Shown: positions 1 to 64,000, counted from the first letter of the stretch. The stretch: 64,000 bases of DNA from an uncultured Methanoregulaceae archaeon (GCA_963701095.1 OY969564.1:2432001-2496000), one strand, 5' to 3'. Notes: generated from the letters alone by a model not told the origin. Translations and numbers: made by a program.

Positions 1-460
1 AAGTTCAGCTTAGAAAAATTAGGATAATAGATGATCACTGTCGTGAAAATACCGAATGCAATTGCGACGTTCCTATTATTATTGAAGTAATCTTTAACAT
101 AAAAAAAGAGATTCCGGGATTGTATGGATATATATCAGTAAATAAAAAAGACGGAACTTTGGTAATGATTTCTGATAGTTTTGATAATGAACCAAACAGT
201 CTCGACAATCTTGAACCAGGTATTCACTGTTTTCACATAATAATTCCAGCGAGAACCCTTGGCGCCGGACATTATTATATTTCTACAAGTTTTGCAAAAA
301 ATTACTTTGTGAATACAATTACTCTAGATTCGCACGACTTGGTTTATTCGTTTTTAGTGTTCGATGAAACGTCCTATCGCGGGACAGTATCCGGTGGACG
401 GGGCGGATTTTTTATACAAAATTAAAATGGGAACAGTGCAAGGATCCTATTCTTCGGTAA
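1..460 (+). CDS. C-terminal carbohydrate-binding domain of a Wzt-type polysaccharide ABC transporter ATPase (5' partial)
   Basis: Frame 3 is open from the window start (VQLRKIRIID...LEPG..F.IIIP..L.AG.Y.I), which resembles Wzt_C. The track ORF stops at 425, but one extra T in the T6 run at 408-413 gives GFFYTKLKWEQ...* ending at 460. Confidence 0.6.
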
Positions 461-762
461 GTGTTGAACCCGGTTCCGCCGTTGCAGAAGGTAATCATAG
501 AGAAACTGGATTCTTATCCCTCTGTGATAGAACATTTTTTTATAAAAACACGTAATAGACTTTAATCAAGAGAGGTATTGTAAAGGAATCAGCAGAATCT
601 TCAATATTGGTAGAACTAATATTTTATTATGTAAACAATAATATATGGGGTAGACGTGAGAAATAGATGAGATACTATGAGAATATCTTATGGGGGGATT
701 CAAAATTTTCGGATCCTTTTTAGGCATAAATCATTTTAAAATTAAGATGATCCATTCAAATA

Positions 763-1494
763 ATGGTCAAAACTAACGGAAGGAATAACTTGAAACTTAA
801 AATTCTTGCTATAATCCCCGCACGGGGAGGTAGTAAAGGCATTCCTAAAAAAAATATCCGTTTGTTAGCGGGAAAACCATTGATTGGATATTCTATAAAT
901 GTGGCAAAAAAATCAAAATTTTTGAATTATGTTGTTGTGTCAACAGACGATAGTGATATTGCGGCATATGCAAAAGAAAATGGAGTGGATGTAATAGATC
1001 GACCTCCCGCGATTTCAAATGATGAGTCCCCAGTTTTAGACACTATTATTCATACCATATTGACGTTAAAAGAAAATGATGGTTTATTACCGGATATTAT
1101 AGTACTTTTACAGCCAACCTCCCCGCTTAGAAATGCTGAAGATATCGATGGTGCAATTCAGCTTTTTTTAGCCGGAAAATTTGATTCAGTTATCAGTGTC
1201 TGTCAGACAGAACACTCACCGTACTGGTGTTTCAAGATTTCTGGGACTAAACTAATACCCTTGTTTAATAAAAAAATGTCATTAGCCCGAAGACAGGATT
1301 TGCCTCAAACATATAGGCCAAACGGGGCAATTTATATTACTACGCCGCGTTCATTAAAAAAAAATTGCGGCTTTATGACTGATAATACGGCGCCATATAT
1401 AATGCCCATTGAACGCAGTATCGATATTGATAATCAGTTGGATTTTTCCCTTGCGGAGTCATTAATAGAAAAAAGTGAAAAGTTTATTGACTGA
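763..1494 (+). CDS. neuA: CMP-nonulosonate (acylneuraminate) cytidylyltransferase
   Basis: Motifs IIPARGGSKGIPKKN, VSTDD, LLQPTSPLR, NGAIY and SIDID. The start may be TTG at 790. Confidence 0.93.
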   Translation: MVKTNGRNNLKLKILAIIPARGGSKGIPKKNIRLLAGKPLIGYSINVAKKSKFLNYVVVSTDDSDIAAYAKENGVDVIDRPPAISNDESPVLDTIIHTILTLKENDGLLPDIIVLLQPTSPLRNAEDIDGAIQLFLAGKFDSVISVCQTEHSPYWCFKISGTKLIPLFNKKMSLARRQDLPQTYRPNGAIYITTPRSLKKNCGFMTDNTAPYIMPIERSIDIDNQLDFSLAESLIEKSEKFID

Positions 1495-2189
1495 TTCTTT
1501 TCGGATAGTAACTTAGACTCCAGCTTGTTATGGGAGATATATTTTTTGTGAACGACCTTGCCTATATTGATCTTCGGTTCAATTCTTCTTAGATTTGATT
1601 GAGGATATTTTTTATTTTAATCTTTTTCTGAAGTCAGGATATCAGATCGATAGTTTATCGGGACTGGACAAATACTAGGATCGCAGGCCATGAGAGTACT
1701 ATTCATAAAGTGAAAAGAACCAATCTCTTTCCAAACTATTTTTTTAACCGGTAAAGGGTTCCTAGATCTTATTCCTCTCATACTTCAAATTCATCTTTTG
1801 CCAGGACAATTTGAATCTTTGTCAACGTCCTGCGCATCCGACGTCGTTCGAAAGGGTTTTTCAAAGAAAGAGTTGGAATTTTGTTATCATGAGTAAAAGA
1901 AAAGATTTGTTTTCATTAATACCTCGTAACTCATACTCATTATTTGTGATGGATAAAATTTTTAACATTTTTAATCCAGTAAATCCCTCTTGTTTTGGTG
2001 GCTGAAATAGTACATAACTCTAACTTTATATAATCTGCCTATTTCCAGGAATGTATATTACTTTTATTCTTACAAGAGATTACCGTTATTGTATCGATAT
2101 GGATTGATAGGTACAAATAGTAAAAAAATAAAGAATTACTGAAAATTCTTTATAGGATTATGAAATATTGAATTTCGGGGCAGAAATAC

Positions 2190-3611
2190 ATGAAAAGTAA
2201 TGGAAAAGTTCTATTTATTGTCCATGATTTGTATCAAGACGATAATCACTTCCCTCTGGGTATCGGGTATCTTTCAGCAGTTCTGAAAAAAGAGGGGGCA
2301 GACGTCTCTGTATACTGCATGGATATTTTCCATTACACAAACGCCGAACTAGCCGAACATCTCAAGAAAAATCTTTATGACCTGATCTGCGTAGGTTTTC
2401 TTGCAGCCAGGTTTAAAGAGACTGTGCTGGACCTCTGCAGGGTAATCAACCAAGACAAGAAATCTGCATGGCTGGTGTTAGGTGGTCACGGTCCGACTCC
2501 GATTCCGGAATATGTTCTGGATAAAACGGGAGCAGACGTCATCGTCCTAGGGGAAGGGGAAGAGACATTACCCGAACTGCTTAAATGCAAGGCGGACGAT
2601 GGAGACCGGGCCAAAGTCCGGGGTATTGCTTATATGGAAAACGGCACGTTCCAGACCACTGGCCGGAGAAAGCCGATCCGTGACCTTGATACGATTCCTT
2701 TCCCGGAGTGGTCCATCTTCCCGATGGATGAGTATATTAACAGCCTTAAATTGTTCAGGTTCCAACCTGAAGATCGCTGTTTCGGCATTTTAACAAGCAG
2801 GGGCTGCATTAACAGGTGCAACTTCTGCTACCGCATGGAACGAGGAATCCGGTTCCGCAGCATAAAAAATGTCATCGAAGAGATCCGGTTTCTTAACGAA
2901 CGATATGGAGTCAATTATTTCCTGATGAATGATGAGTTGTTCGTTTATCCGAAAAAGCGGATTTTTGAATTCAGGGACGAACTGCAAAAAACAGATCTCC
3001 GGATCAAATTTGTCTGTAATGCTCGTGTCGATTTATTCGATGAGGAAGAAGCGTCCTGTCTCAAAGAGGCCGGATGCCAGTTTCTGAACTTCGGCATGGA
3101 ATCATCAGATCAGAATGTCCTGAACCTGATGAACAAGAACACGACCGTAGAAGAGAATTTACGTGCTGCAGAAATTGCTAAGAGAGCGGGGCTAGGACTC
3201 GGATTGAATTTCATATGGGGGAACATCGGGGATACGGAGACATCACTCAAAAACAATGCAGCGTTAATCAAGAAATACACTACCTATGATTACATCAGGA
3301 CTATCCGCCCTGTTACACCGTATCCAGGATGTGATCTGTATTATCATGCGATAGAGCGGGGATTGTTAAAAGGACCGGATGATTTCTTTGAGAAGTTTAA
3401 GAATTCGGATCTGATGATGATCAATTTCATGGAGATTCCCGAAAAACGGGTATATGAATTACTCTTTGAAGTCAACTCCGACCTGATCCTCGATTATTAT
3501 GCCCATACATCCAAGGATAAAGCTGCTGCAACCAGGCTCATAGAAGATTTCCGGAAGCTCTATTTCGAGGGGATCAACACATTCCGGGGAGCAAGGCATT
3601 ACAAAAAATGA
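2190..3611 (+). CDS. B12-binding radical SAM protein (class B methyltransferase-like)
   Basis: N-terminal cobalamin-binding domain (PLGIGYLSAVL, GGHGPT, GEGEET) followed by SRGCINRCNFC (CxxxCxxC), GMES and PYPG. Confidence 0.9.
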   Translation: MKSNGKVLFIVHDLYQDDNHFPLGIGYLSAVLKKEGADVSVYCMDIFHYTNAELAEHLKKNLYDLICVGFLAARFKETVLDLCRVINQDKKSAWLVLGGHGPTPIPEYVLDKTGADVIVLGEGEETLPELLKCKADDGDRAKVRGIAYMENGTFQTTGRRKPIRDLDTIPFPEWSIFPMDEYINSLKLFRFQPEDRCFGILTSRGCINRCNFCYRMERGIRFRSIKNVIEEIRFLNERYGVNYFLMNDELFVYPKKRIFEFRDELQKTDLRIKFVCNARVDLFDEEEASCLKEAGCQFLNFGMESSDQNVLNLMNKNTTVEENLRAAEIAKRAGLGLGLNFIWGNIGDTETSLKNNAALIKKYTTYDYIRTIRPVTPYPGCDLYYHAIERGLLKGPDDFFEKFKNSDLMMINFMEIPEKRVYELLFEVNSDLILDYYAHTSKDKAAATRLIEDFRKLYFEGINTFRGARHYKK

Positions 3612-3618
3612 TTGGGAA

Positions 3619-4836
3619 TCAGAGATTCTTCTCCCATATTTTGTTTTTCAGTTCCCATGAGCCGCTGTTACAGGTCCAGAGGTGATCAGGGCGGGCATTA
3701 TCAATAATTTTATAAAATTCTTCCTCTGTCAGTCCCATATAATCCAGACAGTCGCGGAGGTACATTTTCGGAAATTCCCCATCGAATCTTTTAACCAGTC
3801 GAACACCTTCGTCCCGGGTAATATCACCGTTCCGGATCTCCTGAGCGCTGTCGAAAGTGGCCCGGCCTATACCGAATTTAACATACATCGTATAAAAATG
3901 CAACCAGTCTATTTTATCATCAATTGAACTATATTTGCTGTAGCTGCCTTCGGTTCTGAAATCATTGGGCAAAAAATCTGAATGTTCAACGGCGTAATAA
4001 TAGGTTTCCTGCGGATGCCATGGGAGATAATAACCAAGGTAATGGACTTCAGTTCCGACATTATCTAGTTGGGAGGGTTCGGCGGGAAGGTATGCCTCAA
4101 GATCGGATAATTCCAGATGGTAATTTTTCATTATCTCTTTGGCGTTCTCTCCGCCAAGATAGATATGATCGAGTTCACGCTCCATCGAATAAAAGGAGGA
4201 ATCACGTTTTGCGTTCAAATTATCTGCAACCGGGTTGCCGTACTCTGCCTCGTTCTCCCCGTAAACTACTAGTGGGATGTTGAACTGGGTTGAAAATTTG
4301 GGTGCAAGGTTTTTCTGACCGATGATGAAAGGCTGAAATGGATGGACAAGGTTTAAGAATGCCAACCGGGTCAAAAGGCGGTGCACTTTCTGGTTCGGCC
4401 AGTACGTATAATTTGCAAAACCTGAATTCAACCAGGATTCAAAATTTCGCCTTCCGACGCGGGTATATATATGGGGCGGCCAGGTTATCAGGAGCGGATG
4501 CATGTTGTATTTGTACTTCAGTATATGTGCCGCCATGACGCTGTCTTTGCCCCCGCTCCCCGGGACAATCACGTCATATTTGCCGTCAGATCTCCTGAAC
4601 CGGTCGCAGAGATCTTCGAGATCTTTTCGGCGTTTTTCCCAATCGATCATGAGTTTTTTTTCGGCAAACCGGCACGCTTCGCAGATGCCCTCGTCATCAA
4701 AAGCGATCGCCCTCTTTTTATCTCCCGGCTTATTTTTAAATTCGATGGTGGAGGACGGTCGCTGGTTGTTCATCGTGCATTTTTTGCAGAATTTTACTGT
4801 TGTGGGTAGACCGTACATTCCAAATTCTTCTGTCAT
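3619..4836 (-). CDS. N-acetyl sugar amidotransferase (PseA/WbuX-like), module 1
   Basis: FCKKC...CEAC N-terminus, PP-loop SGGKDS, KFGIGRA; operonic with hisH/hisF-like genes. Confidence 0.88.
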   Translation of the reverse strand: MTEEFGMYGLPTTVKFCKKCTMNNQRPSSTIEFKNKPGDKKRAIAFDDEGICEACRFAEKKLMIDWEKRRKDLEDLCDRFRRSDGKYDVIVPGSGGKDSVMAAHILKYKYNMHPLLITWPPHIYTRVGRRNFESWLNSGFANYTYWPNQKVHRLLTRLAFLNLVHPFQPFIIGQKNLAPKFSTQFNIPLVVYGENEAEYGNPVADNLNAKRDSSFYSMERELDHIYLGGENAKEIMKNYHLELSDLEAYLPAEPSQLDNVGTEVHYLGYYLPWHPQETYYYAVEHSDFLPNDFRTEGSYSKYSSIDDKIDWLHFYTMYVKFGIGRATFDSAQEIRNGDITRDEGVRLVKRFDGEFPKMYLRDCLDYMGLTEEEFYKIIDNARPDHLWTCNSGSWELKNKIWEKNL

Positions 4837-4849
4837 AACTGGATACTCA

Positions 4850-5449
4850 TTACAAATTGATGAAATTGTTCAGAACTGCAATTCCCGCCTCACGACTTTT
4901 TTCCGGATGGAATTGGACACCATAAAGATCTTTTTTCTGGGTGACGGAGACAAATTTGTGGTTGCAATAATTGGTAAGAGCGATTACATCGGTATAATTA
5001 ACGACTTCATACGAGTGCATGAAATAAAAATTATCGTCATCGGTAATCCCCGATAACAGGGGAGAATTCCTGACAATGGATAATCTGCCCCATCCGAGAT
5101 GAGGGACTTTGCATTTGACTTCCATCTTTTTTACTTCGGCGTCGATGAGGTTCAGGCCCGGCGTTTCACCAAACTCATATCCGACTTTTGAGAACATCTG
5201 CATGCCCAAACAAATTCCCAGCGTGGGGTGTTCCAGAATCTGGCGATGGAGAACGGATTTCAGATCGCCGAGATTTTCCATTGCATCCTTGAAACTCCCG
5301 ACACCGGGAAGAACGATTTTATCGATCTCGTCAAAATCATTTTTTGTTTTAATAATTTTTACCGTCGCCCCAGCGCGTTCAAGTGCTTTACGTACACTGT
5401 AAATATTTCCCGATACGCTATAATCCAGTAAACCGACTACCGTACTCAT
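4850..5449 (-). CDS. HisH-like glutaminase of acetamidino module 1
   Basis: LPGVGSF, GICLGMQ and QFHPEKS give an intact Cys-His-Glu triad; glycan context. Confidence 0.88.
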   Translation of the reverse strand: MSTVVGLLDYSVSGNIYSVRKALERAGATVKIIKTKNDFDEIDKIVLPGVGSFKDAMENLGDLKSVLHRQILEHPTLGICLGMQMFSKVGYEFGETPGLNLIDAEVKKMEVKCKVPHLGWGRLSIVRNSPLLSGITDDDNFYFMHSYEVVNYTDVIALTNYCNHKFVSVTQKKDLYGVQFHPEKSREAGIAVLNNFINL

Positions 5450-6201
5450 TGCGCCACCTCAATACCGTAATTAGTAAGGTACGATTTAATTTCAGTAACG
5501 GTTGTCATGTTATAGTGAAGAAGACTACCTATCGCAACAGCATCAGGATTTGCCTTTTTTACCATGGTTTTTATATCTTCGAGAGATCCGGCACCACTGG
5601 CGGCAATGATGGGAATTCTTACTTCCGAGACTATGCTTGCTATCAGTTCGGTATCAAATCCCTTCTTTTGGCCGTCATGATCCACGGTGCTGATGAGAAT
5701 CTCCCCCGCACCAAGTGATTCGACCTCTTTTGCCCACATGAGGGCATCCTTCCCGCTGCGAATCCTGCCACAGTCGCTGTAGCATTCCCACCAGTCATTC
5801 CATCGTTTTGCAACGATATGGACAACTACGGCCTGAGATCCAAATATTTCGGCAGCCCTTTTAATTATCGAGGAATCTTGCTGGAGGGCAAAGGTATTAA
5901 TTATAACTTTATCTACGCCGTTATGGAGCAACTGCGCAAAATGTTCGATGGTCTGGACGCCTCCTCCGGCGGCAAATGGGACGTAAAGGCTCTGGGAGGT
6001 CTGGTGTATGGGATCGAGCAATAGGGGACGACGGTACAAACTTGCAACAATATCCTCATAAATTATTTCATCAGCGCCCTGATTATAATATTTCAAAGCA
6101 AGATCCTGCGGACTGCCCATTTTTCGCAGGCCTTCAAAATGGATTGGTTTTACGACATATGGAGGTTTAACGTCCAAACGGGCAATAATTCGCAAAGGCA
6201 T
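5446..6201 (-). CDS. HisF-like cyclase-fold subunit of acetamidino module 1
   Basis: RIIARLDVK, GGGV, GAGEI...DG..GFD and ASGAG motifs; 4-nt overlap with the hisH-like gene. Confidence 0.87.
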   Translation of the reverse strand: MPLRIIARLDVKPPYVVKPIHFEGLRKMGSPQDLALKYYNQGADEIIYEDIVASLYRRPLLLDPIHQTSQSLYVPFAAGGGVQTIEHFAQLLHNGVDKVIINTFALQQDSSIIKRAAEIFGSQAVVVHIVAKRWNDWWECYSDCGRIRSGKDALMWAKEVESLGAGEILISTVDHDGQKKGFDTELIASIVSEVRIPIIAASGAGSLEDIKTMVKKANPDAVAIGSLLHYNMTTVTEIKSYLTNYGIEVAQ

Positions 6202-6638
6202 TGTTTAGCTCTTTTATACATGTTCTTTTTTTTTATAAGAATCTTCCTTTACCTGTAAATATAGTGTTTTTATGAAAAATACGAGGTAAAAATTACGATA
6301 TTTTTTTTATTATTATTTTTAATTATAGTACTATTAAATATCGGATTAAATGGATCTGATTCGAAGGGAAGACATCCTCCGAAACGGGAGCGTATGGGGG
6401 TCTTTTCCTTTTTTAGTTCAATATATGTACAAATGAGAAGCAAATCGACCATTTCTACATCAAAAGCGCTTAGGCGTACGGTACCGTAATTTTTCCTGAA
6501 AACGGGTTCTCTAATGAGGGAAGGTGCTTTAAAAAATATTTTTTTAAATCTTAAAGGGTTTGTTTCTGAATTATTGAATCAGGTATTAATATCCAGAAAA
6601 CAAAAGGGGATATGAGATAACTTATATCATGGAGAAAA

Positions 6639-7709
6639 ATGGCGGATATTACTATCGGGAGTCGAGTGATCGGCAATGGACATCCTTGTTTTATCATTGC
6701 AGAAGCCGGTGTAAATCATAATGGCGATCTTTCCCTCGCCAAGCGCCTGATCGATACTGCAGCAGAATCCGGTGCTGACGCGGTTAAATTTCAGACGTTT
6801 CAAGCGGATTTTGTTGTCACAAAAAATGCAAAAAAAGCATCTTATCAAAAATCTACTACAGGGAAAACGGAATCTCAATATGATATGATTCATAGACTCG
6901 AACTGCCATTTAAAGCATTTGCGGAACTAAAGAGATATGCGGAAAGCAAAAAAATACTCTTTCTTTCAACACCATTCGACCGTAACAGCGTCGATTTTCT
7001 GGAGAAGATTAAAATATCGGCTTACAAAATTCCTTCCGGGGAGATTGATAACCCCTCTCTTTTGGCTCATATTGCAAGGAAACACAAACCAATTATCCTG
7101 TCAACGGGGATGTCAACGCTTGGCGAGATTGAAAGATCAATCAGGCTTATTTTTTCAGAAGGTGGGAAGGAGATCGCCTTGCTACATTGTATTACGGCGT
7201 ATCCAGCCCGAGTTAAAGACGTAAATCTGCGGGCAATGGAGACCATGCGGTGTGCTTTTAAAGTTCCGGTTGGATTTTCTGATCATACCTTGGGAATATC
7301 CATTCCGATAGCGGCAGTATCGATGGGTGCCTGCATATTAGAAAAACACTTTACCCTCGATAAAACATTGCCAGGCCCCGATCATAGGGCATCTTTGGAT
7401 CCCATAGAATTACAAATGATGGTCCGGGCAATTCGGGATGTCGAAAGCGCTAAAGGAAATGGAATTAAAAATCCCTCACACTCCGAAATAAAAAACAAAA
7501 GATCGATACGGAGAAGTATTGTTGCCGCCAGGGATATCCCGAAGAATGCTATTATAGGCGAGGATTCCGTATCTGTAAAACGGCCAGGAACAGGTATCAG
7601 CCCGGTCAATTTATCCTTGGTTCTTGGTTCTGTGGCAAAAAGGAACATAAAAAACGACGAAGTTCTTTCCTGGAATGATATTATCATTCATCATGGTGAA
7701 GGGGAATAA
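6639..7709 (+). CDS. neuB: nonulosonate (sialic/legionaminic acid-type) synthase with C-terminal SAF domain
   Basis: IIAEAGVNHNGD, KFQTF, KIPSGE, LSTGM, LHC..YP, GFSDHT, EKHFTLD, RRSIVA and KRPGTGISP. Confidence 0.95.
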   Translation: MADITIGSRVIGNGHPCFIIAEAGVNHNGDLSLAKRLIDTAAESGADAVKFQTFQADFVVTKNAKKASYQKSTTGKTESQYDMIHRLELPFKAFAELKRYAESKKILFLSTPFDRNSVDFLEKIKISAYKIPSGEIDNPSLLAHIARKHKPIILSTGMSTLGEIERSIRLIFSEGGKEIALLHCITAYPARVKDVNLRAMETMRCAFKVPVGFSDHTLGISIPIAAVSMGACILEKHFTLDKTLPGPDHRASLDPIELQMMVRAIRDVESAKGNGIKNPSHSEIKNKRSIRRSIVAARDIPKNAIIGEDSVSVKRPGTGISPVNLSLVLGSVAKRNIKNDEVLSWNDIIIHHGEGE

Positions 7710-7711
7710 AC

Positions 7712-8470
7712 ATGGTTCGTGCAGCATGGCTGTCAGCAAATGTATTTGGATATGAGCTTTTAAAAGAGGCCGTGAAAGTAAAAAATTTCGATATTCAAGT
7801 TATTTTTACACTCTCAAAAAATTCAAAGACCCTGATGTACGATCCCATGGAATTGAAAAAATGGCATGAATTTGGGATACCCGTCTGTGAAATTTCAAAT
7901 ATTAATGAGGAAATTAGTCTTGTGCAGTCATATTCCGTAGATCTCATTATAATGTGCGGATGGCGACAGATTATTCGCCATGACCTGATTAGAAGCGTTC
8001 CAAAGGGTATTATCGGGTTTCATCCTACCCGCTTGCCATACGGGAGAGGGCCGGCACCAATTATAAACACGATCCTTGAAGGAATTACTGATTCAGCAGT
8101 AACAATGTATTTTATCTCTACAGGACTGGATGATGGAGATATCATCGGTCAGGAGCCGTTCATAGTTGAACCTGATGATTACGCACAGGATATTTATGAT
8201 AAAGTTATCTGCTCCGGAAAAAACCTCATAAATACCTATTTACCCCAAATAGTTAAGGGTAATGCTCCTCGAATCCCTCAAAATACCCGTGACGCTACAT
8301 ATTTCCAGAAACGCTCAATGATCGACAACCAAATAAATCTGGATCTGGATCCATTGGATCTAGTATATCGGAAGATACGTGCATTTTCCCGCCCATATAA
8401 CGGTGCTTATATCGAAAAAGGTAATAAAAAACTAATCATATGGAGGGCCGAGATCGGCGAGAACCCATGA
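7712..8470 (+). CDS. N10-formyl-THF-type sugar formyltransferase
   Basis: GFHPTRLPYGRGPAP and GLDDGDII motifs; C-terminal IRAFSRPYNGAY. Confidence 0.85.
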   Translation: MVRAAWLSANVFGYELLKEAVKVKNFDIQVIFTLSKNSKTLMYDPMELKKWHEFGIPVCEISNINEEISLVQSYSVDLIIMCGWRQIIRHDLIRSVPKGIIGFHPTRLPYGRGPAPIINTILEGITDSAVTMYFISTGLDDGDIIGQEPFIVEPDDYAQDIYDKVICSGKNLINTYLPQIVKGNAPRIPQNTRDATYFQKRSMIDNQINLDLDPLDLVYRKIRAFSRPYNGAYIEKGNKKLIIWRAEIGENP

Positions 8471-9627
8471 ACCGGAGAAAAATTTGCATCATCACCGGCA
8501 CCCGGGCGGAATTCGGCCTTTTAAAACCGGTGATGGAAAAGATCCGACAGTCCCCTTCACTTGAGTTGCAGGTTATCGCTACCGGGACGCACCTCCTCGA
8601 GGAGTATGGAAAAACCGTTCTGGAAATTGAAAGGGGCGGTTTTCATCCGGATGCATGCGTACCGATGATCATGGCCGGAAATGACAAAACATCAATGTCA
8701 CTTTCCATCGGTATGGGAATAATCTCATTCACCCAAGTACTTAATATTCTCAATCCGGAAATCGTTGTTGTGTTGGGAGATCGGTTTGAAATCTTTTCCG
8801 CAGCCGTCGCAGCTTCTTTTAGTGGCCGGGTAGTCGCTCATATATCCGGTGGAGATTCGCTTCAGGCAGGATATGACGAATACGTTCGTCATGCAGTCAC
8901 TAAAATCAGCCATATTCATTTTCCTTCGACTGGGACAAGTGCTCAAAGAATCATTAATTTGGGTGAAGATCCCGCATACGTATTTATTGCAGGCTCGACT
9001 GCGCTTGACACAATTTTGAAAACAACGGCCCCTTTATCTGACAATTTGTGCAGAAAATATGGCTTGGTCCCAAAGGAACAATTTGCACTTGTTATTCAGC
9101 ATCCCATAAGTACTGCTCCATCCGAATCGCAGAAGCAGATACGTATCACACTTGATGCGATTCTGGATCTCGGTCTTCGCATGATTGTCATCTATCCCAA
9201 CGTGGATCCCGGTGGAAAATTGATGATTGATGTGATTCAGCAATACCGGTCAGAATTTCCTGACCGGATTCTGGTTTATAAAAGCCTCCCGTTCGAGGAT
9301 TACCTAGGGATTATGAGGATTGCATCGGTCATGATAGGGAATTCAAGCAGCGGGATCATCGAATCATCATCCTTTCACCTGCCTGTGGTCAATATTGGCG
9401 AGCGGCAGAAAGGAAGAGAGAAGGCAGCAAATGTCTTGGATGTCCCCCATGACAAAGAAAAAATAAAAGATGCGATAAAGACTGCGCTTTACGATGAAAA
9501 CTTCAGAAAATCCGTGATGGGATCCACTAACCCATATGGGGATGGTCATGCAAGTGAAAGGATTGTAAAAGAATTGGAAAATGTTGATATAACTCCGGAA
9601 CTGCTTAAAAAACGGATTACCTACTGA
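8467..9627 (+). CDS. neuC: hydrolysing NDP-HexNAc 2-epimerase (NeuC/LegG family)
   Basis: ITGTRAEFG, LGDRFE, GNSSSG and NPYGDG.S.RI. The ATG at 8467 overlaps the upstream stop (ATGA). Confidence 0.93.
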   Translation: MNRRKICIITGTRAEFGLLKPVMEKIRQSPSLELQVIATGTHLLEEYGKTVLEIERGGFHPDACVPMIMAGNDKTSMSLSIGMGIISFTQVLNILNPEIVVVLGDRFEIFSAAVAASFSGRVVAHISGGDSLQAGYDEYVRHAVTKISHIHFPSTGTSAQRIINLGEDPAYVFIAGSTALDTILKTTAPLSDNLCRKYGLVPKEQFALVIQHPISTAPSESQKQIRITLDAILDLGLRMIVIYPNVDPGGKLMIDVIQQYRSEFPDRILVYKSLPFEDYLGIMRIASVMIGNSSSGIIESSSFHLPVVNIGERQKGREKAANVLDVPHDKEKIKDAIKTALYDENFRKSVMGSTNPYGDGHASERIVKELENVDITPELLKKRITY

Positions 9628-9637
9628 GGAATTTGCC

Positions 9638-10291
9638 ATGAAAATACTTGTCATTGCACCACATCCGGATGATGAAGTGCTTGGATGCGGTGGTACATTG
9701 GGGCGATTCTCCCATGAAGGCCACAGTGTTGTGCTTTGTATTGTTACGAAAGCATATACGCCGGAATGGTCCGCCGAATATATCCGGAAAAAATCTGAAG
9801 AAATTATAAAGTCCAACAAAAAAATTGGCATTCACCAGACGATATTTTTAGATTATCCGGCCGTGAAATTGGATACAATCCCACAGAAAGAATTAAATGA
9901 TTCACTTTATAAAATTGTCGTCAGTCAGAAACCCGATCTTGTCTTTATTCCCCATCACGGCGACCTAAATTTAGATCATCGCCTCGTGCATGAATCCGCC
10001 CTTGTGGCGACTCGCCCTTTTTCCACGAACGTCAATAAAATTCTAGCCTATGAAACATTGTCAGAAACTGAATGGGGATGCATGGGTACTCCATTCAGAC
10101 CCAATGTCTATATTGATATATCAGGTTTTATTGGACTAAAAAAAGAAGCGATGCAGCTTTTTGAGACCGAAGTAAAGAAAGCACCTCACCCGCGTTCAAC
10201 TGAACTCATATCAGTACTTGCCAGAAAAAGAGGGTCGGAAATCGGTATTGAATATGCTGAGGCTTTTATGCTGATACGTGAGGTGATCTAG
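9638..10291 (+). CDS. PIG-L/LmbE family N-deacetylase
   Basis: APHPDDEVLGCGG, DLNLDH and AEAF motifs. Confidence 0.88.
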   Translation: MKILVIAPHPDDEVLGCGGTLGRFSHEGHSVVLCIVTKAYTPEWSAEYIRKKSEEIIKSNKKIGIHQTIFLDYPAVKLDTIPQKELNDSLYKIVVSQKPDLVFIPHHGDLNLDHRLVHESALVATRPFSTNVNKILAYETLSETEWGCMGTPFRPNVYIDISGFIGLKKEAMQLFETEVKKAPHPRSTELISVLARKRGSEIGIEYAEAFMLIREVI

Positions 10292-10293
10292 CC

Positions 10294-10731
10294 ATGCCCG
10301 CTAGGCTCATTGCTTGGACTTTTCCGACCATTGATGAGGGAAAACCTACAGAGTATAACTGGATCGTCCAGCATATAGACCACTTCAAGCTGGGATATAA
10401 GACGGATATCGGGGCCTTTTCATATATCAACGCCCTGTATGGCGTGACAATTGAAGACTTTGTTCAGATCGGATCACACTGTTCCCTGTATTCGGTTTCA
10501 ACGATAGATGATAAATATGGTCCAGTGTTGCTGAAGAAAAACTGCAGGATCGGCACGCATTCAGTAATCATGCCTGGAGTAACGGTCGGAGAAAATTCGA
10601 GGATCGGAGCGTTTAGCTTTGTGACATCTGACATTCCAGAAAATGTTTTGGCATATGGAGTCCCTGCGCAGGTGATTCGGTCATTGACGCCAGAAGAGCG
10701 GCATGCGAACGGGAACGAGGCTCCAAAATGA
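10294..10731 (+). CDS. hexapeptide-repeat acyltransferase
   Basis: Left-handed beta-helix repeats: IGTHSVIMPGVTVGENSRIGAFSFVTSDIP...GVPA. Confidence 0.82.
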   Translation: MPARLIAWTFPTIDEGKPTEYNWIVQHIDHFKLGYKTDIGAFSYINALYGVTIEDFVQIGSHCSLYSVSTIDDKYGPVLLKKNCRIGTHSVIMPGVTVGENSRIGAFSFVTSDIPENVLAYGVPAQVIRSLTPEERHANGNEAPK

Positions 10732-11852
10732 CTTGGAAGATACCCCTTTTTAAGATGTACTGGGATGACGATGATGTGAATGAAGTTACGGCGGTTTTAA
10801 AATCAGGAATGAATTGGGCATCGGGTTCCCAAATCGAATCATTCGAAAAGATGATCGCGGATTATATGGGAACTAAGCACTGCCTTACCTTCAATTCCGG
10901 TACTTCTGCCCTCCATGCCGCCCTTCTGGCCTACGGCATAGGGCCGGGGGACGAGGTCATCGTCCCCTCATTCACCTTTATTGCTACTGCAAATGCCCCG
11001 AAATTTGTCGGCGCAACGCCGGTCTTTGCGGATATCGAAGAGTCCACGTTTGGTCTTGATCCTACTGATGTCGAAACTCGGATTACCAGAAAAACTAAAG
11101 CTATAATTCCGGTTCATTACGGGGGATTCCCCTGTAAAATCAGAGAACTGAAAGAAGTGGCAAATGAACACGGAATCCTTCTTATCGAGGATGCAGCCGA
11201 ATCCTTTGGCGCGAGCGTCGAGGGGAAGAAAACCGGATCTTTCGGTGATTCTGCAATCCTGAGCTTCTGCCAGAACAAAATCATCACTACCGGTGAAGGT
11301 GGTGCAGTTGTCACAGACAACAAGGAACTTTATGAAAAGATGAAACTTTTCCGGTCCCACGGGCGCCCGGATACGGTCGACTATTTTTCAACAACGGATA
11401 TCTTAGATTATATCACACTGGGATACAACGTACGTATCTCAACTATGACAGCGGCTTTGGGAATAGCCCAGTTAAGGAAAATAGACTACCTCATCTCGAA
11501 ACGGCGGGCGGATGCAAAATATTACCGCGAGAGGCTTGAAAAATTGCCGCAGGTTTCAATTCCTCCCGAAAGACCGAAAACCCGCCCGGTATACCAGTTG
11601 TTCTCCATAAGGGCAAAGAAACGGGATCAATTGATCAAATTTCTTGAAAACCGGGGGATCATGACTAAGGTATACTTTCCCCCGGTCCATAAGACTCATT
11701 ATTACAGGAATGTCCTTGGGTATTCGGATTCACTTCCGGTGACGGACTCCATAGCAGGGGAGATTATCAGTCTACCGTTTTACCCGGGTATATCGAAGCC
11801 GGATATGGATTGTGTTGTTTCTGGGATTGATGAATTTTATAGGGTGATCTGA
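10728..11852 (+). CDS. DegT/DnrJ/EryC1/StrS PLP-dependent sugar aminotransferase
   Basis: NSGTSALH, VPSFTFIATA, IEDAAES and SFCQNKIITTGEGG (PLP lysine). Confidence 0.93.
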   Translation: MTWKIPLFKMYWDDDDVNEVTAVLKSGMNWASGSQIESFEKMIADYMGTKHCLTFNSGTSALHAALLAYGIGPGDEVIVPSFTFIATANAPKFVGATPVFADIEESTFGLDPTDVETRITRKTKAIIPVHYGGFPCKIRELKEVANEHGILLIEDAAESFGASVEGKKTGSFGDSAILSFCQNKIITTGEGGAVVTDNKELYEKMKLFRSHGRPDTVDYFSTTDILDYITLGYNVRISTMTAALGIAQLRKIDYLISKRRADAKYYRERLEKLPQVSIPPERPKTRPVYQLFSIRAKKRDQLIKFLENRGIMTKVYFPPVHKTHYYRNVLGYSDSLPVTDSIAGEIISLPFYPGISKPDMDCVVSGIDEFYRVI

Positions 11853-12879
11853 TTGGACAATAAATCGTTTTACAAAAACAAGCGTATCCTTGTCACAGGT
11901 GGGGTAGGTTCGATTGGTCGTGAACTCGTCAAGAAAATGCTGAGTTATGATCCATTCATCGTACGGGTGTTCGATAATAACGAGACGGGTCTTTTCGATC
12001 TTGAGAACGAACTGAATTCAAACAAGATCCGACCCCTGCTTGGAGATGTCCGGGACAAGGAACGGCTCCTGATGGCTTTTGATGGCATCGATATCGTGTT
12101 TCATGCGGCAGCCTTAAAGCACGTGCCGTTATGTGAGTCCAATCCGTTCGATGCCGTCAAGACAAATGTCCTCGGTACACAAAATGTGCTGGAAGCCGCC
12201 CTTTCAAGGGAAGTCGGGAAAGTAATCAATATCAGGTACTGATAAAGCAGTAAGCCCTACTAACGTTATGGGAGCAACAAAACTCCTTGCTGAAAGATTA
12301 ACTATATCAGCAAATTATTACCGGGGAACAAAAAGAACAGTATTTTCAAGTGTACGGTTTGGGAATGTGTTGAATTCAAGGGGGTCGGTAATTCCTCTTT
12401 TCAAAAATCAGATTCAGAAGGGGGGCCCGGTTACAGTTACTGATAAAAAAATGACCCGTTTTTTTATGGATATTCCATCAGCCGTGGAATTGATTATAAA
12501 TGCAGGACGGATCAGCCATGGCAGAGAAATTTTTATCTTAAAAATGTCGGCAATGAATATTATCGATCTTGCTAATGCTATGATTGACGAATATGGGCCA
12601 CTTTACGGTTTTCGTCCTGATGAGATCAAGATAAAAATTATCGGTAAACGAGGGGGAGAAAAATTTTTCGAGGAATTAATGACAAAGGAAGAAGCCGTAT
12701 ATGCCTATGAAAATGATGAGATGTTTATAATCTTGCCACAGAAACTCACCCATGATGAACCGTTTGCGGCAAAAATACCTCATTCTTTCAAAAAATCCAA
12801 TGTTGAGGAATTCTCATCAAGAAAATCATATTTATTAAACGGTGACGAGATCCGTACATTGATACGAAAAATACAATAA
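11853..12879 (+). CDS. NDP-HexNAc 4,6-dehydratase (Polysacc_synt_2 family), split by a +1 indel
   Basis: TGGVGSIG, HAAALKHV, MGATK, RFGNV.SRGSV and MTRF. Removing one G at 12235-12236 restores the conserved ISTDKAV.PTNVMGATK. Confidence 0.88.
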
Positions 12880-13001
12880 AACCTTTCAGTGTTTTCCGAT
12901 CTCTTGCGCGGCCTGAATCACTCGACAAATTGATATCCCATTGTTCCAACGTCCAATCACACATAAGAATACCAGTAAGCATTTCGATGGAGACAAAGTT
13001 C

Positions 13002-14294
13002 ATGTCGTATAATTTCAAAACACGTTTAACTCCCTACGTTAGTCTATTGCGTGGAGTTTTTCAAAAAGAGACATGGCAGCACCTGCAACCTTGTGATGTT
13101 CTTCTGGTACGAAATGATAACGATTGTGGATACACATTTCATGGACAAGCGTACGCTCAGATTATTGATTCATTCGGCGATCTATGTGAAAACCGAGGTC
13201 TTGTCGTAAGATCTGTTGCCACACCTCATTCTAAGTTGATCGGTAAACAGGCATATCGCTCTCCTGTGTCTTATGACCGATCTTTTTGTATTATAACTAT
13301 TATGGGAGGAATTGTCAAAATATTCAGAATATTAGGCATCGGAAGAAATTGGTCCAACCAACATCAGATAAATCTGTGGCACCGTATCCTAGAAAAGGCA
13401 ACACCGAAATACATCATCGGGATACAGCCAGACAAATATCTCTGCAAAGCAGGGAGAATAAAACAAATCCCCGTTTTCGATCTCCAGCACGGGGTTATAT
13501 CTGAAGGAGATTATTATTACGGGGGAATGTACCGGAAAGAGACCCCTGTCGAGAATCTCCCGGCGGGATTTCTTTGCTGGGACGAGATAAGTATGGCCAT
13601 AATTTCAAAATGGGCACACAAAAAGGAGATACGTGTAATAAAAACGGGAAATCCTTGGTTCTTACGTTATTTAGAGAGGAAACCGGATGATCTCTTGGTA
13701 AAAGAAGTTATGGCAGAGGCGGTAATTCCTGATATACTCCGTCCCCGGATAGTAGTCTCATTACAGTGGGGAATGGCAAAAAATTATCCAGAGGATATAT
13801 TCTCATGTTTAATTGGCGAGGCTCTGGAACAAGCGATTCTGGACACTTTAGGTATATATGATTGGATTCTCAGGCTTCATCCTGTTCAGCTAAGGGATGA
13901 TCGTGAGAGAGAAATGATACTTTCATACCTAAATGCGACTTTTGGTACCACGAAGACAAGGGATTGGATCCGGATAAGTGAATTCCCCCTGCCGGTAGTC
14001 CTTTCTCATGCAGATCTCCATATCACGTATTCAAGTTCCACTGTAACAGAAGCTGCATGGATGGGTATCCGGAGCGGTTTATTAGGTAAGCATTTGAACG
14101 CTGGCGGGAAGTATGAGGATCTATTTACTTACGAACGAAGTATCGGCATGGCTGAAGTGATCCCGCAGGATGCTGATTTTATAAAAAAGTGGATTGCGGA
14201 TACTCTTGCCAAAGGACGTGGGGAACCAACAATGGAAGGTTCAGAAAAGAATCTGAATGCGTTCATAGATGAGATTGTCGGGATGAAATCATGA
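13002..14294 (+). CDS. hypothetical GT-B-like protein, candidate nonulosonate transferase
   Basis: DLQHGVI, LCWD, TGNP, LRLHP and SSTVTEAAWMG motifs. ATG 13002 follows GGAG and the gene sits inside the neu operon. Confidence 0.5.
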   Translation: MSYNFKTRLTPYVSLLRGVFQKETWQHLQPCDVLLVRNDNDCGYTFHGQAYAQIIDSFGDLCENRGLVVRSVATPHSKLIGKQAYRSPVSYDRSFCIITIMGGIVKIFRILGIGRNWSNQHQINLWHRILEKATPKYIIGIQPDKYLCKAGRIKQIPVFDLQHGVISEGDYYYGGMYRKETPVENLPAGFLCWDEISMAIISKWAHKKEIRVIKTGNPWFLRYLERKPDDLLVKEVMAEAVIPDILRPRIVVSLQWGMAKNYPEDIFSCLIGEALEQAILDTLGIYDWILRLHPVQLRDDREREMILSYLNATFGTTKTRDWIRISEFPLPVVLSHADLHITYSSSTVTEAAWMGIRSGLLGKHLNAGGKYEDLFTYERSIGMAEVIPQDADFIKKWIADTLAKGRGEPTMEGSEKNLNAFIDEIVGMKS

Positions 14295-14923
14295 ATGAAA
14301 TCGCTCCAATAATTATTATCGATTATGGTATGGGAAACCTTGGTTCAATGGCGAACATGCTAAAAAAAATCCGTGTTCCCGCAAAAATATCATCTGACCC
14401 TGAAATCATAGAATCAGCAGAAAAGCTAATCCTGCCCGGCGTCGGTTCATTCGATCATGGAATGCAAAAACTGCATGAACTCAACTTAACGGAAATTCTC
14501 AACAAAAAAGTTGTCCAGGATAAAACCCCTATCCTGGGCATTTGTCTCGGTATGCAGTTATTCACAAAAAAAAGTGAGGAAGGTGTCAGGCAGGGGCTTG
14601 GCTGGATAGATGCAAACACCGTCAAATTTAGTGTAGATAAAAACTCGTCCCTCAAAATACCCCATATGGGGTGGAATACGCTGAATATCAAGAAATCGCA
14701 TTTCCTTATGAAAGATACCGATAGTAACGCTATGTATTATTTTGTTCATTCTTTTCATGTAGTCTGCAATAAAGACGAAGATGTTCTGTCAACCACACAC
14801 TATGGATATGATTTTGTATCTTCCCTTGCAAACAATAACATCATCGGAGTTCAATTCCATCCGGAAAAAAGTCATAAATATGGTATGAAGTTATTAGAGA
14901 ACTTTTGTCGCAGCGCACAATAG
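14291..14923 (+). CDS. HisH-like glutaminase of acetamidino module 2
   Basis: IDYGMGNLGS, GICLGMQ, PHMGWN and QFHPEKS. Confidence 0.9.
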   Translation: MNEIAPIIIIDYGMGNLGSMANMLKKIRVPAKISSDPEIIESAEKLILPGVGSFDHGMQKLHELNLTEILNKKVVQDKTPILGICLGMQLFTKKSEEGVRQGLGWIDANTVKFSVDKNSSLKIPHMGWNTLNIKKSHFLMKDTDSNAMYYFVHSFHVVCNKDEDVLSTTHYGYDFVSSLANNNIIGVQFHPEKSHKYGMKLLENFCRSAQ

Positions 14924-14942
14924 TCCTTCATGAGGTCTTTAT

Positions 14943-15707
14943 TTGATCCGTACTCGGGTAATCCCCTGCTTGTTGTTGAAAGGGAATGGATTAGTAAAGA
15001 CCACCCATTTTTCCGATCCAAACTATATTGGAGATCCTATTAATGCAGTAAAGATTTTCAATGATAAAGAAGTCCATGAATTGGTATTCCTCGATATTAC
15101 GGCATCTGCAGAAAAGAGATCACCCCGGCTGGATTTTATCTCTGGCATCGCAAGCGAGTGTTTCATGCCGCTTGGATATGGTGGAGGGATAAGAACCGTA
15201 AAACAGGCAGAGGATATTTTTAATCGCGGTGTTGAGAAAATAATTATTAATTCATTTGCAATTGAACATCCAGATTTTATCACTGAGCTTGCTGATATGT
15301 TCGGAAGCCAGAGTATTGTTGTTTCTATCGATGCAAAAAAGAATTTTTTTGGTAATTACCAGACCTTTACCCTGGGTGGCAAAACAAAAACCCGCTGGGA
15401 TCCTGTCACATGGTCACAAAAAGCGGAAGAGCTGGGCGCGGGAGAAATTTTTTTGAATTCTATCGATGGTGATGGTACCATGAAAGGGTATGATATACCT
15501 CTCATAAAATCTGTATCTGATGCGGTATCAATCCCTGTGGTTGCATGCGGAGGAGCCAGGACCGTGAAAGATTTTGGCAGAGCCGTTCATGAAGGTGGAG
15601 CTTCCGCTGTCGCCGCAGGAAGTATGTTTGTATACTACGGAAAACACCGGGCAGTTTTAATTAATTTCCCTGATGATGATGAGTTAAAATCAGGTGGGTT
15701 AGAGTAA
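14943..15707 (+). CDS. AglZ/WbuZ-type HisF-like subunit of acetamidino module 2
   Basis: RVIPCLLLK (lacks the HisF catalytic Asp11), IGDPINAVKIFNDKEV.EL, ECFMP and AVLINFP; TTG start. Confidence 0.88.
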   Translation: MIRTRVIPCLLLKGNGLVKTTHFSDPNYIGDPINAVKIFNDKEVHELVFLDITASAEKRSPRLDFISGIASECFMPLGYGGGIRTVKQAEDIFNRGVEKIIINSFAIEHPDFITELADMFGSQSIVVSIDAKKNFFGNYQTFTLGGKTKTRWDPVTWSQKAEELGAGEIFLNSIDGDGTMKGYDIPLIKSVSDAVSIPVVACGGARTVKDFGRAVHEGGASAVAAGSMFVYYGKHRAVLINFPDDDELKSGGLE

Positions 15708-15722
15708 ATAAAGGGATAAAAA

Positions 15723-16841
15723 ATGGCCGAAAAATATCAGATATGTAATCGTTGTGTGATGGATACTTCAGATCCTGAAATACAGTTTGATGAAAATGGG
15801 GTGTGCAATCATTGTCATCAGTATGATGAATCCGTGAAGAGATTTGTTTTTGATGGTGAAAAAGGAAAAGAAAAGTTAAATGCGATTGTTAACGAAATCA
15901 AAAAATCCGGCGTGGGAAAAGAGTATGATTGTATAATCGGCGTCAGTGGCGGCGTTGATAGTTCATATGTAGCCTATAAGGTGAAAGAATTGGGTCTGCA
16001 CCCTTTGGCCGTGCATCTTGATAATGGCTGGGATTCTGAACTTGCCGTAAAAAATATTGAATTGTTTTTAAAGAAACTTGATATCGATCTCGATACACAT
16101 GTGATCGACTGGGAAGAGTTTAAGGATCTTCAATTGTCGTTCCTGTATTCGTCGACCCCCGATTCTGAAATCCCCAGTGATCATGCGATCAATGCAATTT
16201 TACACGATATTGCACATAAAAGAAAGATAAAATATATTATTTATGGATGCAACGTCAGAACCGAATCCCATCTCCCCCGATCATGGTCCCAGGGTCACCT
16301 GGATTGGAAATATATCACAAGCATTCACAAGAAATACGGCCATCTTCCCCTCACAACGTTCCCCCATATGGATTTTTTCACGCTTAATCGCTACCTGATT
16401 GCCCATAAAACAATAAACATTCTGAACTATCTTGACTACTCCAAGAAAAACGCGATGAAAATTCTTGAAAACGAACTGGGATGGAAATATTACGGGGGTA
16501 AACATTATGAATCGATTTACACCCGGTTCTATCAGGGGTATATTCTGCCAAGAAAATTCGGATACGACAAAAGAAGAATGCATTTATCCAGCTTAATCTG
16601 TTCAGGAGAAATCGCCCGGTCCGAAGCGATTGACGAATTAAAAAATGAACCTTATCCAGAGGAACTTCAAAACGATGACAAGGAATATGTCATAAAAAAA
16701 CTGGGAATTACCGAAACAGAATTTGATCGCATTATGCATCTCCCGAAAAGGAAATTTGAAGATTTCCCCTCGTATGGAAATTCTAAAATATACCGTGGAC
16801 TCAGTATAATTTTCCGTATTCTGGATAAAGCTTTTAACTAG
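15723..16841 (+). CDS. N-acetyl sugar amidotransferase (WbpG/AglX-like), module 2
   Basis: CNRCVMDTSD...CNHC, PP-loop SGGVDSS, DNGWDSELA, YGGKHYES and KFGYDKRR. Confidence 0.9.
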   Translation: MAEKYQICNRCVMDTSDPEIQFDENGVCNHCHQYDESVKRFVFDGEKGKEKLNAIVNEIKKSGVGKEYDCIIGVSGGVDSSYVAYKVKELGLHPLAVHLDNGWDSELAVKNIELFLKKLDIDLDTHVIDWEEFKDLQLSFLYSSTPDSEIPSDHAINAILHDIAHKRKIKYIIYGCNVRTESHLPRSWSQGHLDWKYITSIHKKYGHLPLTTFPHMDFFTLNRYLIAHKTINILNYLDYSKKNAMKILENELGWKYYGGKHYESIYTRFYQGYILPRKFGYDKRRMHLSSLICSGEIARSEAIDELKNEPYPEELQNDDKEYVIKKLGITETEFDRIMHLPKRKFEDFPSYGNSKIYRGLSIIFRILDKAFN

Positions 16842-16933
16842 ACAAAAGATGTATCTGCGCCGTATTGCAATTTAATAATCACGATAGAATTGAACGTAAA
16901 ACAACGAAATAAAATTATCAGTGTTCCAATATT

Positions 16934-18082
16934 TTACGATTGAATTATCTCATAAAATTTTTCTGCACTTGTTGATATATTATTGGCAACAGGGTATCCT
17001 GAATCAAGGACTGTATCCGGATACTGCAGCATAATTTTTTTTAACATCTGGATACAAGCTTCAACATTTGATGCCTGGTAAGTGAAAATATACTTCCCAA
17101 AATAATCTTTAATTGCTGTAATGTCATCATTTTTGTTAACCGGAATAAGCGCTAAACCTCCTGAAAAAATGCCTTCCCAAACGGTCCGGCCAAGAGGCAG
17201 ATAATCTTCGCAACGGATTACTACATCTGTTATTGCAAAATATTTTCTGGTATCTGTATGTTCACCAAGATATTTCACATTTTTAAATTCTTGTAAAAAC
17301 TTAACGCCGTTATCTCCCGAAGTACCTGCTGTTTTTCCAATAACGAGAAAAACGAGATTCCCTATACCAACAGAAGATTTCACGATATCAATAAAAAAAT
17401 CAAGGCCTTTTTCTTTTCCGACCGTTCCGAACAGCGACACAATAAAAGCATCAGGAGGGATACCCAGTTCTGCTTTGATGGATTTTTTTTGTGCCCGTAA
17501 TGTTCGTGATTGTGTCATATCAAATGGATTAATAATTACTATGGATTTTCCGCTTGAAGAAAAAGATAAGTCGGATATTGGATCGATTGATATAATTTTT
17601 GTTGCATACCGTATTATAACAAAAATTGCAATTCTTGCCCCGATTGAACCATCAGGAACTTCACGGATATGGATTACCCGGTTCATGGATTTGGGTAAAA
17701 CCAGGAGCAGGGGCCATAATACCATCGAATTTAAATGAATTGTAGTAACTCCTTCCCGGCGAAGAATTGTATTGTACCGAAAAAAGAAAATAATGGTGAG
17801 AAAAAATTGTTTGAATGGCGAATATAATTTCAGGAAAAGATTTATTGGTGCCCCTTTGTAGATGGGGCTGAAGGGTAATATGCATTCATAACTTTTTATC
17901 GAATTCTTCAAATTAAAATACAAGTCGTTTTTTTCATTGGATTGTCCTTTTACTTTATCATGAATAATGATGCAGTCTTCCGGTTTTAATTTCCCTGCAT
18001 CAAGCAAATATTGAATGGTTGTGGAAGAACTCAGTGAACCGCCACCGACACCAATTGCGTGAGCAATAAATGCAATCTTCAA
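16934..18082 (-). CDS. GT4-family glycosyltransferase
   Basis: HIRE, G.V..EKG and E..PLGRTVWEG motifs; TTG start after a GGTGA SD. Confidence 0.75.
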   Translation of the reverse strand: MKIAFIAHAIGVGGGSLSSSTTIQYLLDAGKLKPEDCIIIHDKVKGQSNEKNDLYFNLKNSIKSYECILPFSPIYKGAPINLFLKLYSPFKQFFLTIIFFFRYNTILRREGVTTIHLNSMVLWPLLLVLPKSMNRVIHIREVPDGSIGARIAIFVIIRYATKIISIDPISDLSFSSSGKSIVIINPFDMTQSRTLRAQKKSIKAELGIPPDAFIVSLFGTVGKEKGLDFFIDIVKSSVGIGNLVFLVIGKTAGTSGDNGVKFLQEFKNVKYLGEHTDTRKYFAITDVVIRCEDYLPLGRTVWEGIFSGGLALIPVNKNDDITAIKDYFGKYIFTYQASNVEACIQMLKKIMLQYPDTVLDSGYPVANNISTSAEKFYEIIQS

Positions 18083-18133
18083 TTCATCACCATTTTTTAC
18101 ATAGAACTTTATGTGGAGGACGTAATCTATTTA

Positions 18134-19825
18134 TCATTTTTCAATTAAAAAGTCACCAATCGCAAGGCAATCTAAACCTGTATCATAAAAACATTTTATT
18201 GCGTCGCTCGGGTTGCAGACTATCGGTTCTCCTCTGACATTGAATGAAGAATTTAATATTACCGGGACTCCGGTTATATCTCCAAAAAATTTTATTAAAT
18301 CGTAATATTTGGGATTAGCTTCTCTTCTCAAAACCTGCGGCCTCACTGTTCCATCAACGTGAACGACCGCGGGAATTTCATGCGCAGCTGAGGGTTTTAC
18401 ATCAAACGAAGTTATCATGAATTCCTCATTCCTCGCACCTTCCAGAAAATCGTCTCTTGATTCAATTATCATTGATGGGCAAAAAGGCCTGAAACCTTCC
18501 CGGAATTTTACCCGTGCGTTAATGATATCTTTATTTTTTGCAGACATGGGGCTCATTATTATTGACCTGCTGCCAAGAGCCCGGGGCCCGGATTCCATCC
18601 TGCCCTGGAACCAGCCCACAATCTTGCCGTCAGCGAGATAGCTGGCGCATGTTTTTGAAATATTTTCGTCATATCTGAATTTCAGGTTGCGATTAACAAG
18701 AATGTTCTCTATTTCTTTATTTGAAAATTCGGGCCCCCAATAGAGATCGGAAATTTTTTGATGCTGAGTGTGATTTTGCAGTTGATGATAGAGGTATAAT
18801 GCAGCGCCAAGTGAAAGACCTCCGTCCCCTGGATTTGGAAAGATATGATGGTTTTTTACTTTACCTGAATACCAGATACGCTGGTTCAACTTGACATTGA
18901 GGAACACTCCTCCTGCACAACAGAGGTTCCGGGTATTTTCTTTTTCAAGCCAGGGAAAAATAATATTCATTACCTGTTCTTCAAGCACTCTTTGAGCTTC
19001 AGCGGCGATATCTTCAGGACCAAATTTTTCGACCAGTTTTTTTATTTCATATGCTTCGTCAAAATGCCACTGGATCGAACCATTTTCATTATAAACGAAT
19101 GCCTGACCAAAATCATGGTGTTTAATCAGCTCACCATCTTTGAAGTGCGGATAGAATGGATCGAGGAGCCCTTTCACATTTTCGTAATTCCCATAGGGAG
19201 CAAGGCCCATTGTTTTACCTTCTCCATCCCCGTGCCACCATCCTAAAGATTCAGTCACGTTGCTATAAAACAAACCAATCGACGCAATATAGGGAAATTT
19301 TTTCAGGGGGATGATTTCGCCGTTTTCTCCACGATATATACATATTGAATATCCGTCCCCTCCACCGTCAATCGTAACAATTAATTGTTTTTCTGAAGAC
19401 CCGGTGGTAAAATACGCCGAGGCTGCATGTGCAGTATGATGCTCAATTTTTGAGAATTGGGTTTTTTCACTTAATTTAAATCTTTTAATATACAGTGGCG
19501 GTTTAATCGACGGAAGTATTTGCATTTTTTCGAGATTATACTTTGCTATTTTTTTGATTTTATTCATAAATGTCCCGGAAGACGGCATATTTTCAAATAA
19601 AAATTTTAAGGTATTACTCGGTTCTAACGAGGGAAGAGCGATATAATCGATATCCTCCATTTTGATTTTTCCGGCCTGCAGACAATATTCTATGGAACGG
19701 ATTGGAAGGCCGGCATAATGTTTAATGCGCACAAAGCGTTCTTCAGAGACATCGGCAATAATTTTCCCATCTATGAGAAGTGAAGCGCCGCTATCGTGGC
19801 CTATGTGAATTCCTAAAATCTTCAT
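18134..19825 (-). CDS. NodU/CmcH-family O-carbamoyltransferase
   Basis: MKILGI..GHDS, EERF.R.KH, HH.AHAAS, DG.GD, EGKTMGLAPYG, GGVFLNVKLN, E.GPRALG.RS and NSSFNVRGEP. Confidence 0.92.
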   Translation of the reverse strand: MKILGIHIGHDSGASLLIDGKIIADVSEERFVRIKHYAGLPIRSIEYCLQAGKIKMEDIDYIALPSLEPSNTLKFLFENMPSSGTFMNKIKKIAKYNLEKMQILPSIKPPLYIKRFKLSEKTQFSKIEHHTAHAASAYFTTGSSEKQLIVTIDGGGDGYSICIYRGENGEIIPLKKFPYIASIGLFYSNVTESLGWWHGDGEGKTMGLAPYGNYENVKGLLDPFYPHFKDGELIKHHDFGQAFVYNENGSIQWHFDEAYEIKKLVEKFGPEDIAAEAQRVLEEQVMNIIFPWLEKENTRNLCCAGGVFLNVKLNQRIWYSGKVKNHHIFPNPGDGGLSLGAALYLYHQLQNHTQHQKISDLYWGPEFSNKEIENILVNRNLKFRYDENISKTCASYLADGKIVGWFQGRMESGPRALGSRSIIMSPMSAKNKDIINARVKFREGFRPFCPSMIIESRDDFLEGARNEEFMITSFDVKPSAAHEIPAVVHVDGTVRPQVLRREANPKYYDLIKFFGDITGVPVILNSSFNVRGEPIVCNPSDAIKCFYDTGLDCLAIGDFLIEK

Positions 19826-20059
19826 GAGTTTACCCTTACTATTATGAGGGAGGGAACTTATGTAAAAGTTATGACCGGCAATCAATTCTGCTTCTATACG
19901 GGCACTTTTCCGAAATCAAATAAAAATTTGACCTGAATTCTGAATTGATTCGTTCAATTCGTAATTTTACTTTCCTAAAAGAGTGGTAATAAAGAAATTT
20001 GCGAGTGGCTTCCATGAAATGCCCGGGAAAATAAAAATCGATTGACAGGTATTCTTATC

Positions 20060-20977
20060 TTAATGTTCAGGTTGAATATGAGTCTTATACCCGAACTTAT
20101 TGGTGATATATTGAGTAAAAAGAACGGTTATATTTTTTACGCAGTCCACCGGATTCATCCGGAATGCTTTACCTAAATACCGCATTCCCTCGCGTCTTTT
20201 ACCCAGATGAATATAATCAAGTCCCCCTTTAACATAGACATAATTATAGACCTCATATTTTTCAGCCGCCAAATCCTTAGGGAGATGGGGATCTGCAAAG
20301 ACTTTTTTCAGGATGCTCTCATAATCATTCACATACCTGTGCATCAATGCAACACTTTTTGCATCATGGTAGATCTTTGCCGTTGCCAGAGTGTGCGGTA
20401 TGTACTTGATTTTGAAGAGAAGCCCGGCACGGATCCAGTAATCCAGATCCATGGCAAGATGAAGGTTCTCGTCGATCCCGCCAATTTTTTCATAGAGCGA
20501 TCTACGAAGAAAAACAGCCGGTTGAAGAATATTATTCCTGCAGTAGATCAAATCTCGCAAACTAAATTCACCCGCATGCAACGCCCGGAGAAACGTACCT
20601 TTCTCATCGGTTAGTATCCCATCCCCATAGACCATACCGACGTCAGGATGTTTGTTGAAGTACTCCACGGCAATCCTGACAGCATCTTTTGTATAGGTAT
20701 CATCTGCATTCAGGTAGGCGATGATGTCTCCATGTGCCATTTTCCAGCCCTTGTTGATTGCATCTGATTGTCCCTGGTCGGGTTCAGAGATCCAGAAAAT
20801 CTGCCCGTCGTATCTTTTCAGGATCGCCAGTGTTTCATCTGTAGAGCCCCCGTCAATAATGATATGTTCGATATTTTTGTAGGTCTGATTACGAATGCTC
20901 AGAATAGTTTCTTCTATATAGGATCCCTTATTGAATGACGGTGTTATGATTGAAACAAGAGGGGTTTTACCATTCAT
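20060..20977 (-). CDS. GT2-family glycosyltransferase
   Basis: VSIITPSFN, IDGGSTD, SEPDQGQSDAINKG and YLNADD. Confidence 0.9.
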   Translation of the reverse strand: MNGKTPLVSIITPSFNKGSYIEETILSIRNQTYKNIEHIIIDGGSTDETLAILKRYDGQIFWISEPDQGQSDAINKGWKMAHGDIIAYLNADDTYTKDAVRIAVEYFNKHPDVGMVYGDGILTDEKGTFLRALHAGEFSLRDLIYCRNNILQPAVFLRRSLYEKIGGIDENLHLAMDLDYWIRAGLLFKIKYIPHTLATAKIYHDAKSVALMHRYVNDYESILKKVFADPHLPKDLAAEKYEVYNYVYVKGGLDYIHLGKRREGMRYLGKAFRMNPVDCVKNITVLFTQYITNKFGYKTHIQPEH

Positions 20978-21095
20978 TTTTCCTAATCCCGAAAATCTAT
21001 AAAATATTTGGGGGGTACTGCCTTAACAATCATTCCCCATAAAAACGGATATGTATTATTTAAAGTTGCTAACCTCTGAATAAATGATATAAGAT

Positions 21096-21710
21096 TCAGA
21101 TGAATGGTGTTGCTTTTCCAAGATTATAATTCAAATTCTTTTCCCGCTCTCCTATTTTTTTTGCAGGCACTCCGGCGACAATTGAATAGGGTTCAACATT
21201 TTTTGTAACGACCGCACCTGCACACACTACAGAACCGTAGCCGATTCTTACGCCAGGTAAAATTACCGTCCTGCACGATATCCATGAATAATCTTCAATT
21301 ACAACTTTTTCGGTCACAGAACAAAAATTACGGTCATTTACGCTGTGTTCCATAGTCCAAATCCATACTCCGGAACTCATATTTACGTTATTTCCAATTT
21401 CAAGTCCGCCCCTCCCGTCAAGGATGGCATTATGGCCAATTATAGTGTTTTCGCCGATGCATATCAGGTGGGGAGATCGAATTTCAGCTTTACCATAGAT
21501 ATAACTGTTTTTTTTAATTTTCAAACCAAAAATCCGATAAATAAAACAACGGATGATGTGGGAAGGTATATGACCAGTTATCAGGAGAATTAAAAATTTA
21601 AGTCCTGAAAGATATCGATATAGGCAAATCGCCAATTTTTTTATTATCTGATGGTTCTCAAAATAACGTGCTCTCTCCATAAAACAGGTTATGTTCATTG
21701 TATTTAACAA
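21096..21710 (-). CDS. hexapeptide-repeat O-acyltransferase
   Basis: LDGRGGLEIG and ILPGVRIG.GSVV.AGAVVTKNV...GVPA. The true start may be ATG 21698 or 21680. Confidence 0.85.
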   Translation of the reverse strand: MLNTMNITCFMERARYFENHQIIKKLAICLYRYLSGLKFLILLITGHIPSHIIRCFIYRIFGLKIKKNSYIYGKAEIRSPHLICIGENTIIGHNAILDGRGGLEIGNNVNMSSGVWIWTMEHSVNDRNFCSVTEKVVIEDYSWISCRTVILPGVRIGYGSVVCAGAVVTKNVEPYSIVAGVPAKKIGEREKNLNYNLGKATPFI

Positions 21711-21843
21711 CCTTTTGAAGAAGGAGTGAGACCAAATACGTTCGACGGGAAAATGGTGCTAAATAACAAAACCAAATGATGCCTTGATCTTTTCAACTTT
21801 TTTTATTGCAAAGAATCATCTCGATGACGTTCTGGTATGCAGG

Positions 21844-22815
21844 TCATGATAATTTGTTGTACCAGTACGCGTAGATCTTTTCCAGACTTTTCTCTATGGT
21901 GCATTGGGGAACCCAACCGGTATCTTTCCTGAGCTTATCGTAACTTCCGATAAGCACCGGGTTGTCAATAGGCCGGAGAAGATCAGTATTCTGTTCCACC
22001 TTTACCGGTATATGGGTTAACGTGGAAAAAAACCTGACAATATCGAGAATTGAGTAACCGTGGCCGCTGCATACATTATACACTTCGCCGGTTACCCCCT
22101 TGCTGAGTATCGCCATATATGCCTGAATAACATCATCAATGTCCACAAAATCCCTGATAATCGATCCGGCCCCGATTTTTATTACAGGTGGTGTGCGATG
22201 AAGAGCAATATCTGCGAATTGCCGGGCAAGAGAACTTACCACAAACTGATCGCTCTGCCCCGGCCCGATGTGATTAAAGGAACGTGTGCAACAAACGTCA
22301 AGATTATATCCCCTGGTATAAATCCGGGCAAGGTATTCCTCTGAAAGTCGCGCTACGGCATACGGGTTTGCCGGGGCAGGAGGATTTTTCTCTGAAAGGG
22401 GGAGATCCGTTTCTTTGACGATACCATATTCTTCTGAAGAACCGACCGACACAATCCTTGGTTTGAGACCCTGGACTCTGACGGCTTCAACGATAGTCAG
22501 GAAAGCATTGGTATTATTCAGAAAAGATGCGAGTGGCTCTTTCCAGCTCTGGGCAACGGAACTAAAGGAAGCAAGGTGAAGAATATAGTCCGGCTGGATC
22601 TCGCCGATTATTGCTTCGACTTTGGATGAATCGAGCAGATCACATTGATGAAACGAACATTTTCGAAGAATCTGATCCCGATGCTGGATAAAATCCCACG
22701 CAGGCTTTGATCTGCTTATGCCATGAATAACAAAATCCGGTTGTTCATTCACGAGATATTGCGTGAAATGCCCGCCGACAAAACCACTGATTCCGGTGAT
22801 GAGTATTGTCTTCAT
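21844..22815 (-). CDS. NAD-dependent SDR, GDP-4-keto-6-deoxymannose reductase (Rmd)/Gmd-like
   Basis: TGISGFVG, HLA.SSV.SW, GSSEEYG, FNHIGPGQ and RDF.D; the YxxxK position reads YAVAR. Confidence 0.8.
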   Translation of the reverse strand: MKTILITGISGFVGGHFTQYLVNEQPDFVIHGISRSKPAWDFIQHRDQILRKCSFHQCDLLDSSKVEAIIGEIQPDYILHLASFSSVAQSWKEPLASFLNNTNAFLTIVEAVRVQGLKPRIVSVGSSEEYGIVKETDLPLSEKNPPAPANPYAVARLSEEYLARIYTRGYNLDVCCTRSFNHIGPGQSDQFVVSSLARQFADIALHRTPPVIKIGAGSIIRDFVDIDDVIQAYMAILSKGVTGEVYNVCSGHGYSILDIVRFFSTLTHIPVKVEQNTDLLRPIDNPVLIGSYDKLRKDTGWVPQCTIEKSLEKIYAYWYNKLS

Positions 22816-22928
22816 GGTCCCCCTTTATTGTTCAGATACGTGAAACAAGCACGAGGAGTTTATTCCGCTTTTGTTTTCTTAGGAATATCTCCTGACTTGT
22901 TGATAAACAACCGGTACCGCAATTGGTT

Positions 22929-24167
22929 CTAGGGTTTTCGTGCAATAACGTCCCGGTATACCCCGAGTATAATCTGCGCTACAGCGTCTCCCCGGTATTT
23001 GCCGGCAAACGCCACGATCTTTTCCCGGTCCCAGATGCGGGCAATCGCGGCATTAATTCCCCGTGCAAAATCCCTGGAATCGGCACGTTCACAGAGAATT
23101 CCCACGTCGGGGTCGGTGAGGATATCCATGCTCCCGCTGTTCTTTGTCGCAATCACCGGTTTTCCGCAGGCCAGCGCCTCGATCTGAGCAATGCCAAATC
23201 CTTCCTCCAGGCTCGGAAGCACAAAAAAATCACAGGCATTCAGCCACAGGGGAATATCATGAGCACTCATGAATCCTAGGAAGTGAACCCGGTCTTCGAG
23301 ATTTAACTCTTTCACGCGCTGCACGAGGAAATCTTCGTATGATTTCTCGTATTGCGCTTTTCCCCCGATATAACACTGGACATCATTTCTTGTTTTTCTG
23401 ATAATGTCCATTGCCTCGATGAGATATTCGAGCCCCTTGCGTTTCTGCAGGATACCGAAGGTGAACAGGACCTTTGCGTCATGTGGGATATGCAGGGTAT
23501 CCCTGCATGCATGCATGTCAAGCGGTGAATACTGCTGGACAAACCCGTAGGGCACGGATATCGTGCGGGGGTTGTAATGGTGCAGTTTTGCGATCTCGTG
23601 TTTGTTAATGGTCATAATCTGATCGGCGTTTTCCCATGTATGTTCTACCCGGGGATCAGCCAGATCGATTTCCTCCTGGAGCCATCCGGAATCCTCGTTT
23701 GCCGTGATGACATAAGGAACCTGGTATTTTCCTTTGAGTACATCGGCACAATGACCGGAGGGTAACGTGAAATGTGCATGGACCAGATCGAAATGGATGT
23801 TATGCTTCCGGATACATTTCAGGACAGCGTGGCACCGGAAATCAAAGTCCAGTTTTCGTTTGTATCCCATCAGGGGAACCATCCTCGGGATAAAAAAGCA
23901 CCGGGGATAATAGACAGACACATTATCATAGTGATAATCTGTGCAGTAACGGTCGTTCTGAACAATTCTCAAGGAAACGAGCACCGGGCATATAACGATA
24001 ATTTTTTTAAAGAACCCTTTAAGGTGCTCAATCTGGTCTTTTACGTAAATGGATCCGATATAACGGTTTCTCTCATCCGGAAAATCCGGGGTAATGACTA
24101 ACAGTGTCATATCTCTGGTGTCTTTTCCGGTAGGATCGATGGATTCCTGAGTTATGCTCTTCACCAT
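22929..24167 (-). CDS. GT4-family glycosyltransferase
   Basis: HAHF, KRKG and PSLEEGFGIAQIEALACGKPVI. Confidence 0.88.
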   Translation of the reverse strand: MVKSITQESIDPTGKDTRDMTLLVITPDFPDERNRYIGSIYVKDQIEHLKGFFKKIIVICPVLVSLRIVQNDRYCTDYHYDNVSVYYPRCFFIPRMVPLMGYKRKLDFDFRCHAVLKCIRKHNIHFDLVHAHFTLPSGHCADVLKGKYQVPYVITANEDSGWLQEEIDLADPRVEHTWENADQIMTINKHEIAKLHHYNPRTISVPYGFVQQYSPLDMHACRDTLHIPHDAKVLFTFGILQKRKGLEYLIEAMDIIRKTRNDVQCYIGGKAQYEKSYEDFLVQRVKELNLEDRVHFLGFMSAHDIPLWLNACDFFVLPSLEEGFGIAQIEALACGKPVIATKNSGSMDILTDPDVGILCERADSRDFARGINAAIARIWDREKIVAFAGKYRGDAVAQIILGVYRDVIARKP

Positions 24168-24217
24168 TCCGCTGGGTTCCTGCCCTTTATGTGGTTACTT
24201 ATCCCAGGCACTGGCGT

Positions 24218-25306
24218 TTAAATCACGCCCATCTCACTTAACCGGGCCGGGAGATATTTCTTCGTGACAAAATCGAGTCCCCGTGCTGCAAAAGCCTGTT
24301 GTTCTGATTTAAGGCCCAGTTCGAGCTGTAAATTGATCTGGCGTTTCCAGTAATCGGTTGCAAACCGGGGGTCGGTGAGCTCAGCCTTTAAAGCCTCTAC
24401 ATCCTTTTCGGATAACTTGTCGGAAGGCAGGTTATAGTCCCGGATATCGCTTGGCTGGAGACCCAGGAACTGCGCTTTCGGCGTTGCGAGCAGTTCGGAA
24501 AGGTGCGCACTCTTGATTGCCCCGTATGCGACCGATGCATAGATCCGGTATGACCAGGGGTCGCCATCGGTAAAGACACAGATGGGGATGTTCCAGGTCT
24601 GGCTGATCCGGTTGAGCATCCGGCGGGTGGACCGGGCCGGCTGTCCCTTGAGATGGAGGAGGACTGCGTTGTACTCCTCGTCAAACCCGTTCTCAATCAG
24701 GCGATCATACATACCGCCTGTCTCCATGGCTATGACAAATTTTGCGTCATGATCGACAAACTCGATGTTTTCCACGTTGTTGGGGATTGAATACCCGGCT
24801 CCTCCCACATCGTCCTGGCAGTGGATTGTCTTTAGTCCTCTCCGGGTCTGTTCCCGTATCCGTATCGGGCCGTAGATGCTTGCCCCGTCTTCTTCAGGCC
24901 GGAGATGGAACCCTTCACGGGGCACATCGGAGATGATTTCAAGGTCTTCGACAAGGAAATTGCTTTCATCCTGTGCCGTAAATTTTGCCCGTTTCCACCC
25001 CTCCGAGATATAATACATTTCCCTGAGTGTCGAGGACCGGTTTTCTTTGAGCTGCTGCTTGACAAAACCGATTACATAGGCCATTTTCAGGAGATGAGTA
25101 GCGCTTTTTGCGCTCGCTGCAGTCCGGAGGCTTTCTTTGTCCCCGTATTTCCAGACCTCGCTCGCGTCGTCATACTCAATGTTGTACTTGGTCCGGGTCG
25201 GCAGTGAAATCGACGGTATTTCCCCGGATTTCATCTGGTCATACCATGCAGACGCAATCGCGAGAATCGCTTTCATCGAACGGGCGTCAAGTTCTTCTTT
25301 AGACAT
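24218..25306 (-). CDS. top6A: DNA topoisomerase VI subunit A
   Basis: STLREMYY (catalytic Tyr), ETGGM, KGQP and FTDGDPW (TOPRIM). Confidence 0.96.
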   Translation of the reverse strand: MSKEELDARSMKAILAIASAWYDQMKSGEIPSISLPTRTKYNIEYDDASEVWKYGDKESLRTAASAKSATHLLKMAYVIGFVKQQLKENRSSTLREMYYISEGWKRAKFTAQDESNFLVEDLEIISDVPREGFHLRPEEDGASIYGPIRIREQTRRGLKTIHCQDDVGGAGYSIPNNVENIEFVDHDAKFVIAMETGGMYDRLIENGFDEEYNAVLLHLKGQPARSTRRMLNRISQTWNIPICVFTDGDPWSYRIYASVAYGAIKSAHLSELLATPKAQFLGLQPSDIRDYNLPSDKLSEKDVEALKAELTDPRFATDYWKRQINLQLELGLKSEQQAFAARGLDFVTKKYLPARLSEMGVI

Positions 25307-27099
25307 CGAGATCCACCACCATCTTTTTGGTATCTTCTATGCCCCGGATGTCGAGCATGCCTCCTCCTTTGCCGGGGTAGGTGACACGCCACACGGTCTG
25401 TTTTGGCACGGCAACCTTCCAGACTTTTGTGTACTGCCCGTCCATTTCGGTGGAAAATGCCGGGGGCATATTTGCACCTGCGGCAGTATCCGCAGAGATG
25501 TCATAGACCGAGAGCTTGGTATCAGCTCCGGTATAATTGTTCACTTCTATGGTGACGTTCCCGTCTTTTGTCCATTTTTTTGCGATCAGTTTGCGCATGA
25601 GCCTGCCTTCAATCGGTGACGTATCAACAAGGGGTTTTTCCACGATCTCGCTTACCTTTGCCGCGAGTTCAGGAATGACGGCACAGACTGCCCGGGCCCG
25701 GTCTTCGGCAAGTTTGTTCCGGTCCCGGCGGGAGAGGAATGTCTTGAGTTCCCGGCCAAGCTCCTGGAGGGCGAGGACGATCTCTTTTTCGATTTCGGGG
25801 ATACCGGCAATTGCGTCTTTGCTTTCGCTGGTAAAGGGGACATTTGTCGATGCGACATGGACGAGGATCAGTACCGGGCCAAGGGGGAGGCCCTGCTGGG
25901 AGATGTTGTAGGATTTCCAGTTTACGTTTGCTATGCACTCGGTGATTGCACAGGCTCCCTGCTGGTACATGAGCGGGACCCGGTTTGCGAACCTGAGGAT
26001 CAAAGCGTTTCCTTCCGGTGGCAGTCTGCCCCCGTACCCGATAGCAGTCTCAACAACAAACGGGTGGCCGGAGTAGACAGAACTCGGCCTTGTCCGTGCG
26101 GCAACAAAATCCATCTGGAACTCTTTGTCGAGCCCGCGCCGGATCAGGTCCTCTCCTATGGGCGAGAGGCACTGGGTTGTCGGGGGGGCAGGTACAGCGA
26201 TTTCCTGCATTGCAGCTAGTAAATTTTTGAGTTCTTCTGCCGGGAGGCCGTTGATTTTTACCGTTGCTTTAAGGCCGGCCCGGTCGCACATCTCCTGTGC
26301 TGTTTTTTTCCCCACTCTCGAGAACCCGTTAATAAGAAAATCAGCAAGTTTTTCGTCACTGGCGGCTGCCATCCGTTTGAGCTGGCCGAATTCTATTCCA
26401 TGCGGATGTGGCTGGATAGCCACCGGGCATGCTATTACTTCCTGGCTTACGCGTTCAAAGGTAAATGTCTCGTCGTCGAGTTCTACCCGGAACCGGGCAT
26501 GGGGGTTGACCACCGAAGTATACCTGAGGTATTCGAGCAGTTTCTTTTTGGCAGACATTGTGCTTTTGAACTCTATCTGGACCCGGTACCATGGATCCGG
26601 TCCCACTCGAAAGGCTGCTCTCTGATTATATCGGGTTCGTTTGTCTCGATTTTAATCTGGATCTCGAAACGGTGCGCCGGTTCTTTGACCCGGTGCGGGA
26701 TATGACGACGGTGGGGAGCCCGCTGGTCAGCTGCGCATAGAGAACGGCTGCCGAAATACCGATGCCCTGCTGGCCCCGGGTCTGGCGGATCTGGTGGAAC
26801 CGGGACCCGTAGAGGAGTTTACCGAAGACAAACGGGACCTGGGCTGGGACAATGCCCGGACCGTTATCCTCAACAATAATCCTGAATATATCGGGACCGG
26901 TTTTTTTGATGCTGATGTAGATATCGGGGAGCACCTGCGCCTCTTCACAGGCATCAAGCGCATTGTCTACGGCTTCCTTAATCGTGGTGATGACGCCCCG
27001 GGTTGGCGAGTCAAAGCCGAGCAGGTGTTTGTTCTTCTCAAAAAATTCCGCGACACTGATACTGCGCTGCTGCTTTGCAAGCTCATCAGCGAGTACCAT
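25299..27099 (-). CDS. top6B: DNA topoisomerase VI subunit B, split by two -1 indels
   Basis: [39 protein letters not shown] and PFTSESK. Adding a base at 26684-86 and at 26585-86 restores ...[16 protein letters not shown]...DRIHGTRVQIEF. Confidence 0.93.
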
Positions 27100-28318
27100 A
27101 TGCCTTCACCTCGGCAAGGGCCGCGGCCGGGTCAAGCGTTTTCTGCTCACCCGAATGGAGGTTTTTTAGCGTTACCTGGCCCGCGTCCGCCTCCCGTTTC
27201 CCGATAACTGCAGCAAAGTCTGCAGTCTTAGATGCATGGGCCAGTTGCGCACCAAGACCGCGTCCCATAAGGTCCATCTCCGTTCGTATACCGCCGGACC
27301 GGAATACCCTGGCGACCGAAAGTGCGAAGCGTTCTCCCTCATCAGTACAGACGATACCAACAGTTATGTCTTTTTCCGGCGTTACCTCGCCAAGGGAAAC
27401 CATTACCCGGTCAAAGCCGATGGCAAATCCTGCTGACGCTACATCATCGCCACCAAACAGGTGCGCGAGCCGGTAGGTACCGCCCCCCAGGATCTGGTTT
27501 TCGGCGCCCAGGTTATGGGCAAATCCTTCGAAGACCATGCCGGTATAATAATCAAGACCCCGGGCGATCCCAAAGTTCAGGGTATACCTGATCCCGGCTT
27601 CATCGAGGATACTTATCATCTGTTCGATGCGATCTTTTTCCGGGATTGTCCCGGCTAGTGCGAATGCCTCAGGGAGTGTCCTGCAGTCAACGAGCGCGGA
27701 AAGCGATCCGCCGATGTCGTCTTTTCCCATTTCGGCGAGCGTGATACAGAGCCCGTCAAGATCATGCTTGTCAAGGTGCGCCATAACAAGGTGCTGCGCT
27801 GCCGGTTCAAGATCCGCCAGGAGGTTTTTCATGAAGCCAAGATGACCCACCTTAAGATCCCAGGTAACACCGGTTGCTTTGAGCGCCTCTGCTGCGAGCA
27901 TGATAACTTCCGCATCCGCACGTGCGGAATCTGCGCCGATGAGTTCGGCACCAAACTGCCAGAACTGGCGATACCGTCCTTTCTGCGGGCGTTCGTACCG
28001 GAAACAATCGGCAAAATAGCACCAGCGCAACGGTTTTGGCGCCACTTTGGCCTCGTTGATGTACATCCGTATTACCGCAGCCGTAATTTCAGGGCGCAGT
28101 GCCAGGCTTCTCCCGCCTTTGTCTTCAAAGACGTACATCTCTTTTGTGATACCCTCTCCCGACCGGAGCGTGAAGAGTTCGAGATCCTCGAATGCGGGTG
28201 TGCAGACTTCCCGGTAGCCGAACCGGCGTGCAGCTTCACGCATTTTTGCTTCGACACTGCGTCGCGCTTCCATTTCGTCGGGAAGGAAATCCCGGGTGCC
28301 TCGTGGTTTCTGGATCAT
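27086..28318 (-). CDS. hisS: histidyl-tRNA synthetase
   Basis: [41 protein letters not shown] and GFDR. Confidence 0.96.
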
Positions 28319-28358
28319 GCCTCAAAAATCCTTATCTTTGTGTATTTTTTGCCGCACC

Positions 28359-28682
28359 TTATTTTTTTATGGGGGCGCGGCGTCTTGCACTACCAATCAT
28401 CCGCTCAAGTGTGCTCTCTGTTCCGGTCCAGACTTTCTCGCGAACTATCCTGCTTTGCAGATACAGGGCGGCAAGAATGATGGCTAGGCCCAGGAGTTCG
28501 AAGGTGTTTCCTGCGATGGTGCAGAGAAGACCGAATGTGCCGAGCGCCCCATAAAGGACGCCATGATATGCCGCTTTCCGGTAACCGGGGAGACCGGTCC
28601 GGAAAAAGATCCGCGCGTCACGAAGCCAGAGAAAGATCACAACGACTTCTCCAAAATACGCAACATAGATCAGGTACGGCAT
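28359..28682 (-). CDS. small membrane protein of unknown function
   Basis: 107 aa with three hydrophobic segments and an RDARIF..TGLPGYRKAAY motif. Confidence 0.7.
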   Translation of the reverse strand: MPYLIYVAYFGEVVVIFLWLRDARIFFRTGLPGYRKAAYHGVLYGALGTFGLLCTIAGNTFELLGLAIILAALYLQSRIVREKVWTGTESTLERMIGSARRRAPIKK

Positions 28683-28732
28683 GGCAATGAACTAAATTAT
28701 AATACGCCTCCCCATATCTGTATTATCACATC

Positions 28733-29509
28733 ATGCGTGCAAACCCGCTCCTTTCGAAAGTCCTCGAAAAATACAAAAAAGGCGAAATTCTTCTCGAAGA
28801 TGCAGCCCGGGAGATTGAAGGCCTTCGTATTGAACGGGTAGGCGATTTTGCCTGTCTCGATCTTGGGCGCCCGGTCCGGTGCGGTATGCCGGAGGTAGTA
28901 CTTGCGGAGGGCAAAGATCCCTCCCACCTTGCGGAAATAGCCCTGCGCCAGGCAGAGGCTGCCGGACGTTGTGTGGTTACACGGGTAACACCGGATCAGG
29001 TTGCTTCCGTTAAAGAACGGTGTGCGACAAAAGGGATTTCGTGCGAGTACCGGGACCTGGCACGGATACTTGTCCTCTCGACCGGCCGTGCACCGGAAGC
29101 GACCGGTGGTGTTGTGGCCGTAATTACTGCCGGAACCTCTGACATCCGGGTTGCAGAGGAAGCAAAAGTTATTGCCGAAGAGATGGGGTGTGTTGTCCGG
29201 ACAGCATACGATGTCGGTGCGGCCGGGATCCACCGATTGTTCCCGGCGCTTCAGCCCCTGCTGGATGCTGATGTTTTTATTGTCTGTGCCGGGCGTGAAG
29301 GTACGCTCCCTTCCGTTGTGGCAGGACTTGTGGATAAGCCCGTTCTTGGGGTACCGGTGAGCACCGGATATGGGTACATGGGCAAGGGCGAGGCTGCTCT
29401 AGCGAGTATGCTCCAGTCCTGTTCCGTCATAGCGGTTGTTAATATTGATGCCGGATTTACCGCAGGAGCCTTTGCGGCACGGATAGCAAATGCAGGGAGG
29501 AAGCCATGA
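28733..29509 (+). CDS. larB: nickel pincer cofactor biosynthesis protein LarB (PurE-like)
   Basis: [42 protein letters not shown] and VVNID.GF. Confidence 0.9.
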
Positions 29510-30014
29510 AACGGGGATTTTACGTAGGCAGGTTCCAGCCTTACCATAACGGCCACCAGGCAGTACTTTCCGAGCTCGCCGGGACATGTGACGAGATTAT
29601 CATAGGTGTCGGGAGTGCTCAACTCTCCCACGCGATAGACAACCCGTTTACGGCTGGTGAACGTGTCCTGATGATCACCCGTGCGCTCACTACGCTGGGA
29701 TGCCCCTATTATGTCATACCGATTGAGGATGTGCAGCGAAACGCACTCTGGGCCGCACATGTGGTTTCTATGACACCGCCTTTTGATACCTGCTATTCAT
29801 CAAACCCGCTTGTCGTCCGGCTTTTCTGCGAAGCGGGTGTGGCCGTGCAGTCTCCCAAAATGTACAAACGTGACCGGCATAGCGGTACCGAAATCAGAAG
29901 AAGGATGCTCTGCGGGGAGCCTTGGGAGCACCTTGTACCCCGGCAGTGGTGACCGTGATCCGTGAGATCGACGGGGTGGAACGGCTCCGCCAGATTGCAA
30001 AGGATGACCAATGA
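29506..30014 (+). CDS. nadM: nicotinamide-nucleotide adenylyltransferase, -1 indel near the 3' end
   Basis: [18 protein letters not shown] and SGTEIR. One extra C at 29938-41 restores [27 protein letters not shown]. Confidence 0.92.
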
Positions 30015-30091
30015 CACCGAACCCTTTCTTTAAGGTAAGCATATAGAATGTACCAAGTGTACAACACGAAATACCGCGTCGGGGTAATCTC

Positions 30092-31381
30092 ATGTTGAAA
30101 TTTTTAAAATCCCTTTTCGGACCTGCGTCCGACAATCAGGTTATCCTCGCAAAAAGTGAGGTTCCGACATGGCTTGCCGAACGGGAAAAAAGTGCACGGA
30201 CAGCCCTGAACAATGATGTGGAGGAGCCGATCCGGGTTATCCGTAACGCCATGGCGCGCCTCCAGCTGACGGTGAATACCCTTAAGGATGCGGAACAGAA
30301 CCCGGAGACGCATCCCCGGATAAAAAGTATTGCAAAAAACTCCCTGCCTCTGTTTCTCCGGGCGATGAATACTTCTCTTTCAAGGGAACTACCTGATGAT
30401 CCTGAATCATTTTATGCGGCAGCAGTTGAATGCGTGAAAGGCTGCCTCAATGCTGTCCGTGGCCAGGGCCGGTACCTTATGGTCGCTTTCCCGGACGAGA
30501 TGAAAGACATCAAATCCGGTGTCGATGCGATCGGTCACGAGATAAACGCAATGACCCGGGCCATCAGCCGGTTTAAAGATGAATCTTCCCGGATTGCGGC
30601 AGCTGGTACCGCTTTTACGGCACTCTGCGAAACAGAAGAAGATCTGGAACGGTCGTTTACCCGGGAGGCACGAATCCGGGAACGTATCACCGGAAATAAC
30701 ACACGCATACGTGCCATCACAGACGAGATCGCCCGGCTTTCTACTGACGAATCATTCCTGGCACTTGATACCGGGCGTACCAAGTGTGCGGAGCTTGCGC
30801 GCGAACGGGATGATCTGCTGCGGCACTATGCCTCACTAACGATGACAGCATCACACGTTTTTCGCAAAGCCGAAAAGATTGCGATACGCAGAAATCTTTC
30901 AAAAGAAGTCCATGTGCTTAAACAAGCCATGGAAATCCTCTCTCACCATGAGGTTGCAACAGCGGAATCGGTTGCCCGGACACTGGATGCAGCGTGCCCT
31001 GTTGTCCAGAAAATGATTGATGACAGTGATATCATTTTAAAAAACAGGGAAGAACGCGGGATCTTTTCTGATGTAGCACAGTTCCAGAGGGAAGTATGCG
31101 GGTTGTGCACGAAATACCGTGAAATCAGTGAAAAATGCCGGAATGAAGAGGAAACTCTTCTCTCCCATCCGGTCCCGGCCAAGCTAAAGTCACTTGAACG
31201 GGAAAAAGAGCAGCTGGCAAGCATGTGTCTGCATGAAGAACAAGAGCAGCATGATCTTCTGAACACAAGAAAGGAGCTTGAGGCTGCAATCCCGCTCCTC
31301 CGGAATGAGTTAGCAAAAAAGGTAGGAGAGATGAGGGGGGAGACGGTGCAACTTCAGCCTGATGAACCGGTGGGAGGGTAG
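30092..31381 (+). CDS. coiled-coil-rich hypothetical protein
   Basis: 429-aa ORF rich in E/K/R/L heptads, followed by a T-run. Confidence 0.75.
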   Translation: MLKFLKSLFGPASDNQVILAKSEVPTWLAEREKSARTALNNDVEEPIRVIRNAMARLQLTVNTLKDAEQNPETHPRIKSIAKNSLPLFLRAMNTSLSRELPDDPESFYAAAVECVKGCLNAVRGQGRYLMVAFPDEMKDIKSGVDAIGHEINAMTRAISRFKDESSRIAAAGTAFTALCETEEDLERSFTREARIRERITGNNTRIRAITDEIARLSTDESFLALDTGRTKCAELARERDDLLRHYASLTMTASHVFRKAEKIAIRRNLSKEVHVLKQAMEILSHHEVATAESVARTLDAACPVVQKMIDDSDIILKNREERGIFSDVAQFQREVCGLCTKYREISEKCRNEEETLLSHPVPAKLKSLEREKEQLASMCLHEEQEQHDLLNTRKELEAAIPLLRNELAKKVGEMRGETVQLQPDEPVGG

Positions 31382-31423
31382 TGCACCGGTGCCATCTTCT
31401 GATTATGAGGGTTTTTCTTTTTT

Positions 31424-31576
31424 TTATGTGAACAAGTCTTCAGTATTCTCGATGATTGATTCAAGGTTATCCAAGGTAATATCATTCCTGATGCGCCAGC
31501 CTGACCTGCCCGCACCGGGAGGATGCCGGAACGATGACGATCCTTCGTCCTGGGAAATACCAATTGTTTCCCTCAT
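31424..31576 (-). CDS. unannotated 50-aa ORF coupled to the antitoxin-like gene
   Basis: ATG overlaps the upstream TGA (ATGA). Reads MRETIGISQDEGSSSFRHPPGAGRSGWRIRNDITLDNLESIIENTEDLFT*. Confidence 0.45.
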   Translation of the reverse strand: MRETIGISQDEGSSSFRHPPGAGRSGWRIRNDITLDNLESIIENTEDLFT

Positions 31577-31770
31577 TTCAGTTCCTTAGTTCCCGCAAAA
31601 TCTCCCAGTTCGCTTTGGCTGGCCGGGAAGGCATCCGACCAGCCATAGCAATTGTGGAGCATTTGTGCAATTACATCGCTGAAGGTCATGTTGCCACGCT
31701 TGAGCGTCAGCAAAGCCTCATACACTTCGGGATCAATCCGGATGGATCGTCCCTCGCCTGCACGAGGCAT
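31573..31770 (-). CDS. VapB/DUF217-like ribbon-helix-helix antitoxin-type protein
   Basis: RSIRIDPEVYEALLTLKRGNMTFSDVI matches the archaeal antitoxin pattern (TI.I..E.Y..L..K....SFSDVI). TTTATATA lies about 25 nt upstream, suggesting a leaderless transcript. Confidence 0.7.
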   Translation of the reverse strand: MPRAGEGRSIRIDPEVYEALLTLKRGNMTFSDVIAQMLHNCYGWSDAFPASQSELGDFAGTKELK

Positions 31771-31906
31771 AATTACCACTCTGTGGTAACAGTATATAAA
31801 TATTTCTCTAAAATATTCACCGGATTTTTAAACATTTTCGAAAAATGAGATTTTCCGATATGTTTGCTGCAATCCGGTAAGGGATATTGAAAATCTCAGG
31901 TTTCAG

Positions 31907-32689
31907 CTACTCAAAAGGTATGCTGAACATGTCTGACCGGGAGAGCCGGATATAGGAAAATGCCATATCATCAATATAAGCAAATTCCGGCCTGTCCCCA
32001 TGACAGCCACCAATCCTGAAGAGGGTCGGTAAATCCAGAAGAACCCGAGCGGTTTCCACGGTACTTTCAAAGGCCGTGGGGACTTTCTTACGAACATACC
32101 GGATCAGATGTTCCTGTATTCCCCCCATGGTTGTTTTACGGCAGCACACATGGGTATGCTGGTGGCCGCATACAAGAAATTTAAGGCCACGCCGTTCGAG
32201 CGCCTCAAACGCCATCGGTGCCGTGTAATGGTAACCGGTAAAAGAATCGCCGGCTGAGTGGGAAAGCCGTTGCCAGCACTTAAGTCGGAGTGTCTGGTTA
32301 CCGAGATCGAGCGGCCCTCCGTGAACAAAAAGGATCCTGTTTTCCACCCATTCCATGGGCATGTCGGTAAAAAGGCTAAGAAGAGGTGACCCGCGGAGCT
32401 GTTCGTGCCTGATGGTGCTGGTTTCATCACTGCCCGATACCGGCACGCCATTGAGGAACGCATGATCATGGTTTCCCAGGACAGAAATCATCCGGAACTG
32501 GTGGGAAAGATCCTGGATAAGCTCAAGTGTAGACTCCGGGCAGTTGCCCCGGTGGAGGAGATCGCCGAGGTTGACCAGTGTATCGACCGGGCCAAAATGC
32601 AGGGAAAATGATGGGTCCCGGATAAATGCTGCAACATGCCCGAGGGCGTCTGCATCGGCATGCACATCAGAAAAGACAACCGTGCCCAT
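31907..32689 (-). CDS. calcineurin-like metallophosphoesterase
   Basis: SDVH, LGDLLHRG, GNHD, VHGG and GHQH motifs. Confidence 0.85.
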   Translation of the reverse strand: MGTVVFSDVHADADALGHVAAFIRDPSFSLHFGPVDTLVNLGDLLHRGNCPESTLELIQDLSHQFRMISVLGNHDHAFLNGVPVSGSDETSTIRHEQLRGSPLLSLFTDMPMEWVENRILFVHGGPLDLGNQTLRLKCWQRLSHSAGDSFTGYHYTAPMAFEALERRGLKFLVCGHQHTHVCCRKTTMGGIQEHLIRYVRKKVPTAFESTVETARVLLDLPTLFRIGGCHGDRPEFAYIDDMAFSYIRLSRSDMFSIPFE

Positions 32690-32878
32690 AGATCAGCGTT
32701 AAGGATATTGGTCGTTTATTCTCTTATAAACCCGTGATGTCTGCGGTTCGATCAATGGATAAAGAGATAAAAAAAGGGATATGTTCATGTCCGATTTCCG
32801 CCTAAGTACTAGATATCAGCTGTACGCGCACTGAACCATCTCTTTAAGCGTGTATCAAACTCAAGGAGACATCAACAT

Positions 32879-33352
32879 ATGGAAAAATTCCTTAAGGATT
32901 ATATTGATCGGATTCGGCCAAGCTTTAGCCGGATATCGGAAGAGACCGGACATGTTATCGCGTCTGCATTTTTTTCCTTCAAGTTTGAACTGTATCCAAA
33001 GACCCTCCGGGAATGCTCGACAGCTCTTTCGCTTGTTCCTGAAGGAAATGGCAGTTCAGCTTTGAAAACCGCTCTTTCGATTGTCCGGGAATATGCAGTA
33101 GCGTACGAAAACGCGCAGGTGAGGCCTGAATCTATTCCGTTTTTTGAAATATCCGATCAGCCGTACCTTGCGGTTAATCTTGCACCTGAGCTCATTGAGG
33201 ATCCACTGACTCTCGATCTCGATAACGCGCTCCTTCTTCTTTATGCCGTAGCAGCAATTACGTCACCGGACGATGAACAGGCCCTTGAAGAGCACCGGAA
33301 ATATCTGGTAAAAATACTTGATACCTACAAACGTGCGCTCGGAATGCTTTAG
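32879..33352 (+). CDS. hypothetical alpha-helical protein
   Basis: 157-aa ORF with an AAGGAG SD upstream. Confidence 0.75.
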   Translation: MEKFLKDYIDRIRPSFSRISEETGHVIASAFFSFKFELYPKTLRECSTALSLVPEGNGSSALKTALSIVREYAVAYENAQVRPESIPFFEISDQPYLAVNLAPELIEDPLTLDLDNALLLLYAVAAITSPDDEQALEEHRKYLVKILDTYKRALGML

Positions 33353-33478
33353 AATCGAAGATAGTGCCGGATTTTATATCCGGATATAATTTATCAATCA
33401 ATTGTATCTCTTTTGCCACATTAGTTCAAGACGTTCTCTGAGATCAGTGTATCGCCGCTGCGCAATTAAAAAAGTAAG

Positions 33479-34330
33479 TTAATATTTGTACCAGCGTCCC
33501 TTGCTGTCAAACTCTCCGGTGGATGGCTCTGCACCTGGCGTCGGGTTTTGGGTGATTGCCCTGTAGAAACAGGCTTTATAGGTCAGAAGAAGTGGCACCA
33601 GAACAAGGAGTGCAAGGAAAATAACTATGGCGGTTACCCACATTCCGTTGGTGCCGACAAGAGCGATAAGCTGCTGCGGTGTAACTGCGGCGATCTGCGT
33701 CTGGTTGTAGTGCGTGAGGGGTTCGAGTTTATCAAAAAGAAGTCCTTCCCAGATTATGGCAAACACAAAAAAATCAATAAACAAAATCAGGCAGCATATA
33801 ACATAGAATCCCAGTACTTCACCAGCGTGGCTGGCGACAACGCTGACACTGCGGCGCAGGGATTTAAAGACCTGAAGATCCTCAAACACTGCTGCCGTAT
33901 CGCAAAAGAAAGTTACAAACAGCGTAGGGATCATGACCAGAATTGCAAGCGAACCTGTGATCTCAAAATTGACAGAACCCCCGGATGAAATTGATGTAAC
34001 CATAGTGATTGTTACAAAAACGAGCAGGAGTACAAAGCAGATCACCAGCTCTGGAAGAAGTACACGGAAATAGTAACGGATGCCATCTTGTAGCATTACA
34101 CGTACATTGTTCTCTTTTTTCCTTATCAGGCTCAATGTACCAGCGACAAAAAAAATCATTGCAAGACAGGCAATGACGACGAGCTTGCTCGCAAAAAACA
34201 TTCCGGAGATATTTAAGAGGATCCAGAGCACCGCTCCTAATAATCCTGCAACCACGCCGGGTACCCACAGGATCGGAGCCTGTCGTATAGTACGGACCGC
34301 TTCACGCAACTCAATGAGGACCATGATCAT
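33479..34330 (-). CDS. multi-pass membrane protein of unknown function
   Basis: About 6 hydrophobic segments and a GEFDSKGRWYKY C-terminus; ATGA-coupled to the upstream gene. Confidence 0.78.
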   Translation of the reverse strand: MIMVLIELREAVRTIRQAPILWVPGVVAGLLGAVLWILLNISGMFFASKLVVIACLAMIFFVAGTLSLIRKKENNVRVMLQDGIRYYFRVLLPELVICFVLLLVFVTITMVTSISSGGSVNFEITGSLAILVMIPTLFVTFFCDTAAVFEDLQVFKSLRRSVSVVASHAGEVLGFYVICCLILFIDFFVFAIIWEGLLFDKLEPLTHYNQTQIAAVTPQQLIALVGTNGMWVTAIVIFLALLVLVPLLLTYKACFYRAITQNPTPGAEPSTGEFDSKGRWYKY

Positions 34331-34917
34331 CGGACCCGGGGCATCGCCACGATTTCCCGTACCTGGAGATCGAAGAAACTGGCAGTATATGACGGACGAA
34401 TAACACAGACCGTATCGGCACCACTTGCCGTTCCACCGACGGCGACAACTTCCTTTTCAATCCCGATCGCACCCTGGTCGGCGGCAATAAGAACACACTC
34501 GACCGCAACCTTGAGACCGACAGCGATTACCCGGCGGAATGCTTCGGCTATCGCTTCAGTCCGGGACGCGCCCCCCACCTTGGGAGACCGTGAAAGTGCA
34601 CGTTCGAGACCGGACAGGACATGTGTTCCGGTCACAATCTTTACTCCCTGGCCGCGAAGTTTTTGTGCAACAGGTTCGGAAAACTCCCATTCGCCCGGTT
34701 GCACAAACCCCATTACATGAGTCACAACCACAAGGGAGATACCAGTACCCTTCATTGCATCGAAAAAGACCTGCGCGGTTTCTCCGGAGCTGCTGGCGAT
34801 AACAATGGTCGTAAGACCGAGTTCTTTTGCCCTTTCGACAGCAAAATGTGCCGCATCCCCGGTATTACCCGGGCCAGGTTTCTCGAAATAGTAGCAGGTT
34901 TTTGCAGTAAACGCCAT
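34327..34917 (-). CDS. pyruvate kinase C-terminal-like domain protein (MTH1675-like)
   Basis: YFEKPG..NT, VIASSSGETA, VVTH, H.LSGLER, GLKVAVE and ADT motifs. Confidence 0.82.
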   Translation of the reverse strand: MAFTAKTCYYFEKPGPGNTGDAAHFAVERAKELGLTTIVIASSSGETAQVFFDAMKGTGISLVVVTHVMGFVQPGEWEFSEPVAQKLRGQGVKIVTGTHVLSGLERALSRSPKVGGASRTEAIAEAFRRVIAVGLKVAVECVLIAADQGAIGIEKEVVAVGGTASGADTVCVIRPSYTASFFDLQVREIVAMPRVR

Positions 34918-35041
34918 AAGTACCTTTTAATAAGCAGCCATGAAAAACTTTGTCAGATTTTAAAATGGACATTTCCCTGTTTAATTTCGCGGACCACTGG
35001 TCTTGCGGATATTTACATATTCCGATCTTTGAGGACATACT

Positions 35042-36208
35042 ATGATCACCCTCGCACTTGCAGGTAAACCAAACTGCGGAAAATCCACCTTTTTCAAGGC
35101 GGCGACGATGGCGAATGTTGAGATCGCCAACTACCCATTCACGACTATCAATCCCAATTTTGGCGTCGCATACGTACGCACGACCTGCCCCTGCCATGGT
35201 CTTGACCTTAAATGTGGTCATTGCATTGACGGTGTCAGGTTTGTAGCCGTCAATCTTATCGATGTTGCGGGACTTGTGCCTGACGCGCACAAAGGAAAAG
35301 GCCTCGGAAACCAGTTTCTCGATCACCTTCGCCAGGCTGATGCAATCCTCCACATTATCGATGCAAGCGGCGGCACAGACAGTGAAGGAAACCCGGTTGG
35401 GGTTGGGAACCATGACCCGGCAGAAGACGTGAAGTTTCTCGAATATGAAATGACCATGTGGGTGTACGGAATCCTCGACAAACACTGGTCCCGCCTTTCC
35501 CGGCAGGCATCTGTCAAAACGTTTTCCATTCACCAGGGAATTGCCGAGGTTTTTACCGGTCTTGGGATCACACCCGAGGATATCCGTGATGCCGAGCTCC
35601 TCCTCAAGATTGACCTTGTCCATGCCCAGATGGAAAGCCTCGTACCTTTCTGCGCGGAAATGGTCAGAACCTCAAAGCCCATGCTTGTGATCGGGAACAA
35701 GGTTGACGAAACGCCCAACTCTTTGAAGGAGAAACTTGCCGCACAGAAGGTTTCATTTGTCAGTGCCGCGTCAGAACTTGCCCTTCGCAATGCCTCAACA
35801 GCAAAAGTGGTCACCTATCTGCCGGGTGACCAGGAATTCAAAATTACCGAAGGTATCACGCTTTCACCCCCGCAGAAAGCGGGTCTGGTAAAGATTGCCG
35901 AACTTATGAAAATGAACCACGGGACTGGTGTTCAGGATGCAATCAACAGGGCGGTTTTTGAACTGCTCGACCGGATCGTCATTTACCCGGTAGAAGATGA
36001 ACACAAGTTCTGTAATAAGCAGGGAGATGTTCTGCCGGATGCATTCCTGATGAAGAAAGGTTCGACGCCGCATGATCTCGCCTTCCAGGTACATACGGAT
36101 ATCGGAAAAGGGTTTTTGTACGCGATCGATGCCCGTTCCAAGATGCGGATTAAGGAAAATCACGTCTTAAAAGACGGAGATATCATAAAAATCGTGTCCG
36201 TCCATTAG
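35042..36208 (+). CDS. ychF: YchF/OLA1-family P-loop NTPase with TGS domain
   Basis: GKPNCGKST, NYPFTTI, DVAGLV..AH.GKGLGNQFLD, NKVD and HTDIG. Confidence 0.93.
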   Translation: MITLALAGKPNCGKSTFFKAATMANVEIANYPFTTINPNFGVAYVRTTCPCHGLDLKCGHCIDGVRFVAVNLIDVAGLVPDAHKGKGLGNQFLDHLRQADAILHIIDASGGTDSEGNPVGVGNHDPAEDVKFLEYEMTMWVYGILDKHWSRLSRQASVKTFSIHQGIAEVFTGLGITPEDIRDAELLLKIDLVHAQMESLVPFCAEMVRTSKPMLVIGNKVDETPNSLKEKLAAQKVSFVSAASELALRNASTAKVVTYLPGDQEFKITEGITLSPPQKAGLVKIAELMKMNHGTGVQDAINRAVFELLDRIVIYPVEDEHKFCNKQGDVLPDAFLMKKGSTPHDLAFQVHTDIGKGFLYAIDARSKMRIKENHVLKDGDIIKIVSVH

Positions 36209-36210
36209 CA

Positions 36211-37485
36211 GTGACTACTCCCGCGAATAAATTCGCAGGCATCTATGCCCGTACTAATGATACAGTACTCGCAACGGATTGTAGTCCCAATCCGAGAATG
36301 TTCAGAGCAGCATTAACGTCACGATCAATTACCAGACCGAAATAAGGACATTGATGCACCCGAACATTCAGTTCTTTTTTGACGATTTGACCGCAACCAG
36401 AACACATCTGTGACGTATTGAATGGGTCAACCAGTACCACATGAGAACCAGCCTCTTCCGCTTTGCCCTGTGTGAATTGTACCAGTTGATTCCATGCAAC
36501 GTCATGGATCCTTTTTGCAAGACAATGGTTTTTGACCATTCCTTTCGTGTTGAGGTCTTCAAATACAATTAATCCGAACCGGGCAACCAGATCCCGGCTT
36601 ATTTTATGGGCGAAGTCGGTTCTCCGGTTGGCGATCCTTTCATGTATCTTTGATACAATCATCAAAGATCGCTTGCGTTCCGGTGTTCCCCTTTCGAGTT
36701 TTGATAATCTGTGTTGCGCTCTTGCCAATATAGGTTCATCTCCACAGAAGAACTTCGGCGACTTCACTATTTCACCATTTGAGAAAGCAACAAAATTGGT
36801 TAATCCAAGATCGATACCGATAGCAGGTTTTTCATTGGTTTGAACGGGAATATCTCCGATGTCAACGGTGATTGACGCATACCATTTTCCGGTACATGAC
36901 CGGCGAATCGTACAGGTCTTAATTTCACCTTCAAACGTTCTGTGAGTGATAATGGGTACAGCACCCACTTTTGAGAGTACTAGCCATTGACCATCCAATT
37001 CAAACCCGGATTGCGTATAAGTGATACTGTCATACCTGCCGAACTGTTTGAATCATGGATGACCCGGTTTCTCACCGGATTTGACCCCTCTGAAAAACGC
37101 TTTGTATGCTTTATCAACTCTGGTCACCACGTCCTGCAATATCTGCGAATGAACATTCTTCAATGAGGGGTATTCCTGTTTCCATACCGGTAACATTTTC
37201 TTGGTTTCATAATACCCTACATGTTTCTGTTCCTTTTCCCATGCGTTTTTGCGTAATGCCAATACACGGTTATAGACCATACGGCACTGTTCGAGGGTTT
37301 GGTTGAATACAGTGACTTGTGACTTCCTCGGATATAATCGGTACCGGTGCGCTTTCAACACGTTATCGTTCCTCATATCTCTTATCGATCATTATAATGT
37401 TTGACGTATGTACTGTGAAAGTAATCTCTCCATCAAGACGGCTGTATCTCACCATTGAAATGGGGGGATTAGACTGCACGATCCT
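36211..37485 (-). mobile_element. IS200/IS605-family, IS1341-type (tnpB-only) element, decayed
   Basis: On the minus strand the right end is hairpin CCTGCGAAT-TT-ATTCGCGGG followed by AGTAGTCAC (TCAC at 36214-36211). An imperfect left-end hairpin lies at about 37446-37469. There is no tnpA, and the left boundary is approximate. Confidence 0.75.
36243..37376 (-). pseudogene. tnpB: TnpB RNA-guided endonuclease with in-frame nonsense codon
   Basis: HTH (YRLYP, CRMVYN) and RuvC motifs GIDLG/FEDL/DRDVNAA. The two track ORFs are in the same frame, separated by TGA at 37053-55 in place of the R of PRFK. The last Zn-finger pair reads CPYF. Confidence 0.88.
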
Positions 37486-37749
37486 AAAATCATTTTTCTG
37501 TTTTTCTTTCAATTCCAGCATTTCAAATATCGGATTTCCTCATTCCTGTAGATTGCGGCGAAGAAAGCGAAGGATTGTGGTATAGTGCGACATGTGTCTC
37601 CCGTATGTCTGACAACCGTGCCGCTCCTGCCCGAAATTTAGCCTCTTTTTGGCGATTTTAGCCCAAATCTGCCTCCTTTTACCACAAACCTTATAACATG
37701 ACGCTGTGAATAGGGGAAATACCGAGAGAACGGAAAGGAGGTGAATTCC

Positions 37750-38070
37750 ATGGGTGGAGAGATATACCAGGCACAAGTAATCAGGAACTTCTTCGATACC
37801 ATTACCGGAACGGACAGGAACCTGACCCGTATCTATATGTGTGTTATGAGTCTTGCCAAGCTCCGCATGGAGTCCCCGGAAAAGATGGCATCTTTGCTCG
37901 ATCAGCTAAAGAAGAGCAAGGTCAAAAAGGAGCTTTCCATTGACATCCTTGATTATGTCTGTGATGCGGCGAACGATCTGGAGCTTGCAAGTGTTCAGAC
38001 TGCGTTTGGTGTCAAAGATATCAAGGATGTGGCACAGGACTTCAACGCTGTGAGCCTTGATAGCCTGTAA
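37750..38070 (+). CDS. small hypothetical protein
   Basis: Perfect AAGGAGGTGA SD before ATG 37750; T-rich terminator right after the stop. Confidence 0.8.
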   Translation: MGGEIYQAQVIRNFFDTITGTDRNLTRIYMCVMSLAKLRMESPEKMASLLDQLKKSKVKKELSIDILDYVCDAANDLELASVQTAFGVKDIKDVAQDFNAVSLDSL

Positions 38071-38086
38071 CTTTTTAATTTTTTTA
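38071..38086 (+). terminator. oligo-T archaeal terminator
   Basis: CTTTTTAATTTTTTTA immediately after the stop codon. Confidence 0.55.
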
Positions 38087-38159
38087 TTGGCCGTTCATCA
38101 CAATTCGTATATGAAATGTGACTGAGCAATTTTTCCCTTTCTAGAAAAATCCTGACTCT

Positions 38160-39377
38160 TCACCATGAAATACCATGGGTAATAAAAATCCAGTAGAGAA
38201 CGATAGCGAAAAGCCCGCCTCCCAGAGTCGCAAGGAAATTTGTCCCTGCATTGCCTAAAAAGCCTTTATTCTCGAGGAGCGCTCCAACTATGCTGTCAAG
38301 GTTAGTGCCGACAAACCCTGTGATCGTGCAGAGGATCATCATCATCGGGTTAATGATGTTGAATCCAAGTGCGACCATTGAGACGACAAAACTTCCACCA
38401 AGGGCGACCAGTTCACCGGTTACGGTCACTCCACCATTTGTTCCTATGGGAACCTTTCGTAATGTGGTTATCATGTAGGGGATCCCTCCGGTTACCCCGA
38501 TTTCGCTTGCCATGGTATCTGCTGCCGCAGTTGCTACGCTTCCTACATACATTACAATGAAGACCGGCTGGACAAAAACGCCGTACAGAACTGCTGCTGC
38601 ACATGCAACAATCCCGTTTGCAAAGACGTTCCGGTACCCTCTGGCCCCGCTCTTGCCCTGCTCGACACCGATTCGTTTCTTATATTCAAACTTGTACCTT
38701 GTGGAAACCGAACCGAGGATAAAAAACGTGAGCATTACGAGAAACCATGTAGGTCCGGCAAAAACAAGAAGAATAATACCAACAAGGGCTGTTGAGAAGA
38801 GTCCTGAAAGATCGGCAGTCTTGAACCGGAATGCAAAGTACCCAAAAACAAAGGCAATAAAGACGGCTATAATTACAATTTCGATATTGGTCGTGTAGTT
38901 AAGTGCCTGTATGAGATACATCGTCATCGCAATACCAATACCTTCAAGGACAAGTGAGTCCTCGAATCTCAGAAGAATCACTTTCAGGAGCACTGCGGCG
39001 ATGATCCCAAAGACGATCATAAGGAACGCGTTCTCATGGAGATAGACCATGACAAGCATCCCTGCCCATGCAGTGGAAACAACATAGTAAAAGTAGGTGT
39101 TTAGGTCGTCTGCCCCGGACTGGAAGACCAGTTCACCGAGTGAAATCATAGCAAACGTTGTTGCAAGGACCAAAAACGGGAGGAGGTTTACTGCATAAAG
39201 TCCTGACAGGATGCAAAAGACATATGCGAAATATTTCATATCAAAAAAGCGCCAGAGGATCAAAGAACATATGATTATAATGAGTGCCATCAGCCATGGA
39301 GGCTGCACGTACGGGCCGGCCAGGATGGCACCACCGGTGAGCGCTGCTGCATATCCCAGTCCCCGCTGCTTCGCCAT
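38160..39377 (-). CDS. DUF92 (TIGR00297-type) membrane protein
   Basis: [24 protein letters not shown]...P.GTNGGVT and DS..GA.LE motifs. Confidence 0.85.
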
Positions 39378-39490
39378 TTTCCAGATATTTGTTTTCAGAT
39401 GAGAAGAGTCTTATCGTTTTTTATTTCCCGGCTGTTCAAAGGGATGTCGATACGATTACTATATTTTATAAAACGACCTATCCGGTACGG

Positions 39491-42078
39491 ATGGTTTCCT
39501 CTGACGATCTGCCAAAAAATTATGATTTTGCTGTAGTGGAGGAGCGCTGGCGGGAAAGCTGGTGCGATGAGGATCACTATTTTGACCGCACTTCACATAA
39601 GCCGCAGTTTGTGATCGATACACCCCCCCCGTATCCGACAGGTAATTTCCATATCGGTAACGCATTGAACTGGTGTTATATCGATTTTTTTGCCCGCTAT
39701 AAGCGGATGAAAGGCTATAACGTAATGTTTCCCCAGGGATGGGATTGCCATGGCCTTCCGACAGAAGTAAAAGTGGAGGAGCTTAACCACATCACAAAAA
39801 ACGATGTTTCCCGTGAAGAGTTCCGGCGGATGTGCCGGGATCTCACGTTAAAAAACATCGAACAGATGCGTCTCACGCTCCGTCGCATGGCATTTTCCAC
39901 GGACTGGAGCAACGAGTACATCACGATGATGCCGGAGTATTTTTCAAAAACCCAGCTCTCTTTTTTGAGGATGCTGAAATCCGGTTATATATACCAGGAT
40001 GAACATCCGGTCAACTACTGCACCCGTTGTGAAACAGCGATTGCATTTGCTGAAGTCACCTATGAGGATCGAGAGACTCAGCTGAACTATTTCAATTTTG
40101 ACGGCGTTGAAATTGCAACAACCCGGCCCAGCTCATTGCAGCATGTGTTGCGGTCGCTGTCAATCCGAAAGATGACCGGTATCACAACCTTAAGGGTAAG
40201 AGCCTTGCTGTTCCTCTCTTTAGTCACGCTGTCCCGGTTGTCCAGGATGATGCAGTTGATCCGGAATTCGGGTCCGGGGCAGTCATGATTTGTACTTTTG
40301 GTGACAAACAGGATGTCCACTGGTGGAAACAACACAATCTTCCGCTCCGTAAAGCTATCGATCGATCGGGAAAGATGACGGAGATCTGCGGCACATATAC
40401 CGGGCTTTCCACGTCTGAATGCCGTAAAACGATCCTTGCTGATATGAATTCTGCCGGGATTCTTAGAAAACAGGAAAGCCTTTCGCAGCGTGTCGGGACC
40501 TGCTGGCGCTGCAAAACGCCTATCGAGATCCTCTCAAACCGGCAATGGTTCATCAGGATCCGGCAAAAGGAGATCCGAGATGCAGCCCACCAGATTACTT
40601 GGTACCCCCAGCATATGTTGTTACGGATGGAGAACTGGATTGACCAGATGGAATGGGACTGGTGTATCTCCCGGCAGCGGATATTTGCCACGCCGATACC
40701 TGTATGGTCCTGTGCAAAATGTGGAGAGCTGGTGGTACCGGATGAAAAAGACCTTCCCTGCGACCCTACCCTTACACAGCCAAAGCACCCATGCCCCAAG
40801 TGTGGGGGGACCGCGTTCGAAGGTGAGGTGGACGTGCTCGATACGTGGATGGATTCATCCATATCCGTCCTCAATGTTACCGGGTGGGATGGCGCTGGTC
40901 TGCCAAAAATCTTCCCGGCACAGATTCGGCCGCAGGGCCATGATATTATCCGCACCTGGGCATTTTATTCGATCCTTCGCTCGGTCGCGCTCACCGGGAG
41001 CAGACCGTGGGATCAAATCCTTGTCAACGGGATGGTGCTTGGCGAGGATGGTTTTAAGATGAGTAAGAGCCGTGGTAACGTGATTGTTCCCGAAGACCTC
41101 ATCGGTCGGTATGGTGCTGATGCACTCCGGCAATGGGCTGCAACCGGTGCAGCGATGGGATCCGACATTATGTTTTCCTGGAACGATGTGATTGCTGCTT
41201 CACGGTTCCAGACAAAGATGTGGAATATTGCACGGTTTGCACTTATCCAGTTCGAAAAGGAAGGAATCGATAAAGAGGTCCCGGTTACTGCACTCGCAGA
41301 CCGGTGGCTGCTTGCGCGGCTTTCCGCTACCGTTGTGTCGGTAAGCGCTGCGATGGAGAACTATGAATTCGATGAAGCGTTAAAAGCGATCCGGGAATTC
41401 GCCTGGGACGTGCTTGCTGATAATTATATAGAACTGGTAAAAGGCCGGCTCTACGGCAGCGGTGCTTCAAGAAAGAGCGCATGTTACGCTCTCTACACGG
41501 CGTATGACGCGCTCTGCCGGATGCTTGCACCGTTTATCCCGTACTTTGCCGAGGAATGCTATTCGTATCTCGACAAGGGAAGCGTACACAAGCAGCCCTG
41601 GGTCACCTTTAGTTTCGACGATCCTGCGGCACTGGCTGAAGGAAACTTACTCGTTAACGTGGTTGCTGAAGTACGCAAGTACAAGCACGACAACGGTCTC
41701 GCTTTAAACGCCCCGTTGGGAAAAGTCACAGTGTACGCCACTCATTCCGCTAGTGATGAGGGCGATACAGCCCGGACGTTGAATGCCGATGTTCACTGGA
41801 AGAGCAACAAAGCCCATCTTGATAAGGTTGTAGCCGGTATCGATTTCAACCGCTCCATAGTCGGTCCGACCTTCAGGAAAGATGCGGGTGTATTTATGGA
41901 AGCAGTCAAGGCTCTTTCTCCTGAAGAACTTGCAAATCCGCCGCAGAAGATAAATGTTAACGGGAAAACCCTGGATGTCCCGGAAAACGCGTTTACCCTA
42001 AGGTACTCTTACATGGAAGAGGGTGCAAAAGTCGACATGATCACAGTCGGCGATGTGATTGTGACGATTGCAAAGTAA
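39491..42078 (+). CDS. valS: valyl-tRNA synthetase, split by a -1 indel
   Basis: [14 protein letters not shown] (HIGH), [16 protein letters not shown] and KMSKS. Adding G at about 40130 restores ATTRPELI...[16 protein letters not shown]. Confidence 0.95.
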
Positions 42079-42658
42079 ACCTGATCGCTTCTGCAACAAA
42101 GCAAGCAATCTCTTCTTTTTCAAGAAGTGCATCAACGACGACAAATCGGGAAGGCTCCATGCGGGCAAATGCGAGGTACCGGTCCTGGACTTTTTCGAGG
42201 ACCTCGCGTCGTTCAAAATGTTCCCTGTCACTTTTACCGGCCAGGCGCATGAGGGCATCGTCTACCGGTATTGCAAGGAGGAATGTCTTGTCAGGCACAA
42301 TCGACCATCCGTTATGCATCGCCCGTAGCCATCCCTCAGGATCGGGTATGACACCGTTGAGAGTGACTGACTGGTAGGCAAAACGGCTGTCAGAGTACCG
42401 GTCAGAAATTACCAGTTTTTTGTTGTTTAGCGCCGGACGGATTACGGTTGCAAGATGAGCGGCATGATCGGCGACAAAAAGGGTTGCTTCAGTAACTGGA
42501 TCGATCTGTTCAGCGACTGCCCGCCGGACAGCATCGCCCACCCAGGTAGATCCTGGTTCCCGGGTGAAGACCGGTGTAAGATCAGCAAGTTTTTCCTTGA
42601 GGGCTTCATGCAGCGTACTTTTGCCGGTGCCATCGATCCCTTCCAATGTCACTAGCAT
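42041..42658 (-). CDS. tmk: thymidylate kinase
   Basis: LEGIDGTGKST, TREP and SDRY.DSR.AYQ. Confidence 0.93.
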   Translation of the reverse strand: MLVTLEGIDGTGKSTLHEALKEKLADLTPVFTREPGSTWVGDAVRRAVAEQIDPVTEATLFVADHAAHLATVIRPALNNKKLVISDRYSDSRFAYQSVTLNGVIPDPEGWLRAMHNGWSIVPDKTFLLAIPVDDALMRLAGKSDREHFERREVLEKVQDRYLAFARMEPSRFVVVDALLEKEEIACFVAEAIRFTLQSSQSHRRL

Positions 42659-43329
42659 AAATATCCCCTCTGGATCATATCGACCGGCACAGCCCCGGTA
42701 TGAAGGGCTGTTGCAATAATGGCACCATCAAAGCCGGCATTTTTTAAAATATCAAGATCGGCAACTGATGCCACTCCTCCACCATAAAGCAGGCGCCCCT
42801 CATAGACAGAACGCCACATCCCGAGGTGATTTGAACCCTTGTTGACACCTTCCTGCGTTCCCACAAACCCCAGGTTGAGAATTATACAACCCTCAAAATC
42901 CAAATCACGTGCAGACCGGAGCACAGCCACGGGAGATTCTCCGTTGGGGATTACCTTTCCGTTGATAACATCCACACTCAGGTACCCCCCATGGTAATGG
43001 GAAAGATCCGCAAGGCTAGTCTCAGTGCCGACAACATTTTTAATATTTGGGCCGGTAAGGAGGTCAGAGGGAGTCTTGATTCCTCGATCAACATAACAGC
43101 ATTCAACCAGTCCGGCACAGGCTCGAATCGAATTGTCATGGGAACCGGTTCCTTCGAGACGGTCGAGATCGGCAATATAGAGATATTTTGGTTTGACCGC
43201 CTGCACGAAACCGACCGGTTCTACTGTCGGCGAAAGTCCCCAATCGAGCGGTTTATAGGTCGCACGCATTCCGGATTTTCCATGCACGACCGTATTGAGC
43301 CGCAAATCCAATGCAAGCACCAGTTCCAT
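42652..43329 (-). CDS. HisA/HisF-related TIM-barrel protein (TIGR00734-like)
   Basis: LALDL...VVHG..G.R..Y, YIADLD, VVGTE, YGGGV and ATALH. Confidence 0.8.
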   Translation of the reverse strand: MELVLALDLRLNTVVHGKSGMRATYKPLDWGLSPTVEPVGFVQAVKPKYLYIADLDRLEGTGSHDNSIRACAGLVECCYVDRGIKTPSDLLTGPNIKNVVGTETSLADLSHYHGGYLSVDVINGKVIPNGESPVAVLRSARDLDFEGCIILNLGFVGTQEGVNKGSNHLGMWRSVYEGRLLYGGGVASVADLDILKNAGFDGAIIATALHTGAVPVDMIQRGYLC

Positions 43330-43373
43330 CGGCTACCCAAAACCACTATTAGGATAAAAGATCATTAAAGTCT

Positions 43374-44060
43374 ATGCAATTGTTGGTCAGCCCCAGCTCT
43401 ATATCCGAGGCTCACTGTTCTGTCGCTGCCGATATCATTGATGTCAAAAAACCGTCCGAAGGTTCACTGGGTGCCAACTTTCCTTGGGTGATCCGGGAGA
43501 TCAAGGCATTTGCCAAAAAACCGGTGAGTGCGGCGATCGGGGATTTCCCTTACAAGCCGGGCTGCTCTGCCCTTGCCGCCTATGGTGCTGCATGCGCCGG
43601 GGCTGATTATGTAAAAATCGGCCTTGCTTTTGCCGGTAAAGACCCGGCTCGTGAAGTGATCGCTGCAGTTACAAAGGCGGTTAAAGATGAGTTCCCTGAG
43701 AAATTCGTCGTTATTGCAGGATATTCTGATTTCGAACGTATGGGAACAATCTCCCCCTTCGACATCTCACCACTTGCAGCAGCATGTGGTGCTGACTATG
43801 CGATGGTAGACACTGGTATCAAAGACGGAAGAAGTACCTTCTCTTTCATGGATGAGGGAACGCTCACACGGTTCACCGAAAACAACAGAACTCTTGGCCT
43901 TGGAACAGCTCTTGCCGGATCACTTACGTTCGCTGATATAGACGCATTAAAACGCATTAACCCGGAAATCATTGGCGTCCGGGGGATGGTCTGTGGTGGA
44001 GACCGGAATGCGACGATTCAAGAAGATCTTGTGAAAACTGCTCTTGCAAGAATACGGTAA
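43374..44060 (+). CDS. mfnB: (5-formylfuran-3-yl)methyl phosphate synthase
   Basis: MQLLVSP..EA, DIIDVK.P.EGSLGAN, YVKIG, MVDT..KDG, ALAGSL and GVRG.VC. Confidence 0.92.
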   Translation: MQLLVSPSSISEAHCSVAADIIDVKKPSEGSLGANFPWVIREIKAFAKKPVSAAIGDFPYKPGCSALAAYGAACAGADYVKIGLAFAGKDPAREVIAAVTKAVKDEFPEKFVVIAGYSDFERMGTISPFDISPLAAACGADYAMVDTGIKDGRSTFSFMDEGTLTRFTENNRTLGLGTALAGSLTFADIDALKRINPEIIGVRGMVCGGDRNATIQEDLVKTALARIR

Positions 44061-44083
44061 TAAATAAAAAAAACTGGTGTTCT

Positions 44084-45553
44084 ATGTATCTTGACAAACT
44101 GGATGTCCCACTATCCCTCACTTTCGACGATGTTTTACTGGAACCGCTGGAATCATGGATTGAACCAGCTGAGACTGATACCCGCACGGTTTTCTCAAAA
44201 AACATCGGACTGAATATCCCCCTTGTATCTTCTGCGATGGATACGGTAACCGAATCGATAATGGCAATAGCCCTTGCCCGTGAAGGTGGTATTGGGGTAA
44301 TCCACCGGAATATGACTGCCGAGCACGAGCTTCAGGAAGTTAATATCGTCAAACAGGCCGAGGAGCTCATTGAACGTGACGTCTTGTATGTAGAAGATAC
44401 AGCGACCGTTTCTGATGCCGAGAAACTGATGAACCAGTACAGTATTGGCGGCGTGCCCGTTGTCGGGAAAGGGAGAATCATCGGTATTGTCTCCCGCCGG
44501 GACGTGCGGGCAATTGTCTCCCGGTGCGGAGAAGAGAGCATCAGGACAATTATGACAAAAAAACCGATTACCGCCGGTGCGGATATAACGCCCGAAAAAG
44601 CGCTTGAGGTCATGTATACCAACAAGATCGAGCGTCTTCCGGTTGCTGACGAAAAAGGCAGGTTGATCGGTATCATCACGATGCAGGATATTCTGGAAAA
44701 ACGCCAGTACCCAAAGGCAACCCGGGACAAAAAAGGAAACCTTCAGGTTGCGGCAGCGGTAGGCCCGTTTGACTTTACCCGTGCGACTCTTTTGGATGCA
44801 CATGACGTGGATGCGCTTGTGGTCGATTGCGCCCATGGACATAATATGAAAGTTGTTGAAGCGGTCAAAAACATCAAGGGAAGTGTCAATGCTGATGTAA
44901 TCGCAGGAAACATTGCTACTGTTGCCGCAGCTGAAGCGCTCTTAAGTGCAGGGGTAGATGGCGTCAAGGTGGGCATAGGTCCGGGTTCCATCTGCACAAC
45001 CCGGATCGTCGCAGGAACCGGAGTTCCCCAGATCACAGCTATAGCACAGGTCGCAGAGATTGCATCCCCAGCTGATGTTCCTGTTATCGCTGACGGAGGA
45101 GTGCGGTATTCAGGTGATATAGCAAAAGCAATAGCTGCCGGGGCAGACACGGTAATGATGGGGAGTATGTTTGCCGGCACCGACGAAGCACCAGGAAAAG
45201 TTATTACTATCAAAGGAAGGCGCTACAAGCAATACCGGGGTATGGGGTCACTTGGCGTAATGAGCTCAGGACAATCGAGCGACCGGTACTTCCAGAAAAA
45301 AGAGATCGGAAGAACGAAATTTGTTCCGGAAGGTGTCGAAGGCGTAACTCCCTATGTCGGGCGTGTCGGTGAAGTTATTTACCAGCTTGTGGGCGGCCTG
45401 AAGGCCGCCATGGGCTATTCAGGTGCCCCCACTATCGCAGATATGCATAAAAAAGCACGTTTTATCCGTATAACAAATGCCGGAATGACCGAAAGTCATC
45501 CGCACAATATCCTGATTACTGATGAAGCTCCAAACTACCGGCTTTTTGAATAA
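44084..45553 (+). CDS. guaB: IMP dehydrogenase with CBS pair
   Basis: [30 protein letters not shown] and YRGMGS. Confidence 0.96.
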
Positions 45554-45634
45554 CTTTTTTTTTATTCCGGAACAATACTCTGTGGTCAAAAAGATGCCAA
45601 AAAACAGGTCGTTTTTGAATAATTGTAATGCTCT

Positions 45635-45862
45635 TTAAACCGCGATTTGTTTTGCGCGGAACCGGTTACGTACCTTTTCGGAAAAGTATTTTCCGACGGC
45701 ACTTGAATTTATGAGATCTGAGTAGACTTTTGAAGGGACGCCAGAATACTGGAAAATGAGTCCTGAATGAAATTCAATCTCCATGTTTTTCATCGCGTCA
45801 TCATACCCCACGGAGCGAAGGATGCAGGATTTTACAGGAAGTCTTTCCAAAAGGGTCACCAA
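45635..45862 (-). CDS. KTSC-domain small protein
   Basis: V.S..L.SVGYD...EIEF.SG..FQY.GVP..VY..L..S.S.GKYF...VR. Confidence 0.85.
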   Translation of the reverse strand: MVTLLERLPVKSCILRSVGYDDAMKNMEIEFHSGLIFQYSGVPSKVYSDLINSSAVGKYFSEKVRNRFRAKQIAV

Positions 45863-45995
45863 TGTACTATGTGCTCTCCGGACAGTTAACGGTTTTTATA
45901 ATACAAAAAAAATGAAGCCGGATCTGAGAAAGTTAATTCAACCTTCGGAGCTCTTAATATTTTTTATATTCTTCAAGCACTAACATTAAGTAAAC

Positions 45996-46637
45996 ATGGA
46001 TGATCTCGCAGAATTCGCACGGTTACTTGATATCCTCGGTAACCGGAATCGACGGCGAATAATCGGGTTGCTGCGGCAGAAACCATGCTTTGTCACCGAG
46101 ATATCGGAAACACTGATGATCTCGCCCAAAGCGGTTATCGAACATCTCCAATTGATGGAACGGGAAGATATTCTATCCTGCCAGATGGACGACCGCCGGC
46201 GCAAGTACTATTATCTCGCAAATGATATCCTCGTAGATGTCACGCTGCGAAGCCTGCAAAGTAGTATAGGAAAACCAGATGATTCAGAGAGGAATGAAGA
46301 GAATGAACGAACCCAACAAGCAGTCGTCATGCTCGCAAAGATGATCCAGGCTCATGACCAGCTCGTTGACCATCTGGAACAACTCAACCATGATGTTGAT
46401 ACTAAACTTGCCGATCTTGCCCGAAACCATAATGATTTATTCAGGAGCGAGCGAGAACTATCTGTAGCAGTTGCCCTATCCCATGAACCACTGACCCGGG
46501 ACGAACTTATGGAAGCTACCGGGTGTTCACCGGACGAACTCGAGCCAATCTTGGCTGAATTCGTAAGAAGAGGCATTGCGTCAAGAACAAAGAACCGGAT
46601 TACACTCAGAGGAGCTCATGCAGACGAATCCCAATAA
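45996..46637 (+). CDS. ArsR-family regulator (HSR1/Phr heat-shock repressor-like)
   Basis: LDILGNRNRRRI..LL..KP.FV.EIS..L.ISPKAVIEHL...RRKYY; overlaps the Hsp20-like gene. Confidence 0.85.
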   Translation: MDDLAEFARLLDILGNRNRRRIIGLLRQKPCFVTEISETLMISPKAVIEHLQLMEREDILSCQMDDRRRKYYYLANDILVDVTLRSLQSSIGKPDDSERNEENERTQQAVVMLAKMIQAHDQLVDHLEQLNHDVDTKLADLARNHNDLFRSERELSVAVALSHEPLTRDELMEATGCSPDELEPILAEFVRRGIASRTKNRITLRGAHADESQ

Positions 46638-47037
46638 CCCTTACGATGAAGTATTTGGCAACCTCTCAAAAATTGTCGAAGAGATTGTTCGAAACATGCC
46701 CGAGGCAGAACATGCCCGCGTCATAGGGTATACTATTGTCACCCGGCATGTCCCCGGAGAACCCGGAATCTTCACCGGCGGGTTAAACAGCGGCGATGAC
46801 GATATTCCGTATGAAGTTCAAGAGTCCGACACCCAAATCTTCATTACTGCCGCAATTCCCCCTGATGCTGAACATGCCCCTTATGCAGATATAAAGAAAG
46901 ATACGGTACGGATCTGTGTTGATGACCATTCAACCACGATTGATCTGGAAAAGCCTATTGATATTATCCACAGTTCATACCGGGTGCATCGCGGTGTGAT
47001 GGATATAACGCTCCGGAAGATTCCGGATTACCGTTAG
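46618..47037 (+). CDS. Hsp20/alpha-crystallin-like protein
   Basis: IPYEV.E....IFITA..P and C-terminal SY....GVMDITL.K; GGAG SD. Confidence 0.7.
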   Translation: MQTNPNNPYDEVFGNLSKIVEEIVRNMPEAEHARVIGYTIVTRHVPGEPGIFTGGLNSGDDDIPYEVQESDTQIFITAAIPPDAEHAPYADIKKDTVRICVDDHSTTIDLEKPIDIIHSSYRVHRGVMDITLRKIPDYR

Positions 47038-47174
47038 ATCTTTTTCCCCCTCGTAATTGAGTCATTTATAACCCATATGTGACCAATAGATAATCTTCTC
47101 GCTATTTTTCAAAAGTTAAAACGATAATTCCAAATTATCGTTAGAAAAGATCCTGCATCCTAGAAATAAGAGAT

Positions 47175-49359
47175 TTATGCCTTTGCCGGAATATCTGAAG
47201 GTGTAAACGGGTTGATCCCTTTCTTCTTCTGACGGTACTCGCGGAACTGACGAAGTGATACGGTAAGATCCCGGTGAATGCGAAGTATCCTATCTGCGTG
47301 TTCCGGCAAAGGTTCATTGCCATATCCATAAGACCCCGGGGATCGGGACGGGCCTCTCCGAGCCATATATGGAATATATTTCCTCCATCCACGATCGGGA
47401 AAAAGACATTTTCGATTTCCATGCGTTTAGTAAGCGGAACATCAGCACCCGGGGCGACATGAGTGCCGTTTGTGTAGTAGATTGGCAGATCCCGGGTCTT
47501 CCCGAGGTTTTCAAGTGCGTATTCAAGATCCCCTTTAATAACCTTCGTTGCTGCATCGTGGAATCGCCGGTCAATAAGATCTGCAACGGCAAATCGTTGG
47601 CCTGTGGTTTCCGCTGGGGTCCGGGCAAGGGCAAGGGTCATGTGATTTTTTTCTGATAGTTTCCGGGCATAGATCTCCATCTCAGTCATCGCTCGCACTG
47701 CCAGTTTGAATGCAGCTTTTGATTCATGGGTCTGTTTGCCGGTGTGGTGCTGGACCATTTCATTTACGCCGACAACGCCGATAGTATATACCAGACCTTC
47801 AAGATCGACTGCAATCGCCCCACAATCACCGGAGTTGGGATCTTTGGGGCGCTGCATTGCAAAGGGCATCCGGTCATTGGCACGGATAATATCCATCCAC
47901 CGGCGCTTGATTTTGAAAAGCTCAACAGCCACGTCCATGAGAGACCTGAGTTCGGCAAAGAGACGCTCGTCGTTTCCTTCTGCTTTGTATGCAGCCCGGG
48001 GGCAGTTGACTGAGACCACCTGCCACGACCCCATCGAAAAATGGTGACCTCCTTCAAAGAAGAGTTTTTTATCAAAATCAGAATCTTTGTCAGCTACGGC
48101 CGAGAACTGGTAGGCACAGCACTGGTAGCAGGAAATTCCCTTCCCGGCTCCACGATAAGCCGGTAACTGGTTATCGTAATAAGGGGTGCCGAATTTGGAC
48201 GCAGGCTCGAAGGTCATGAGGTACAGATCCCGGTATGTCGGGAGGTCCGGGTGGGCCCGGTTAAACGATTCGCGCTCGTTCATGAAGTCGGGCTCGATAC
48301 TGATCTCGGGTTTGGGGAAGTTGAACGGTTTACCCCAATAGTCACCTTCTATCATTACCTCCATAAGCGCCTTGAAAAGCAGCCGGACCTCCCGCTCGAA
48401 TTCACCATAGGTGCGGTGCGGTGCCTGCTTACCGTCCCAGACTTTCCCTTTATAAACACAGGGCTTGTCCTGCCAGAGTGCGGGGACGCCAGGTGAAAGC
48501 TGAACCGAGGAAAAAACGAGCTGGCCTCCCCGCGCAACCATCATCTGGGTCATCTCGTAGACAAACATCTGCATGTTCTGTCGGATTTCCTCATAGTTCA
48601 TGCCTTCCATGAACGGCGCAAGGAATGTCAGGAAATTGTAATAGCCCTGTCCGCCGGCAAAATTTGTCTGGGCACTGCCGAGTGCTTTTACCGCATGGAG
48701 GATAGCAACTTCCGCTCGTTTTGCCGGACCGGCAACCGATGCTTTTGTTCCGTTGCCATCCGGCATAAGACCATAATAAAAAAAGTATCGTAGATCCCAG
48801 TCCTGGCAGAATGGGCGTGTACCGAAATATTCGAGATCGTGGATGTGCATCTCGCCGGAAAGGTGATGGTCGGCAAGTTCAGGGGGGAGCTGGAGAAGGT
48901 ACTGCTCTTTTGAAATCTTGTCGGCTTTCTTTTTATGCGATGTTTCCGCATTTTCCTGAAGGTTTGCGTTCTCATGGGACTCAAACCCCTTGCCCACATC
49001 GATCAGGTGCGCATCGTAGACCGGTGTACCAACCCGGTGCAGACGTTCCTGTACTGCATCATACCTTTCTCAAGAAGGGTGATGTTCATTATCTCCCGGA
49101 TTAGCGGACCTGAAAGAGATTTCAGGCCAAGAGAAAGAATACGCTGCTCGACAAGTCGCGCGATTTCCTGAGCAGTATCCGGGTCTGTGCCCTCGTAGCC
49201 GTAAAACACTTCGACGAGTTTAGTTTCTTTTAAAATCTGTTCAGCAATCCGGTTCCGGTCCCATTCGATAATGTGGCCATCGGTAGTCCGTACAAAAGGA
49301 AGGGCCGGGGAAAAACTGCCATCGAGAGTCTGTTGCAGGGTCTCCCGTCGTGCCATCAT
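47175..49359 (-). CDS. nrdD: class III anaerobic ribonucleotide reductase large subunit (ATP cone plus core, no C-terminal glycyl-radical domain), two -1 indels
   Basis: ATP cone, HIHDLEY, RPFC, AGGQG, FPKP, CYQCCAY, TPAE and YTNG.H. Adding one base at 49036-37 and one at 47273-74 gives a single ORF of about 728 aa ending YFAFTRDLTVSL...PAKA*. Confidence 0.9.
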
Positions 49360-49625
49360 GCACCCGACAGAATGGCACGGAGTTTCTTCTCATCCAGCGT
49401 ACCGCCTGGGAAAAGGTCATCTGTAGTGTAGAAATCGTCACCCCTCTGGAGAACAGGCGCCTCGTTGACAAAGACGCCGTTTACCCGAAGTTCAGTGAGG
49501 GCTTCTGCGGTTGACAGGTCACGCTCTGAAAATGTATGGCCACCTTTCTTTATTGAGTTCTTAAGCATCACGCAATGCGGACAGGTTTCCAGAGTATAAA
49601 CGATCAATGGCACGGTTTCCGGCAT
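49356..49625 (-). CDS. nrdH: NrdH-like glutaredoxin/thioredoxin
   Basis: VYTLETCPHC and APVL; ATGA-coupled to nrdD. Confidence 0.82.
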   Translation of the reverse strand: MPETVPLIVYTLETCPHCVMLKNSIKKGGHTFSERDLSTAEALTELRVNGVFVNEAPVLQRGDDFYTTDDLFPGGTLDEKKLRAILSGA

Positions 49626-49762
49626 AAAAATACCCTCTGCTATGTATCTAGCACTACGATTTTGGAGATAAAAAAATCATGGTTTTTAACTTTTAAACAA
49701 ACTGGATCCCTGAGTTATTGAGCGATCACCATTTTGTAGGTAGATGGACAATGTGTACCCTG

Positions 49763-50302
49763 ATGGTAAGGGCGTTTGTGGCATGCGAGTTGTCACTGGA
49801 AATGAAGCAGCAGCTGGCTGCAGCGCAAATCGAGTTAAAGAAAAGCGCAGCCCGGCTTACGTTTGTTGATCCCACACTAATCCATATTACCGTGAAGTTC
49901 CTCGGTGAAGTAGACGAAAAAAAGATACCTCAGGTGATTGCTGCGCTCGAATCCATACGGGTACAACCTTTTCCTGCCAGGGGCGGCAGGATTACTGTCA
50001 ATAACCCTTCCCGCCCTCATACGGTGTGGTGTGCAATAGAGGATGCTGGAAAAGGTCAGGAGGTCTTTTCTGCAGTGGAAACCGTGCTTTCGCCGCTCGG
50101 ATTTCCCCGTGAGACACGGAGTTTTAAACCTCATGCCACGCTTGCCCGGGTTAAGGAAGCAGATTCCTCCCTTTTTAAGTACCTCGACAATCTGAAGAGT
50201 GCGACATTTGGCAGCTGCTTGATATCTGGTCTGAAACTCAAGAAAAGCACGCTTACACCCAAAGGCCCGGTTTATGAGGATCTTTGCGAGGTTTTATGGT
50301 GA
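49763..50302 (+). CDS. thpR: RNA 2',3'-cyclic phosphodiesterase (2H family)
   Basis: MVRAFVA, HITVKFLGE, PHATLARV and STLTP.GP.Y. Confidence 0.92.
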   Translation: MVRAFVACELSLEMKQQLAAAQIELKKSAARLTFVDPTLIHITVKFLGEVDEKKIPQVIAALESIRVQPFPARGGRITVNNPSRPHTVWCAIEDAGKGQEVFSAVETVLSPLGFPRETRSFKPHATLARVKEADSSLFKYLDNLKSATFGSCLISGLKLKKSTLTPKGPVYEDLCEVLW

Positions 50303-51681
50303 GCGGGAAAAGCGCAATGAAAGGGCGGCTGCCGCTCGAAGAAGATATTCTCACCCGGCAGCTCAGGCCGTCCAAGGAAGAACGTGAGTTTATTGCCGGT
50401 ATTGCACGCCGGCTGGTAGCCGCCATCAAAGAAAGCGGGAAAGCGGAAGGGATGGTAGTGGGTTCGATTGCCCGGAACACATGGGTCCGGGGAGACCGGG
50501 ATCTTGATGTTTTCCTACTGTTCCCCCCGGATATATCCCGCGAAGCTCTCGAATCAGAGGGGCTTGCCCTTGCCCGTACTATTGCGCGAAAATTTACGAA
50601 AACCTTTTGCGAAAAATACGCTGAACACCCGTACATTAATGCGACGATTGATTCCATCGATGTGGATCTTGTTCCTTGCTACAACGTCGAAAGTGCTGCA
50701 AGTATCCAGAGCGCCGTAGACCGGACTCCCTTCCACACCCGGTATATTACCGAAAAAATCAATGGCCTCACGGACGATGTTCTTCTCCTCAAGCAGTTTG
50801 CAAAAGCAGGCGGAATCTACGGTTCGGACCAGATGACCGAGGGGTTTTCAGGGTACCTCTGCGAGCTTCTCATTCTTTACTATGGAGGGTTTGGCCTGCT
50901 CCTTGATGCGGCAGCCGATTGGCGTCCATCTACACTTATTGATATCTCACAGCATGGCTCAAAAGAATTTTCTGAGCCCCTGATTGTGATTGACCCGGTC
51001 GATCCCCGGCGGAACGTAGCAGCTGCTGTTTCACTGGACCGTATGGCAGAGTTTGTTGAAATAGCCCGTGGCTATAGAGAAGCACCATCCGAAAAGTTCT
51101 TTATTCTCCCTAAAGAACATCCCTGCAGCCGGGATGATCTCTGTGAAATGCTTGCCATGCGTGGTACCGCACTCTATGCAGTGACCTTTACGACGCCACC
51201 GTTTATCGAAGAAATTGTCGTTCCCCAGCTCAAAAAGAGCACGCAGGCGATTTGTGAGCTGCTTTCGCGGAACGGTTTTGCAGTTCATCATGCCCACTAC
51301 CGGATGGGAAAGGAGCGGAGTCTGCTACTTTTTGAGTTACTCATTGATGAGCTCCCACCCATCAGGCGTCATGAAGGCCCACCTCTCTGGAACCGGGCAA
51401 ATGCGGATAAGTTCCGCGAGAAGTACCAGAACTTGTCCGGGCCCTTTATCGAAAACGGACGATATGTTACAGAAGTATCCCGCGAATTTATCCGGGCTGC
51501 CGATCTTCTCTCCTCACCGGCGCTTTTAGATGTGGGCATCGGTCGGCACGTACGGGCGGAACTGGGAAAAGACTGGAGCGTCCTTGAGGGAGCTGACTGC
51601 TGGCAGGAGGAATTTGCCGCTTTTATTGCCGGTTTCTTCTCCCGGTGTTCACCGCTGGTTCGGATAGGGCGGGAAGGATAA
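50296..51681 (+). CDS. cca: class I CCA-adding tRNA nucleotidyltransferase
   Basis: GSIARNTW..GDRDLDVF, YAEHPY, DRTPFH, GFSGY.CEL and DPVD.RRN. The start is 50296 or 50317. Confidence 0.94.
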   Translation: MVSGKSAMKGRLPLEEDILTRQLRPSKEEREFIAGIARRLVAAIKESGKAEGMVVGSIARNTWVRGDRDLDVFLLFPPDISREALESEGLALARTIARKFTKTFCEKYAEHPYINATIDSIDVDLVPCYNVESAASIQSAVDRTPFHTRYITEKINGLTDDVLLLKQFAKAGGIYGSDQMTEGFSGYLCELLILYYGGFGLLLDAAADWRPSTLIDISQHGSKEFSEPLIVIDPVDPRRNVAAAVSLDRMAEFVEIARGYREAPSEKFFILPKEHPCSRDDLCEMLAMRGTALYAVTFTTPPFIEEIVVPQLKKSTQAICELLSRNGFAVHHAHYRMGKERSLLLFELLIDELPPIRRHEGPPLWNRANADKFREKYQNLSGPFIENGRYVTEVSREFIRAADLLSSPALLDVGIGRHVRAELGKDWSVLEGADCWQEEFAAFIAGFFSRCSPLVRIGREG

Positions 51682-51753
51682 CGATATCCTTCAGGTTTTC
51701 CTATGGGAAAAGAGGTCTACCCTATTTTGTAAAAGGGAAAAAAACGTTTATTT

Positions 51754-52092
51754 TCAGATCCCGTTGGATCCTCGTTCTCCTGTCCTGACACGAATTGAGT
51801 CTTCGACCGGAAGTATAAAGATCTGGCCGTCACCGACCTTGCCGGTACGTGCTGCGTTTACGATTATATCGATCACTTTCTCTGCAGCATCGTCCCTTAC
51901 GACAATTTCCAGCTGGCGTTTGGGGATTAAGTCGACGACATATTCGGCGCCCCGGTACTGTTGCTTGATCCCTTTCTGGACACCCCTGCCTTCAACGTCA
52001 AATATGGTCATAACTCCAAATCCCGCAGTATCCAACGCCGTTTTAACGTCCTCGAACTTCTCGGGACGTATCATTGCCTTGATCATCTTCAT
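51754..52092 (-). CDS. glnK: P-II nitrogen regulator (copy 1)
   Basis: MKMIKAMIRP, GRG.QKG, YRGAEY, TGKVGDG.IF and RVRTGE; AGGTGA SD before ATG 52092. Confidence 0.93.
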   Translation of the reverse strand: MKMIKAMIRPEKFEDVKTALDTAGFGVMTIFDVEGRGVQKGIKQQYRGAEYVVDLIPKRQLEIVVRDDAAEKVIDIIVNAARTGKVGDGQIFILPVEDSIRVRTGERGSNGI

Positions 52093-52322
52093 GGTGTTCA
52101 CCTGCCGCAAGACAGGACGTCTCTGGTGGGTCCCTCTGCTCACGGTATTGTATGGTAGTATAGAATGAGGAAGGCTTTCTTTAAAACAATTCGGAAATTA
52201 AGAGAGGGAATAAAATATCCGGGTGGCAGGCACGTATCTCGTTTTACTTTTGGAACCTTTTATGAAATGGACTCATAATACTGGATACAATATATCCTGA
52301 AAAGAGGAAGTGAAGGAAAAAA

Positions 52323-52931
52323 TTATGCTTTTTTCACGACATTGGGATAATACTTTGTTAGCGCCTGAAATACCTTTTCCTTGTGGACGTACGCCGGGTA
52401 CCAGATAGTAAATATAATAGCGACCACCATGAACACCCATTTCAGGTTATCCCAGAATAAAATGCTTGGGGATGGGTATGCCATCAGGAAGGCATCCACA
52501 CCAAAACCCAGCGTAAAGGCAAATGCCCACACTGCGGTTATAATATAATTCACCCTTATGAATAGTGCACTTTTGGCACGCTCAGGGTCTACCCCTTCTC
52601 TCGAATACTGGAGTGTAAAGGGGAAATGAAACAGGATAGTGGCCCAACAGACAATCGCAAGGAGGAGCATGGAGCTCGCCGCGAGGTAATTTGCGATATA
52701 ATACTGTCGCAATCCTACGATAACAATAAAGAACACAACAAAGAATGCCAGTGACACAACAGAAAGGATATAGCCTTTGATTAGTTGCCGGTAACTTGTC
52801 AAGAGAGTGAGTGCAATTGCAACTACAAACGCAAGGATCAGGCTTATCTGGGGATTTCCAAGAGGAGCTTCAGCAACAAGGGCAAAAGCGATCCAGGGCA
52901 CGAATGCCGTAAGAAGAGATAACAGATTCAT
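52323..52931 (-). CDS. membrane protein of unknown function
   Basis: About 6 TM segments; F.PWI.F and PFTLQY.RE...F..VN..IT.VW motifs. Confidence 0.75.
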   Translation of the reverse strand: MNLLSLLTAFVPWIAFALVAEAPLGNPQISLILAFVVAIALTLLTSYRQLIKGYILSVVSLAFFVVFFIVIVGLRQYYIANYLAASSMLLLAIVCWATILFHFPFTLQYSREGVDPERAKSALFIRVNYIITAVWAFAFTLGFGVDAFLMAYPSPSILFWDNLKWVFMVVAIIFTIWYPAYVHKEKVFQALTKYYPNVVKKA

Positions 52932-53117
52932 TATGCTTTGAAAGTTCTACTGTCCGAGTGATAACGTTTTTGAAATAAAACGTGGTCCTGATCACTATCA
53001 CAGGCATGGTGAATTTTTTGGATGACCGATAGCATTTACCGTGAGAAGAATATACCTTCCAATCGCAGTGATACCCGAAAATTACCGTTAACCACGCCTT
53101 GCTAAAAAAGGAAAAAA

Positions 53118-54149
53118 TTATTTCTTTGCATTCTTCCTGATCTTGGTTGTTGCGAGTTTCTCGATAGCTGTAATATCGACACCCTTTTCGATTATGAGTT
53201 TTTTGTTCCGGACTGCGTTATCAACAAAACCCTTTCCTGTTGGTGTACGAATGACCAGTGTTGTGTATCCGGCCGGACTCCCGACTGCCCCGGCTGAGAT
53301 GTCTGCACCAAGTGATGAAAAGTCCGTGCAGATACGGCATCCCTGACGAATTGTATCATCAAGATCAGCAAGTGGAACGGAAATGTGCGTGTTATCCTGT
53401 TTTAAAATGTCGAGTTTCCCTTTTACATCGAGTTTCTTTATATCATGCGGCGCAATTGCGTATTTCTTTTCAAGTTTTCCATGTACAAGTCCCGCATAAT
53501 CGAAAGTCTCTGTGCAGAAAAGGCCAATTACAAGACGGATGGCTTTTGCATAGGGACGCAGGAGATCGTTATCGCTTGCCCGGATGCGAGATGCTGCCTG
53601 AACAGCGCAGGGCACACCAATAACTGCAATCTTTGTGTATTTCCTGGTTATCGCGGCATCCTTAAGCGCCGCAAGGAGCGGTACCCACCAGCTGTACCTG
53701 CTGCCGGCTTCCCGGATGAGGACATCTGATTTCGTAATAACCGCTGACGAGGGCCGAAGTGTCCAGGGGTCTTCGGTTACAGTAACTACAGCATCGATAA
53801 GTCCTGAGTCGAGGGCATCTGAAAGTATTGCTGTTACCGCGCCGCCGCTATGCCGGTGCGGGATCTCAAAAGATGCTTTTGCCATAAGCATTTCGAGATA
53901 AGTACCGACTGTATCGTTTGGCTGGTCGACAGTCCGGGGGCAGACCGCATAGCATGCCCCGCAGGGAACGCCATCGGTTGCCTGTTTGCAGTACCCGTTG
54001 CTCCTTGGGCTTACGATCATCTCCCCTTCAGCAAAGGACAGGGCATCAGCCGGACAGACGGCGATGCATGCACCGCAGCCGGAACATTTTTTTGTATCCC
54101 AGACCTCACTTTTCAAATCGAGATAATTCTTTTCTGCCATCGCCATCAC
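53118..54149 (-). CDS. FrhB/FdhB-family F420-binding subunit with N-terminal ferredoxin (glutamate synthase-associated)
   Basis: CSGCGAC.AVCP, CGACYAVCP, SGGAVT, AGSRY, GVPC, GLFC.E, C..C.DF and ADIS.G.VGS. Confidence 0.88.
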   Translation of the reverse strand: MMAMAEKNYLDLKSEVWDTKKCSGCGACIAVCPADALSFAEGEMIVSPRSNGYCKQATDGVPCGACYAVCPRTVDQPNDTVGTYLEMLMAKASFEIPHRHSGGAVTAILSDALDSGLIDAVVTVTEDPWTLRPSSAVITKSDVLIREAGSRYSWWVPLLAALKDAAITRKYTKIAVIGVPCAVQAASRIRASDNDLLRPYAKAIRLVIGLFCTETFDYAGLVHGKLEKKYAIAPHDIKKLDVKGKLDILKQDNTHISVPLADLDDTIRQGCRICTDFSSLGADISAGAVGSPAGYTTLVIRTPTGKGFVDNAVRNKKLIIEKGVDITAIEKLATTKIRKNAKK

Positions 54150-54889
54150 TCCGGTGTATACTTGCTCGCAAACGGCCGTGCGCTCGAAGCAGCGATCCGG
54201 GAATATTGTGCGGAAACCAGTGGTTCTGCATCGATTCCGAAGGTGCGGGCAAAGTCCTCAATAATCGGCTGTATTACCGCCATCTGTTCTGCAGTTGCTG
54301 GCAGCTGTTTTGCACCAACGCCGAGATACTTGTCTTCAACGGCTCCACGGACAAAAATCTCACCGCCATGGATGCCGCTTCCAATACCCCGCTCTGCTAC
54401 TGGTATCTGACCCTTCAGGCCAAGGACAATGAGAAGGCCTCCTGCCATATATTCGCCAAGGAACGCACGGGCAGATCCACCCACAACGAGAATCGGCCGT
54501 TTCTCCATGTATTGTTTCATATGGATACCTCCCCGGTAGCCGATGTTGTCCCGGACATAAATCCTGCCTCCCCGCATGCTATGGGCCGTGGCGTCGCCAG
54601 CACTCCCGTGGATAATTACCTTCCCCTGGTTCATGGTATTTCCCGGAGCATGATCTGCGTTACCGTGAACGATGATCGTCGGGCCGCTCATAAACATCGC
54701 AAGATCGCCGCCAGGGACACCGTTGATCGTTATTTTCACGTCGTTTCCTCTCAGCCCGTCACCGATAAACCGCTGGCCAAGAACATTGTCAATAACAATC
54801 TCCGTTGCGCCTTCGCAGATTGCTTTTCGTATCTGCTGGTTAAGCGGGGTGTAATGAAGGTTGCTAGCATCGATTCGTACTACAGACAT
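54146..54889 (-). CDS. glutamate synthase GXGXG beta-helix subunit
   Basis: GQRFI, G.PG.DLAMFM.G, GYRGGIHMK and FLGEYMAGG. Confidence 0.9.
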   Translation of the reverse strand: MSVVRIDASNLHYTPLNQQIRKAICEGATEIVIDNVLGQRFIGDGLRGNDVKITINGVPGGDLAMFMSGPTIIVHGNADHAPGNTMNQGKVIIHGSAGDATAHSMRGGRIYVRDNIGYRGGIHMKQYMEKRPILVVGGSARAFLGEYMAGGLLIVLGLKGQIPVAERGIGSGIHGGEIFVRGAVEDKYLGVGAKQLPATAEQMAVIQPIIEDFARTFGIDAEPLVSAQYSRIAASSARPFASKYTPE

Positions 54890-54894
54890 CGGAT

Positions 54895-56406
54895 TTACTC
54901 CCCCACGGACTTTACGTCAAGCACTTTGAGCAGACCCTCGTCCAGCATATAGCCACGGAGCCGGTCGCGGTTGCCCCGGAGACTCTCGATACTGTTGATG
55001 CCGGCGGCACCCATAAGTTCAGCGATTTCATCAGTCCACGCATGGATAAGGTTTGCAACCTGCACAGCATTTGTCTCGGGGTCCAGCCTCTTGGTGAGCT
55101 CCGGTCTCTGGGTGGCGATTCCCCAGGCACAGATGCCCCGGTTGCAGGTGCCGCAGACCCGGCATCCCATTGCGACAAGTGCTGATGTCCCTATATAAAC
55201 GGCGTCAGCGCCAAGGCAGATGATCTTTGCAATGTCAGCACTCTCCCTGATTCCGCCGCTTGCAATAATTGAAACCTCGTTTCGTATTCCTTGGGAGCGT
55301 AGCTTCGCATCGACACTTGCAATTGCTGCCTCAACAGGGATTCCCACATGGTCGCGGAAGACCCGGGGCGCTGCTCCCGTGCCTCCACGGAAGCCATCAA
55401 CGACAACCGCGTCTGCTCCTGAACGGGCGATACCGGCTGCAATCGCCGCAGAATTGTGAACCGCTGCAATTTTGACAAATACCGGTTTCTTCCATTCGGT
55501 CGCTTCCTTGAGGCTGTGCACCAGCTGTTTGAGATCCTCGATACTGTAAATATCGTGATGTGGGGCCGGGCTGATAGCGTCGCTTCCGCAAGGGATCATC
55601 CTCGTACAGGAAACCTCTTCGTCGACTTTTTCGCCCGGAAGGTGTCCGCCGATCCCCGGTTTTGCTCCCTGACCTATCTTGATCTCGATAGCGGCGCCGC
55701 GTTCAAGATAGTTTATATCAACCCCAAACCGGCCGGAAGCCACCTGCACAATTATATGACTCTGGTACGGGAAGAGCGACTCATGGAGACCTCCTTCACC
55801 TGTACCCATAAACGTTCCTACTTTTGTTACTGCTTTTGCAAGAGCAGTCTGGGCGTTCAGGCTGATCGCACCATAACTCATATGGCCAATCATGATCGGC
55901 GTCTCTATCTTGAGATTCGGGGCAAGTTTGGTAAGGAGATCCACGTCACCATTCGGGTACTCTTTTACGGACAGTGACGCAGGCTTCTTCCCAATATACG
56001 TCCTTAGCTCCATAGGCTCACGGAGCGGGTCAATCGAGGGGTTGGTCACCTGGCATGCATCAAGTACAAGCCGGTCAAAGATCATCGGGTAGGGAAGGAC
56101 ATTTCCCATACCGGCAAGGATAATTTTTCCTGTTTTTGCCTGGTTGAATACGGCTTCACGGATCTCACGGGTCCAGACCGGGTGGCTCCGGTAATCCGTG
56201 GGTTTCTCGTAGATCGCGATTGCATCACGCGGGCAGAACGCAGTACAGCGGTGACAGGCAACACAGTTCCGGGAATTTACAACGACCCGGTCGTTCTCTT
56301 TCCGGAAAACGCCGTACGAACAGTTCTCGATACAACGGCCGCAGTTCATGCAACGCTCGGTGTCCAGATCCACTTTGAACCTGAGCGGGATACTGCCGAT
56401 ACTCAT
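54895..56406 (-). CDS. glutamate synthase FMN-binding subunit with N-terminal 2x[4Fe-4S]
   Basis: CMNCGRC...C, CVACHRC...CP, MSYGAIS, TGEGG, QVASGRFG, KIGQGAKPG.GG.LPG.KV and CRVCGTC...C. Confidence 0.93.
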   Translation of the reverse strand: MSIGSIPLRFKVDLDTERCMNCGRCIENCSYGVFRKENDRVVVNSRNCVACHRCTAFCPRDAIAIYEKPTDYRSHPVWTREIREAVFNQAKTGKIILAGMGNVLPYPMIFDRLVLDACQVTNPSIDPLREPMELRTYIGKKPASLSVKEYPNGDVDLLTKLAPNLKIETPIMIGHMSYGAISLNAQTALAKAVTKVGTFMGTGEGGLHESLFPYQSHIIVQVASGRFGVDINYLERGAAIEIKIGQGAKPGIGGHLPGEKVDEEVSCTRMIPCGSDAISPAPHHDIYSIEDLKQLVHSLKEATEWKKPVFVKIAAVHNSAAIAAGIARSGADAVVVDGFRGGTGAAPRVFRDHVGIPVEAAIASVDAKLRSQGIRNEVSIIASGGIRESADIAKIICLGADAVYIGTSALVAMGCRVCGTCNRGICAWGIATQRPELTKRLDPETNAVQVANLIHAWTDEIAELMGAAGINSIESLRGNRDRLRGYMLDEGLLKVLDVKSVGE

Positions 56407-57453
56407 GCGATAACCCTCCCGATAACCGGTTCTCCGGCTTTTGGCATACTGACGTCCTCAATTGCCGGTTCGATTCTCCGGATCAGCTGCTTCTTCACTG
56501 GAGATGTAGAGCCGGTCGCCATGTTCACCTGCTACCAGAGGTCGTAGCTTAATCCGATCCGTAAACCCGAGCAACGTGTCAGATGTTGCCACACAGATTG
56601 CAAACGGGCCGTTCATAAGCGCCGGGCCATACGTTAGCCGAAGTGCCCTGTTGAGTTCCTGTTCTTTTGGTGGCATTTCGTCAATCTCATCCCAGAACGG
56701 TGGTGCCAGCGCACGTATTGCCAGTTTTTCCGAGAGACCGTGCTTCCTGACCAGTAAATCCACCAGGTACGCCACGACTTCAGTGTCAGTAAACATTGTG
56801 CACTTGTATCCGTCACTCTCGATATACCGCTGGTTGGTTCCGTACGAAGTGATTTCACCGTTATGAACGACACTCCAGTCAAGAAGGTTGAAGGGGTGTG
56901 CTCCTCCCCACCAGCCGGCAGTGTTCGTCGGGTACCTGTTGTGGGCAAGCCAAAGGTATCCTTTATAATCCTCAATCCGGTAGAAATTAGCGACCTGTTC
57001 AGGCCATCCCGAAGCCTTGAAGACGCCCATGTTCTTTCCCGATGAGAAGATAAGCGAACCTTTGTGTGTAGTATTTACCCGCATGACAAGCTCAGTGACC
57101 ATGTCGTCGGCTGTAGTCCGGGGCTCTTGTGCAAGACTTGTGTCAGGCAGATAGAAAAATCGCCATGGCGTGTGGACTTTTTTTATTCCCGCTTCGTAAG
57201 TCGGTATCGGTTCGTCATGGAAAATGGTACCCCATGATTCAAGTTCCTTGACGAGCGCCGGTTTGTCCTCTTTTACATCGTCAAAGAATACATGAAGGGC
57301 ATAGGCGTCCTTAAATTCAGGGTATATACCATAAGAAGCATAGCCGGCTCCCTCCCCGTTTCCCCGCTCGTTCATCATCGCGAGTGATGCTCGGATTTTA
57401 CTGCCGTCCATGAGATGGCGGCGTTTATCTATGACTCCAATAATTCCACACAT
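56403..57453 (-). CDS. glutamate synthase class II amidotransferase subunit, +1 indel near the 3' end
   Basis: MCGIIG, RG...G.G, HNRYPTNT, HPF, HNGE and DTEV. Removing one base at about 56484 restores SEEAAIRRI...KAGEPVIGRVIA* with an ATGA overlap. Confidence 0.92.
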
Positions 57454-57590
57454 TTTCTATCACAGTCGGGATGTCTGGTTAGCTTTTTGTTCCTTTGGGC
57501 TGGAAGCGCCGGTCGGAAATTGAAACGTATATTATTAGCACGTTCCCTGAATTGAATGTAATTATTCTCCTCAAAGGGTTAGTTCAGAAG

Positions 57591-57622
57591 ATATAAATGT
57601 AATTGGTTGGAAAATTAGTTCC
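57591..57622 (+). promoter_or_regulatory. glnA promoter: TATA box and NrpR-type operator
   Basis: ATATAAAT at 57591-57598; GGAA-AATTAG-TTCC at 57609-57622, 3 nt before the ATG. Confidence 0.8.
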
Positions 57623-57625
57623 ATT

Positions 57626-58951
57626 ATGTCAGCAGACGTGGCTAAGTTGCTCAAGAAAATTAATGCCGATGACGTAAAATTTATCCGGCTCCAGTTTACC
57701 GATGTGCTGGGGATGCCAAAGAATGCGGCCATCCCTGTTGTTCAGGCAGAGAAATCCCTGACTGAAGGCACATGGTTTGACGGGTCGTCCATTGAAGGAT
57801 TTACCCGGATCGAGGAGTCGGACATGCTTTTAAAAGCGGATCCGGCATCATATACAACTCTCCCATGGAGACCTCAGGAGGGCAGGGTCGCCCGGTTCAT
57901 GTGTGATGTGTATACCTATGGAAACAAACCCTTCGAAGGCGACCCCCGCTACGTTTTAAAGAAAGTTCTGGCTGATGCTGCAAAGATGGGCTACACATTT
58001 AACACCGGCCCCGAACTCGAATTTTTCCTGTTCAATCTTGTCAATGGCAAGCCAACGACAGAGTTCCCCGACCAGGGGGCATACTTTGATCTTTCTCCCA
58101 ATGACAAAGCAGAAGATGTCCGCCGAGAAATCGTGCTCTCGCTTACCAGCATGGGTTTTGAGATCGAGATGTCACACCACGAGGTGGCGGCAAGCCAGCA
58201 CGAGATCGATTTCAAATACGCGGATGCACTCACGACTGCAGATCGGGTAATGACCTATAAATTTGCAACAAAAGCAATTGCACTCAAATATGGCCTGCAT
58301 GCTTCGTTTATGGCAAAACCAATCGCCGGGATCAACGGCAGCGGAATGCACACGCACGGTTCCCTTTCAAAGAACGGCAAGAATGCTTTCTATGATGCAA
58401 ATGCCCCGGATGGACTTTCTGACACAGCGCTCTATTACATAGGCGGTCTTCTCAAGCATGCAAAGGCAATCACCCGGGTTGCAAACCCGACCATTAACTC
58501 GTACAAGCGGCTTGTTCCGGGATATGAAGCTCCCTGCTACATCTCGTGGAGTACTACCAACCGGTCAGCACTCATCCGTGTGCCGGCAGCCCGTGGTAAC
58601 AGCACCCGTGCTGAATTCCGTAGTCCGGATCCGATGTGCAATCCGTACCTTACGTTTGCCTGTATGCTTGCTGCAGGTCTTGACGGTGTGAAAAACAAGA
58701 TCATGCCCCCGGACGCAACAAACACCAATATCTACCACCTGAATGCAAAAGAGCGCAAGAAAATGAAGATTGATATGCTGCCGGGAAGCCTCACTGAGTC
58801 CCACCAGTACCTGCTCAGGGACCAGGTTCTTTGTGATGCTCTCGGCCCGCATGTTGTCGAAACCCTCACACGTATTACTGAAGCTGAGACCGACGCTTTC
58901 CGTCTCGCGGTTCACCCGTGGGAACTGGACCGGTACCTCGCTACCTACTAA
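57626..58951 (+). CDS. glnA: glutamine synthetase type I
   Basis: FDGSSIEGF...ESDM, GPELEFF, HHEVA..QHEI, FMAKP..G.NGSGMH, SYKRLVPGYEAP and EFRSPD. Confidence 0.97.
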   Translation: MSADVAKLLKKINADDVKFIRLQFTDVLGMPKNAAIPVVQAEKSLTEGTWFDGSSIEGFTRIEESDMLLKADPASYTTLPWRPQEGRVARFMCDVYTYGNKPFEGDPRYVLKKVLADAAKMGYTFNTGPELEFFLFNLVNGKPTTEFPDQGAYFDLSPNDKAEDVRREIVLSLTSMGFEIEMSHHEVAASQHEIDFKYADALTTADRVMTYKFATKAIALKYGLHASFMAKPIAGINGSGMHTHGSLSKNGKNAFYDANAPDGLSDTALYYIGGLLKHAKAITRVANPTINSYKRLVPGYEAPCYISWSTTNRSALIRVPAARGNSTRAEFRSPDPMCNPYLTFACMLAAGLDGVKNKIMPPDATNTNIYHLNAKERKKMKIDMLPGSLTESHQYLLRDQVLCDALGPHVVETLTRITEAETDAFRLAVHPWELDRYLATY

Positions 58952-58984
58952 TCTTACAATATTTTCCCGCAAGGTGAGGGACAG

Positions 58985-59152
58985 ACTGGACTTTTCATCC
59001 GGTAAATGCCCGTCGTCCATGTGGGTCCGGGAGAAGACAGAAAGGATACGCACAGGTTCGCTACGTTCCGTCCGGCATTTATTGCCGTACCGTGGCATTC
59101 CCTCCTACCCGTATAAATTCTGGTCTTCTTTTGGCTCATTCGTGGACTCACA
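58985..59152 (+). ncRNA. candidate structured cis-regulatory leader of amtB1
   Basis: Hairpin ACUGGA-CUUUUCA-UCCGGU and a long helix pairing 59020-59042 with 59119-59152. The motif is shared with the amtB2 leader. Confidence 0.4.
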
Positions 59153-59167
59153 ATAAAGTTACAGGAG

Positions 59168-60370
59168 ATGATTATGGCTCTGGATACCGGTGTTACAACT
59201 TGGCTCATGGTCTCGGCACTTCTGGTTATGCTGATGACCCCGGGCGTTGGGTTTTTTTATGGTGGACTTGTTCGAAAGAAGAATTTTATCTCGATGATCG
59301 CACTCTCTTTCCTGGTACTGGCGCTCACCAGCGTCCAGTGGATCATGATAGGGTATTCGCTTGCGTTCGGTTCAGACGTGGGAGGCTTTATCGGAAACCT
59401 TCAGTATCTTGGATTGAACGGCGTGAGTGCTACTGCTGGCACAGCAGCATATCCGCCGCTTGTCTACATGGCATTCCAGCTCTTCTTTGCCTCAGTCACG
59501 TTAACTATCGTTACGTCGGCTGTTGCAGAGAGGGTTAAACTGTCATCGTTTATTGTGTTCTCGCTCATCTGGTTGAGTGTAGTATACTGCCCGCTTGCAC
59601 ACTGGGCATGGGGCGGAGGCTGGGCACAACAGATGGGTCTTATTGATTTTGCCGGTGGCACCGTTGTCGAGATCTGTTCCGGTTTTGCCGCTCTTGCGCT
59701 CGCGCTGGTTATCGGCAAACGCGCCGGTTTTGGCGAATATTCGATAGAACCTCACAATATCCCGATTGCCCTTCTAGGTGCAGCCCTTCTCTGGTTTGGC
59801 TGGTTCGGGTTTAATGCCGGGAGTGCGCTTGCGGTTAACGGGAGCACGGTGACTGCATTTGTGAATACAAACACTGCTGCAGCCACCGGAGCACTTGCAT
59901 GGATGTTTGCCAGCTGGTACAATGGCAAACCCAGCTCCTTAGGTATGGTAAGTGGCGCGATTGCCGGAATGGTCGCAATCACACCTGCAGCCGGCTTTGT
60001 TACACCTCTTGTGGCAGTTCTTATTGGTGCCGTTGCAGGTGTACTCTGCTTTGGCATGATGCTCCTGAGAATCAGCAAACAGCTGGACGAAAGTCTGGAT
60101 GCATGGGCAATTCACGGGATGGGAGGAGTTTGGGGAACTCTAGCAACCGGCCTGTTTGCAGCAGCAGCAGTCGCCGGATTCTCCGGGCTCTTTGAAGGAA
60201 ATGTTCACCAGTTCCTGATAAATGCCCTGGGTGCAGGTGCCGCTGTCGTCTATGCCTTCGTAGTAACTTATGTTTTAGCGACTCTCATCGATCGCACTCT
60301 GGGATTGCGTGTCACACCTGACGAAGAATACGTCGGGCTTGACATTTGTCATCATGGTGAGAGGGCATAA
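59168..60370 (+). CDS. amtB: ammonium transporter (His-to-Glu pore variant)
   Basis: [39 protein letters not shown] and D...IHG. The start is 59168 or 59174. Confidence 0.95.
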   Translation: MIMALDTGVTTWLMVSALLVMLMTPGVGFFYGGLVRKKNFISMIALSFLVLALTSVQWIMIGYSLAFGSDVGGFIGNLQYLGLNGVSATAGTAAYPPLVYMAFQLFFASVTLTIVTSAVAERVKLSSFIVFSLIWLSVVYCPLAHWAWGGGWAQQMGLIDFAGGTVVEICSGFAALALALVIGKRAGFGEYSIEPHNIPIALLGAALLWFGWFGFNAGSALAVNGSTVTAFVNTNTAAATGALAWMFASWYNGKPSSLGMVSGAIAGMVAITPAAGFVTPLVAVLIGAVAGVLCFGMMLLRISKQLDESLDAWAIHGMGGVWGTLATGLFAAAAVAGFSGLFEGNVHQFLINALGAGAAVVYAFVVTYVLATLIDRTLGLRVTPDEEYVGLDICHHGERA

Positions 60371-60466
60371 CCTCTTTTCTTATTACCCTTTTTGAAATTA
60401 CATCCTTACAGGATCAATAACCGTTTTTCTTTCTCTCTCTCATTAATCAAAATATTAATATATCTA

Positions 60467-60480
60467 GGAATAGAACTTCC
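60467..60480 (+). promoter_or_regulatory. NrpR-type operator upstream of amtB2-glnK2
   Basis: GGAA-TAGAAC-TTCC directly after an AT-rich TATA-like stretch (60451-60463). Confidence 0.75.
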
Positions 60481-60498
60481 TTCCTATAAAACATGGTA

Positions 60499-60650
60499 CT
60501 TCATTAAGAGAGCCGATATCTCGCGGATAATCAGGCTGTGTGGGTGATACCGGACTTTTCATCCGGACCCTGTCTCCGGCAGCCTGATTCGTTTCCTGGT
60601 TCGGGAAAAAGATCCGCTGCTTTGCCGTCATTACGGTTCGCGGCATGAAG
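60499..60650 (+). ncRNA. candidate structured cis-regulatory leader of amtB2
   Basis: Nested helices CUUCAU/AUGAAG, GCGGAU/AUCCGC, AAUCAGGCUG/CAGCCUGAUU and CCGGA-CUUUUCA-UCCGG. Confidence 0.45.
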
Positions 60651-60676
60651 GGTCAGTTCAGTAAAAGGTGAATTAA

Positions 60677-62232
<1,556 letters not shown>

Positions 62233-62278
62233 AATAAATGGGTACTGATTCGGGATCCCGTCCCTTAAGTTCCAATTC

Positions 62279-62318
62279 GGGAAGGAGTTAATAATCGACT
62301 CTGCTTCCCTCTTTTTTT
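62279..62318 (+). terminator. hairpin plus T7 terminator after amtB2-glnK2
   Basis: GGGAAG.GAGT...ACTC..CTTCCC followed by TTTTTTT. Confidence 0.55.
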
Positions 62319-62533
62319 AATGATTCCACGTCTTTCGAGAAAACGGTGGAAATATATTTCTTATAATTCTATACTTAAAACGAATTCCCGGAATACTCTT
62401 GTTGGCTCTCTCGCATATTGTTATTTAGCCAGACGGTGAAAATCATAGGATATCTATCATGATCCCGTGGCTCAATTCTAATTTTAAAAATTTTAAACCT
62501 ACAGCGGCAATTGCTCTCAATGCCACGCGGCAC

Positions 62534-63742
62534 ATGAATACAATGGAACGTAAAAAACTTTTTTCCCCCGATATCGAGCCCATGCGAACTGCAGAAGGAC
62601 GATGGTTTGAGGCAATCGTATACGAAATGTTCCTTGAGATTTCACAGAAATCCGGCCAGATAAAATATCTCGCGCGTAAGGGTGCGGATGCACCACATGC
62701 CGGTGCCCAGGCTCATCTAGGCCAAAACGGTATTTTTTATTCTAAATATGGGGACATAACCTTCCGGGGAAACGGTCAGGACCTGGCTGAATTTGATCTT
62801 ATGCTTGTCGATTCTGAGAATCAGGTCGCGTTTGGCGAAGTGGTCACCTCGCCGGCAGATCTCAAGGAATTTGAAGTCGAGATCGCTTTTAAAAAACGGT
62901 TACTTGGGTATCTCTATGGCCAGAAGCATGTCTCGTTTGTTCTTGTATCCTCCTTTGACATCTCAAACTATTCTGTAGTTAAGCGGCTTGCAAAAGATCC
63001 GGATAACGCGATCATCCATACCAGTTCCTGCGAGCAGATCAAATCACTGGTTAAACATTACCGGCCCCGTATTCTGTACACAAAACCCACAAACCATCCC
63101 AAGTTGATCCGTGCCACCGATATTCCGCAGAAAAACCCGATCGATTACCGGAAATGCCACGATGAGTTCAGGAACCGTCTTTTCTCCGATATCAAGGACG
63201 GCCACCGGGACACAAAGGAACTGGCACCTTCTACAGATACCGAAGCACTGGTCAAGAAGATTCTCTATGGCGCCCTGTATCCCCACGCGATAAAGGCTGT
63301 CTGTGAACAGTACGGTCTTGTAGTCCGGGGAAAACGTGTCGAATGGGCTGATTTTTTCGGGTATTTCTCTAAAGCGATTCTCGCTACTGATCTCCCCGGC
63401 TTTGAGCTCATCCTGTATCTCCGGTCCCGGGAGAAGACGGAGTATCTTAAGATGGTGCAGACAAAGGAAGGCCACTTCCGGTTTGAACGCCCGACTCCCT
63501 CACGAGTAGGTTTTTTTCTGTGGATCGAGTCGCTCCAACCTTCGCTAGGGACCAGGATTTCTCTTGAAATCCTAAAAACATTCAGTACAAAGGAGCCGGG
63601 AAAAAATAAATCCGTGATTTTCTCAACCGACTTTTTTTTAACTGACGTATTCAACCCTTCAGCCAGACAGGTCAGAGAATGGGAGCGCCTGTTAGCAGGT
63701 AAATTATCAGCACAATCACGATCTGGTGCACGAGATAGATAA
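62534..63742 (+). CDS. hypothetical protein with N-terminal PD-(D/E)XK restriction-endonuclease-like motifs
   Basis: GRWFE, AEFDLMLVD and FGEVVT. The start is uncertain (62459, 62534 or 62543). The true end is probably about 63609 if the A6 run lost a base. Confidence 0.55.
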   Translation: MNTMERKKLFSPDIEPMRTAEGRWFEAIVYEMFLEISQKSGQIKYLARKGADAPHAGAQAHLGQNGIFYSKYGDITFRGNGQDLAEFDLMLVDSENQVAFGEVVTSPADLKEFEVEIAFKKRLLGYLYGQKHVSFVLVSSFDISNYSVVKRLAKDPDNAIIHTSSCEQIKSLVKHYRPRILYTKPTNHPKLIRATDIPQKNPIDYRKCHDEFRNRLFSDIKDGHRDTKELAPSTDTEALVKKILYGALYPHAIKAVCEQYGLVVRGKRVEWADFFGYFSKAILATDLPGFELILYLRSREKTEYLKMVQTKEGHFRFERPTPSRVGFFLWIESLQPSLGTRISLEILKTFSTKEPGKNKSVIFSTDFFLTDVFNPSARQVREWERLLAGKLSAQSRSGARDR

Positions 63743-64000
63743 CAAGGGAATGCCTGCCCATGAATAAAAGAGGCGCTAACGCCCGTTCGGGAATTTCAGG
63801 AAGTGTCCAGTGCCGTACTCCGTTGGGATACGCAAATTCGCCGAGGGCAAGTCCAATCAGTACAAGACCCATCCACGGGAATATGGGTGTGTAATCAACA
63901 CTCTGGAATATAAGCGGGTGAATACCAAAGACCAAAAGTCCCATAGGTCCGGGGATAGTGGCAAGAATCCAACCGATGACAATAAAAATTAACCCAATTA
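63672..64000 (-). CDS. DUF1624/HGSNAT-like membrane protein, C-terminal part (5' partial)
   Basis: SVDY.PIFPW.G and GRHSL.IYLVHQ; the frame is open to the window end. Confidence 0.8.
   Translation of the reverse strand, partial: IGLIFIVIGWILATIPGPMGLLVFGIHPLIFQSVDYTPIFPWMGLVLIGLALGEFAYPNGVRHWTLPEIPERALAPLLFMGRHSLVIYLVHQIVIVLIIYLLTGAPIL

Follow-up and report, generated by a model that had tools for sequence, protein, structure and literature searches.

Organization of the locus

Two ammonium transporter genes and their nitrogen-related neighbors lie on the plus strand of the window, i.e., the whole stretch of 64,000 nucleotides from an uncultured Methanoregulaceae archaeon that was analyzed. 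Positions are counted from its first letter, and the features are the following.

57609..57622, plus strand: NrpR-type operator of the glnA promoter, GGAAAATTAGTTCC, a GGAA-N6-TTCC read in the sequence
57626..58951, plus strand: glnA, glutamine synthetase (Pfam Gln-synt_C 7.9e-132, Gln-synt_N 2.3e-30)
58976..59014, plus strand: extended hairpin 1 in the glnA-amtB1 spacer, with outer helix, internal loop and apical stem-loop
58986..59002, plus strand: core of hairpin 1, CUGGA-CUUUUCA-UCCGG, from sequence and fold
59026..59030, plus strand: extra UCCGG downstream of hairpin 1, from sequence, with a further copy at 59071-59075
59174..60370, plus strand: amtB1, ammonium transporter (Pfam Ammonium_transp 5.9e-127, NCBIfam TIGR00836 2.4e-134)
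60450..60480, plus strand: amtB2 promoter, with TATA-like AAATATTAATATAT (60450-60463) and NrpR-type operator GGAATAGAACTTCC (60467-60480)
60529..60589, plus strand: extended hairpin 2, a perfect 10-bp outer helix around inner helices and the apical stem-loop
60550..60566, plus strand: core of hairpin 2, CCGGA-CUUUUCA-UCCGG (covariance model R1, 36.9 bits, E = 3.6e-7 in its own genome)
60563..60579, plus strand: alternative hairpin B, CCGGA-CCCUGUC-UCCGG, the second CCGGA-N7-TCCGG in leader 2
60677..61888, plus strand: amtB2, ammonium transporter (Pfam Ammonium_transp 6.3e-132, TIGR00836 3e-140)
61894..62232, plus strand: glnK (PII), immediately 3′ of amtB2 (Pfam P-II 3.4e-29)

The glnA operator is preceded by a TATA-like box (57590-57599) and ends 4 nt before the glnA ATG; glnA itself is the gene upstream of hairpin 1. 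The open reading frame of amtB1 begins with an ATG at 59168, and a second ATG at 59174 agrees with the starts in relatives. The TATA/operator block of amtB2 is kept in close relatives, and the core of hairpin 2 starts 69 nt past the operator end and 127 nt ahead of the amtB2 ATG. The genome encodes two genes with an NrpR domain (PF01995).

The two hairpins of this genome

A conserved structured element common to both amtB leaders is supported. It was recognized in the initial annotation as an exact 15-mer, GGACTTTTCATCCGG, which is indeed present at 58988-59002 ahead of amtB1 and at 60552-60566 ahead of amtB2, in leaders that are diverged apart from the shared element. These are the only two exact copies in the whole genome of 2,625,686 bases when both strands are searched. 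Both lie at amtB, and the element is not a genome-wide repeat. Including the flanking bases, the cores read CTGGACTTTTCATCCGG (58986-59002) and CCGGACTTTTCATCCGG (60550-60566). The C/U difference between them retains the pairing, C-G vs. U-G, and each core alone forms the predicted 5-bp stem with the 7-nt loop CUUUUCA (-3.3 and -5.5 kcal/mol).

Around the core of hairpin 1, an outer helix GAGGG(A)CA/UGCCC(G)UC is formed, with an internal loop of G on the 5′ side and AAA on the 3′ side; this extended fold (-12.3 kcal/mol) is unremarkable on its own (z = -0.5). In leader 2, hairpin 2 is located inside the perfect 10-bp helix that had been proposed, which pairs 60529-60538 with 60580-60589. The domain of 65 nt at 60527-60591 has a folding energy of -29.4 kcal/mol (z = -3.9), and none of 200 shuffles folds as well. 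Folds of the whole leaders beat shuffles modestly, with z-scores of -2.3 and -2.4. The crossing inverted repeats of leader 1 (59003-59015/59069-59081 and 59032-59038/59123-59129) can be found in the sequence, as can the UGCCG...GGCA hairpins of both leaders. At the position of the latter hairpin in leader 2, close relatives carry a hairpin of another sequence.

Leader 2 additionally contains three CCGG sites that are spaced regularly, in steps of 13 nt. As the middle CCGG is common to hairpins 2 and B, these hairpins are mutually exclusive. Hairpin B is exact in one relative (G105) and only partial in three others (G114, G088, and G103). A general switch based on hairpin B and on tandem UCCGG-N3-UCCGGA hairpins was considered and rejected, because such arrangements are confined to some clades. 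Neither hairpin resembles an intrinsic terminator, as no T run follows the stem on its 3′ side; instead, YA is followed by mixed sequence, UAAAUGCCC and ACCCUGUC.

Distribution among relatives

When the amtB leaders of one methanogen genus were sampled gene-first, the core was found in 80 of 105 leaders and in 54 of 61 genomes, the former count being made up of 77 leaders that match the core regular expression and three variants recognized by eye. One genome of a sister genus (G133) carries the core ahead of amtB as well, and it is absent from the amtB leaders of eight other genera of the family and of five other families. When divided by paralog, the core is present in 35 of 35 amtB1-type leaders, 64 of 73 amtB2-type leaders and none of 16 leaders of a third paralog, in a set of 124 leaders of which 19 (nine among the amtB1-type) were located via the motif itself. 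Altogether, the hairpin has been retained across roughly a hundred species of this wetland methanogen genus. A full-text search of the available literature returned no description of the element.

Outside the amtB leaders, matches are scarce. The strict pattern gives four matches in the own genome, i.e., the two amtB leaders, the anticodon arm of tRNA-Leu(UAG) and a hairpin between convergent genes at window position 33367, and with just four matches the idea of a larger regulon or a genome-wide repeat was abandoned. Nine matches to a first pattern (L009-L012, L021, L023, L031, L032, and L034) have no glnA, amtB or glnK nearby and mostly overlap long open frames; they were treated as chance matches. 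Likewise, of 27 inspected covariance-model loci (21 outside the genus, five weaker ones in the own genome and one other, g1), only the one in the sister genus adjoins amtB. The others have irregular loops, with no amtB, glnA or glnK within 1.5 kb. Re-alignment of 69 matches to the model made next to no difference. Finally, orf427 (62459-63742) was examined as a lineage-specific partner and set aside; it is found in 145 of 151 genomes of the order, and its distribution therefore does not follow that of the hairpin.

Sequence conservation of the core

The consensus of the core is CCGGA/YUUNNNA/UCCGG, followed by YA. Among 96 cores, GGA of the 5′ arm is conserved in 95-96, whereas UCC of the 3′ arm and the closing A-U pair are invariant. 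The first three loop positions are Y, U and U in all 96 and the last one is A in 87, while the three middle positions vary freely, and there are 22 loop variants in total; loop position 6, for instance, is C in 43, A in 27, T in 25 and G in one. The spacer between the arms measures 7 nt in 96 of 97 clear cases and 8 nt in the remaining one. Within the 5-bp stem no compensatory change occurs except at the outermost pair, where C-G is replaced by U-A in three leaders. Since internal covariation is lacking, the invariance of the stem fits an RNA helix and a DNA half-site alike.

The conservation is one-sided. The positions that mirror the invariant loop bases U2 and U3 are A in just 27 and 8 of the 96 cores, and the 3′ YA, of which the second base is A in 86 of 96, has no mirror on the 5′ side. 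In the outer two stem pairs, U·G is found 29 times vs. four times for C·A. Downstream of the core, parts of the motif recur more often than expected: a TCCGG follows within 90 nt in 24 of the 60 leader clusters (3.3 expected) and a CCGGA in 11 of 60 (3.5 expected).

The likeness to an anticodon arm that had been pointed out earlier is borne out by the 5-bp stem, the 7-nt loop, Y32 and U33 (96/96) and A38 (87/96); the tRNA-like purine at position 37 is found in only 28 of 96 cores. In 401 genomes of the phylum, the 19-nt consensus CCGGAYUUNNNAUCCGGYA has 23 matches, compared to none for the reversed control. Six of these are amtB leaders, and sixteen are one identical string in another family, of which the four that were checked are all anticodon arms of tRNA-Leu(UAA). 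The own-genome tRNA-Leu(UAG) anticodon arm shares the stem CCGGA/UCCGG as well. ARAGORN found no tRNA gene over 57000-62500. A tRNA remnant or integration scar was also discarded, as a blastn-short comparison of the leaders with the 48 tRNAs of the genome yielded 7-11-nt chance matches.

Covariation in the flanking helix

The core is enclosed by flanks of variable sequence that remain complementary. In 60 clusters, native flanks fold at -16.96 kcal/mol compared to -13.70 kcal/mol when the 3′ flank is swapped (Wilcoxon p = 1e-5), with 11.3 vs. 8.05 enclosing pairs (Wilcoxon p = 3e-7); these p-values, like all others given here, overstate the significance because relatives are not independent. 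In approximately one third of the clusters, flank complementarity is no better than in the swapped controls.

An alignment of the outer helix in 61 amtB2-type sequences contains 73 double-change cells vs. 40.2 ± 5.7 after shuffling (0 of 500 shuffles as high), and all six slid-register controls score below the native register. In the fixed register, 59% of the outer-helix cells pair. Among amtB1-type leaders, clades differ in their complementary flanks, e.g., CGGG(A)CAG/CUGCCCG, GG(U)UCAG/CUGACC, and AGGU/ACUU plus UCGGCA/UGUCGA. The covariation that the initial annotation had called for is thus seen in the outer helix, and the apical stem, being invariant, is uninformative in this respect. 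In well-formed outer helices, the non-Watson-Crick cells comprise 37 G·U vs. 16 A·C, an excess that only emerges after choosing well-formed helices on their Watson-Crick pairs; over all 61 sequences in the fixed register, the counts of 48 vs. 40 are uninformative. Folding energy does not assign a strand either, since the opposite strand of core and flanks folds slightly lower (-18.55 vs. -16.96 kcal/mol), the plus strand being better in 19 of 60 clusters. An antisense RNA suggested by this energy edge was set aside, as loop and dangling-end terms differ between the strands.

Promoter context and transcription

The NrpR operator consensus of euryarchaeal nitrogen genes is given as GGAAN6TTCC (PMC2723118). 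The proposal that the hairpin is layered on NrpR-type control agrees with the presence of a TATA box and a GGAA-N6-TTCC element upstream in 60 of 61 amtB2-type leaders, the operator being exact in 56 of the 61. The core itself does not lie at or next to the TATA box. In the 60 leaders it starts 10-88 nt (median approximately 75) past the operator end, and amtB2-type cores start 90-147 nt ahead of the ATG; such variable placement is as for an RNA module. An operator-like site of their own is absent from 33 of 35 amtB1-type leaders, for which up to 420 nt upstream of the start were read.

Assembled contigs from RNA libraries (four runs from four studies), approximately 90% similar to the window, connect glnA, hairpin 1 and amtB1, and one contig spans hairpin 2 into amtB2; they come from relatives, may contain DNA and carry neither strand nor 5′ ends. 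Five sequencing runs were sampled, each for a small share (0.05), and 60408-60541 has no contig cover. Judging from the position of the promoter, the amtB2 hairpin is probably transcribed from the NrpR-type promoter.

A leader hairpin as the most probable reading

The 15-mer is best explained as the core of an RNA stem-loop in the amtB1 and amtB2 mRNA leaders of one genus and its sister genus. This stem-loop would consist of a variable, covarying outer helix, a small internal loop, the invariant CCGGA/UCCGG helix and the YUUNNNA loop, followed by YA. In amtB2, it would lie approximately 65-85 nt inside a long 5′ UTR that starts at the TATA box and the NrpR-type operator; in amtB1, it would be part of the spacer of a glnA-amtB1 transcript. 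As the helix sequence, and not pairing alone, has been kept amid drifting surroundings, sequence-specific recognition of the folded hairpin is most likely. We regard the resulting reading, a cis-regulatory leader hairpin that is read sequence-specifically by a trans-acting factor, probably a protein, as having about an even chance of being correct. The putative factor would most probably be an RNA-binding protein that sets the translation or the stability of the amtB messages, in either a positive or a negative direction, and so adds a second layer above NrpR repression. The extra downstream UCCGG copies may serve as further contacts or as competitors for the 5′ arm.

To our knowledge, very few cis-acting regulatory RNAs have been described in archaea, and nitrogen control in methanogens, as far as we know, has been described almost wholly via NrpR, PII proteins and a few small RNAs of Methanosarcina. 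The presence of such a hairpin, approximately 40-65 nt long, 3′ of intact NrpR-type promoters suggests that ammonium uptake is under a second, post-transcriptional control, although its general reach is limited as the element is lineage-restricted. The small size of the element and the knowledge of its conserved positions would allow the partner to be fished with an RNA bait, and a handful of mutants could resolve whether it acts as RNA or DNA.

Alternative readings

A DNA operator is the most serious alternative, though we consider it unlikely. A dimeric transcription factor would bind the 17-bp palindrome CCGGA-N7-TCCGG as a second nitrogen-linked control beside NrpR, and would block or modulate RNA polymerase 3′ of the amtB2 promoter and in the glnA-amtB1 spacer. 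Palindromes of the form 5-N7-5 are known from the TnrA/GlnR boxes at Bacillus nrgAB/amtB promoters. The core has what such a factor would require, namely two identical half-sites at a fixed spacing (7 nt in 96/97) with invariant arms that show no internal compensatory change, and its spacer is free to vary at four of seven positions. The lone double change, TCGGA...TCCGA in three leaders, preserves the palindrome, and more half-sites containing CCGG lie downstream, as illustrated by the three at 13-nt steps in leader 2. However, conservation is asymmetric about the dyad: T7 and T8 are found in 96/96 cores vs. 27/96 and 8/96 for the mirror A, and the 3′ YA (A in 86/96) lacks a 5′ mirror. Moreover, the unconserved flanks remain complementary and covary, which a protein-bound duplex does not need, and the preference for U·G over C·A (29 vs. 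4) is not what a DNA site would call for. The distance to the TATA box and operator ranges over 10-88 nt, and the spacing does not match that of the NrpR consensus (GGA-N7-TCC vs. GGA-N8-TCC), true NrpR operators being separate elements. Lastly, CCGGA-N7-TCCGG is not in excess genome-wide, with 18 sites vs. 21-22 for the N5, N6, N8 and N9 spacings, so that any regulon of such an operator would consist of amtB alone. Together, one-sided conservation and covarying flanks favor an RNA that is read on the strand of amtB rather than a symmetric DNA operator.

It is improbable, but somewhat less so than the readings discussed below, that the hairpin is an element of RNA processing or stability. It would then be a site of ribonuclease cleavage or protection, e.g., for a nuclease of the anticodon-loop type, or a block to 5′-3′ decay, and would set the lifetime of the amtB portion of the transcript and uncouple amtB1 from glnA. 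The anticodon-arm shape is a target cut by several known RNases. The RNA features are identical to those behind the preferred reading, and amtB1-type hairpins follow glnA closely, at the place where the stability of operon parts would be made to differ, 33 of 35 leaders being without an operator-like site of their own. Nevertheless, a simple protective hairpin needs no invariant stem sequence, and the position in the amtB2 leaders is internal rather than 5′-terminal. Neither do the inspected folds have the bulge-helix-bulge geometry of two 3-nt bulges on opposite strands of a 4-bp helix. The helix is 5 bp and ends distally in a 7-nt loop. Its bulges are of unequal size and depend on the leader type: those of amtB2-type leaders have approximately 3 nt 5′ and 1 nt 3′, those of amtB1-type leaders the reverse.

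There is a slim chance that the hairpin is a true mimic of the anticodon arm, used as a docking site by a protein whose normal targets are tRNA anticodon arms with U33/U34. Candidates would be an enzyme that modifies the wobble uridine or the loop, or a factor involved in tRNA chemistry that depends on glutamine. If true, the state of tRNA or glutamine would bear on how much ammonium transporter is synthesized, and the hairpin would stand as the archaeal equivalent of the thrS operator, albeit one that serves a nutrient transporter and has no fixed anticodon. A functional likeness would link tRNA-reading proteins to nutrient transport.

Two further readings are very unlikely, to an equal degree. 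In the first, a small RNA or a different stretch of the leader, e.g., the Shine–Dalgarno (SD) region, would be contacted by the U-turn-type loop, which would initiate the pairing. A loop of the YUNN type at the top of a stable stem is the form used in many antisense systems to start pairing, and nitrogen-responsive small RNAs are known in Methanosarcina. Still, the middle of the loop is free (22 variants), the loops of a single genome frequently differ between its two hairpins (e.g., CTTAAAA vs. CTTGTAA in G094), and what is conserved is the stem, whose bases are not available for pairing. Loops show no advantage over controls in pairing with the rest of their own leader (-3.98 vs. -3.78 kcal/mol, p = 0.53). 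The earlier suggestion that the loop pairs with the SD region is not supported either, as the own start region gives -3.25 kcal/mol vs. -3.13 kcal/mol for that of other species (p = 0.74, 60 clusters). Apparent loop matches in two clades (CUUAUCA with GAUAA, and UUUAUCU with AGAUAA) did not generalize.

In the second, the hairpin would be a small riboswitch that directly binds a nitrogen metabolite, e.g., glutamine, 2-oxoglutarate or ammonium. It lies upstream of nitrogen genes, as does the glnA RNA motif (PMC2864571), and some species have long structured leaders with the mutually exclusive hairpins A and B. As the initial annotation had presumed, the hairpin is not the glnA glutamine riboswitch, and it does not belong to another Rfam family either: cmscan over both strands of 57000-63000, with E up to 10, returned three chance-level matches to unrelated families, none of which overlaps either core. 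A riboswitch-like ligand pocket is not supported, as conservation is limited to the apical helix, the three loop bases YUU, the last loop A and the 3′ YA, the unpaired bases being few. In addition, the internal loop has its 3 nt on opposite sides in the two leader types, there is no junction or conserved pseudoknot, and hairpin B is limited to a few close relatives.

Comparison with known systems

In the thrS operator of Escherichia coli, a leader hairpin mimics the anticodon arm of tRNA-Thr, binds ThrRS and thereby controls translation of the downstream gene. The amtB hairpin, if it acts as proposed, shares with this operator the anticodon-arm geometry of a 5-bp stem and a 7-nt loop within an mRNA leader. 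It differs in that its three middle loop positions, including 35 and 36, are free, which means that no particular tRNA is mimicked, and in that position 37 is a purine in 28 of 96 cores only. Moreover, amtB encodes a transporter and not a synthetase, the host is an archaeon and the binding partner is putative. The anticodon arms of tRNA-Leu (UAA/UAG) follow the same hairpin grammar, which here stands within a longer helix and without a cloverleaf.

The iron-responsive element is one of several similar protein-bound hairpins of leaders, present in the 5′ UTR of several mRNAs of one nutrient pathway. It resembles the amtB hairpin as a short hairpin with an invariant apical sequence and a variable lower stem that is repeated in 5′ UTRs, but there is no sequence or structural homology, and the amtB hairpin occurs on amtB genes only.

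The NrpR operator is likewise a GGA/TCC inverted repeat at nitrogen genes, with true copies upstream of glnA and amtB2. Unlike these, the core has N7 in place of N8, has other flanking bases, lies 10-88 nt further downstream, is conserved asymmetrically and has covarying flanks.

Finally, the glnA RNA motif of cyanobacteria and marine bacteria is described as preceding nitrogen genes, among them those for ammonium transporters and PII (PMC2864571). Together with the Downstream-peptide motif, this motif (RF01739), which sometimes occurs in tandem, is the comparable case of a cis-acting RNA upstream of nitrogen genes. There, however, the RNA adopts a ligand-binding fold with an E-loop and a pseudoknot, whereas the element of the two methanogen genera is a single capped hairpin.

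Hairpins in the nitrogen gene cluster

The hairpin preceding both amtB genes lies in a nitrogen-assimilation cluster at the end of the window, which comprises the following features:

54895-56406, minus strand, glutamate-synthase-like gene
56458-57453, minus strand, glutamate-synthase-like gene
57609-57622, NrpR-type operator of glnA (GGAAAATTAGTTCC), with TATA-like box, 4 nt from operator end to the glnA ATG
57626-58951, plus strand, glnA
59174-60370, plus strand, amtB1
60467-60480, NrpR-type operator of amtB2 (GGAATAGAACTTCC), with TATA-like box
60677-61888, plus strand, amtB2
61894-62232, plus strand, glnK

The published NrpR operator consensus is given as GGAAN6TTCC (PMC2723118), and two NrpR-domain proteins are encoded in the host genome. 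As the glnA operator (promoter region 57590-57628) ends so close to the ATG, glnA mRNA should have a very short leader or none, whereas the amtB leaders are 190-230 nt long.

The initial annotation described a 15-mer, GGACTTTTCATCCGG, common to both leaders. It is indeed present exactly at 58988-59002 and 60552-60566, and no third exact copy occurs on either strand of the 2.63-Mb host genome, in which the element is not a repeat. With their flanks, the cores CUGGA-CUUUUCA-UCCGG (upstream of amtB1) and CCGGA-CUUUUCA-UCCGG (upstream of amtB2) fold with predicted energies of -3.3 and -5.5 kcal/mol, respectively. Comparison bears out that the leaders are diverged outside this hairpin, and the other structures described are likewise found: a perfect 10-bp helix in leader 2 (60529-38/60580-89) and crossing repeats in the sequence of leader 1. 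The leader 2 domain (60527-60591) has a folding energy of -29.4 kcal/mol (z = -3.9); its counterpart in leader 1 does not stand out when folded alone (z = -0.5).

Elsewhere in the window, CCGGATTTTATATCCGG (33367-33383) has a stem and loop start as in the amtB hairpin. It is set at a 3' end, between the convergent ORFs 32879-33352 (plus strand) and 33479-34330 (minus strand), and probably represents a hairpin of the terminator region without relation to the amtB element.

Conservation and distribution

The element is real, sharply defined and lineage-restricted. A pattern search of 61 relatives allowing at most one mismatch gave 28 matches, against 1 for the reversed control; 19 of the 28, within the host's methanogen genus, sit 90-206 nt 5' of an amtB start. 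To avoid the bias of a motif-first search, amtB was also located by protein, and was found in 103 of 108 genomes of the genus. In the resulting gene-first sample (105 amtB leaders, 61 genomes of the genus), 77 leaders match the core expression and three more carry variants (two with CCGGACUUUCUUCCCGG, one with an 8-nt loop), so that 54 of the 61 genomes have the hairpin in at least one leader. When the 19 leaders found motif-first are pooled with this sample, the hairpin is present in all 35 amtB1-type leaders and in 64 of 73 amtB2-type leaders, of which one other is degenerate and eight, all of a distinct sub-clade, lack it. It occurs in none of the 16 leaders of a third amtB paralog, which is absent from the host genome. 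Outside the genus, 29 amtB leaders were inspected in 23 genomes (15 from eight other genera of the family, 8 from five other families). These leaders carry TATA and GGAA-N6-TTCC-like sites, and the hairpin was found only in a single sister-genus genome, before both its amtB genes. A covariance model, searched in 151 genomes of the order, gave amtB-linked matches in the genus and the sister genus only.

Relatives' leaders contain further elements. That of the third paralog, seen in 16 relatives, is conserved in its own way (TATA, GGAA-N6-TTCC and TTTTATGTAGTA in that order, followed by a CCCGUGUGGUGACGGG-type hairpin with an SD-like GGUGA in its loop) and looks like a different element serving the same gene family. 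Many amtB2-type leaders, outside the host's own clade, have the blocks (A/T)TTAAGA(A/G)C and CAATGCA about 45 and 30 nt before the ATG, between hairpin and SD; they may be elements of the RNA or belong to a second, proximal promoter. In five relatives, UCCGG-N2-3-UCCGGA forms an additional small hairpin about 30-40 nt 3' of the core, in which the same CCGG duplex recurs in opposite orientation; the host's own clade has a CGGGA-GAAUGA-UCCCG-like hairpin at a similar place. In the glnA-amtB1 spacers of most relatives, the stop codon of glnA is followed by a run of 5-8 T that lies 15-25 nt before hairpin 1 and is possibly an archaeal termination signal just 5' of the element; the host sequence at this place (58949-58990) has TTTT only.

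The gene 3' of glnK, orf427 (62459-63742, plus strand), has no Pfam or NCBIfam match. Homologues occur in 145 of 151 genomes of the order (E down to 1e-100 and below), with alignments to relatives spanning only residues 1 to about 380; judged by these matches, it is a core conserved protein without assigned family. Being universal in the order, it was ruled out as a lineage-specific partner of the hairpin.

Anatomy of the hairpin

Among 96 cores, the stem CCGGA/UCCGG keeps its inner three pairs in 95-96. The outermost pair is C-G in 72, U·G in 16, U-A in 3, C·A in 3 and A·G in 2, and the second is C-G in 74, U·G in 13, C·C in 7 and otherwise in 2. The loop, with 22 different sequences, always starts with Y, U, U, followed by three free positions and a final A in 87; 3' of the stem, Y (84) and then A (86) follow. 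The sequence around the core is unconserved yet complementary. The usual arrangement in amtB2-type leaders is an outer helix (for example GAGCUCAAU/AUUGAGCUU, CGCCAGU/AUUGGUG or GGCACGAU/AUUGUGCU) separated from the core by about 3 nt (5' side) and 1 nt (3' side). In amtB1-type leaders a bulge (UAA) lies on the opposite side, and the outer helices vary by clade, as in CGGG(A)CAG/CUGCCCG and GG(U)UCAG/CUGACC.

Two tests agree that the outer helix is real. When 3' flanks were exchanged among 60 sequence clusters, native combinations folded at -16.96 against -13.70 kcal/mol for swapped ones (Wilcoxon p = 1e-5) and formed 11.3 against 8.05 enclosing pairs (p = 3e-7), both contrasts being inflated by relatedness; about one third of the clusters did no better than their own controls. 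In a fixed register of 61 amtB2-type sequences, 59% of outer-helix cells pair, and 73 double-change cells were counted where shuffles averaged 40.2 +/- 5.7 and none of 500 reached that number, a contrast inflated by relatedness; all slid controls were lower. Although 98% paired, the apical stem does not vary and is therefore uninformative on covariation.

RNA element or DNA operator

Invariant arms around a fixed 7-nt spacer have the look of a palindrome bound by a dimer, and a DNA operator, although the less likely reading, keeps some weight. Several features, however, are one-sided. U is invariant at loop positions 2 and 3, while the mirror A is found in only 27 and 8 of 96 cores, and the 3' Y-A has no mirror on the 5' side. 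U·G was counted 29 times against 4 for C·A in the outer stem pairs, and G·U 37 times against 16 for A·C in outer helices picked by Watson-Crick pairs alone. TCCGG is enriched 3' of the core (24 of 60 clusters, 3.3 expected), its complement CCGGA far less so (11 of 60, 3.5 expected). Moreover, the distance from the real operator to the hairpin ranges from 10 to 88 nt, and CCGGA-N7-TCCGG is not commoner in the genome than its N5, N6, N8 and N9 forms. Folding energy speaks against RNA, in that it is slightly better for the opposite strand. In four studies, RNA-library contigs from relatives of about 90% similarity connect glnA, hairpin 1 and amtB1, and one from a relative spans hairpin 2 into amtB2, although contigs are not proof of transcription.

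Possible function

That this conserved and structured element, on the strand of amtB, is a protein-bound regulator is inferred. With about even confidence, the hairpin is taken to act in cis in the amtB mRNA, where a factor acting in trans, with a protein as the likeliest candidate, would recognise it sequence-specifically; once bound, this factor would modulate amtB mRNA translation or stability as a layer beyond NrpR repression. That it is instead a processing or stability site is rather improbable. An RNA-RNA contact is very doubtful, as the loops, for which pairing near the SD had been proposed, show no preference for their own SD region or leader. A riboswitch is equally hard to credit, since no Rfam family matches the element, which, as far as literature searches reach, is also absent from print.

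Comparison with tRNA anticodon arms

The resemblance to an anticodon arm, also pointed out in the initial annotation, holds more literally than expected. Near-identical arms occur in several host tRNAs, namely tRNA-Leu(UAG) (CCGGA-UUUAGGG-UCCGG), tRNA-Gln(UUG) (CAGGA-CUUUGGA-UCCGG) and tRNA-Leu(UAA) (CUGGA-CUUAAGA-UCCAG). In 401 genomes of the phylum, the hairpin's 19-nt consensus gave 23 matches against 0 for the control: 6 are amtB leaders, and 16 are one identical string in another family, of which all four copies checked are tRNA-Leu(UAA) anticodon arms. No tRNA was predicted at the hairpin region, and no tRNA similarity was found beyond the hairpin. Only 28 of 96 hairpins have a purine at position 37, and positions 35-36 are free, so that no particular tRNA is copied. 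As read here, the element would belong with the known protein-recognised leader hairpins, or tRNA-arm mimics.
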